A program made the position numbers and the translations under genes. Of a stretch of 64,000 nt of DNA, positions 1 to 64,000 are shown piece by piece. How positions within the stretch are numbered: the first letter of the stretch is position 1; the number at the start of each line of letters is the position of its first letter. Below the pieces are notes generated by a model. That model was not told the DNA's origin, made no database searches, and was given only the letters and a program-made list of their open reading frames with translations. Location: assembly GCF_964355755.1 (NCBI RefSeq), contig NC_092671.1:23138070-23202069 (forward strand), written 5' to 3'. This stretch comes from Antedon mediterranea (lineage: Eukaryota > Animalia > Echinodermata).

Positions 1-3000
1 TACTTATTTTAGTGATGCTCACAGTACCACAAGTTGGTTAGACCATGTTGTGAGCACTCATAGTTCCCATTCTCTGCTATGTAATTTTATAGTTAATTAT
101 GATTTTATGTGTTCTGATCACTTTCCTATTTCGTTTGACTATTTGGGCATTGATACTTGTGATCATTGTAATGACAAGGGTGAAAATATGCATGAATCCT
201 CAAAAAATATTAAAGGGGGGTTCCGGGTTTAAAATGAATAGTAAAAAATGTAAAATATATTTGTTTGTCTCTTGAACGGTAAAAGTTTCAATTTATATAA
301 GCGCCCAGTGAAGCAGAACGAAGGCTGTGAAATGAGGCCAGATTACAAGTGCAGCTACGGCAAAATCACACTGTGGTTACAGAATACGAAATTCGTGAAA
401 TGGTCAATCTTCCGACGACTCGTTATCAATAACCATATCAATTACTTTTGTAAAATTATACTTATCTGATGTAATTTTAGTCGGTCTTCCCATTTATAAA
501 ATCAATTTTCTATGAAAATCCATCAAAACAGTGAAAAATTAGATAAGTTTGCACTTTACGTTTGCCGATTTTCGCACTGACTTAGGGAAAGCCTTCAAAA
601 TCAATGAAGCGTAACGTATACATTCCTGCTGAGCGAGGAGAGCGAGACGACAATACACGTGCTCTCTCTGCCCATGCCTGGCATCGTCACGTGATAAGCA
701 GATACAGTATACAATACCAAACTGGTCGGGTCGAGTATACCCCGTCTATATCACAACATGAACGATGTACAGTATTTGATTGAAGGTCGACTCAACCTAC
801 CGGAATGGTATAGATAATATAGCTCGAATGAGAGAGTTGGAATATTTGTAAACATAAGTACAGTATTGCTAATTTTAACAAGTGTAGCCTATAGTAAAAG
901 GCCTGGTAGTATCAATTCGCATAGGGTCTACTACACTAGCTAGCTCAATTTTTAACTGGGCCGGATCGGCTAGGCTAGGCTAGGTCTCCTTCCTACTACC
1001 GGTCTACTTGCTTGATGCAGTATACGATTTTTTGGAGAGTAAACTAGGCCTACTTATTAGACCATACGTGCGGACGGCGATCGGACCTTGTTTTGCCTCA
1101 ATATTTACAGCCGATTTTTGTAGAACATTTTAGGTTTAGATTGTTTAGGAGTTTGGTTGATAGGATGGGTTTGGAATCCACTGAGTTTTGTTATTTATGG
1201 GCCAATCGTTTAGTAATAGGCTAGAGGCCCATGAATGATGGCCATCGTGGCATGGAATCCCTAGTCAGAAATGGCTCTCACCCCGGCATGAATAAAATGA
1301 TTTAGTCTAGGCCTAGCCTAGTACGTGAAGCCGATATACGATCTGTACTATTAATTTGAGGTATAAAAATAGTATAATTTATGACTCCGTAATCTGTACT
1401 AAATTTTGTATTTCATTAAATGTCAAATAAATATATGCTACTACTGTTATTATTACACTTTAGGCCTAGCTTCTTAGCAAATCTACAAAAAATGTATTTC
1501 ACAATGATCGGGTGGTCGTCGTTTGACAGAGGAGAGAGAACACAACGTACAAGCTTGACGTCGCGAGTTTGGAATCCACTGATGACGTGATTTTGTGAAT
1601 ATCTCATGAATATTAATGAGCTTCCCTAAGCTGCTGAAAAACAGACTTTCCATGAATTTACCCTAAAATGTATATGAAATTTAATTTTTTTAATTTCTCG
1701 TTATTACTTCTTCATTCTGACATGTCTATATTGTTATAATATTTTTTATTTAATAAATAAACGATATTTAAAAGCAATTTTAAACCCAGAATCCCCCTTT
1801 AAAGTTAACTGGAATAATGTTAAGAGGGAGGATATAAACAATTTTAATGAGATAACTGAATCCTTACTTAGTAACCTTACTCTCAATTGCGATGGTTTAC
1901 TTTGTAATGATTCCTCATGTAAAGATGAATGCCATTGCAATGATATTAGTGATTTATATGACAATATTATTGAGTGTCTGAAAGTCAGTTCTGAGTGGTG
2001 TTTTAAGTCGACTAAAAATCAAAAAGTCAATGTTGTCCCTGGGTGGAATAACCGAGTAGCTGGATTTCATAAACATGCCCGGGAAGCATTTTTGAAGTGG
2101 CGTGGGTTGGGTAAACCCAGATATGGCCACATCTATTAACACATGAAAATCACTAGATCTAATTTCAAAAATGCCCTCAGAAAGTGTAAATCCAACGAAG
2201 AAATGCTAAGGGCGGACTCGATGGCCAAGTCTTTTGACGATAAGGACTATAATAGTTTCTGGGGTAAGGTTAAGAAATCCAGCTATGCCAATTCCCAGTT
2301 TAACATTATTGGTAGTGCTAAGGGGGAAAATGACATTTGTGACCTATGGCGTCAACATTTCTCCGATTTATTTAATAGTATTGACTCATCTGAGCATAAG
2401 ACTTTTGTTAATGAAACTCTTGAAAACTGTACAGACGGTGAAATTGATGTTTCACCCCATAATATTAAGCTATTAATTGACAAATTGCCCAATGCTAAAG
2501 CAGTGGGATATGATGGTCTATGCAATGAGTATTTCAAATTCGCTTCTGAGCGACTTAGTATTATTTTAAGTGTATGTTTTAAGGCTATGTTTGTTCACGG
2601 GTTTGTTCCAAGTAATCTCACAAAAGTCACGCTTGTTCCGGTAATTAAATCTAAATCAGGGAATATCACTGATAAAGGGAATTATCGGCCAATAGCTTTG
2701 GCATGTGTAGCTTCTAAACTTCTAGAGTCTGTAATGATACAACATTGTGGTAATTCACTGGACTCCCATGACAACCAGTTTGCCTTCAAATCTGGTCACT
2801 CAACCGAATTGTGTATATTTGCTCTTAAACAGATTATCGAGCATTACAACAATCATGGTAGCCCAGTTTATTGCTGTTTCTTGGACGCTAGCAAAGCCTT
2901 TGATAAAGTGAACCACTGGACACTTTTCAAGACCCTAATTGACAGGGGTACCCCTTCACCTGTAGTTAAGATACTGAGGTCATGGTATAGGAACCAGGAA

Positions 3001-3816
3001 TTTGTTGTCAGGTGGGGGAAGTTCCGTTTCCGATTCTTTCACTGTTCGTAATGGGGTTCGCCAGAGAGGCGTTATGTCCCCTCTACTTTACAATGTGTAC
3101 ACTGATCCGTTAACTGTTGAACTGACTAAGTCAAAAGAAGGTTGTGAAATTAACAGTCTTAAACTGAATTGCCTAAGCTTTGCCGATGACTTGGTCCTTT
3201 TGGCTCCGTCAGTGACTGGCTTACAAAGCCTAGTTGGACTCTGTGAAGGTTTTGCTAGTGACCATGATATTACTTTTAATGAAACCAAATCCAAATGCTT
3301 GTTATTTTGCCCGAAAGTCCACATATTACCTTAAATGGGGCACCTCTAATCGTTGATAATTCAATAACCTATCTTGGTCATGTGATCAGTAATAACCTGA
3401 GTGATGAAAGTGACATCAAACGTCAATATCGATCTATTTGCATTAGGGCCAACTCTATAAATAGAAAGTTTGGAAAATGTTCTACTAAGACTAAATGTTA
3501 TCTATTTAAGAGTTACTGTGTCAGCATGTACTGTTCAACCTTATGGTGTAGATATAATAAGAGCACTCTGAGATGATCACTGAATGTATGTTATAACAAT
3601 GCCTTACGTTTGCTGCTGAAGCAGCCTAGACATTGTAGTGCAAGCATGATGTTTGTCTTAAATGACGTCCCATCCTTTGATGAGTTCATTAGAAAATCTG
3701 TTTTTAGTTTTAAAAATCGTGTGAACGCAAGTAGTAATTCCTTGATCATGGCCATTAATCGCCACGTTCTTAGTGTGTCAAGAATGCACATACAATGGAA
3801 TGCTTTGTTGCATTGA
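1..3816 (+). mobile_element. Degenerate LINE (RTE-X-like ORF2: endonuclease C-terminus plus reverse transcriptase), interrupted by a TTAA element
   Basis: 1-210 encodes WLDHVV...SDHFPI (end of APE endonuclease). 2143-3816 encodes NYRPIALA, FLDASKAFDKV, NGVRQRGVMSP and FADD across several frameshifts. Removing 214-1798 plus one TTAA restores the frame (KNIKVNWN). The 3' UTR resumes after a second insertion, with AATAAA near 6480. Clade call is from recalled motifs. Confidence 0.85.
214..1798. mobile_element. Non-autonomous Kolobok-like DNA transposon
   Basis: TTAA at 210-213 and 1799-1802. TIRs AGGGGGGTTCCGGGTTTAAAAT and AGGGGGATTCTGGGTTTAAAAT match 20/22. A purine-purine start with TTAA TSD fits Kolobok. 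No transposase ORF. Confidence 0.8.
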
Positions 3817-3921
3817 CTTTATATATTTACATATCTTTGTTTTTGTTCTATGAGCTGTTAGATTAAGATTTTTTTTTCTCTCTTTTGCTATGGATATAAT
3901 ATTATGTCACCATGATATTCC

Positions 3922-6472
3922 CAGGCCCGTAGCCAGGGGGGTTTTTGGGGTTCGGGCGAACCCCCCCCCCCCCCTTGAAAAACAAAGGCCCCACTTCCAA
4001 AATCGTGCAATTAATTATCAATTATATCAGATTTTTTAGTCATTTTACTTCTATTGACTATGTTTAAATCGATCGAATATACAGATTGTCCGATGTCAAA
4101 GTCACTGCTGAGCGTGAGATCGAGAGATTGTTGAGAGATGATGGTTATAAATATGACAGAAAAATGGACTGACCAATCGCGTGCTTCGGCCGGGCTTTTC
4201 GGAACGCACAAGATCACGTTCAGTTCAGTTCAATCTTTTTGGGGATTTTTATTTTTTTCCTGGAAATATTTTTCATTAAACCAAAGAATTTCACTGTGTA
4301 AACTTGAATAAAAATGGTGCTGAGTTAAATTGGTACGTGTACGTAGGCCTACTGTATATTTCGGTGTATAAGACGCACTTTTGACACGCAAAATTGACCT
4401 CTAAATGTTACCCTAATTAATTTAATTACCTAATAATATTTAAATTAATTAAAAATAGTGTACTACTCTGCAATGTAGGCCTAGCTAGTTACTCACTCCT
4501 GTCTAACCACAGTGTGGTAACAAGTTTATTGAATTTTTAGTTAAGGTAAATTGTCATCCTCGACTGTATTAATTAATATTACAGTACGCATTAGATATTC
4601 TACCCAGGCCTAGTAATACTCTCTGAACTCACGGGTGTGTATTCTAGCAGCATGCAACATCACAGCGCAACACATTTATGGAAGAGGCCATTAATTACGG
4701 TGGTGTCACATTTTAATTACACAATAACTATTTCCCTTGATCACATCTCTATGTCAACAATCACATAATTTTATAATCATGTAGGCAATAGTTTGTATGT
4801 CAAGCGATATCTAAAAGAGTGTGTTGTTATTGTGTTAAGTAGCTTCCCCTAATCTCATAGGTCGTGTTCGTACGGTGGTTAAAATAAGCGCTTAATTTCA
4901 CCCATGTCTCGGGTTATAAATTGAGCGTTGTTCGTACTTGAAATATTTAACCGCTTAAATGCTTAATCGACGAATCACAAACCGGAAATTACGTTTTAAG
5001 GTCAGTTGTCTTTACAACCTACGACCCCATTTTCGCACGCTAGTTTCGTGTTGTATGTTTTTCACTCGCGATCTTTCTTTACAATAACAATTACTTGCTA
5101 CCTTTTACACTGCTTATCCTTGCGACAAACCTTATGCCTCTTAACGCCGATAATCCTGCCCAAATATTCCTTCTCCTGACGACCATTATTTTACTCATTG
5201 ACGAAGAATTTGAGCCCAATGTTACACGACGGAAACACCACCGACCAGCTAGGCCTACTAACTAAGCGGTCTACACCAACAAGGACAGCACCAGCTGACG
5301 ATCGCTCTCGAAGCGTGTATGGAAGAGCTTCGTAGGAGAAATGACGGGTCTAGGCAGCGAACGTTTGTCAAAATTTGACACATTGCCTCTATCGGAGATT
5401 TATTATCCTCGAAGGCCGAGTATAATTGGATTATCGCTGAAATAACCTGCAAATTTGGTAAACATTTTGCCTCGAATTTTTTGTAGCCTGAGGCAAAAGT
5501 TAATTGGATCACGCGAACGGAAATCGGGAATAAGCTGGTATTTTCAACCCCTACGAACAGGCCCATAGTGTATATGGCCAACAGTGCTGGCCACCAGGCA
5601 AGGAGCACATGGTTAGTGCTCTCCTCTCCTCATATTGCTGTAATGCATGCATGGAAATAGGAAAGATTTTCATATAGGCCTACCCAACATGATATTCCTG
5701 GTTCATTATCAGCCCAAAAAAACTGAACATCATTTGGATTGATTTTATAATGGTCATACACACAATAAGAAGGTATATATTTAAATAATATGAAATTAAA
5801 GTTACTTAAATAGACATAGGCTAGCCATACCCACACAGTGCATCGTAACTGAAACAATATGGGGATTTCCCTTTTCAGTTCAGTTGAAGTAGAGACTGAT
5901 TACGATGTAATAAAGGCAATCAAACAAAATTATATCATTTGATTCTAATAAATATGTCTCAAATATCGTTGTTTTATTATTAAAATACCATTGTTTTGAT
6001 TGTAAAATGTTTAAATTTCGGCCTAGAAATAAGTGCGTCTTATGCATCGACTACATAAAAAATACTAATATTTCAGTCTCCGTTTTATGGGTGCGCCTTA
6101 TACACAGGTGCGACTTGTACACCGAAATATACGGTACTATTTGTTTTTTATGTTTATAGGATAAGAAATTATTTAAGGGCCTAATATAATATACTTTTTT
6201 GCAACAATAAAGCTGTATTTCATGATCAGTACTACTAACTTCCATAATACTGTACTATATAATTTCTCTGCATAACTCAGATTCTAGTAGGTAAAAAATG
6301 TCTCTGTAAGCTTATTAAAACAACCGAAATTGCTCTGAGAGCCAAAGCTTCCAGGGGCCTTCGCCCCCTGGACCCCGACCCCTTGGCCCCCCAGCCTACA
6401 GTTGCTCGCTGCGCTCGCTAAATACTTGGTGTCAAGAAAATCCCCCTCTGATGCATTCTGGCTACGGGCCTG
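3922..6472. mobile_element. Non-autonomous hAT-like element with 6-bp TSD
   Basis: 15-bp TIR CAGGCCCGTAGCCAG at 3922 and its reverse complement ending at 6472. TATTCC flanks both ends (3916-3921, 6473-6478). Confidence 0.8.
4352..6134. mobile_element. Non-autonomous Tc1/mariner (pogo/Tc2-like) element nested in the hAT-like element
   Basis: TA at both flanks. TIRs CTGTATATTTCGGTGTATAAGACGCAC and CCGTATATTTCGGTGTACAAGTCGCAC match 24/27. Confidence 0.75.
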
Positions 6473-6499
6473 TATTCCGAAATAAAAAGATAAATGAAT

Positions 6500-7570
6500 A
6501 CGTCCAAACACTACATATTACGGATCTCTAGAACGAAAGTAACATCAGATCACCGAAGTTAAATTTAGATAAAGTTCTCATACAATACATTCTGGGATTT
6601 AATTTTTTGCTGATGAAGTCTATATGGTCTCCTCAACTTAGTTTATCATTGAAAACAATTCCTAGATACTTGTACTGGTCAACAATTTCAATTTCTTTAC
6701 CTATGATAGTGATTGGTTGAAAATTAAATTTATGTTTAGTCTTAAAATCAATGATCATCTCCTTTGTTTTTGATGCATTTATTTGGAGATAATTATCGTC
6801 ACAAAATTTAACAAATCTTTGTATTTCGCTACGATAATTTTCATCATTGTTTGAAACTATGAGACCAATAGTACTACTGTCATCAGCGAATTTAACAACG
6901 GGGCAAAGCTCATCATTTAAAGATCTGTAATCGGCCGTATACAAGGAATATAATTTAGGTGCGTTGACAGTTCCCCGAGGAACACCGGTGTCAGAGGTTA
7001 CAATTTCTGACTTATCACCATTAATATTAACAAATTGTTTTCTATCACAAATGAAATTTAAGACTAAACGAACAATCGGACGGGGAAACTCCATATTCAA
7101 CATTTTGTCTGCAAGGATATGGGGTTGTATGGTATTAAACGCAGACTGAAAATCAAAATACATAATACGTGCCGAGTGGCCTTTCTTTACATTATCAAGA
7201 TGTGAATACAATTTATGTAATTTAAAAAGTATCGCATCACTGGTACTACGGAGTGATCGGTAAGCAAATTGCAACGGGTCTAATACTTTTTCAGCAGAAG
7301 GTTTCATCATTTTTAAAATAATACGTTCCAATGTTTTCATCGCGACAGACGTGAGTGCGACGGGTCTCAAATCATTCATGCTATTAATCTTAGGTTTCTT
7401 AGGTACCGGTATTATGCATAAAAGTTTCCAAATATCCGGGAACGCAAGAAAGACGCATATTAAAAATAAATGTAAATATACCATTAAGATGAGGAGAGCA
7501 GACCTTAAGTACTCGTGGTGGGATTCTATCCGGCCCAGCAGCCTTCGATGAATTGAGTTTCATGAATTCG
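6500..7570 (-). mobile_element. LINE reverse transcriptase fragment, Rex1/Babar-like
   Basis: ORF 6633-7484 has LRPVALTSVAMKTLER, DFQSAFNTIQPH, KFADD and YKYLG motifs. It is truncated at both ends. Confidence 0.85.
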
Positions 7571-7593
7571 TTATGTACATCAGAAATGCTTAT

Positions 7594-10500
7594 TAGTTAT
7601 CCGCTTAGTAGCGGATAACTCCTTGTGATTGTAGTGGATCATTTTTTTTTTTTTTTTCCTGTATTATTCTTATTTCTTTCCCGTTTTTTCAAAATGTGTA
7701 AACATAACATTTCATGACTTTGACAACATGTGGGCATTTACGTGAAGTTGTGCACCTCCTATTTTGAATGACGTCAGAGTTGCGCAACGTGACTTACGCG
7801 CGATTTTATGATTTTTAATGATTGATCATAGCTTAAAAACCAAGCGTAATTTTTTTTTTACCCTTTATGAAAATTTAAGTCAAATAAAGCTCAAACTTTT
7901 AGTGCACTAAAAATGGCATGTTTTACAAAAAGTTACGCGCACACGCACATTTAAAATTTAAAATTGCAAAAAAACAATTTCTAATAAACTTTCTACGCGT
8001 TTCATGTCATTTTAAGCATGTCAAAAATTCCCATGCGCGTGCAAAGAGTTAAAAAAATCATTTTTTCAAGCCTTTTCTAGTAATTTTACCAACTTTTAAA
8101 CAATTTCGACTTAAAGTTACGTCATACGAGCACGTCGAATTGGACAATTTGCGCACGTTTTTGATGAAAAAGTACAAAAATTTGTCAAAATTATGCCTTT
8201 TTTTAAACAGTCGTAATTTCTAAACTACACGGTCAACTTTTTGTGAATGACATATTCCGGAAGTTGATGAGTTGTAGATATCGGATCATGTATTAATATG
8301 GCAAACCGGACATTTTAACGTCATCGTATAGCCACGCGAATATAAAATTGAGGATTTTTGTATCTTTCGTCATAGCTCATCACATTTAATAGAGCGCATC
8401 TCCACTTATCCATTTTCCATTTTCACCCCGATTTTGATATTGTCTAGGTCAATCAACTATCTTTCGCATGAGTTAAAAATATTTTAATTATTATGACGTC
8501 ATCATGCCTAAAAATCTAAATTACATGTGGCATTAATTTCATCTTTACAGAAAATTTTAATCTGTTATAGCTCGTAAGAATAAAATGTGATAATCACGAT
8601 TAAAACGTTTTCTGGAAGCTATTGGATTGTAGATACAAAATCATGTAAAAATTTGGCAAATCGGATGTTGTGACGTCATCATATGGCCAGTTAAATAAAA
8701 AAAGTCGTATTTTCATATTTTGCGTCATAGTTCATTACATTTAAAAGAGCGCGCATTAATATTTTACGTATTAAAATTTCTTCTACACGTTAATATGTTG
8801 TTGCTGAGATAAATTCTTTCCGAAATTGCTATATCAGTGTTTCATTTTCATACCGTCACCATGTTAAAAATTGGAATAAATGACGGGACCCGTAATTTCG
8901 CCTATCCTACACTGTATTAATATGTATACAGATTATACTATGTATACTGTAGATAGTATATGACACAAAATATACAGCATTTAGCACTAACAACATATTA
9001 TACTCTTCAGTTCATGTCAATATGCCATAATCTTTTTATGTGTCCAATGTATGACGTGCATGTGGCGTTTGTCGTGCGGATAACTAACTCGTCAAAGTGA
9101 CGAGTTTCATGTCTAGTTTTTTTTCTGTATTCTTCTTTCTTTCTGTCATTTTTGTGTCTCGCGTGAGATAAAAATATTTTAATTTTTTTGACGTCATCAT
9201 GCCTAAAAATTTAAATCACGTGTGGCATCAATTTCATCTTTACAGTAAATTTTAATCTGTTATAGCTCGTAAGAATAAAATGTGATAATCACGATTAAAA
9301 CTTTTTCTGGAAGCTATTCGATTGTAGATACGAAATTATGTAAAAATGTTGCCAATCGGATGTTGTGACGTCATCATATGGCCAGTTAAATAAAAAAGGT
9401 CGTATTTTCATCTTTTGCGTCATAATTCATAACATTTAAAAGAGCGCGCATCAATATTTCACGTATTCAAATTTCTTCTACACGCTAATACGTTGTTGCT
9501 GAGATAATTTCCTTTCGGAATTGCTACCTTCGCGTTTCATTTTAAAACCGTCAACATGTTAAAAATTGCAATAAATAGCGGGTCCCGTAATTTCACCTAT
9601 TCTACACTGTATGTCACTGTATGTGATATGGATACAGATTAGACTGTGTATACTATATATGAATTTAAATAATATAATAAAATTCAGCAATAACAACATA
9701 TCATATTCTTCAGTTCAGGTCATAATGCCAACGTGAACACTTCCTTTTGTCCTCAACCTATCCCCTTATTGTTAATGTTGCACCACTTGCGCGGCGGATA
9801 ACCAAACTCGTCAAAGTGACGAGTTACATGTCTAGTTCTTCTTTCTTTCTCGCTATTTTTGTGTAGAGCGTTTCTCTAAAATGTGTAAACATAACATTTT
9901 ATAACTTTGACAACCTGTGGGCATTTACGTGAAGTTGTGCACCTCCTATTTTTGAATTACGTCAGAGTTGCGCAACGTGACTTACGCGCGATTTTATGAT
10001 TTTTTATGATTGATCATAGATTAAAAACTAAAAGTGATTTTTAATTGACACTTTGTGAAAGTTTAATTTATATCATGCGCTAACTTTCTGTTGGAAAAAA
10101 ATTGCGTGTTTTACAAAAAGTTACGCGTGCACGTGCATTTAAAATTTCAAAATGCGCAAAATTAATTTCTAATCAACTTTCTACGTGTTTCATGTCATTT
10201 TAAGCATGTCAAAAATTCCCACGCGTGCGCAAATTTTTACGTGTGCGGTGCGCACGTAGCATTAAAAACATATTTTTTTTGCTTGATTTATGTTTTTCCA
10301 GCCTTTTTCTAGTAATTTTACCAACTTTTAAACAATTTCGATTTAAAGTTACGTCATACGAGCACGTCGAATTGGACAATTTGCGCGCGTTTTTGATGAA
10401 AAAGTTCAAACATTTGTCAAAATTATGCCTTTTTTTAAACAGTCGTAATTTCTAAACTACACGGTCAACTTTTTGTGGATGACATATTCTGGAAGTTGAT

Positions 10501-10975
10501 GAGTTGTAGATCGGATCATGTATTAATATGGCTAACCGGACATTGTGACGTCATTGTATTAGGCATGTTTAGGCATGACGTCGTCAAAAAAATTAAAATA
10601 TTTTTATTTCATGCGAAAGATAGTTGATTGATTGATTATTTGATGCTCAACATTAAAATAACAAACAGACAAAAGACAAAATAACGAGCATCAGGAACAC
10701 CCATTAGGCCAGAAAAACCAGCCCATTTCCAATGGGGTCCAAATTGCACATAACAAGAAAAATACAACATTTATACAAAATATATATATATATATATATA
10801 CATTAAAATAAAGCCCATTAAAACAGACAAATTAAAAGAGAAAGCAAACAAGCAATGAGAAAAATTGCACGTTATCAAGACCATTATTGACCATTGATTG
10901 ACCTAGACAATATCAAAATCGGGGAGAAAATGGAAAACGGATAAGTGGATATGCGCTCTATTAAATGTGATGCTC
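7594..10975 (+). mobile_element. Head-to-tail array of non-autonomous Helentron/DINE-1-like rolling-circle elements
   Basis: 5' hairpin AGTTATCCGC-ttagta-GCGGATAACT at 7595-7620. The 3' ends carry an inverted subterminal GCGGATAAC, hairpin AACTCGTCA-aag-TGACGAGTT and CTAG into T-runs (ending 9116 and 9835). The third copy is partial, with an inverted segment at about 10560-10975. Confidence 0.7.
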
Positions 10976-11289
10976 TTCTGAAGCCTCCGAATTTTAGTGA
11001 AGAACCGTTACATACGTTGTTTGGTTTATTTCATCAAAAAGTAGTATGCCTTGAAATATAATGCATCGTTATGTTTTTGTTTTTCTTTTAAATAATTGAG
11101 GGCAGCAAAATGCCGTGTGCAAATTGTTGGCGAATTGTGACAAAACTTGTGATGAATGTTTGGTATGAGGTTTTTATTCGCTGGCTTGTGCAAACGTGTG
11201 TGCAAGCGCGGGTCATTCAAACCGATACGAAAGGGATTGCCTTATGTTTCGTGACGTTTATAAGCGTTTGATAGTAAAATAAATGTTAA

Positions 11290-14200
11290 CACTTTGACTG
11301 CCAAACACGAAGATCTTCGTGTTTGGAAAAACAATGATTGACTGCCAAACACGAAGACCTTCGTGTTTTGCGTTTTTTTACGAAATCCGGTAGATAGGTT
11401 AATTATTGGTATATACTATAAATATGGACACTATATTCGGTCTGGACTGTAAATATTTTACTTTTTGAAATTAACTAATCTGGTTACGAACGATTGTCAA
11501 AATGGTACCCGTCAAAATAACATACACCGCGCATCCCAGTAGCGCGTACAGCGATGGTTTGGCGCATTGTGTATCGGTCGCGCGCTAGCTATGCCGCCAA
11601 AGCTTTACATAGGTTTTGCGGATTGGCATGTTTGTTCTCTCTGAATAAAAAATAATGGATTCATTTTCAATATGAAGTCTTTAATTTTATTATTGCATGT
11701 ATACCCTAATTGTTTTGGTGTTTCACTGTCAGTGGCCGAGTTTAACGCAACAAACTTGTTTAGAAATGGTATGAACATTATCATCAGTTTACTAGCTAGG
11801 CTAGTACGTAGTACTAACTAGGCTAGCCTAGGCCTAGTCGTAAAACGGATCCGGACCAACTTTAGGCCTAGTTAACTAGGCCTGGTGTCTTTACTATGTT
11901 GATTTTGGCGAAACATTGATGTAAGATTTATGATTTATAAAATGTAATACATTTTTCGATAGTGATAACTTGTTTTTATAGGCCTTTTTACTACAGGGAC
12001 ATGTCCTCAAAGCTATAGAACCGGATTTTTTTAATTTCAAACCGGATGCAGCCATATCATTATCACGTTTTGAAGATGGTACCGTATAGCCGTATTTGGT
12101 AGCGAGGTTATTGATGTGTATGTGACGTTACATCCGGTCTTATGACGTCATTACAGCTTCTTTTGCTGTACCCCGAGTATCGCACATTTGAACTTGTTTA
12201 AACTTTATTACTGAAGAGAAAAATAAAGAATAAATAAGCATACGTCTATTTTGTGTTTATTTTAATTATTTAGTTTAATATACCCTTTGCCATAATACAT
12301 GAAACCAACAACATACATTCATTCTGTTTTTCTGTGACACTACTCATGTGGGGTAATTGAAGACGAAAAACACATGTTTTTTTAATGCATACGAAATAAC
12401 GAAATATAGATAACATTTTTTTAAATATTGACAATAGCAGAAGCTCTTTTAGAGAACTTCTTTTAGGGTCTGATTGTGTATACAAAAATGACTTGAATTC
12501 AATTGCTGTCTTCTTAATATATAACATTAAGATTTTAACTGAATTAAACAAACCAGTGTGTAAAAACTCTTGGATTCTATTTAAGTCTATTGGTAAAGAT
12601 CAACAAACTAACACTCATATAATGTTAAGAGTTACCTAATTAATTTTTATGAATATAAATTATATCTTGTATGATGTATTTGTTTTGTTGTTGTTTTATA
12701 TCTTTGTATCTTTTTTTTTTTTTTTTTTATTCAGTATATTACACAGAGGCGCCTTACAAGATGGAACCACCTTAGCTTCAAGGCGCCTCAGATTAACAAA
12801 TACAACATTTTAAAACAACTAACAGAAACATCAATTAAATCTTCCAGAATTAACAAGAAATTGTTGTACATAATAAAATAATAAAGCATTTTCACAATTC
12901 GAAAGAAGATCGGAACCAAAAATAAAAATTTCACTTAAAAATGTAAAATTAAATGTTAAAGTTAAATGTTAAAGAAAAATCCTTGGCTAAGATATCCTCA
13001 ATAATTGAGTTAGCGCTTACAAGTAGAATATCTCTTTGTGTATTATAATTAGGGCAGTAACATAAGAAATGAAGCGGATTCTCAACATTAAAGCCACAAG
13101 TACAATTTATCTTTGTATCTACGAGATGTATAATGTGAACAAATATAAGAAACACATGAAACAGGAGGATAATATTGGAAACAATATGTGAAAAACTCAA
13201 ATTTACAAAAATTATAAAATTTTTGTTTTGTTTTTTAGCAGAATAATACAAAGAAAAAAAGTAAGAAATTCACAGGAAAAAAAAGGAGAAAACAATATAA
13301 TTAAAGAAAGAACATATGAAGACAGATATTACTGATTATTTGTAATGTATTTAATAATGAATGATAAAATAAAGGTGGTGGTTCACAAAAAAAAACCTTT
13401 CATCACAAATTGCACACGGAACAATATTTAATGAATCTTTTAACCTGACTAATAATTACCATAAAATAGTTTAGAGATGCCATTGTCCAATTCCTCCATT
13501 AATGACTTTACATCAGGATCATCTAGCATATGTTCAGCACATTCATGTATAAGACATTCAAGAGCTTCACCGGTTAGAATTCGTGCCATGACGTTTCTGT
13601 GTATCAAGATAAAAATATATTTTTTTTGGTTGTGTAAAAATACAAAAAATGCTACATAGTTACATAAAAATGGGTGTGACTGCAATGACATTATTATGTT
13701 TTTTTCAGTGTGTTCCTTCCTATACACAATAGGGAGAAAAAGTGTGACGTCACGTTTCCTGGCTACCGACTGCGCTGGGGACAAACAAAGTTTGGTCAGC
13801 CATCTTGTCCTATTCGTTTTTACATAATTTAGAGTTTATCATCTTTATTTTACTATGTATACTACTGTTGAATATTTTGCTGATAATCGTAAGTTCACTT
13901 TTAGTTTATAATCGCAATGTTCGAAAAATAGCATTTTAAATGTCGTGTTACATCACGACACCAGTGGTAGCCGTGTGTGGTCGTTCTTAACCGGCATATA
14001 GCAGCGACATTTTGCCGATTAATTTGACCCATATTTGGCCTAGCTTATGCATCAAAACTAGTAAAATTCAACATTTTACCTACCATATTAAAAACTCAAA
14101 CTTTAATAAGCAATACATTATAAATAAATAAATAGTAAACTGAAAGTTAGAAATGTATATTGATTTGCACATTTCCACAAACAAACGCAGAAATACTGCT

Positions 14201-15197
14201 AGTATAAACTTGTTGCCAAAGAAAGAGGCCTAAAAAGTGCTTGTAACACGTTTTTTTACGAAATACGGTAGATAGGTTAATTATTGGTAATACTATAAAT
14301 ATGGACATTATATTCGGTCTGGACCGTCAATATTTTACTATTTGAAAGTAACTAATCTGGTTACGAACTGTCAAAATGGTACCTGTCGAAATAACATACA
14401 CCGCGCATCACAGTAGCGCGATGGCTTGGCGCATTGTTTATCGGTCGCGCGCTAGTTATGCCGCCAAAGCATTACAAAGGTTTTTGTGGATTGGCATGTT
14501 TGTTGTTTTCTGAATAAAAAATAATGGAGTCATTTTCATTATGAAGTCTTTAATTTTTTTATTGTATGTATACCCTAATTGTATTGGTGTTTCACTGTAA
14601 GTGACCGGGTTTCACGCAAAAAACTTGTTTAGAAATGGTATGGATATTATCATCAGTTTACTAGGCTAGTAGTACAGGCTAGCCTATGCCTAGGCCTAAT
14701 CGTAAAATGGTTCCGGACCAACTTTAGACTGATTAACTAGGCCTGGTGTCATTACTATGTGGATTTTGGCGAAACATTGATATAAGATTTATGATTTATA
14801 AAATGTAACACATTTTTCAATAGTGATAACTTGTTTTTATAGGCCTATAGGTGCCGTGTAAGTAACTTTTTCGTTAGTTTGGTGATCTCACTGGGCGATA
14901 TTTTCATATTGTGATGTCTTGCACAAAATCGCGAATATCTCGACTTTCTTGCGCGAAACTACGAAAAACTAAAAAAGTGGGCTACTTTTATTTTACTATT
15001 ACGATTTACATATTGCGATTTGAAAATCGTTCTTGGTACCATTGTAAAGCTAAAATCTTTATGATTATTTTAGTCTAAATTACATATAAATCAGATCACA
15101 TACATAGTTTCAATCAGCTTTAATAAAAACATCAAATTGGGCTAAAAACGCTGGCGGTGGCAGTTTCTAACTGGAAAAATCTCTGGCAGTCAAAGTG
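11290..15197. mobile_element. Non-autonomous piggyBac-like element
   Basis: TTAA at 11286-11289 and 15198-15201. Perfect 14-bp TIR CACTTTGACTGCCA. Internal direct repeat of about 600 bp (about 11371-11985 and 14249-14846). Confidence 0.8.
12713..13130 (-). mobile_element. 3' fragment of a LINE with C-terminal CCHC motif
   Basis: Encodes CTCGFNVENPLHFLCYCPNY. The 3' UTR has an inverted repeat GAGGCGCC...GGCGCCTC, and there is a poly(A) tail (T-run at about 12711-12728). Confidence 0.6.
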
Positions 15198-15489
15198 TTA
15201 ATAATCATTCAGACGCAATCTACAATAGATGCAGATATATTCCGATTTCAAATTTTTACCTTAAAATTAGTGCAATAAACCTAGGCTCCCTGAGTGAGTT
15301 TCAAAGCAGAGTTTCGGCTTTGCGCGCAGGGGCCTTCAGTGTGACCAACTACTCAAATTTACTGGCAGAGGATTTGTTTACATGGAGCCTAGAAACTTTG
15401 GGTCTACATCTTGAAGCCTCAAAAGGATATAGAAAGACTTTCTTTTATACCACTACAAAATATAGTGGAAGAAGTGTCCCGTATTACTC

Positions 15490-16520
15490 AAATGTTTGGA
15501 AATTTGGAGATTTGGATCATCTAATATTGTGCCAATTTATAAAGGAGGATCAAAATCCAGTATAAACAATTACAGACTCCCGACTATCTCTAAAGTCCTT
15601 GAACAATTTGTTTTTAACCATGTTTGGACTCATGTCTCGGTAGCTCTTAACCTTTTCCAACATGGCTTCATGCCTAATAGATCATGCGAGACCAATCTTG
15701 CAAGCCTGATGGAAACTGCTTATAAAGCCGTCGATGACAAGAAACAATGCGACAACCATTTATACTGATTTTATCAAAGCTTTCGATTCTGTTACCCATA
15801 ATCATCTTCTTTTAAAATTAAACCATTTTGGAATTTCAAGTAATTTACTTTCCTGGTTTTCTAGTTATGTTGACAACAGACAGCAACGAGTTGTCATTAA
15901 CGGTATTTTATCTGAATTGCTTTCTGTTAAATCGAGAGTGTCCCAAGGATCTATATTGGGCTCTGTACTTTTTAATTTATACGTTAATGACATTCCTACC
16001 ATCTTTAAATCATCACATTGTTTAATGTATGCTGATGATCTTAAAATTTATAAACAATTAGTTCCAGAGAGGATTCAAGTCTTCACCGATTGTGTGAATG
16101 GTCACAGAAGTGGGGATTGGAACTCAACTCCGGAAAGTGTAAAATTTTAAGTACCCTTATCCTTAAGAAAGCTCCTATTATTTTTTATTATACCATTACT
16201 GATAATTTCATTGAAAGATTTCGGGGTTTATGTTGACTCTAAACCGTTAAAAGTGCTAACGGTATGTTGTGACTCATGTGTAAGGATCTTCACGCTCAAA
16301 CCAAAATTTTTCTTTATCAGACGCTAATTCGACCTTCTCTTGATTTCGGTTCTGTTATTTATAATTCAATTAGTGTGGTTCATGTCAATCGTATTGAATG
16401 GTTCCATCATTGTTTCATGCGGTTTGTCTCATATAAGCAAACTTAGCAAATTAATTCGGTTAAATGTTTATCACCTAAATTACGTCAAGCTTATTTTAAA
16501 TTTCTATATAATTCTATACA
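15490..16520 (+). mobile_element. Degenerate CR1-group LINE RT fragment
   Basis: Frameshifted ORFs contain IVPIYKGG..NYR, QHGFMPNRSC, TDFIKAFDSV, SQGSILG and YADDLK. Confidence 0.8.
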
Positions 16521-16586
16521 TAGTAATTTTGATAGGTGATCTTTTAGAATAAAATGATCACCTATTGTTATTGTATGAAATCTTTA

Positions 16587-17860
16587 TTGGTTATCCGCAA
16601 CAAAGTTGCTGGATAACCCTTGTGATTGTACGAAATCATCTTTTTCTTATCTTCTTTCTTTCTTTATCATTTTTGTGTAACGGTTTTCTCTAAAACTTGT
16701 AAACATAACATTTTGTTAACTATCTTAACATATTGTCATTTATGTAACGGCGTCAAGCGAAGCTTTTCATGACATTTACAATTGCGCAAGATGACTTACG
16801 AGCGATTTAACGATTTTCTCGTATTTAACATAGGTCGAAAACCAAATAACATTTCAAATTGACACTTTGCAAAAGTTTAATTTATATCATGCGCTAACTT
16901 TCTGTAGAAAAAAAATTGCGTGTTTTACACAAAGTTAGTCGTGCACACGCATTTAAAATTTCAAAATGGGCAGAATTAATTTCTAATCAACTTTCTACGT
17001 GTTTCATGTCGTTTTAAGCGGTGCGGTGCGCACGTAGCATTAAAAACATATTTTGTTTGCGTGATTTATGTTTTTCCAGCCTTTTCTAGTAATTTTACCA
17101 AGTTTTAAACAATTTCAACTTAAAGTTACATCATACGAGCACATTTTTTGATGAAAAAGTTCAAAAATTCATCAAAATTATTCCTTTTTTTAAACAGTCT
17201 TAATTTCTAAACTAGAAGGTCAACTTTTTTAGATGACATATTCTGGAAGGAAGTTGACGAGTTGTAGATATCGGATCATGTATTAATATGGCTAACCGGC
17301 CATTGTGACGTCATCGTATGGCCACACGAATATAAAATTTAGGATTTTTGTATTTTTCGTCATAGCTCACCACATTTAATAGAGCGCATCTCCACTTATC
17401 CGTATTCCATTTTCACCTCAATTTTGATATTATCTAGGTCAATCAACTATTTTTCGCATGAGTTAAAAATATTTTAATTTTTATGACGTCATCATGCCTA
17501 AAAATTTAAATTACGTGTGGCATTAATTTCATCTTTACAATAAATTTTAATCTGCTCGTACGAAAAAAATGTGATAATATTAAAACGTTTTCTGGAAGCT
17601 ATTGGATTGTAGATACGAAATCATATGAAAATTTTGCCAATCGGATGTTGTGACGTCATCATATGGCCAGTTAAATAAAAAGACGTATTTTCATCTTTTG
17701 CGTCATAATTCATTACATTTAAAAGAGCGTGCATCAATATTTCACGTATTCAAATTTCTTCTACACGTTAATATGTTGTTGCTAAGATAATTTCCTTCCG
17801 AAATTGCAACCTTCACGTTTCATTTTAAAACCGTCAACATGTTAAAAATTGCAATAAATG
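16587..17860 (+). mobile_element. Helentron-like family copy (3'-truncated)
   Basis: Starts with hairpin GGTTATCC...GGATAACC. The body is colinear with the 7594-10560 copies. Confidence 0.7.
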
Positions 17861-17889
17861 ATAAAAATGATCACCTATAGGGTGCAGAA

Positions 17890-18300
17890 TAAATCCATGA
17901 GTTACTTCTACTATGTCTAACATCTACCAACTTCAAGTGGTGTGATCAATACTTTGAACAAACTGAAGGCACGGCTATGGGATCTCCTTTATCCCCGGTC
18001 ATTGCCAACATCTTTCCGGAGGATCCCGAACACCTAGCACTTTACTCCGCCAACAAGCGACCAGACTTTGGCTTTGATATATAGACGACACTTTTATCTG
18101 GCAGCTGGCAGATAGTTTTCTAATACACCTTATTACCTCTCAACATCGAAACATTGCATTCACCATGGAAGAGGAAAACAACCACAGTTTACCCTTTCTT
18201 GACGTATTTGTCACAAAGGAACCCAAGGGCACTCTGTTCCACAAAGTATATCGCAAACCCACCCACACGGACAGAATATCTACATAAGCGATCCTTCCTC
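17890..18300 (+). mobile_element. Penelope-like element RT fragment
   Basis: Manual translation gives GTAMGSPLSPVIANIF, YIDDTFIW and FTMEEENNHSLPFLDV...VYRKPTHTDR, which are Penelope RT motifs, with frameshifts and stops. Confidence 0.85.
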
Positions 18301-18475
18301 TATGGGTGTCTAGAAAACTCAGATCTCAGATATATCTGACTTTTCTAGATCTAGAAAACTAAGATATCAATATCTGACTTTTCTAGTTCCAAAATAGAAC
18401 TAGAAAACTCAGATCATCATTTGATTGGTTGGTAGGTCATTTGGATCGTTCCATTATTAATCAGCGGGTAGGTCA

Positions 18476-21400
18476 TTTATTTATTTATTTATTTATTTCG
18501 TTTTCTTTTAGTAGGGTAGCCCTCTCAGTAATAAAATAAAACTGCTCTTCCGAGGGGCCCTACGGCACATTTAAACAAAATTTGAAAACAACTTAAACTA
18601 AACTTAAACTAAAACTTAAACTAAAACTAAACTTCAATGCATGTTCTCATTATTATTATACTTTTATACCATATTTAAATATATTTCACTGGAACCATCC
18701 TAGACCACCGGCAACAATAAATGAATCTTAACAAGTGATTTAAAACGGTTATAATTGTTTTGTTTTCTTAATTCATAAGGTAGGCCATTCCAGAGTGAAC
18801 TTCCATAATAAACAAAACTACGTTTGTATATTTCGAGGTTACATCTGGGCAAATACAACAGATTATTTTCATAGTTTCTGGTTTGAATATTGTGTACACT
18901 ACTAATATATTGCAAACATCACATAAGTATGAAGGTACAGATTCTTGTAAACATCTAAATATTGTACAAATTGTATGATATTCAATTCTTGTCCTAATTG
19001 TTAGCCAACCTAAATCATAATGCATTTGTCTAACAGGAGTTCGAATATCAGCACCTAGTATTAATCGTGCAGCTCTATTTTGTACCCTTTGCAATTTTAA
19101 AATATGGGCGTTTGAACCAGTACCCCAGACTGTTGAACAATAGTCAATATGTGATAAAAATAGAGCATTGTATAATCTTTTAATAATTTTAGGAGATGTA
19201 AAACTTTTCAATCTATAAAATAGATGTAGAATTTTTGATAGTTTTGCACATATAGAATCAATATGTACTTTCCATGAGAGTTGTTCATCAAATGTAAGTC
19301 CCAAATATTTAAACGTTTCAACTTTCTCAATCGGAATGTTATCAAAAATTACTGTTTCATCTGTTGTTTTATTAACACGTGCATGAGTACCAAAAAGCAT
19401 GTATTTGGTTTTATCAATGTTTAGAGTTAATTTATGTTTATCTAACCATTGTTTTACATTTTCCAACTGTTCAGTTAAAACTGTTGTAAGCTCTTCATTT
19501 GATTTACATGCATAAAAAAGCGCAGTGTCGTCTGCATAGAGGACTGTTTTACAAATCCCATCAACACTATCATGTAAGTCATTTATGTATAAAATAAACA
19601 ACAAAGGGCCAAGAATTGAGCCTTGTGGTACCCCATAGTTGACATTTAAAATTTCAGATTTTTTTCCATTAAAATTAACAAATTGTTTGCGATTTTTTAA
19701 ATAATTACTGAACCATGCAAGCTCAGTGTTTATCATTCCAAAGGTGCATAATTTACGTAATAAAATATCGTGGTCTACCGTATCAAACGCCTTTTTTAGG
19801 TCAAGAAAAATTGCTCCAGTTACCAAGCCATTATCAATATTTTTATATATATAATTGCATACATCTATCAGTGTAGTAGAAGTTGAATGTAACGACCTAA
19901 AACCAGATTGATTTTTACATAATAAATTAAACAAATTTATATGATTCATAACTTGATTATGGATGCATCTTTCAAAAACTTTCATAACAATAGGTATAAC
20001 AGATATTGGACGGTAGTTGTTAAGTTCATGTTTACATCCTCCTTTATAAAGCGGAGTAACCTTAGCACATTTCCATTCACTTGGAATAACACCAGATCTT
20101 AATGACCAGTTAAACAAAAAGGCAAGACTTTGAGAAATTTGTGAAGATGCAATTTTAAGTAACCTAGCGGAAATCCCATCAATTCCAGTAGCTTTTCCAA
20201 TTTCTAACTTTTCCAACAAACCTTCAATTTCATTTCCATTAATATCTTTAAAGTTGAAACGTTGTTGAAATTGTGATAACGATTCAACGGTAATATCGTT
20301 TTGGTTGTCATTAAAATGGGATGCAAGTTCATTAGAAATTGAACAAAAATATTTATTAAAATGATTAGCAATATCAGTTGGATTGTTTATTTCATTACCG
20401 TTTACATTGAGAGTTGTTTTAGTTTGTTTCTTTTTATTGGGTAAAAAGTCTTTCATGGTTTTCCATAATGTTTTAGTGTCATTAACATTATCCTTTAATT
20501 TATTATTTATATAGTCGCGTTTTAGTGATTTAGACAAATTATTTAATTTATTTCTTGCCTTTTTGTAAGAATTCCAATCATCTATGTTCTTAGTTTTTTC
20601 GGCTTTTTGTTTTAAATAATCACGGTCACGAGAAAAGGAAACAAATTCGTCTGTAAGCCATGGAATATCAGTATCCTTCCTCCTGACCGTCACCATAGGA
20701 GCATGAATATCACAAATATCAGTAAAAATGTGTTTCCAAATGTCCCAAGCCTCGTCAGCATCCTCGGACGCCTCACAAATACTCCACGGAGCAGATGCAA
20801 GATCAGAAATAAACAAATCTTCGTTAAATTTCCGGAAGGTTCTCGTATGTAAAATACGCGGGGGCAATTTTATTTTGATTTTTTTACGTATTGCATATAT
20901 CAATGAGTGATCGCTAATTCCAATTGGTACAACTCCAGTTTTGCTTATAAAGTCATCCCTATTTGAAAAAATTAAATCAATACAACTACTACTGTTTTCC
21001 GTTACGCGCGTTGGAGTTTTAATATACTGGTTTAATTGGAAAATTTGGTGGAGGGTTTTAATGTTCCGAGAATGCTGTTTATCAAATATATTCCAATTTA
21101 AGTCACCAACAACAATAATCTCTCTTATACTATCTAGTATAAAAGATATTTGATCATGCATTATATCAACAAATCCAGTACACGAATTTGGTGGTCTATA
21201 AACATTACCTATAACGAACGGTTTAGTGTTAACCGGCTTAATTTTTATCCATACCGATTCAATTGTATTTTCACCAAAGTCAATGACATCAAAATCAACA
21301 TTTTCGTTTACATAGATAGCCACCCCACCTCCGTGTCTATTTCTGTCTGTTCTAACTAATAGGTATATCCTGGGATTGCAAGTTCACTATTATGTATATT

Positions 21401-21590
21401 TTGATCTAGCCAGGTTTCACTAATTCCTAAAACATGGAAACGGCATTCCGAAAGTAAACTCCGAACATGGTCCACCTTATTATAGAGACTTCTGACATTT
21501 AAATGACCAATTTTAAAACCCTTTGTACAATCAATCTCGCATAATTTGCATAGTATGCCAAAAGCAGGATAAACAATAGAGTCGTTACGT
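18476..21590 (-). mobile_element. Nearly intact L2/Crack-like LINE ORF2 (APE endonuclease plus RT)
   Basis: 851-aa ORF at 18768-21323 with YRPP, GDLN, SDH, DLKKAFDTV, GVPQGSILGP and YADD. The N-terminus (HLNVRSL, SETWL) lies in another frame to about 21530, and the C-terminus is in ORF 18700-18915. (AAAT)n tail near 18476-18497. Confidence 0.9.
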
Positions 21591-22070
21591 AATTCAGCGT
21601 CGTCTACGTCGTTGTCTAAAAGGCTTCCCGTACGATGAAAAATACTAGAGTATTATTAAAACTGAATACTGTGTACGTTTTCTTACTATTGTAACATGTA
21701 GAAGCGGCCTACGGCTTAAATCATAAAGAAAATACAGTGCATGTTACCGTTAAAATATAGGCTTAAAAATGATACATGTACGAGTTGGTGTGGGTACGAG
21801 TTGGTTGAGGTACGAGTTAGCCAAGTTGGGAATAGGTACGAGTTATTTTGGGTACGAATTGACCACTTCTAGTCTAGTACTGTAAGACCATGCCTACTCT
21901 TCGCGATACATCGCGATAGCGCCCACACGTTGAGCCCTGAATTGAGTTTGCTTAGCTAGACCTAAATGCTAAGCCTACATTTTAAAAGGTGTATACTGTA
22001 TTTCTTTATGATTTAAGTCGTAGGCTGCTACTACAAGTTACAATAATTATTATTATTAGAAGAAAACGTA

Positions 22071-24316
22071 TAGTCAACTCTCCCAATACCGGGATTCACG
22101 GAAAACCGGACTTTTTTGGAGGGCCCAATTTGTCCCTATTCTAAATGTACTGTAATTTATTATGAAAACCGGAATACCCAATTCCGGAATGCGGACAAAT
22201 TATGAAGTACAAAACACGAAAATTAGCGTCTGAAAACCGGACTGACAGTTAAAAAACTTATTTACGAAAACAACGTAACATCGTCGTCGCTGACTCGGAT
22301 TCAATACATTCACAATGTACAAAAGCTTTTAACCATACCCTGACCATGCATGAAGTGCGCGACGTTTCTTCGCGGTACGATCAAATAATGTTGCCATGGA
22401 GCGCTACACTGTGATTGACAGGTCAGTTCATTGTCAACCAGGGGTCCCAAGTCTACCGCTACTCGCGGTAGTCTACCGCTACTCGCGGTAGTCAACCGCT
22501 TTTAGTAGCAATCTACCGCGCTACCGCTATCTCGACGTTTTCTACCGCATTTTGATTTTTTTACCGCATTTTCAAATTTCCCCATATTTTTGGCCAAATT
22601 GATTTACGGTTACACCCAGGCTCAGCCCAGGTCAACAATAATCAATAAATAACTAGACAAAAGTGAGGCAGGATGTTGAAACAATGTCTATTCATGCAGT
22701 CTCCGTGGTCTATTATTGTATTTTTATTTGTATGCACTGCCTTTGTTAAACCGTAACAATAATTTACATTTACATTTTAATGTTATCTTTAATGCCAGTG
22801 TAATTACGTATGGATAAAACAATATAAAACTCAATGTTTTTCATCTGAAATAATATGTTAACTCGCGTAATGTAGCATAAGACGGATTCGGAATAGTTAT
22901 TTCTTATTATTATTTTTTTTTGGGGGGGGGGGGTTAAAATGGTAGCTAGCTAGGGCCTAGTAGAAGCCCTAGGCTAGGCCTGTGCCTAAAAAAAATGAGT
23001 AAATTATATTGGGCAATACTATCATGTGTTTATTGTACATTATGTAATTAAGTTAAATTATTTTATATACTGAATTTTAGTTAAAATACAGTATATATTT
23101 TTTAAATTCTTTGTACTGAGGATGTGTCCATAAAAAAAATAAGAATGTAAAAATACTGATGGATAAACCTATGTAAAAATTAAGCCAACTTATGTGTAAA
23201 TATTGTATATACTGTATATGTAACATATTTAGTTAATTAATTAAGAGACGTAAACGACACGCGTGTTGATTTTCGATTCCCCGCGCGTTGACTTTCGACA
23301 CCCCGACGAATTGAATGTGGTTCACGACAAAATCTCCTGCGAATGGACTTTCCCAAGTTGGGACCTCTGGTCAACCCACGAGGCGGCAATTGCTTTGTTG
23401 CGTATCGAACTGCGGTGGGCTTTTTCACATCGAAGCGCTATGTCTTAATGTCTATTGTTTTTAGCAGGGAGTTGTTAACAACTCCCTGTTTTTTAGCATA
23501 TGAATTGTTTTTTAATAAAGTTCAATTTACATTCCACTTTGTGTCTTTGTTTTGTTTAAATTATTGTTAAATTCACAATTGCAATAGGACTTTAAAAAGG
23601 AATGTTTCACTAAAAATGTGCATCATTATAAATTTGGAAATCATTATGGCAAAACGTAAACGGAATGAACTTGACTTAACTAGAGTTAATAAACTTTGAA
23701 ATGTTACCAATTAATTATTGTGTCATTATTGCTTGGCTCGTTTACCTAATCAATTTTCACCATTGCTATCAAATTACGTCAAAATAAAGGAGCTTAAAAA
23801 ACATGTGGTCTAGGTGTGGGTGTTTTTATTTGATTGTGACACCTCTGCACATGCGCATCAATCAAAGCCCCGCTCTGCTATTTTTATCACCCATGCTGCT
23901 GCTAGCTAGCTCACGATAAACAATAAACATACCAAAATTATGTTCACTGTACGTACGTAGGCCTAGCCTAGGCCTTTTTGCCGCTAAAAACACATTGAGA
24001 AACAATAATTTACTACTGTAACATGTTTTATTGGTACAGTAAATAATGTAACTTTTAAAAAAGGTAAATTGAATTAGCTTAATATTAATAAAGTAGGCCT
24101 AGGCCTATCTGTATTTATTTAATTAAAACTAGCTTGACACAAACATATTCATAGCCTAGGCCTTCCCTACGCTAGACCGTACCGGGCAGCATTCGGACCG
24201 GTGATTCAAAGCATTTTCAGTGACAACGTGATGACTTTAAAAATATGTTTTCAGGAAACCGGACTTTCGAAAAACCTGAAAATATATGCCCGCCCAAGTA
24301 TTGGGAGAGTTGACTG
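22071..24316. mobile_element. Non-autonomous Tc1/pogo (Tigger-like) element
   Basis: TIR (C/T)AGTCAACTCTCCCAATAC at both ends, with TA on both flanks. Confidence 0.7.
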
Positions 24317-24678
24317 TAATACTATGTAGTATTTCAAATATGCTACCCTCTAATAATAATGGAACGATCCATTTGATGATCTGGGTTTTCTAGTTCCATT
24401 TTGGAACTAGAAAACTCAGATATTGATATCTGAGTTTTCCAGATCTAGAAAACTCAGATATGATATCTGAGTTTTCTAGATCTAGAAAAGTCAGATACCT
24501 CAGTTTTCTAGATCTAGAAAAGTCAGATATATCTGAGATCTGAGTTTTCTAGACACCCTTCCACTATCCATTACATATAGTTATTTTTATTTTTACTAGT
24601 ACATGGTAATAAAATCTGAATATCATCTTTTAGATAAAAAATGTAATAGATTTACATAGACACACATATATATGTATA

Positions 24679-26482
24679 CAGGGCTCGCAGAATCGCTTGC
24701 CCGACGTCCCGCGGCAACCCTAAAAATACGTCGGGCAATTAAAACTTAACATGTCATGTCCCGACGGGCAACCTCTTAAAATCACCGAAAATGTCCACGA
24801 TGTTTTACAGGGGTTGTGAAATACTGTAACAATGAAAATAATAGTCGCGCACGAACGAATTCTCTTGACGTCGAGACCAGTGTAGTGTTTGTTAAGTAAA
24901 TGTATGGATCGGAATTCGGTGGTATGGAACGTTATCTCCAGGAGCCAAAACATGTGTTTCTATGCAGTCGGGCGTATCAAGTCGTTGCGTATAGAGTTTC
25001 CAGGTCTGTCAATTAGCACGCGGTCTCTTGGCGGCATCCATTGATCACGAAATAGGAAGCGTTGAACTCTTGGCTTTTAACTTATTTGAAGTTATACCAG
25101 GGAGTTTCTAATTAACAACTCCCTAGTTATACTATAAACCAAATAAAATAGGGGCTAGTATGTTTTTGTTTTTCTCAATTATCGAAATCATTTTACGGTG
25201 GTAATAAAATCTGAATCTACTACTCGGTATTAATTATGTGGCCTACAGCCTAGATAGTAGATTAGGCCTATGTTTAATTACATTCATGTTATTGTTATGT
25301 ATTTTGTGTGTAATAAATAATTTGCTGAATTATTGTTCAAATGTACAGTTGTATTGAAAATACAGTATATTATTAAATTATAATAAATACGTAATTTTAA
25401 TTGTCTGTGCCAAATAGGCACCGGGAGTTTCGGCGGCCGATGTTTTTAACACAGGCAAGTAGGCCTACCATTTTTTTTATAAATATTACAGAATATAAAT
25501 TTAATAGGCCTAATAATTTATTTAATATAATAAATACATTGAATACTTAAAGAGTTAATTTATTTTTTATTATCAACATTGAAAATAATACACTTCTTCG
25601 GGTATCGCCGAGAGTTGAACTTTCAAAAACTCCAACTTGGCGGAGCACGTGGTTTTCACCACAATTCGGCACAGTTCCCTTGTGTTGTTTTCAATCACCA
25701 ACTTGTGCGAGCAGATGGTTGTTTTCATCCAACCTGTGCAAGCTTCTACTGAAACAACAACAAGTAAACTTCCACAAGCCCGCACTCTCCACACACCGTA
25801 CCCATGTGCTCCTACTACGTACGGCAGCTGCTGTGAGGTTTTTTGCTATACGCATGCGTATTGTTTCACGTCACATAGACGGACGTCAGTTGATGTTTGT
25901 TTTTTTTTCTTTATGATTTCAACTAGGCTTCGGCAAGCTCATCACCTTCCTAAGTACTTTGTTTAAACTTTTTAGGCCTAGGCCTACATTTCTATAGGCA
26001 ATATTTTAGATATATCTATTAAATAATTGTAAGATAATTAGTGCCATGTCTAGGCCACTACATTTTGAATATCGCAAAAAGGCTTGATTTCAGAATGTCA
26101 TTGCACAATAGAAGCAAAACGTTTTTGCTCCTAAAGTAAACCCACGTGAATACGCCTTTTTCATTCACGAAACGGAACACATCTTCGATCGATGACAAAC
26201 AATGCCAAGCGACGAAGCGTAACCAACATAAATAACATAGCGTTTTCAAGGGATTTCAGGACACCATTTTAATTAAACAATCGCAACTCTTGCACGGAGG
26301 ATCGTATGAGAAAATAAATTACTGTAAAATGTTCTTAAAAGATTGGCCTACATCACTGTCGCGGTATAAAACGTTAAAATTAAGTTAAAATAGTGGGCAA
26401 GTAAAAAATGATGAGGGCAACCAAAAAGCAAAACCTACTTGCCCGAAGGGCAACCAAATATTTTAGGATTCTGCGAGCCCTG
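24679..26482. mobile_element. Non-autonomous hAT-like element
   Basis: Perfect 16-bp TIR CAGGGCTCGCAGAATC. GTATA flanks both ends, but in a TA-rich context, so TSD length is uncertain. Confidence 0.75.
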
Positions 26483-26489
26483 GTATATA

Positions 26490-26995
26490 TATATATATAT
26501 ATATTGTTTAAGTAAACTTAAATAATGTTACTCTACTAATTAAATAATATAACATAATATTACTGATACGTTGATAATAAACTGTGAATAAATTTCTTCT
26601 TAAATAAACTTAAGGTACATTGGTTCTTAATAAAATTGCTTATATCATTCCACAATAGAGGTCCTTGCCGTTTAATGGTATTCATTCCCAGGTCTGTTCT
26701 GAAATTATGAGGACGCAAATCATTTAATGTTCTTGTATTATGACAATGTGTTTCTTTTACCCTATCCCAAAAAGTATTGAAATTACTTGGTAGATAATTA
26801 ACAAAATTAAACATAAAAATTGCTTTTTGTAATTTATGAATATCATAGATTGTTAAAGTTTTTAATTTTAAAAATAAGGGTGCAGTATGGGCCAGCCAGG
26901 ATGAATTTGTACAGAGTCTAATTATTTTCTTTTGTTTTAAATGAATGGTTTTCAAATTGCAGTTGTTTGCATCTGCCCAAATAAGATTATTATAA
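26490..26995 (-). mobile_element. 3' fragment of an L2/Crack-group LINE
   Basis: ORF 26560-26955 (QKKIIR...HTAPLFLKLKTL...HNTR...GPLLWNDI) resembles the ORF2 C-terminus. Confidence 0.75.
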
Positions 26996-29959
26996 CATTC
27001 TCACAAACAACAACACAGAGTTAATGCTACCATTCCTTCTTGGCATTCCAGACGACCAGGGAAGCTATTGAAATCTACAAACACAACACCAATCATCAAG
27101 ATTTTGGATTTGTTATTAGTGACATTTGGCTATCTTTATTCAACAAGAATCTTCATCGACAGTAAACCATGCCATAGTTTCTGGGCAGTTTATATTTCAC
27201 AACCCTGTCTGGACACGTCATGGTCTATGTTTGGCCAGTCCACACCCAACTTTGAGACAATGCTATTGTTTTTAGCTTGTCTCACCTTGCTTTTCACACC
27301 TAACCCTATTCAACCTTGTTTTTGTAGTTGAGCCTCTCATGACCTGGGATTTGTTTGTCTTCCTACGCCAAGATAATATAGTTCTACATGCCATGTGCTT
27401 TTTTCTCTGAGAAATATTTATTATAAGTGCCAAAAAAACGGTTTTTTCTCTATATGAAGCCTTTATTATTTAAATCTTTTAGAGAAAAATCACACATACC
27501 ATAAAGCAGGTCCATTTATTTCATTTTTTAAATAAAATTGTGAAAATTACGTGAGGCTCAACTACAAAACCACCATTTGTGATATGATGTCATCGTAAGC
27601 CAATCAAAGCTGAGATTTCCCGCGATCGGCAGAGCTCACGGTTGAATGATTTTGGATCCTGGCTATTTGATTGGTGGACGCGAATCACCCACAGCGGAAT
27701 GTTTTCTCTCACATGGTCTGTCTGTACTGATGTTACTACACAAATTTAGAGCAATGAATTTGTACGAATTCCGTTAAATAAACAACTTTATATATTTTGT
27801 AAACATTTAATAACATATTTTATTGATATTTCCAATGTTGATATATAAAATAAATTACTATAAAACGTAATTATTTGTAATTATTTTAGCGAAAAACGGT
27901 GTGGTTCATACAATTGACGACTGAGGGCGCAATTTGTTTACAACGTTCGTGGCCAAAAACGATCATTTTCGGAGATGTTTTAGACCTTATATTTCGAAAA
28001 CTACAAGTCAGATTTTCGTAATTCTTTCTTTATTGGAATATTGAAATAAAATACTAACATATAATGTTTAAATTGGTTGAAAAATAACAACTTTTAATTT
28101 TGCATCGTTATCCCTATTAAAATCCGTTTCACGAGGAACATGTAAAAAATATTTTATTATCGCCATAATATGACCATAACAGCGTCCTCTATATATTGAT
28201 GCCCTATGAGGCCTCCGTACTTTCATCGGCAGGCCTAGCGATGATTTTCACGAAGCTAAGCTGGCGATGGATTTCTGAAAGGTGCTCAATTATTAATTGA
28301 TTAAAAATAGTTATAAATAAGAAATTATCGATATTTTACCATTTTATGCTTGCTGAATGTTGTAGACAACTCGTGAGTAGGTTAGATGAAGTATTGAAAC
28401 CATTTTGAGTAATTTTAAGGGGTGGGTACGAAACTGCATTAGCGCCGCCTACTCATTGAGTAATGGCCTAGCTAGGCCTAGGCTAGGCTAGTAGGCCTAG
28501 GCTAGACGACAAATAAAGTTCTAGTTAGTAGTAGGTAAAAGCTACTGCTACTACTACTAGGTAGACTCGGCCTAAAAGTACTACTAGGCCTATAACTACC
28601 TTTTTATACACAGTAAACAAACTGCTTCAGTTGTGTGTGTCTCTCTGGGTCATGATGGGCAGCAATCCAATGGCAGAAACACATGGGTGACTACTTCTTC
28701 GGTGACTAGGCCTAGACTACAAAGAATATCACAAGAATGAATATTCCGCGATTTTTGCAATTGCATTGCTGCAGACTGTCCGCCATGCGGTATGTCTACT
28801 AGAGGGAGTTTGTGTCCGCCAACCGGTACCTTGTCAAATTGCCCGACGATTCCATTTTACAGTGGGTAATTACTGTAACCAGTACAATAGCCCGGCGATT
28901 CCATTTTACAGTGGGTAATTATTGAATCTACAGTGTGGTAGACCGTCAATTATTCGTATTGTTATCACTTATACTGGTATTTGATATACTGTGTGTAGTT
29001 TCTTGTTCTTTTTAATTAATAAATGACCTTTTACAATTGTCTATAGTGATATTGACGAATTAGAAAATATTGGCAACAGAGGGCGCTATTTTTACATTTA
29101 TAACAGAGCCATATAGTATTTGAGGTATAGGTGTCACTTTTTGCAGAATTTACTTCATCTATTTTTTCTAGGGTAATTTTGGCTGTAGAATACGAATATG
29201 AATGTTGATCGCGACGGGGAGGGGGAGTTTTTGAGATATGAAGGGTAAAAGGTCAAATTAGGTCAAATAAGTCATTTTATGAAGAGGAAAACGTTTAAAT
29301 ACCGTTTAGATATGTTAAATGCAACAGAATTTTGTTGTTTAGTTGATATAGTCCAAATAAACATCATATCCAAAGTTTACCGAAATCGGACATCGGGAAG
29401 TGGGTTAATTAACATAAATTCAAAATGGCCGCCATTTACCATTTGAAGTTCCAGTATCTCCTCAACGGTTGGTTTTAGACCACCTAAGTGCATTACGAGT
29501 AGATATAAATGTGACATTAAACTTCCAAATTACCACATTTAAATTACCATATGACGTAACTATGACGTCATATGGTAGTTGTGACGTCATATATTTATGT
29601 TCTTATAACTGCTTAAATGACATTATCCTATCCTAAAATAAATGTAGAAACCGCAGGAAATTTTCTAACATTTTCCTGTTGAAATGAACATGATATCCAA
29701 AGTCACACATCAAAAAGAAGGTTAATTATCATAAATTCAGAATAGCCGCTATATAAATGTGGTATTAAACTTTCAAATTAGTATTTAAATTACCATATAA
29801 TGTACATATGACGTCATAAGATAGTTATATAAAATAATGCACAATTAGCATATTCTAAGGAAAAAATATGTTTTAAATCTCCATGAAAATAGTAAAACAT
29901 CCAGGCTAAGGTCATCAACTGTGTATCAAAAGTTTACTATTTCCGCCACCCTTCACCTT

Positions 29960-32890
29960 CTGATTCCATTGACCTTAATAATTGTTCGATTAATTTAATT
30001 TTAATTCAACATGATTACAAAAACATATACTGTATGCTACACATCGATACCAAGATCGTACTAATTAGATGTTTGATTCTTGGGTTATTGGTATTAATGC
30101 TACCCCCTACCCCAAAAATGTCTTTTTATTGTAATTTTGAAGAATAACAAAATTACATGACAATTGATATTAATGCAGTGCAATTTTTTTCATGTTAACA
30201 CACATTTTGTTATTCAATGTCAGTAAACACAAGTAAAACACAATTAAAATGAAAAGTATTTAAAAAATTGGAGATTTGATATTGAAATGTATCTCATTAT
30301 GGCAAATATTTGCAATTTTGCAAAAGGTCAGTGACCTTTTTGACCTCTACTGACCTTAAACATGGTTAATTTTATTAAAATTCTATATGGTTAAAAAACA
30401 CGAATGCTACACAACGACACCAAGATCATACTAATTAGATGTTTGATTCTTGGGTTATTGCTATTAATGTTACACCCTACCCCAAAAAAATGTATTTTTA
30501 TTACAATTTTTAAGAATAAAAAATGATAATTTGTGTATAATGAACTGCAATTTTAATCTTGTTAACATATATTTTCTTATTCAATATGTCAGTAAGCACA
30601 AGTAAAACACAATTAAGATAAAACATATTGAAAATTATAGATACTATGTTGAAATTTATCTATATTTTGGCAAAAATGTGCATTTTTGTAAAAGGTCAAT
30701 GACCTTTTGATCTCTACTGACCCTACTAATAGTCCGATTAATTTTATTTAAATTTTATAAGATTTTAAAAGATGTATGCTACACAATGGTACCAAGATAA
30801 TACTAATTAGGTGTTGGATTCTTGGGTTATTGGGATAATTGTTACCCCCTACCCCAAAAATGTCTTTTTATTGTAATTTTGAAGAATAACAAAATTACTG
30901 ACAATTGGCATTAATGCAGTGCAATTTTTTTCATGTTAACACATATTTTGTTATTCAATATGTCACTAAACACAAGTAAAACACAATTAAAATGAAAAGT
31001 ATTGAAAAAATTGGAGATTTGATATTGAAATGTATCTCATTATAGCAAATATTTGCAATTTTGCAAAAGGTCAGTGACCTTTTTAATAATAAATAATAAA
31101 TGAAGACTTATATAGCGCCGGTATCCTCCACCCATGTGGCGCTCATGGCGCTTTGTGCATTAACAACGTGCGAGAACATCAGCGAATAGCGACGTCTATA
31201 GGTTGGTCTTGAAACTGTTTAGACTAGTTGAGCATTTAACTGTTGCTGGTAAGCTGTTCCATACACTTGCGGCCGCAACGTAAAAAGATCTCTGACCCCA
31301 CTGATTTTTCGCTCTACGCTCTTGAAGAAGGTTTTGTGACAATGATCGTAGGCCTCTGCGGGATGATTCGTAACGATCCACAAGGTCAGATAAATAAGCA
31401 GGAGCACTGTCATTTAGGATCTTGAATACAAACAACGCAAGTTTGTACTTAATACGTTGTTGAACAGGCAACCAATGCAAATCCATCAGGACAGGAGTTA
31501 TGTGAGCGTTTGATTTTGTATAAGTTACAATTCTAGCTGCCATATTTTGCAAGCGCTGCAAACGTTGTATTTGAGATTTTGGTATGCCAAACAACAAGGC
31601 ATTACCAATGTCAATTTTAGAAGTGACAAATGAGTGTACAATCAATTCAGCTGTTTTCTTGTTAAGATTACCGCGAATACGACCAAGGTTCCTAATCGAT
31701 ATGCATGCTGCTTTGGATACAGTTGTTATTTGTGCTTCCATAGTGAGATTACTATCCAGCATGATTCCCAGATTCCGGACCACCGATAAGGGAGCGATGT
31801 TAGAGTTTCCGATTCTGATATGTGTGATGTTGATTTTGGAGATGTTACATTTAGACCCGACGATAATAAACTCTGTCTTTCCATCATTCAACTTTAGGTA
31901 ATTTGTTGTCATCCAATTGCGAACATCTTCTATACAGGCTTCCATCTTACTGATTGCTGCAGCAACATCCCTTTGCACTGGATTTACTGACACATAAATC
32001 TGTGTATCATCTGCATAGAAATGGAAATGTAGACTGTGTTTGCGAATAATGTCACCAAGGGGAAGCGTATAAATGGAAAACTGGCCAGGCCCAATTACTG
32101 ACCCCTGTGGTACACCATATTCCAGGCAAGCTTCATCTGAGAATGCATCATTGATACAGACTAGCTGACGTCTTCCTGTAAGATATGACTGGAACCAGTT
32201 AAGAGCAACACCATTTATGCCAATGCGATTTCTCAGACGGGTTATCAGTCTTTGGTGATCAACTGTATCAAACGCTGCTGACAAATCCAACAACACCAAT
32301 AGCGTTATTTTCCCATCATTCATTCATTTTCCCATCATTATCTCATCATTCATTTTTGACCTCTACTGACCTTAAAAATGGTTCAATTAATTTTATTAAA
32401 ATTCTATATGATTAAAAAACACGAATGCTACACAACGACACCAAGATCATACTAATTAGATGTTTGATTCTTGGGTTATTGCTATTAATGTTACACCCTA
32501 CCCCAAAAAATGTATTTTTATTGCAATTTTTAAGAATAAAAAATGATAATTTGTGTATAATGAACTGCAATTTTAATCTTGTTAACATATATTTTCTTAT
32601 TCAATATGTCAGTAAGCACAAGTAAAACACAATTAAGATAAAACATATTGAAAATTATAGATACTATGTTGAAATTTATCTATATTTTGGCAAAAATGTG
32701 CATTTTTGTAAAAGGTCAATGACTTTTTGACCTCTACTGACCCTACTAATAGTCCGATTAATTTTATTTAAATTTTATAAGATTTTAAAAGATGTATGCT
32801 ACACAATGTTACTAAGATAATACTAATTAGATGTTGGATTCTTGGGTTATTAGGATAAATGTTACCCCCTACCCCAAAAAATTTTTGAAG
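29960..32890. repeat. Tandem repeat of about 370 bp in an alternating A/B arrangement, interrupted by a LINE
   Basis: Anchor ATGCTACACA...CCAAGAT recurs at about 30035, 30404, 30776, 32425 and 32796. Alternate units are more similar to each other than adjacent ones. Confidence 0.85.
31083..32352 (-). mobile_element. 5'-truncated L2-clade LINE
   Basis: Uninterrupted 375-aa ORF 31196-32323 (LDLSAAFDTVDH, GVPQGSVIGP, YADDTQIY, LHWLPV). L2-type 3' end with TTA-rich tail near 31085. Confidence 0.9.
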
Positions 32891-33140
32891 ATAAAACACT
32901 GATGATCATTACAAATGACGCAAGTACATACAATGCATCCCTATATTTTTCTTGTTAACATCGATTTTTTCACTCTATATGTCCGTGGGAAGAAAATGAT
33001 ACCAAAGAAGTTTAACTGTGGGGGAGGGGGAGTGCACGGTAACCCCCCTCCAGCCCATGGACTAATTGTTTTTACATTTTGTTGTTTAAAATACATAAGT
33101 AGTATTAGAGGTACTTCAGACAGAAAATGACCTTGGTGTA

Positions 33141-33545
33141 TTTCCTGATTACGTAATAGTTATGTAACTTCCGCCAGGTGTTTCTAATGAAGGTCGTTCT
33201 TTTCCTGATTACGTAATAGTTATGTAACTTCCGCCAGGTGTTTCTAATGAAGGTCGTTCTTTTCCTGTTATTGTAATAGTTATGTAATTTCCGCCAGGTG
33301 TTTCTAATGAAGGTCGTTCTTTTCCTGTTATTGTATTAGTTATTTAATTTCCGCCAGATGTTTCTAATGAAGGTCGTTCTTTTCCTGTTATTGTAATAAT
33401 TATATAATTTCCGCCAGGTGTTTCTAATGAAAGTCGTTCTTTTCCTGTTATTGTAATAATTATATAATTTCCGCCAGGTGTTTCTAATGAAGGTCGTTCT
33501 TTTCCTGGTTTCGTACTAGTTATGTAATTTCCGCCAGGTGTTTCT
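33141..33545. repeat. 60-bp subterminal tandem array (about 6.7 copies)
   Basis: Unit TTTCCTGATTACGTAATAGTTATGTAACTTCCGCCAGGTGTTTCTAATGAAGGTCGTTCT repeats with an exact 60-bp period. One inverted copy lies in the right TIR. Confidence 0.95.
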
Positions 33546-33714
33546 TTGTCTCTTATTTATTAATTTTTGGCGCGATGTTCTGGTACGTGGTGAGTGACGT
33601 CATTACTTTATTTATGATTTAAGACGGTGAAACAAAGTGAAGCGGTTATTGTTGTACTATTCTCCAGTTGTTTTGTCTATTTTTGCGTAGAGTATCTCTT
33701 TACAGTATTTCATT

Positions 33715-34263
33715 ATGTCTGGAAGTATATATCTTTCGCAAGGGAGTTGTGTAGATATAATAATTAGCGATGATGAGGAGACTGTTGTTGTTCCAGGCAG
33801 TGATATAGATGATCGTTACATGGAGGCCGAAGAGGTTATCCCCGCCGGTATAGATGAAGGAGTCGAGAGGAGTAACAGGCCTACAAGTTGTATATTTACG
33901 TACGTGGACGAGGTGGAGAGAGAATTTTTGTTGAAAATGGAGCGTTTGGTTAAACAATTGTTTGCTGCTCAAGTGTTAGCCAAGTGTTGGGTTTTAAGTA
34001 AAGCGGCTTGTTATGGTTGTGAATTTGACAGGAGCAGTCAAAAAGATCATGATTTCTGTTGTATGAAGTCTCTAGAAGAACAGATTGACTATTTTTATCG
34101 GGAGGTTCTGGATAAGAAGTATGTTTCACCCGATACCGTTTACAACGCACTAAATATGCACGGAGAATATTCATTGCCTCGGTATAGACATTTCGTTTAT
34201 TTTCTTGTCAATACCCTGATTAATTCAGAGACTATTTTTAAGCTGTTGTGCGAGGATATTTAA
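33715..34263 (+). CDS. 182-aa hypothetical protein with acidic N-terminus and CxGC-x5-SQ-x2-H-x2-C putative Zn-binding motif
   Basis: Intact ATG-to-TAA ORF with coding-like composition in an AT-rich background. Motif CYGCEFDRSSQKDHDFCC. It lies inside the Polinton-like element, co-oriented with the next gene. Confidence 0.7.
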   Translation: MSGSIYLSQGSCVDIIISDDEETVVVPGSDIDDRYMEAEEVIPAGIDEGVERSNRPTSCIFTYVDEVEREFLLKMERLVKQLFAAQVLAKCWVLSKAACYGCEFDRSSQKDHDFCCMKSLEEQIDYFYREVLDKKYVSPDTVYNALNMHGEYSLPRYRHFVYFLVNTLINSETIFKLLCEDI

Positions 34264-34423
34264 ATTGTGTTTCGCACGTGTCACGGAAACGATTGACCGG
34301 AAATAACAATCATTATCTTTTTAATTACTGTACTGGGGCTACTTCCCTACTGAGCTGCATATATATCCTGATTCAAGCGTAATCGTTCGTTTCACTCTCT
34401 GTAACTCTCTACAGTCTATAAAC

Positions 34424-36253
34424 ATGAGTTTCAACTGTTTACCTACTCCGAAATTAGCAATTGGTGAGAAAGCCCGTAGGACTATAAAAAGAGTTATGGG
34501 GAGTTCTAATGGTCAAGCTGACGAGTGTAGCTATTTAAAATTACCAACGATGGCTTCTACATCAGCGAATATAATGGATTCTATAAAATCTTTTAACGGT
34601 CAAACAGATGAATGTAAAGGTTTGAGTAAAGCCTCAGGAATGAGCGCCCGAGATTTTGCCGTAATGACCGATGGTGTACCAAAGATTTCCATAACTTCAA
34701 AAAATCGGATTTTCTTGTCTGAAAAACGCCATGTAGTGGCCCAACGATGGGGTGACGATGTTTATGTTTGTCTCAGAGAGTATTACCAAACGGAAAAATA
34801 TGGTGCCTTCAAACCTGGACCTCTAGGTATTAATTTACCCGTTCTGCTGTGGCAAAAACTTTTCAACAATATTGATTTAATTATTCAGGCACTGGAAGAC
34901 TTAGAAAGAGACATTAACATGGTGGAGGCAGTAAGAATCCCACTTTCGGACATAATTCATGTGATAGTTAGTATCTGGAAAGAAGAACAATTTGTGTGTA
35001 TTCACCGCTATTACCAGTCAGAAGAAGGAGGCAAGTTTAAACCCGGTAAAAAAGGTGTAAACCTTCCAAAGAGTCAGTGGTTCAAGATAATTGAAAAACA
35101 CGGTGAAATACAAAAGATGATTGAGGAGGTTGGTAATGATAATGCGGCTACTGTTGACAAAAGCGATAATGGAGGACGTTTATTCAATTCAGAACATCAA
35201 TTGCTACCCCCTGATAAGTTATCGGTGCAAAAGATAATAGGGGAAAATTTAGACTGTGATTACCTTCAACTTCTTGATAAAGGAGCAGCCGATACATTGT
35301 TTAAAAAATGTGAGGAAGAGATTGACTATTTTACCGGAGATCTTGCAAAGGTGAAAGTGTACGGAAAGTGGTTTAATATTCCTAGAAAACAGGTTAGTTC
35401 CATTATGTTTTTATCCGTGGTTTTGTATTAATGACTTGTTAATTACTTGTATATCGTTTCCTTTGTTTTTTCCATAATTTACCGCTGTGTAGCTATAGGT
35501 GTTATTTACTCTTTTTCTGTAAATTATTTTATTTGGGCGTGTTCATTTACATCTCGTCAAATAATAAATGACTTTCTTTGTATGGTTTCCCCCTCTGCAG
35601 GTTTCGTTCGGCGATTCAGGCTTAACTTACAAATATTCAGGCAATACAGTACCAGCTTTACCGTGGCCACCATTCCTGAAAGATCTCCGCGATCTTTTAA
35701 AATCGGTTACAGGACATTACTTCAATTTTGTTTTGGTCAACCGGTAAATATTCTTGTTTATTATTTTATTTATTTATTTTATTTATTGATTAAAAGGGTC
35801 CATCGTTTACCTCTAAAACGAATGAACACTATCAGTATTCATACTGGATGATTTCTGCAATTTGCTAGATAAGATTGTTTTAATGGATAATTGGGTTTTT
35901 TTAGTCTCATCTTAAAATATCTTATTTTCTATTGTATTTTGTCGTTACTCTATAGATATGCTACTGGAAGTGATTACATTGGCGAACACAAAGATGATGA
36001 GAAAGACATGGATCAGTTTAGTCCAATCGCCTCTGTATCATTGGGGCAAACACGTATGTTTAGATTTCGACATGGTGATGCGCGAGGTAAGAGTCCCAAA
36101 AGAATCATTGAGCCAGTAACTGTTGATCTTAAACACGGTACATTATTAATGATGAATTATCCCACTAATGAGTACTGGTACCATTCACTGCCTAAAAATC
36201 AATCCATCAAGCTACCAAGAATAAATCTCACGTTTAGAGATATTAAAAGATGA
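34424..36253 (+). CDS. ALKBH2: Tandem PC4-like ssDNA-binding domains fused to an ALKBH2-like Fe(II)/2-oxoglutarate DNA demethylase (469 aa, 3 exons)
   Basis: Exons 34424-35392, 35601-35743 and 35956-36253 have GT-AG boundaries and join in frame (1410 nt). Two PC4 signatures: LREYY..FKPGPLGINL...W and IHRYY..FKPGKKGVNL..QW. ALKBH2 signatures: YFTGDLAKVKVYGKW..IPRKQ, GDSGLTYKYSG, FNFVLVNRY, GEHKDDE, WYHSLP and RINLTFR. The symbol refers to the C-terminal domain; this is probably not the host orthologue. Confidence 0.9.
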
Positions 36254-39200
36254 GAGAAATGTTACGCAAGCATTACAGTCTTTAATAGTGATTGCAGATC
36301 TCAAGAATATCAACTGTTCATGATCTGTTCTCATTTAGTATAGTAGTACCAGTTGAATTATTTTTGTGATGATATTCCTAAAATGGTTGTATTATTGTAT
36401 TGAAGTTAATTCACTTAGATCTAGGCCTAATTCCATTGATCGTTAATAATCATGTGATTGTTTGTCATTGTGTGAATAATGATTAACTTAACGAATAGTT
36501 TCTTAAAAGTAACTTGTAATGTATTTCTAATTGTTAAATACAATTTTTTATGTTTTTAATAAGTGTGTAAGTTTTTCTTTAAAGCGTTTTAATCGTAATT
36601 TCAAGAGTAATAGGTAGTTGTAACGTTTGAAACGGACTGGTAGATTAAACAAAAAAAACCAAAAAAAAACCCGTTATAATAACACTAATAATAGCACATA
36701 TTTTCGTACATGTATCAATGATTTATCTACATATGTGTGATTAATATTATTACAATAAAGACCATGTACATCTACGATATTTTTACTGTAAGTGGTATTG
36801 TAAATAAAAATTATGAATTCAATCGTGAGAAATGACCGATAGCTGTGTATTATTTTTTATTACTTTTATCATAATTGCAACAACAACAAAAAAAAACTCA
36901 GAGAAATCATAATTATCGAATACAGAAAGACGTTTTGGTTACCAACTGTATTTCTTGACACTTAATACATTTTAACAGAAAACAAGACCTTCAACCGGAG
37001 CCAAAAATGGAAATTTGTTTACGTGCAGGTTATTGCCATTAGATATTCTTAGAACTACTTTGGTTTTTATAAATATTGTCACTTTTTTTCTACACGTTTA
37101 TCTACCGAGATTTTGTTTTCCTTTTTATGAATCTTCCGCTGTTCATAAGCATTATTAATTTTTTATAGGCCTTGTTCTTCGCTTTGCAGGCTAAATCTTA
37201 TAACGGCATAGACCTACATTTTAACGGTTCTTTGTAAATATCCTCTTATTGATTGTTACCTATAGTTCTCTGAATGTTTTAATTTACCGTAGATGATGAA
37301 AAAATCCCTTAATCTAGCACCATTTAAAAAAAAAGGTTCCGCAGTAAATGGTTTATTTTTGGTGGTATTGATGGAATCATCGAGGCATAATATTAGGCTG
37401 AAAAACATGACGTCACTATTTTAAACGGTTTATCATACAAGAACAATTAACCAATCACAAAACTGAGCTACTGATTTGCGTAAATGTTTCTGGAAATGAC
37501 AAATTAAGGAAACACGTACACATTAATAAATATATATTAATTTTTATATAAATAATAGACAAAACAAAAGGAAATACACCAAACAAATCATTTTCGTTAT
37601 GAATTTATAATAACTTTAAATTTTGTCCATCACAGGAGACGCGTTTAGCGTTTTCCAATTGTAAAACAGTTTCGCATTGCGTCGCAACACATGCACATAC
37701 TGCAAGTACCGTACCGTACTGTAACAAGTCTACTGATATGTATTTTGTTGGTCACCACCTCATCATTTTAAAAACCAACTCATTTTATTTGCATTTTATC
37801 TACACCTCATGGTTAAAATGTGTTGTTTTTCATATAGAGTGTGATACTGCTTAAAACGTTAAGAACGACCTTCATTAGAAACACCTGGCGGAAGTTACAT
37901 AACTATTACGTAATCAGGAAATACACCAAGGTCATTTTCTGTCTGAAGTACCTCTTTTACTATTTACATACACCACCACGTGACTTTCTAAAATCCGTGA
38001 ACGCAATGCCGTAACTCTCTCTATATATGGCTCTGATAACAGAGCCATTGAAAGTTAAAATATCTCTGGTAGTGGTACAGTTACACAGTTACACTTACAA
38101 AGGAAAACGGACGTACGCCAATTAAAGAGGCCCAAAAACATTAAATGCATCACATAGGCCTACACACGTGTATAAAGAAATAATATTTGGGGATACACAG
38201 CTATTTAGAGACCCATCCGTAACACCAACACCCTTGTAATATAATAATATTTTTTCGGGCTAGAATAGGTGTACCCCATGAAATCAACGGGTATTTTACA
38301 GAATATTCAAATCACCACCTGAACCGTATAATTGGTATACCTTTTACTGTAGGCCTAGTAACCCTACCACATTGTAGTTCTGTATAACAAAATGATTATA
38401 TTTACTTGTTTATTACAATGATAATATTAATAATATTTCTAATTCGTCAGATAACGGACGGTGTACTGGATGGACCACAAAAAACTGCACACTGTCTTTA
38501 ATTAATAATTCATGATCATTATAATTTAGTTTTGTTGAAGGTTACGGAATCAAATGTAGGCCTACTGTATTTCATTTCTTTTGTTGCTATGGAAAGTTTG
38601 TCTGAAATAAAAGTTGAATTGAATTATTATTGTATTATTTATTTGTTCGAACGTCTGATTCACTCTCAGTTAATACTATAATAAAGGAATAGATATATTT
38701 CGGACTGTCTGATGTACCCCCGTGACAGATTGCAACCCCTAACTTAACTAACGTCGGTATATACCATCGGACTGTCTCTGAATATAGGTAGGCCTACCAA
38801 CCCCCGCGACAGATTGCTGCCCCAAACATAACAGTTAACCATCTATTATAGGGGGTGCAATATATTACGGATTGTCTTTAATATTTGGTACCCCGTGACA
38901 GATTGCACTTTTTTTTGTGTTAATTATTTTAACACTAAACCACAATAGTTCAATTGGTCAGATAAGATGGACACATACCGCATTGTACCTATACCACCAG
39001 GATCTCGAAAACTAAACACTGCCTTCAATCAAATAATGTATATAATAAATATTAAAGATGTATTGTCCCCCAATAACATTACATTACAAATTAATTAAAT
39101 CAGACTTTGAATAGGTTATTTTTTAGTTTTAATCATGTTAATCCCCCTGAAGAATATTTTTTTTCAGGGGGACAATAAATCTTTAATTCTTTGTCCTCTC

Positions 39201-39454
39201 CTTTTGTCATGTTTTTGCAAATGGATACAAAATCCAATGCTGGGAGTCTAAAAATATTGTATCCCCGTATTATACCCTTCCAGTATCTATATACACCAAG
39301 GGATAAAATATATCACGGTCGACTGTAAATAAAAGGTACCCCCGTACAGATTGAACACCCTATAACAGTTTAATAACTATCTATTATAGGGGGTGCAATT
39401 ATTACGGTCGACTGTCTAGAATATTAGGTACCCCCGTGACAGATTGTACCCCTA

Positions 39455-41260
39455 TAATAATATATATATAAATTTACGTAAGGGCAAAATTCGGTAAATC
39501 GCGCGTTATTTCTAGAATGTTTACTCGATGGTATAAAGTTGGTTCGTACTTTCGGTACTGATTTTAACCACCTGATGTAACCCTGTTTACTAATTAAATT
39601 GAGTTCGATAATTAGTTATTGACGATTAAAACGAATTTAGGTTCAACGATTTGCCCCAAATAGGGGTGTTTTTCGATCGTGGTATACACTGTCTAATGGA
39701 TGTCCGTCTTGAAAAATACCCGCAGACGATAATACGAGTATGCTTCGCATTTTCCTATTTCCTCCTACGATAATTGTTTTTAATGGCTGAAAACCGGTTG
39801 AACAGCTCGAGTACAGCATCATAATGTTGAAGACAGGCCGATTTTCTTTAAAAAAATACTATTTTGATAGATTTTTACGTTTATACAAATGTATTGATTT
39901 GCGATGAATGGAACATTCCAATCTCTGTTCCACAAGTGTCTATTCCCTCAGGCGTCGTAAAGGCAAGTACTGTATACTCATAACAGAAATTCGATCCATT
40001 TTTTTTTTTCAATCTGTGCTGCAGAGGTTGGATATAATTTTTTTTAAACGGATAATGAGCTAGCGTTTTCACTCACCGTATATTATGTACAAATCTTTAT
40101 TAGGGCAGTTAAACCACCAACATCATCACCCTTCCCTCACTGGCATGAGTAGCGTTGTAAAACCAGTAGAGGATAGGCCTACGGTACATCACATGCCCTA
40201 AACGCAGAACAACTTTGGTATGGTGGGTAGGGTAGGAACCAACTTAAGTATGAATTGACTCTAAGAAACAATTGAAAACCATTAGGCCTACTAATTAAGT
40301 TGAGTTAGATAATTTAATATTTATTGACGATTAAATCGAATTTATGATTTTCCCCGAATAGAGGTGGTTTTCACAAATTGTTTTACATTATATAAACATA
40401 TACATGTTGTAGTGATGTATCGTTACATGTACTGTACTATTTCAATCGACTATGACGGTGATAGTTTCAACAAAGTATTACATCGCAATGTTTTACTGTG
40501 TGTAGTGGTATATTATTTGTAAAACATGAAAACAATAATAATAATAATAACTGGTACTTGATATAGCGCATTATGCTGAAAGCCTCAATGCGCTTTACAA
40601 GGACAGAACAATTTAGAAAATTACAAATAAAAAAGGTGGGTTTTGATGAGAGATTTGAAGACACTGATGGGAGTAACCTGACGGATTTCAATAGGCAACG
40701 CATTCCATATATAGAGAAACGGATGCCGAAGAAAATGAACGATTTCCATAAAACTTAGCGGAAGGATGAAATATATGGGCAAGAAGAGACTCAGATCTAG
40801 ATCTCAGAGACCGCTTAGGAACATAAAGTTGAATAAGTTCAATTAATATTTCCTTACTAAATGGATAAAGAATAATATTTAAAAATTGTTCCTCTTTGCA
40901 CGCATCCTCTTCCCCATCCCTCAACCCTAATGTTACATACAAAACACAAATTAAGTTTGTTTAATTTGACTTGAACAATTGGTCTCATTTTGTGACAAGT
41001 TTCTCTTTCAGAAGTAATTCCCAGGGTGCTAATTTTAGTTGAGTACATAAATCACGGTGTCTATTTATTCGTTCCTGTAAACGACATGTATTATTGTCCT
41101 GCGGTACGTACATTTGAAATCGCCAGTTTTTTAACGCTGAAATTATTATGTATTCGAGAACCATCTGTGGGCACGACCTACGGTACGCGAGCGAAGTATT
41201 CGAGAACCATTTGTGGGCACGAGCTAGATGGTACGCGAGCGAAGCGAGCGTACCATCTAG
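39455..41260 (+). mobile_element. Non-autonomous Helitron
   Basis: 3' hairpin CTAGATGGTACGC...GCGTACCATCTAG ends in CTAG followed by T. The body matches the copy at 58550-59865. Confidence 0.8.
40533..40825 (-). mobile_element. Short L2 3' fragment inserted in the Helitron
   Basis: (TTA)n tail, an L2-like GCGC stem-loop end, and the YVPKRSLRS...YGNRSFS C-terminal motif. It is absent from the sister copy at 58550-59865. Confidence 0.65.
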
Positions 41261-43889
41261 TAGTAACTATCTAATATTCAGTTTGTCCACCAGTGGGAGT
41301 TTTTGACTTTTTTAACTAAATTAATAATTTGTCTAGGTGTGATCGTGTAATTGAGCTTAGAAGGGGAGGGGGGGGGGAGTTAATGTTTGGTCGATAATAT
41401 GTTAAACGGAGGAGGTGGGAGGGGGTATGGTTTGAATGGATATGCCTACATCGTGTGTAACTGTAACAGTGTCCGCCAGAGAGAACTTTTAAGGGCATCT
41501 TTACATTAATTTATATTTACATTTATATGGATCAATTACAAATTATAACAGGCAACAGGTACGTTATACAATAAACATCAAATAAGCCGTTGATTTCATC
41601 GCCCAAAAACGTGCCAATATTTGTTATAACGTAAAATATAGCCCAACTATCCACTAAAGAGAGAGTTTGAATTATTGAATTACAATATTCTGTCACCAAA
41701 AAAAATATGATATACATTTAATTTTTTAATGTGATAGGCCTATTTCCAGACGGTGACAAATTATGAGTTGACTATACATCGTATCGTTTTTGAATGTCCG
41801 ATTAAAAATAGCAGAGAAATGCAGTTTGTTTTAATAGGCCTAAAGATAGGCCTAATATGCAGTTTGTCTACCAGAGGGAGTTTTTGGACCTACGTTCTTT
41901 TTTAACTAAATAATTTGTCTGGGTGTGATCGTGTATTTGAGCATGGGTGGGGAGGGGGAGAGAGTTTATGTTTGGTCAATATGGGGGGGGGGGAGGGTAT
42001 GGTGTGAAGGGATAAGTCTACACCTTGTGTAACTGAATTGTCCGCCAGAGAGAGTTTATGGGCATCTTTACATAAATTTGTATTTAGTAAATTTATATGA
42101 ATCAATTACAAATAGCAACAGGTACGTTCTATATAAACATCAGATAAGCCGTTGATGTCATCGCGCCCAACCGTTTACGTTTATTTATCAATTTAACGTT
42201 GAAATCCAGTCGATTTTGGTTAAAATGATATGTTTTCAATGTTGAAAAAAGATTGAAAGTAAGTAGGTAGTGTTTTTAAACAATGTTTTCATCATTGAAT
42301 AACGGTTGTGAATTATGCTTCTATGTTTTAACCCCTTTACAACTTTACGTTTCTTTATGCAATCTCATTTCAACGTTAATTTAACGTTAAAATTGAGTTG
42401 GCATTTTTGGTTAAAATGACAACATGTTTTCATCATTGAATAAAGGTTGAAATTTTGTTTTCATGTTTTAACTCCATTACAGTATTACGTTTCTATATCA
42501 ATCTCACTTCAACGATAATTTAACGTTATAATTGAGCTGGCTTTTGGTTAAAATGGCAACATGATTTGAATTGAACATTGTGTTAATATAATGTTAACGT
42601 TAATTCAACGTTAACATCCAGTTGGCATTTTTGGTTAAAATGACAACATGTTTTCAACATTGAATAAAGGTTGAAATTACATTGTGTTAACGCCATTATT
42701 ACGTTTTTCAATCTTATTTCAACGTTAAGTTAAAGATGTATTGTCCCTTTGACTAATTCAACAACAACAATTTATTTAAAAAAATTAATATTTCGAAAAA
42801 AAGTTTCACTATTACAAATGTCTTAATTAAATGCACTGTGTTGAAGGGTGCAGTATGTTTGAATTTACAATTTGTCTGTAATATTTCTGCTACAGTATTC
42901 TGTAGTATTCTGACAGATATGCTACTTAAATTAGGGTGTATTTAAAACAAAAATCATAATGAAGGTTACATTGATTAAACATTAAATTATTACCCGAACC
43001 TTACTTTCTTTAAAAAAATACAAATAATAAGTCAATCTATCAATATTTATGATAGTTTTAATACGCTTGCTCCCTATGGAATTTATAAATTATATCTTAG
43101 GTTTAGGAAGTCTTTTTATGTTTTACATTCTAATGTTTAATGTCTTTTAGAAACTCAGACCAAAAATCCTTTTTTTTTTAAGATTCCACACATCATTTTT
43201 AACAAGGCTTTTTCTTGTAATCTGTTTTTTTAAAACTGTATGTACAGTGAAACAATAAAAATTATATGAAAAATTAATATGATTTTGAAATTATGAAGAA
43301 TCAGATATACAATAATTCGGTAAATAATGGCCAATGTAGTACACATTAGTATAACAATAATAGTATAATAATATGCTGCGCAGGAGGCCCGGCCTAGCTA
43401 TGCTAGTTACTAATAATAGTATTATATGCAAAAGATAATACGGACAATGCATTAATTTGTTTGTTTTAAGGTTGTTATAGTTTTGATGTTATTTTTTAAT
43501 GTATTCATCATGTGGAGATCTAAGATGGGATAAACCGCCTGCAAGAAACAGGTTAGATTCACAGAATATTCTACTGATAAAAATATTGTAGGCCTATATA
43601 AAAACCGAACAGAAAAGATTCGATATAGGCTACAAAACACCTCGGAAACTGCCATTTGGATATGTTGACGCAACTCTAGGAAAAGTGACGCTTTAGTAAC
43701 GCAATTTACTTACAGAAACAAAGTACAGATATTTTCCCTCTAAAAAAAATGGTATCGTCGAGAATATGTTCCCCTGGCGGACATACCGCCTGGCAGACAT
43801 ACCGCATGGCAGACAGTCTGCAGCAGGATCTCTATCGATTTTTGCGTGAGAAATTTGTAACAGAGAGTGATGCCCGCCCTCATAAGGGC

Positions 43890-46800
43890 GGATAATAACA
43901 ATACTTTATTGAACATACGCCTTCTTTACGCACACGTTCTACTGAACGGTGCGTTCTTACATACATATTAATACATACATTATGTTAGCCTGAAGGCTAA
44001 ATAAAAGTATAAATAGAAAATAAAAAGGAAAAAATAAACAATTATAAGGAAACGGATTGTACAAAAAGAAACTAAAGAGCAAAAAGTACAATACTTAACT
44101 TTGATGAAGTGTCAATATTTTATGTTTAGTGTTTTATTAACCATATATAATCCTGATTTAATTGTTTTTTTAAAGTTTTGTAAATATAAATTTAAAGTCT
44201 CCATGCAGCAGTTAAATGACGTTTACAATGATGATATAAAATACATATATAAAAATAAAGGCCTAAAATGAACAGAAATTACATTTGCAAAATTAACAAA
44301 TTAACAAAATTAACAAATTAAAGTTAAACATAAGAAATAAATGAATGACAAGCCATTTTAAGACCAACTAATACAAAAAAAAACAAAAAAAACTATACAC
44401 TATGCTAGTCTTACTCTGCAATACAGAACGGAAATCTGGTACAATTTCTAGATCTATTAATTGATAATTGCAGAGCGCTTTTTCCATGCTCTTTTGATAT
44501 ATATTTTGCAAACTTTATCAAGTATTAGATGGGTTTCTTTACTGAACATGTGATAGTCACTTCCAAGTGTTATGTGTATTTTAACATCAGTATTAGAGTT
44601 TATGAATAAGTGCCAAATATGATTAAGGTTAGAAGATTGCAATTGTAGTTTTAATTTCATGTTTTCTTCTTTTCTAATGTCATCGTAAGCAGGACATTCA
44701 AATAGGAAGTGTGTTACGTTTTCTATACGTTTCATATTGCAAAGACTACATAAACCATCATTTTCAGGTAGCCAATTGCATTTTCTACCTTCTAATGGCA
44801 GAGTATTTGTGCGCAACTTAAATTTGATGCTTACCCCTTCAAAATCTGTTTTGTCCAGAAGGTAAGTTTCTAGGCAAGGTTTTTTTTAAAGATTTGTATT
44901 CGTTGAGTGATGATTTTGTATTTAACTCTTGGCTCCAATTAGCAATTGATAAATCAAAGAGAGGTTGTTTAAGAGGGCACACCCAATGTGAGTTAACAAT
45001 TCTTTGTTTTTACGAATATATTCAAATATATCATTTGCATTACCTTTAGTAAATAGGTTTTCTAAGTGATTTACAATCTTATAACTTAATAGATTAAAAT
45101 TACAGTTTAAGTCAAACAAAGAAGTAAGTAATAATTTTGGCCACCGATTGTGATCCATCAATAAAATACGATTGAAAAAAATTATCGTATAATTATCCTG
45201 TATAACAGAAATAGGCGACCAGCCAAGTTCGCCGTATAACGCTGTCCGTGTTGTATTACGTGGTACGGTACTTTTAAAATACACCGTGCCATTTGAAGCT
45301 GCAATTTTTCAAGTTTTATAAACGTCAGAATAACTACCACACCACGTTGAAAAAGCATAATTAATTGACTGTAAAGCGATTACCTTCCATAAAATATCGT
45401 AGTATATGCGGTAGACGATTTCCCTTTTTAATTACATTTTCAAAATGAACATGATCATTTAGATTACGTGATATATAAACACCTAAATACTTATAAGTAT
45501 CGACTTCTGAAATACCATAATCTCCTAACTTCCATATCTTATTTTTATCAGTTCGCTTGCCGATTATCATAATATTTGATTTGTCATAATTGAATTTTAG
45601 TTTCCAAACTTTGGCGAATTGGGTTGCAATATCCAACATTTTTTTTCATTTCATGTTCATTGTCTGCAATAAGACTAACAACATCATCAGCCCAAAAAAT
45701 TCCTCTTATCCAGATATCATTAATTCGTACTCCAATATTATGGGATTTCAGAAGTTTTGTGAACTCATGTAAAGATGGCAAAAAATACAGGTGAAAGTAC
45801 ACACCCTTGCTTTACACCTTATAGGCCTATATCCCCAAACTTTACATGACCTCGTACATTTGTGTAAAGTGCATCAATTATTTTCCAGACGCGGCCTCTA
45901 ATGCCTGAAGTCCAGGATGGTGATAATAGGCCATCTCTCCACATGGTATCAAACACCTTTCGGAAATCTAAATGTGTTGTTTTCCCTCTTTTCGGCGACA
46001 TGTGACAATACTTTTTAGAGTGAATATAGGCCTATGGTCTTCACATCTGTGTCGTGATCTAACTAAAACCTCACTGTCACTGGATCTACGAAAGTACATC
46101 GTTATTTTCAAGATAGTGGGATATATTTTTTTGCCACTATTCTATTAAAGACCTTTGAAACGCATGAGTTTAAAGAGATTCCTCTATAATTGTTTAAGTC
46201 TGTACGATCTCCTTTTTAAAAAATTGAACATAATAAATGCTAGTGTTCCATTCAGATGGTATTTTTTCAAGTATGATTATTCTCTTACATAGTCTTAGCA
46301 ATGAGTTGTTTAGTACATCTCCCCCGTTTTTTATTAGTTCATTGGTAATGTAGTCGGGTCCTGGAGCTTTATTATTTTTTGCAAGTGAAATAGATTCGGC
46401 TACAATTTCATAATTAATTCTATGTCATATAAATAATTTTCTTTATTGTCTATGGATATGTAATAATTTTCATAATTGGTTCTAATTTGTTCAACCGACT
46501 TTTTGGTTCTAAAAAAGTTGTAATCACACATATCCTGATCCATTTTACCTAGGGTTTCCCAGTATTGTTTGATTGTTTGGCTCATAACTTTTTATCTGAT
46601 ACAGTATTATTGGAACCTGGTACCTTGATACAACCTATCACTTTGTTTTTATCGTGTTTACAACCTCTTAAAGATTTCCAGAAGTCTTTGCATGAGGGAC
46701 CACCTTTATTAGCAATATCAACAGACCGCCGTTTCACATTTGTTTTCAAGATCTTTTGCTTAATTAAACGCTTGGCAATAGTACGTTTTTCTTGGTACGA

Positions 46801-47610
46801 AAGCCATAGCAATTTACGTTTGTTTTCATCGTTATCTTAGATTTAATGCATTGTCTATGGAGTTTAGCTGCTTTTTTCCTATCTCTGATAGCAGTGCCTA
46901 TTTCTTTATCAAACCATGGTTTACTTTTAGTCTTAGTTTCTTTAACACCTATACCATTGGTTGCTGCGAATATTATAATATTTTTCCAGGATTACCAGAG
47001 GGCATCAATATCTTCAAATGAACTAGCATCCCAGTTATTAAGTTTATTTTGTAAAATATATTGTTTAGTTTCGGTGGTGTGGCTGTACTAGTTTTATTGT
47101 GTTGAACATTAATTGTTAACAATAGAACATTGTGATCACTACCTAGGCCATATTCTCTTTCTTCGTCTATTAAAAAGTTATCAACTAAATTAATAGATCT
47201 TTTGAGCACAAAAAAATATTATGTGCTTTGTTTATCGGCCCTTGACCACGTTATTTTACCATTACAAAGGATTGTAGAGTGTAATATTGTTAGGCCTGCA
47301 TTGTCTTTCAATTCTAATAAGCGTTGACCGTTAGAGTTCAAGGTTAGGATCCCCATTATCTATTTCTCTGCCAATCCTTGCGTTAAAATCGCCCATTATA
47401 AGAATATGGGGATCATCTTGTTCGTTAAAACTTTCTATCTTAATTTGTTCTGAGAGCAACTGATTATGTAATTCATCGGTTACTTCTACGTTAGCGCCTT
47501 CGACAGGAAAATAAGCAATGGCGATATACATAGAATAATTATTACAGTCCAATCGAACTTTTACCCACAATCTTTCATATTTATCGGACAGACTATCAAA
47601 TACATTGTTC
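43890..47610 (-). mobile_element. Degenerate LINE (RTE-X-like) with endonuclease, RT and C-terminal CCHC
   Basis: Fragmented ORFs give MGDFNARIG, GSDHN, LDFRKVFD, WADD, YKYLG, LYGELGW and CSLC..EN..HFLFECPAY. AATAAA and tail near 43890-43910. Confidence 0.85.
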
Positions 47611-48751
47611 TTTTGTGCTTTTTATAGTATGGCATTTGCACGGATTGTTTGTTGTGTTGAGTACAGTTTGGCTCATTGTTCTGGGTAATATGTGGTTCGT
47701 TAAAAAGTCTCTTATCAAGTGAATGTTCCATTCATGTTGTTGGTTCCGAGAATTCTGCATTGCAGGTAAATTCCTATGTTCTGCGGTATATACAGACTAA
47801 ATAAGAATTTAGTAACCATCCGTAGGAAGACCAAGAAATAATGAATCAAATAAAGAAAGACTTACAAGGACAAGTAGACACTAACACAATAACAAACCAT
47901 CCTGCCATAAACAGACAAAAATCGTAAGCGTAATGTCGGAAGACGGAAAACGAACAAGAAAGAAGAAATATTAAGGTTCATCTGCAAAAAAATTGCAAAG
48001 AAGCTGATTTCAACGGATTTGTGTAGGTATGGGTATGCAGATATAGGCCTACCCAACACAATTGTATCTTCGCAACAAAATATGGTATATGGTTGAGTTT
48101 GGTGTCGAAATGCACACAATTATGCCAGGAATTAAACAAAAATGTAATTGGACCCTTATGACCATATCTTGACCTTCAAAAATCAGGTCAAAGGTCAATA
48201 TACCCATTTTTGGGGTTTAATAATGCACTATCAATTCAAATATTACATTATAAAGTGCATGTCAACTGATTTGTGTAGGTATTGGTATACAGATATACCA
48301 AAAAAAAAGAATAATAGGAAAGGAAGAATAGGGGTCGGGAAATTCTTTTTTTCGTGTTAAAGGTCATTGACCTTTAAAAATACTAAAATTTGTATCTTCG
48401 CAACTTGGTGTCAAAATGCACAGAACTATACTAGAAATGAACCGCACATAAAATTGGTCCACTATGCCTATATCTTCAGCGTTACAAATGAGGTCAAAGG
48501 TTAATATACCCATTTTTGTGTTTTCCACAAAAATTAGGATAGGCCATCCTGTCCAGAATTGCATTATATTATATAAAAAAACACTCACTAAATTATTTAT
48601 GACTTCAGGTCTGAGAGAAAACAAGTGGGAACATGTTTTTTTTTTTATTAAAGGTCATTGAACAGATTGTGTTAAATGATTGATACCTGTATATAATACA
48701 TACACTTTACATAAATAATAAATACATAATGATAATAATGATACACGTTAC

Positions 48752-48898
48752 TTATTGGTAATCGGTTTCCTCTTCATCACTAGGTTCGTTTGCACTTGAA
48801 CCATTCAAGCAGTGCCCACAGCACACCCCATATGCAGAAATACATGACAATCCTGTCTTAATACAGCTGCATTTCAGTCTTTGACACCGGCGCCCCTG
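48752..48898 (-). pseudogene. Cys-rich CXC-like C-terminal fragment, probably a remnant of an Academ-type transposase
   Basis: Manual translation gives RRCQRLKCSCIKTGLSCISAYGVCCGHCLNGSSANEPSDEEETDYQ*. It is followed by TGACC-rich repeats of the kind seen in DNA transposon interiors. The family assignment is from memory. Confidence 0.5.
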
Positions 48899-50614
48899 TT
48901 TATACTGTATTTCAATTTAACTTTTAAAATTTAACTCATTATATTTCTTTGTATTAATATAGTTAATATATTATGCATTATTTGTCTTCTTCTTAAATTG
49001 GTAAGGCCCTATACTGTTATTATTTAAGGCAAGTTGATATACACTATTATTTTAATATTAAATGTTTATCTAAATATTTTGTCTAATTGATTTTGTGTAT
49101 AGGCCAATGGCATCAAGGTTTTTCTCAAAGCAAATTAGCCTAATGATGCCACATTTAGACAAATGATTCATTGATTTCCGATATTCTGTACTTGTGCATG
49201 CATTACTAAAATAATAGTTACATTAGTATATTTCATTTATAATGTATGTATAAACATTTCTTCAGTTTTTTTACATTTTAAAAACAAAGCAGTGCTTTTT
49301 GTTTAACATTTAAAAAGTATTAAAATAATTCTTATCTACCTTTCTGTTATTGTTACTATTATATAACATTTTTTGAGGCAGATTGTTTTTAATAAAAAAA
49401 AAAAAATGTAAAACAATTAATTTGACTTATACTGTACTACGTTAGTTCAGGAGATGAAGTGTGTGTGGGCAGAATCTGGTGTTTGAGGTTGGTGGTGTGT
49501 GGTGTAAAGTTATCACTTTAAGACCTAAATTCGATGTTTCCTGAAGAAAAGAAGTTAGCAGATATGCTTTCCAACAACAAGAAGATTCACAAAAAAATAA
49601 TTAATTCCCAATAAAATAGTATAACAGTGTATACAATATAGTACATTGAATAAACTCAAGCGGAACAATAACGCACATAAACATTTTTTTCTTGTCGAAA
49701 AGAGCCCTCTCTAGTTTTCTATTAATTTATTAATTATTAATAATTAATTAATGGGTAATATGAATATATTTTTAACATTTAATTTTGAAGGCTGGTTCTA
49801 CTGTACTCCTAACAAAGTTCCATATCTCCAAATTTCATCAACGTATTCAAAGCACTTCAATAAATAAATTTAACATTTAGGGTTATGGATTGAATTTTGC
49901 TTTAAAACATATACAAAAAACATGGATAAAAAATACTTCTTTTATATGTTCAATATAGGTTGCTCTATTCACAGAAACAAAATTGCATTCATTTTTTTCT
50001 ATTGTTTTTTCAAAATCATTATTTGGTTGAAAAAAACTGGAGTTGGAAATGTATGGTCTTTCATAAGTGTACATTTGGTAAAAACGTAAATTAAAAAAAT
50101 GAGTGATATGGCTTGATAGTTTTTTTTTTTTGCAATATGGATGGAGCAACCTATATTGAACATTTATACCAAGTATCAAATGTTTTTAAATAACGATAAA
50201 ATCATTTAAATTTGAGCGAAAACAGCCATTTTTATTACCTGCTGCATAACAGAACCGTTTTTTTCATTGAACTAAATGAATATTATACTACTAGACATAG
50301 AAATGATTTTAGACTAGAAATTGTAACTACAAAAATATCACATTGTATTTGCGATATTGTGATGTTGCTTTAAAAAAAAATGTAAATCACTTTTTCTTAT
50401 TTTCTCTTGTTTTTATTGTTGTATAAGTGTTTTTTCTTACGTCTTAACTTAATTGTACACAATATGATTCAAAATCATGTCATATAAACTATATTGTAAT
50501 ACCCTAATCATAAAATATTGATAAACACCACATACTTTGCAGGTTATCTTGGATTTCAAAATGGGCACAATGTGGAAAGTTTCATGCTTTTTTCCTTTAA
50601 ACTATGGTTAATTT

Positions 50615-56395
<5,781 letters not shown>

Positions 56396-57384
56396 TTATA
56401 TACTATACAGTACCATGGAGTAAATTCTAGAACTAACGCATGGCTTATCAAATTTTTCCCTTACCTATATGTACAGGTACTTGCATTCTTCCCATTTATT
56501 TTTTGTTTTACTTTTATTTATCTTTAGATTAAATTCTGATAATTTCTCGGTTACCTTTTTCTAGTTTTTTTTTTACGGCCATTGATTTTGTTATACATAC
56601 ACAAAGTATTCCTTCACTTTTAAAATTCTGTAAGCTCAAAAATTAAAGCAATACTGTATATGGAACTTTATTGTGTTAAGACTTTACAAAAATAAAAAAA
56701 CGAACAATGTGCTGTGTAAATATTAAGGGTGCGCATCAGAAAGTGACGCATGTCAAATAGGAGTAGATGAACTCTGTCAATCAGTCGGCAGTTTAAAACA
56801 TTTCAATGATAAAATATGAATTTGTAATTTATAAAAATAAGATGTGATGTATTGGAAAAAAACTACAGCTGCTTACGAACTTGAAATCAACACCAAAAAA
56901 TGCACATGCTGGTTGTAGTCAGCATAGATGATGCACATGGAAACTAATGAAAGTATAAAATAATACCAAACTATATTTTGGGTGTATTTTTCGTTGTGTA
57001 TTCTTTGATATTTTGTCTCAATTAGATCAAATAAAAAAGGGGACATAAATCAAATGAAAACATGACTTAAATCATACAAATGACCTCATATTATTTACAC
57101 ATGTTCCGTAATATTTGGATTCTTTTTGTGTGTGTTTATTTTTATTCATTTTTTATTTCACTGGTTTTTGATATTTTCAAATTATTTTTTTTTGTGGGAG
57201 TTTTGTTATCTTTTTTGCTACTTTTGTAATTAAATTGTGGTCTAGTTGATTTTTTTGCTTTAAGCGGTGATACTTATTATTTACACATTTCGCAGATTCA
57301 ATGTACTAAGCATTGATTTCAATGGCCACAGCGTTTTATTCTCTGAGCTAGCCATCATTTACGAAATTCATTCTGTTCAAAGAA

Positions 57385-58050
57385 TCTATATATAAATTTA
57401 TGAAAGGGCAAAAATCAGTAAATCGAACATTACTGCTAGAATTTTTACTCGATGGTATATAAAGTTGGTTCATAATTTCGGTACTGATTTTAACCACCTG
57501 ATGTAATCCTGTTTATTAATTAAATTGAGTTAGATAATTAGTTATAAACAATTAAAACAAATTTAGGTTGAACGATTTGCCCAAATAGGGGTGTTTTCCA
57601 ATCATGGTATACACTGCCTAATGGATGTCTATCTTGAAAAATGTCCGCATACAATAATACGAGGATGCTTTGCCTTTACCTATCTCCTTCTACAATGATG
57701 GTTTTTAATAGCTGAAAACCGGTTAAACAGAATTTCTTTAAAAAAATACTATTTTATTAAATGTAATATACGTTTATACAAACGCATTGCTTGTGGATGA
57801 ATGGAACTCTTTCTAAATATCAATTCCCTCAGGCATAATAAATCAGTGCCCAACCAATTCAAGAACACTCATAACAGAAATCAGATCCATTAAAAAAAAT
57901 CTGTGATTGCAAAGATGTGAAATGTATTTTTGCACAGATAATGAGCTAGCATTTTCGTTCGCCGTATATACAATCAACTTTATTACTGCAGTTCCAGCAC
58001 CACCAACACCACCACCCGCGAGCCAGTAGCCTTGTAAAGCCAGTACTTCT
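57385..58050 (+). mobile_element. 5' portion of a diverged Helitron copy
   Basis: A|TCTATATATAAATTTA start. It is colinear with about 39455-40170. Confidence 0.7.
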
Positions 58051-58549
58051 GTTATATCAATTGATCAGAAATATATATAGTAACACTGAAAATGCTAAAA
58101 ATTTTCAGTAGTGTAGTAAGTTGGTGAAATTGATAAGAAGAAATCCATAATATTTCATAATTATAGGGCGTAAGCAGTAGCTCAAAAAGGCCTAGAAAAT
58201 GGATTTTGTTTTAACGTTCAGGGTCTAGATATTTTAAAATAAACAAATTTCCCACACTATTTTCAAAAGTTCTCCACAAAATATCCAGTCAATTTCGAGC
58301 AATTGCCCCTCAAAGGGCAGAACTCAAAAACAGGACTTTTGGAGGTCTGGACAAATTTTTATGTAGTAAATAACTTTACAAATACTTCACCAAGTGTTAT
58401 TACATTTACCATGTGGGTAGTCAAGTGGATTGTTAACACATATCTAAAATTTAAAATTTAAAATCTATGTATTCTGTATGCGAGAAAAACTGAAAAATTT
58501 ATTTTATTTAGTCAATTTGAGACTTTTTGGGATTTTTGAGATTCATATA

Positions 58550-59625
58550 TCTTCTATATATAAATTTACGTAAGGGCAAAAATCGGTAAATCGTGCGTTA
58601 TTTCTTGAATGTTTACTCGATGGTATATAAAGTTGGTTCGTACTTTCGGTACTGATTTTAACCACCTGATGTAACCCTGTTTACTAATTAAATTGAGTTC
58701 GATTATTAGTTATTGACGATTAAAACGAATTTAGGTTCAACGATTTGCCCCAAATAGGGGTGTTTTCCGATCGTGGTATACACGGTCTAATGGATGTCAA
58801 TTTGAAAAATACCCGCACACAATAATACGAGGACACTTCGCATTTTCCTATCTCCTCCTACGATAATTGTTTTTAATAGCTGAAAACCGGTTGAACAGTT
58901 CGAGTACAGCATCATAATGTTGAAGACAGGCCGATTTTCTTTAAAAAATGCTATTTTGATACATGTAATATACGTTTTTACAAATGTATTGATTTGTGAT
59001 GAATGGAACATTCCAAATTATTTGGTTTAACCATAGAGGTATAGATTTAGATTTATGGGCCCCCTTGGAGAATAAACATAAATAGTATTGCAATGCTGTA
59101 CAATACTGTTAAGGTATTAACCACTTTTGATCGCAATTTGAATCGCAAATTTCTTACTGTGAGTGTTGGTACTGTTAGATATAATATAAACAAATATACA
59201 AATAAACTTTATTACTGTGAGTGTGGGTAGGCCCTACTGTTAGATTATAAACATATAATATACAAATAAATAAACGTTATTACTGACAGTTGCTTCTCAA
59301 CGTTTGTATTAATTAATAATTTAAAAATATATAAAGGTACGTAGTGGTGTATCGTTACATGTACTTTGCTATTTCAATCAACTATGACAGTGAGAGTTTT
59401 AACAAAGTATTAAATCGTAAATGTTTTACTGTATTTAGTGGTATATTATTTATAGGCCTATAAAATATTAAAAACAATATTTCGTTACTGAGTGGATAAG
59501 AATATATTTTAAAATGTTTCCTCTTTGTACCTATCTTCTTCCCCCATACCTCAACCCTTAATGTTACATACAAAACACAAATTGGGTTTGTTTAAATGAG
59601 TCCAAATAAAAAAATTTGACTCATT

Positions 59626-59662
<37 letters not shown>

Positions 59663-59865
59663 GTAATTCCCAGGGTGCTAATTTTAGCTGACTACATAAA
59701 TCATCGTGTATATTTATTCGTTTCTATAAATGACAATGTATTATAGTCCTGCAGTACGTACATTTGAAATCTCCATGTTTTTCTCGCTGGAAAATACTGT
59801 GTATTCGAGAACCATCTGTGGGCACGACCTAGATGGTACGCGAGCGAAGCGAGCGTGCCATCTAG
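58550..59865 (+). mobile_element. Non-autonomous Helitron
   Basis: A|TC 5' end, 3' hairpin, and CTAG|T at 59862-59866. No TSD. Confidence 0.85.
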
Positions 59866-61229
59866 TCATAAATAATTCACATACCATGTTTATATTTGTT
59901 GACTTCTTAAGAGGATTGGTAAACAGCATATGAAATTTGGTATTATAATCTTAAATAGGTTTTTATTGAGGAAGCTGCAAAAAGTGTGATTTTTTACAAA
60001 TTGTATAAATAATTTTGAAGTTTTGGCCATTTTTAAGGAGTGAAATAGCTTACCATATGTCTTTATATTCATGCATTGGATATTCTTGTTGGTTAGTGAC
60101 ACACTGGTGTACTTTCAGCGAGAACAAATTATTACACAATCAATCATTGTAAATTTAGTGTAAATTTAAAAACAGAACAAATGAATCCCTTTAGTAGCTA
60201 ACCTAGTTGTAATTGTTACTGTCATTATAAACATTGGCCAACATGTATTTAAATCATCATGGATGATATTTTTGTCTCAGATACTAATAGGTAAAGGTTG
60301 TTATACAGTACATACATAAAGCCTATACCAACACACACACAATAGTGCAATAACATTTAACTATCTGGTAATGAATAATATGATTTTTTATTTTCCACAA
60401 ATAAGATATAAAGTATTTTAATTATTAAAAATTGCTTTAAATATAATCAAACACTAATGAATTATAAATTTTATAGCAAATATAGTATACAACTTTATAG
60501 TAATAACTGTTGCTTCCAGTACTACAAACATAATATAACATTTAGAATACTGAATAAGCTTTAAAAACTATCTACCAAACAATATATATACACAATATAG
60601 CCCGAATACCTGATGTGAAAGGTTAGTTCTTCCAAAACTTGTTTGATTATTTTTCGTTTTTATTTTGAGTTTTTCTTACTTATTATATTCATCTCCAATG
60701 AGAGAGAGAAAACCAGCCGGTCACTGATATACCCACAGCATTGTCCGATCTGTTTTTCAGTAATTTTCATATTGGATTTGAATAATGTTCCATTATTTAC
60801 TAAGTTGAATGAATGTTTGGTTTATATAAAACATTTTTTAAAGTTTTAGGTTTTGAATAATTAATTAGCAGAGAAACATTAACATATCCAATATGTGATG
60901 CTTTTACTGTGCCAATGATTTTGGTCAAACCATGGATACATAGATTAGATATTCTCCATAGTCAAAATCATCCATTCAAGACTTGCCTCGTGCCTATTAG
61001 TTTCAAGAATATTTATATTTTTTGTCCTTAAGTCAGTTTTTCTGAAGTAGTGGTAGATTTGTTTTGCATTTGTGTCTCCTCGACCTACACAGCTATACAC
61101 AGTATATAGAAGTAAAAATAATGACAATAAAGTACCAATCAGTAAAATCATATTATCCTTTAATTACATAATTTATTATTTAGTTTATTTAGTATTATTA
61201 TTGAAGTGTGTTATACTTCATATGTTATG

Positions 61230-62808
61230 TTCATTGAGTTCTCCCAAGAAGATGTTTTTAAGCAACTCCGAGGTTTGAAAATCGATAAAAGTCCTGGTCC
61301 AGACAACATCCATCCATGTCTACTTAACAAGTGTGCTGAGGAGTTATCAGAACCCTTGTATCTTTTATTCAAGAAGTCTACAGAGGAAGGTAAACTACCA
61401 AAAATATGGAAACGAGCTGATGTCTCTCCGATCTTTAAGAAAGGCAGCAAATCACAAGCGTCCAATTATCGACCGATAAGCCTAACATGTATTATTTGCA
61501 AGATCTTTGAACATATTATTCGTAACAACATACTACGACATGTTAAGAACAATGCAATACTAACAACAGAGCAACATGGTTTTGTTGAGAAGAAATCATG
61601 TCTGACAAATCTTTTAGAATTTATGGAAGATGTTACTAAGGCTTTGGATGACAACAATAATGTTGATGTCATATTTTTGGACTATAGTAAAGCTTTCGAC
61701 AGCGTTCCTCATAGGAGATTACTCATGAAATTGGAGAGCTATGGAATCAAAGGTCAATTGTTATTATGGATTAAAGATTTTCTTGATAACAGACAACAAA
61801 GAGTCAAAGTGCGTCATGCTTCTTCCAGTTGGGCTGATGTAATTAGTGGAGTTCCACAAGGCTCGGTGTTGGGCCCTACATTGTTTGCATTATATATAAA
61901 TGACCTACCAAAGTATGTGTCTAGTCATATAAAGCTATTTGCTGATGATACAAAGATCTACTCAGTAGTTAACAACAGAAATGATGGGCAATTATTACAA
62001 GAATCTTTAAACAATGCACTGCAGTGGAGTAAAGAATGGATGTTGGCTTTTAATAAAAGCAAATGCATGGTGATGCACTTTGGGCATTCAAATGTTCATT
62101 TTAAATACCAAATAGATGAAGTTGAACTGGAAACAGTTGAGAAAATAAAGGACCTAGGAGTACTAATTACTAATGACTGTAAACCAAGCCAACACTGCGC
62201 CAAAGTATCTCAGCGGGCCATGAACTGTTTAAGAAGCATCAGAAGGACTTTCGTATATATGGATAAGGATTGTTTTAACGTCATCTACAAGCATTATGTA
62301 CGCCCACATCTCGAATTTTGTGTTCAAGTATGGAATCCGTATCTTCAAAAGGACATAAATGTAATTGAAAGAGTACAACGTCGTGCGACTAAATTAGTTC
62401 CATGTATCCGTTCATATTCATATGAAGATCGTTTAAAGTTTCTTGGCCTAACAACCTTGTATGACAGAAGAATTCGAGGTGACCTGATTGAAGCATATAA
62501 AATTGTTAAAGGTTTCGAGGGTGTAGCCAAGGATGACTTTTTCCAAATGAGAAGTAACATTAGCAGAATTACTCGAGGGCATCACCTGAGATTTTTCAAG
62601 CCTACTTTCCATAAAGGATTGAACTGTAGAAGACATACCTTCTCGCAACGAGTAATAAACCATTGGAACAGTTTACCAGCTGACGTTGTCAATTCTGAGA
62701 CCGCTAATACCTTCAAGAATCGCATCGACACAATGTAGTTGATATGGGGTTTAAAAAGGCACATCGCCTAAACTTTCCCATTATAACTAAACTAAACTAA
62801 ACTAAACT
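61230..62808 (+). mobile_element. 5'-truncated CR1 LINE with intact RT region
   Basis: Uninterrupted ORF to 62738 (KSPGPDNIHP, NYRPISLT, LDYSKAFDSVPH, GVPQGSVLGP, FADD, RPHLEF, RRIRGDLI). (CTAAA)n tail near 62786-62808. Confidence 0.92.
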
Positions 62809-64000
62809 CATCTACTTTTTAATACTAAATACTAAAAGCTAAGCTTTTGTTGTGAAATAATAAAAGCTTATTGAAATTGAATAAAAAAAATAGTGTGGTA
62901 CACATATATAGCCCACATCTTAAGGATGCCACCTAGATGTAGCCTGGTTTGTTTAGGCCTAAAACTAGGCCAACAATCTGCATTGTCCACTAAATAGTAA
63001 TAATACTACTAGCCTAGGCCTAGAAGTACCATTAACTCTTTTTTTTCTCAACAGAGGCCTAAGCACTACTACTAACAAAGAGTTTATAGGTCTAGCCTAT
63101 TGCTATTCTCACCTGTTTTGTATGGTTTGCTTGCAAATATTAATCATCTGTTTATAATTGTCGGTATGACTGCCGTTATTACACCCAGCATTATTAGCCT
63201 AGAGTAGTATGCTGCTGCCCCTCTCAGAACCATAATCATACACCATGTTGAGAAGGAAACAATTTTCATACAAGCATACCATCTTATTTTGCTGAAAATG
63301 TCCGTTTACAACGTTTGTTTAAGTAGCAAAATAAACCAAACTCCTCGACTCGCGAAGGATACATGCACTGCTGCACTCTGTGTGTTTTGGGGGTTTCCCC
63401 AATCTGTAATCATAATATGATTGGTGAAATACCCTCACATGGTACATATTTTTGGACGTTCTGGATAATTTTGAACATGTTTCCTTCGCGGGACCAAATC
63501 GCTCACGCCGATACATCGCGATGTATATCAAAATAGAGTACCTTCTAGAAATTCTAGACCCCTAACACTGGAACGAGATAAAACGATACGATTTATTGCT
63601 TATAGCCTATTATGAAGATAGATAGACACGAATGTGACAGCCCGATACCATGCATCAATAAACAAAATTCAAGTCTACAGTTTATTTTTTAATTTATCTC
63701 ATCATCCCGATCGAACAAACCCCATTTCATTTTATAATAAAAATATACAGAGATGAATTGGTCAGGGACTGATAAAGTAGGCTAAATAAGATTACGATAA
63801 CTGCAAGACTCAGCAGTCCCATGATCTCAAATAAAATAAATTTATCATAAACTATATATTTATTAAACAATTTTCACAATGACCCTACTCAAGTGAGGCA
63901 AATCTATCCATTTGTTTCACTGCTGAGGCCTTGGCCGAGTTTACACCTTTGGCAGGAATAGCTTCTGGTTCAAATGCATAACCATGACTTTCTGGTGTAG

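Follow-up and report, generated by a model that had tools for sequence, protein, structure and literature searches.

Introduction

How did two single-stranded-DNA-binding PC4 domains come to be joined to a complete ALKBH2-type demethylase in the crinoid Antedon mediterranea, and what could such a protein do for the DNA that carries it? The gene lies at positions 34424-36253 of the window, by which we mean the whole stretch of 64,000 nucleotides analysed here (contig NC_092671.1, forward strand 23,138,070 to 23,202,069); all positions below refer to this window. Here we examine the gene, the element around it and the family of copies to which it belongs. Taken as a whole, the explanation that we find slightly favoured is that of a multi-copy element derived from a Polinton, whose PC4-ALKBH2 fusion would repair 1meA and 3meC on unwound DNA.

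Element boundaries and contents

The preliminary description placed the gene on a mobile element, and its exact ends could be positioned from terminal inverted repeats (TIRs) and a target-site duplication (TSD). Outside the fusion gene, the element and its immediate borders consist of the following features:

33092-33097, no strand: left TSD TACATA, identical to the hexamer at 37965-37970
33098-33201, + strand: left TIR, 104 bp, starting with 5'-AGTAGT, the Maverick (AGT)2 end motif
33141-33545, no strand: subterminal tandem array, 60-bp unit x 6.8; unit 1 falls within the TIR and has one mirror copy at the right end
33715-34263, + strand: ORF182, intronless, 182 aa, acidic at its N-terminus and containing a CxxC-x5-SQxxH-xx-C motif
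36254-37860, no strand: 3' non-coding part, about 1.6 kb, with AATAAA at 36754 and 36803 and no ORF of at least 100 aa
37861-37964, - strand: right TIR, ending in ACTATT-3', one mismatch from ACTACT
37965-37970, no strand: right TSD TACATA, matching the left hexamer

The element thus measures 4,867 bp (33098-37964), and its 104-bp TIRs lie within a 106-nt inverted repeat pair that is 97% complementary. Twelve candidate end positions were tested and the 6-bp duplication was found solely at 33098/37964, where the chance of such a match is 4.6e-4 per position tested. The excerpted account of Mavericks in PMC8097293 gives them 5'-(AGT)2//(ACT)2-3' or (AG)3//(CT)3 ends, a 6-bp TSD, TIRs of 46-1,447 bp and accessory regions at their ends. 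The Antedon element agrees in its TIRs, which fall within the reported range, in its 6-bp TSD, in the exact left motif and, with one mismatch, in the right motif, and it likewise has a PC4-type gene near one end. These ends, together with the PC4 cargo, bear out the earlier assignment to the protein-primed (Polinton/Maverick) type.

The element differs from Polintons/Mavericks (adintoviruses) in being 4.9 kb long against 12.7-24.6 kb and in its gene content: ORF182 and the fusion gene are all that lies between the TIRs, with no polymerase (pPolB), integrase, ATPase, protease or capsid gene there, and no Polinton core-gene remnant could be recognised by eye in six frames of 36254-37860. It also carries a spliced gene, whereas the intact vertebrate Mavericks covered in that part of PMC8097293 are without introns. 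Because Polinton ends are present and core genes are absent, we read the element as a non-autonomous derivative, and since it encodes no polymerase, any role in replication would require a helper.

Genomic surroundings

The DNA around the element in the window is LINE-rich animal DNA. Just to its left lies a 372-bp tandem repeat (30031-31083 and 32387-32978), which is interrupted by a LINE fragment (31196-32323) and contains a near-identical 300-bp duplication (30481-30780 / 32501-32800). A second TIR element occupies 18304-24558; its arms have internal repeats of 32-38 bp, it is flanked by a near-perfect 9-bp duplication (TTCCTCTAT / TTCCACTAT), and it encloses an 871-aa LINE-type ORF (18768-21383). 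We take this second element to be Mutator-like. Dispersed copies of a further non-coding repeat family, which has inverted repeats inside it, lie at 7762-10972, 16764-17859 and 53143-53982; this family is likely a non-autonomous DNA element.

Structure of the fusion gene

The gene was resolved into the following parts:

34424-35392, + strand: exon 1, encoding the N-terminal region (aa 1-87), PC4 repeats A and B, the linker and the start of the ALKBH2 lid through PRKQ
34685-35131, + strand: tandem PC4 repeats (aa 88-163 and aa 164-236), a predicted single-chain pseudo-dimer resembling adintovirus MOSUB
35165-35182, + strand: probable fusion junction (about codons 248-253), where a DNG motif meets sequence like that preceding the domain in host ALKBH2 (host side judged by eye)
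35393-35600, + strand: intron 1, GT..AG, 208 nt, phase 0, with an acceptor position common to host ALKBH2 gene models
35601-35743, + strand: exon 2, encoding ALKBH2 lid residues Y333, Y335, S336 and N370
35744-35955, + strand: intron 2, GT..AG, 212 nt, phase 2
35956-36253, + strand: exon 3, encoding the catalytic core (H382/D384/H447, R459/R465) and the stop codon

Joined, the exons give 1410 nt and 469 aa with no internal stop, and Pfam recognises PC4 in two stretches (E 1e-20) and 2OG-FeII_Oxy_2 (E 3e-29). The GT-AG introns, the reading frame and the Pfam matches all agree with the preliminary description, which had spliced three exons into a 469-aa protein with two PC4 domains and a complete AlkB domain; the HxD, distal His and RxxxxxR motifs that it reported were found as H382-K-D384, H447 and R459/R465. 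The protein is identical over 469/469 aa (100%) to RefSeq XP_071941482.1 (P0018, Antedon mediterranea, 'uncharacterized protein'), so an annotation pipeline independently arrived at the same splicing; this is a gene model and does not amount to transcript evidence. A listing of the sequencing runs that contain the sequence named no RNA run. In a sequencing run that we guess to be RNA (X5), contigs span the introns and flanks and look like DNA. No splice joint occurs among the 15 of 21 contig joints shown, which says nothing for or against expression.

The AlkB half and its probable host origin

The oxygenase half is an ALKBH2. Its best sequence match in the PDB is human ALKBH2 (E 5e-72, ungapped, residues 267-467), and exon 3 alone matches ALKBH2 at E 7e-34 against E 1e-13 for ALKBH3. 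The catalytic triad, the 2OG arginines, the lid and the ungapped alignment are alike in the fusion, human ABH2 and the crinoid host proteins XP_071945810.1 and XP_071944657.1. We compared 26 human ABH2 positions, mostly taken from the available portion of PMC12295762 with G103 and R248 added. Of these, 20 are the same in the fusion, 3 have conservative replacements (F102Y, F124Y, R172K) and 3 are changed. The Val-aromatic intercalating hairpin (V312-Y313) and the dsDNA loop (R198/G204/K205 of ABH2) are retained.

The three changed positions form the complementary-strand loop RKK(241-243), which reads NQS in the fusion, KPS, SQS and MRA in three crinoid host ALKBH2s, and RKK in Lytechinus. RKK loss as an adaptation of the fusion to ssDNA was thus rejected, as crinoid host copies have lost the loop too. 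Being a crinoid trait that predates the capture, the loss is at most a pre-adaptation, and the ALKBH2 orthology stands.

The donor was likely a crinoid ALKBH2. The AlkB half is 82-84% identical to the two Antedon host ALKBH2 genes, and in a tree set against sea urchins, from which four truncated family models were excluded, all 13 fusion-family AlkB rows fall into a single, moderately supported group (83/99; ultrafast bootstrap 83) inside crinoid ALKBH2 (100/100), separated from the host copies by a stem of 0.11 substitutions per site. Host isoform P0008 is missing the 12 aa that end in PRKQ and continues from the same site as P0024, which is the acceptor position of intron 1. As this acceptor is common to the host genes, the intron was likely inherited and the capture likely took place at the DNA level; a retrocopy origin is ruled out by the introns and the host-shared acceptor. 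The fusion departs from ALKBH2 in having PC4-PC4 where the host N-terminus, which is missing, would stand, and in belonging to a multi-copy family of which this copy lies inside a TIR element. An APIM-like motif is present in the Lytechinus proteins and absent from the crinoid ones.

Beside the fusion family, at least two ALKBH2 genes of host type are present in Antedon (P0006/P0022 and P0008/P0024), and one of them is apparently duplicated, as two neighbouring accessions on one contig. At 36097-36255, short contigs of the P0022 type reach a depth of 4,000-5,500 in run X7, against about 570 for the element-like contig; this order is reversed in runs X1 and X5, and depth is not copy number. In organism B, the P0022-type ALKBH2 paralogue may have been amplified or may be strongly expressed.

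The PC4 half and its relatives

Scanned with HMMER, the PC4 pair has 165 matches, of which the 150 listed comprise 2 members of the family and 148 further proteins. Closest in sequence are unfused proteins of Anneissia japonica and from ENA (20 of the 148 looked up). In a tree of 28 hand-chosen proteins over 73 columns, the fusion's PC4 repeats and the unfused crinoid PC4s share one clade (98/90), with one long unrelated row inside it. Directly after PC4 the unfused crinoid proteins have the DNG motif, at which the fusion turns ALKBH2-like; this flanking motif is common to both, and in some of the unfused proteins the N-terminal stretch is as well.

Structure prediction of the PC4 pair, built from 57 sequences, yields a compact model (pLDDT 94.6, pTM 0.88), in which each repeat superposes on human PC4 with an rmsd of 1.2 over 66 residues and shows the four-strand sheet and kinked helix. 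The top VIA match is Pur-alpha repeats I-II (Z 11.2, rmsd 4.3, 131 aligned residues). In both the Antedon pair and Pur-alpha repeats I-II or type I PC4-like domains, as the latter are treated in part of PMC7549692, two repeats make up one intramolecular unit; the Antedon repeats differ in sharing 7% identity with Pur-alpha, in belonging by sequence to the true PC4/Sub1 family and in being fused to an enzyme. The single compact unit and the Pur-alpha match are in line with the single-chain PC4 pseudo-dimer first proposed for this gene, and we predict such a pseudo-dimer on the strength of the model. A full-length AlphaFold model of the fusion reached a pLDDT of 33 (20 close sequences) and was set aside.

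Among viral structures, the best BFVD match of the pair is MOSUB of a Branchiostoma lancelet adintovirus (E 2.2e-8, TMq 0.80, 22% identity), which covers the whole tandem; a second adintovirus MOSUB stands at rank 32 (E 0.07, TMq 0.59). MOSUB is drawn beside an ITR in Suppl. Fig. S2 of PMC8502044, of which part was available. The fusion, MOSUB (A0A5H3CIS2) and the unfused crinoid PC4s (e.g. Anneissia XP_033117833.1) all have the tandem PC4 fold, but the unfused crinoid proteins have no AlkB and MOSUB, at 203 aa, is too short to hold one as well. Tandem PC4 is found in cellular algal proteins too (green-algal P0029 and P0031, with up to four repeats, one named DEK-C domain-containing) and evidently arose there also, so that tandem PC4 as such is not new. 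Given these algal proteins, and since MOSUB was matched by structure with a sequence identity of 22%, the case for a viral origin of the PC4 pair is carried by fold, context and ends together.

The copy studied here has His194 in repeat B at a near-invariant PC4 Arg, and KPGPLG instead of KPG[KR]KG in repeat A. Judged from these departures from the consensus, its DNA binding may be weakened.

ORF182

The second gene, ORF182, is likely an accessory gene of the element. No Pfam family scored above cutoff, and the homologue search and a tblastn search of phages were blank. It has a weak match (pairwise E 0.004) in the C-terminal portion of P0103, a WW-PC4-PC4 protein from a sea cucumber, and its Cys/His motif occurs in 1 of the 148 non-family PC4 matches among those listed. 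We regard this sequence match as a lead that ORF182 and the PC4 gene might form one accessory module. P0103/P0179 of Apostichopus japonicus combines WW-PC4-PC4 with a CxxC..SQxxH.C domain at its C-terminus that resembles ORF182, and may be an accessory protein of sea-cucumber Polintons. The adintovirus Oncoid is defined, in the part of PMC8502044 available, by LxCxE with a CK2 site and paired CxxC; ORF182 has only LLCED at its C-terminus and a single CxxC, and was rejected as an Oncoid.

Novelty of the architecture

No PC4-AlkB fusion was found outside Antedon in the homologue searches (177-566 aa) or among the listed PC4 matches, none in longer fused forms of 822-2345 aa (a weak search), and the viral_contigs and metagenome_contigs searches were blank. 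The preliminary description had allowed that the architecture might be an already described conserved host gene. The domain-architecture check decides against this, with an AlkB domain in 0 of the 148 non-family PC4 matches among the 150 of 165 listed; host ALKBH2s are without PC4, and the conserved-host-gene reading is accordingly ruled out. A literature search, covering sources other than subscription journals and slide supplements, returned nothing, judged by titles and abstract openings, on Polintons with AlkB, on ALKBH2 in transposable elements or on a PC4-AlkB fusion; where PC4 came up together with Polintons, it was the label of a cluster. The main text of PMC11071296 mentions no AlkB, PC4 or MoSub.

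Polinton ends, MOSUB/PC4 and ALKBH2 are each known. What is likely new is their combination on a multi-copy mini-Polinton, where an element gene is fused in frame with a host repair gene that was captured together with introns. AlkB domains also occur in plant RNA viruses, so both are mobile genomes with AlkB, but the Antedon carrier is of the dsDNA Polinton type. Pack-MULEs and Helitrons are non-autonomous DNA elements that amplify intron-bearing pieces of host genes; in the Antedon case, the ALKBH2 donor belongs to the element's own host and is fused in frame to the element's DNA-binding gene.

Copy family and possible constraint

The initial homologue search (177-566 aa) returned nine proteins, of which the five that match PC4 are all from Antedon and the other four match the ALKBH2 part only. 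A RefSeq cluster look-up extended the family to 17 distinct models on 7 large contigs, some of which may come from a single locus as isoforms. Of the 17, 7 retain the two PC4 repeats together with every catalytic motif, the other 10 being truncated, deleted or starting downstream. There are two subfamilies, of types P0018 and P0021. Contigs from two organisms span the whole element with several variants per position; their depth was not used as copy number.

Divergence between P0018 and P0021 is uneven along the protein, with differences at 5/204 positions in AlkB, 25/149 in PC4 and 30/73 in the N-terminus and linker; the Fisher p values for these contrasts are 2.5e-6 and 1.3e-4. Variants in the N-terminus, PC4 and linker comprise 9 non-synonymous and 2 synonymous changes (among 40 of 390 rows), a ratio that looks neutral for young copies, and those in the AlkB part comprise 6 synonymous and 3 non-synonymous. 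Exon 3 compared with a host-paralogue-like contig shows 16 synonymous changes at 43 sites and 11 non-synonymous at 161 sites, with both lineages pooled. DNA variants of the element type in exon 3 are few (4 synonymous, 3 non-synonymous), so recombination between the subfamilies could explain the uniformity of AlkB. Divergent exon 3 contigs were considered as a second element subfamily and rejected, since most of their amino acid differences match the host paralogue P0022.

Proposed history and function

The anatomy of the element and the origin of element and fusion we hold to be highly probable. A crinoid Polinton would have lost its core by internal deletion and retained a terminal accessory region with ORF182 and PC4-PC4. 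Host ALKBH2 would then have been captured as DNA, introns included and its own N-terminus excluded, and an autonomous helper would have copied the element in trans. In the protein, the PC4 module would stand in for the host N-terminus in targeting DNA, the pair holding unwound or displaced DNA and presenting it to an intact ALKBH2 part, which would remove 1meA and 3meC from it. During strand-displacement replication, displaced strands are exposed. Single-stranded DNA is more prone to 1meA and 3meC than duplex DNA (PMC3413135), and replication is stalled by 3mC (PMC9246332). The fusion might thus have been retained through clearing blocking lesions from displaced strands, to the benefit of element and helper. 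This functional step, the removal of replication-blocking methyl lesions from displaced strands, we infer at about even chances.

Repair targeted to ssDNA had been suggested for this gene before, and the suggestion stands in part: the predicted PC4 pseudo-dimer speaks for it, while the dsDNA preference of ALKBH2 among AlkB homologues (PMC12295762, PMC3413135, both in part) and the RKK loss, which is not specific to the fusion, do not. The further idea that the enzyme offsets damage from host DNA methylation draws on a link with DNMTs that holds in general (PMC9246332), but it finds no local support: the CpG observed/expected ratio is 1.02 for the element and 0.91 for the window. A bolder form of our proposal, in which a satellite Polinton repays its helper in repair and a viral single-chain PC4 with a captured ALKBH2 makes a new, selected ssDNA-directed demethylase, is one about which we are more doubtful than confident.

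The gene could instead be passenger cargo, a host ALKBH2 fragment that a non-autonomous Polinton acquired in frame by chance and then amplified; its protein would be unmade or useless, and its AlkB uniformity would come from one recent version passing between subfamilies by recombination. The DNA-like coverage of introns and flanks in the run guessed as RNA fits this, as do the 10 incomplete models among 17, the few exon 3 DNA variants among element-like contigs, the mostly non-synonymous variants of the PC4 half and the Arg to His change at a conserved PC4 site in this copy. Yet despite the stem of 0.11, neither subfamily has lost the frame, either of the splice junctions or the residues of the catalytic site and pocket, and synonymous variants outnumber non-synonymous ones in the AlkB part; on balance we consider passenger cargo unlikely, although a serious contender.

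A benefit to the host through dosage appears improbable to us. The copies would here add to the general ALKBH2 activity on chromosomal dsDNA, for instance against 3meC made by DNMTs, with PC4 as an anchor to bubbles or transcription sites that gives no aid to replication, and the host would tolerate or select them. The retained V-aromatic hairpin and R198/G204/K205 loop would suit dsDNA work, at least two further host ALKBH2 genes exist (P0022, P0024), and ALKB2 is reported to co-evolve with DNMTs in the part of PMC9246332 available; against this, the near-intact TIRs and perfect TSD of this copy and the many near-identical, dispersed and mostly incomplete members point to recent mobility rather than domestication, and CpG is not depleted. 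Still further down in our estimation, and very improbable, is counter-silencing, in which PC4 would aim the fusion at the element's own DNA or promoters so that 5mC or 6mA is oxidised as an epigenetic mark, and not as damage. An inefficient oxidation of 5mC by ABH2 is reported (PMC10377887) and PC4 is a transcription cofactor (PMC7549692, in part), but the base pocket is the same as in damage-repair ALKBH2 and the CpG content shows no methylation pressure.

Implications

If the repair of methyl lesions on displaced strands is the right reading, the Antedon family would be a clear and recent case of a Polinton-derived element building a new enzyme from its own accessory gene and an intron-bearing host repair gene, with relatives of both parents of the fusion still visible in crinoids. 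PC4/MOSUB would mark the accessory regions of Polintons, a use that has been overlooked. It has been argued from AlkB in RNA viruses that alkylation damage limits replication; whether it limits Polinton replication would become testable, as would whether an added ssDNA-binding module can turn the dsDNA-preferring ALKBH2 into an enzyme of ssDNA or bubbles.
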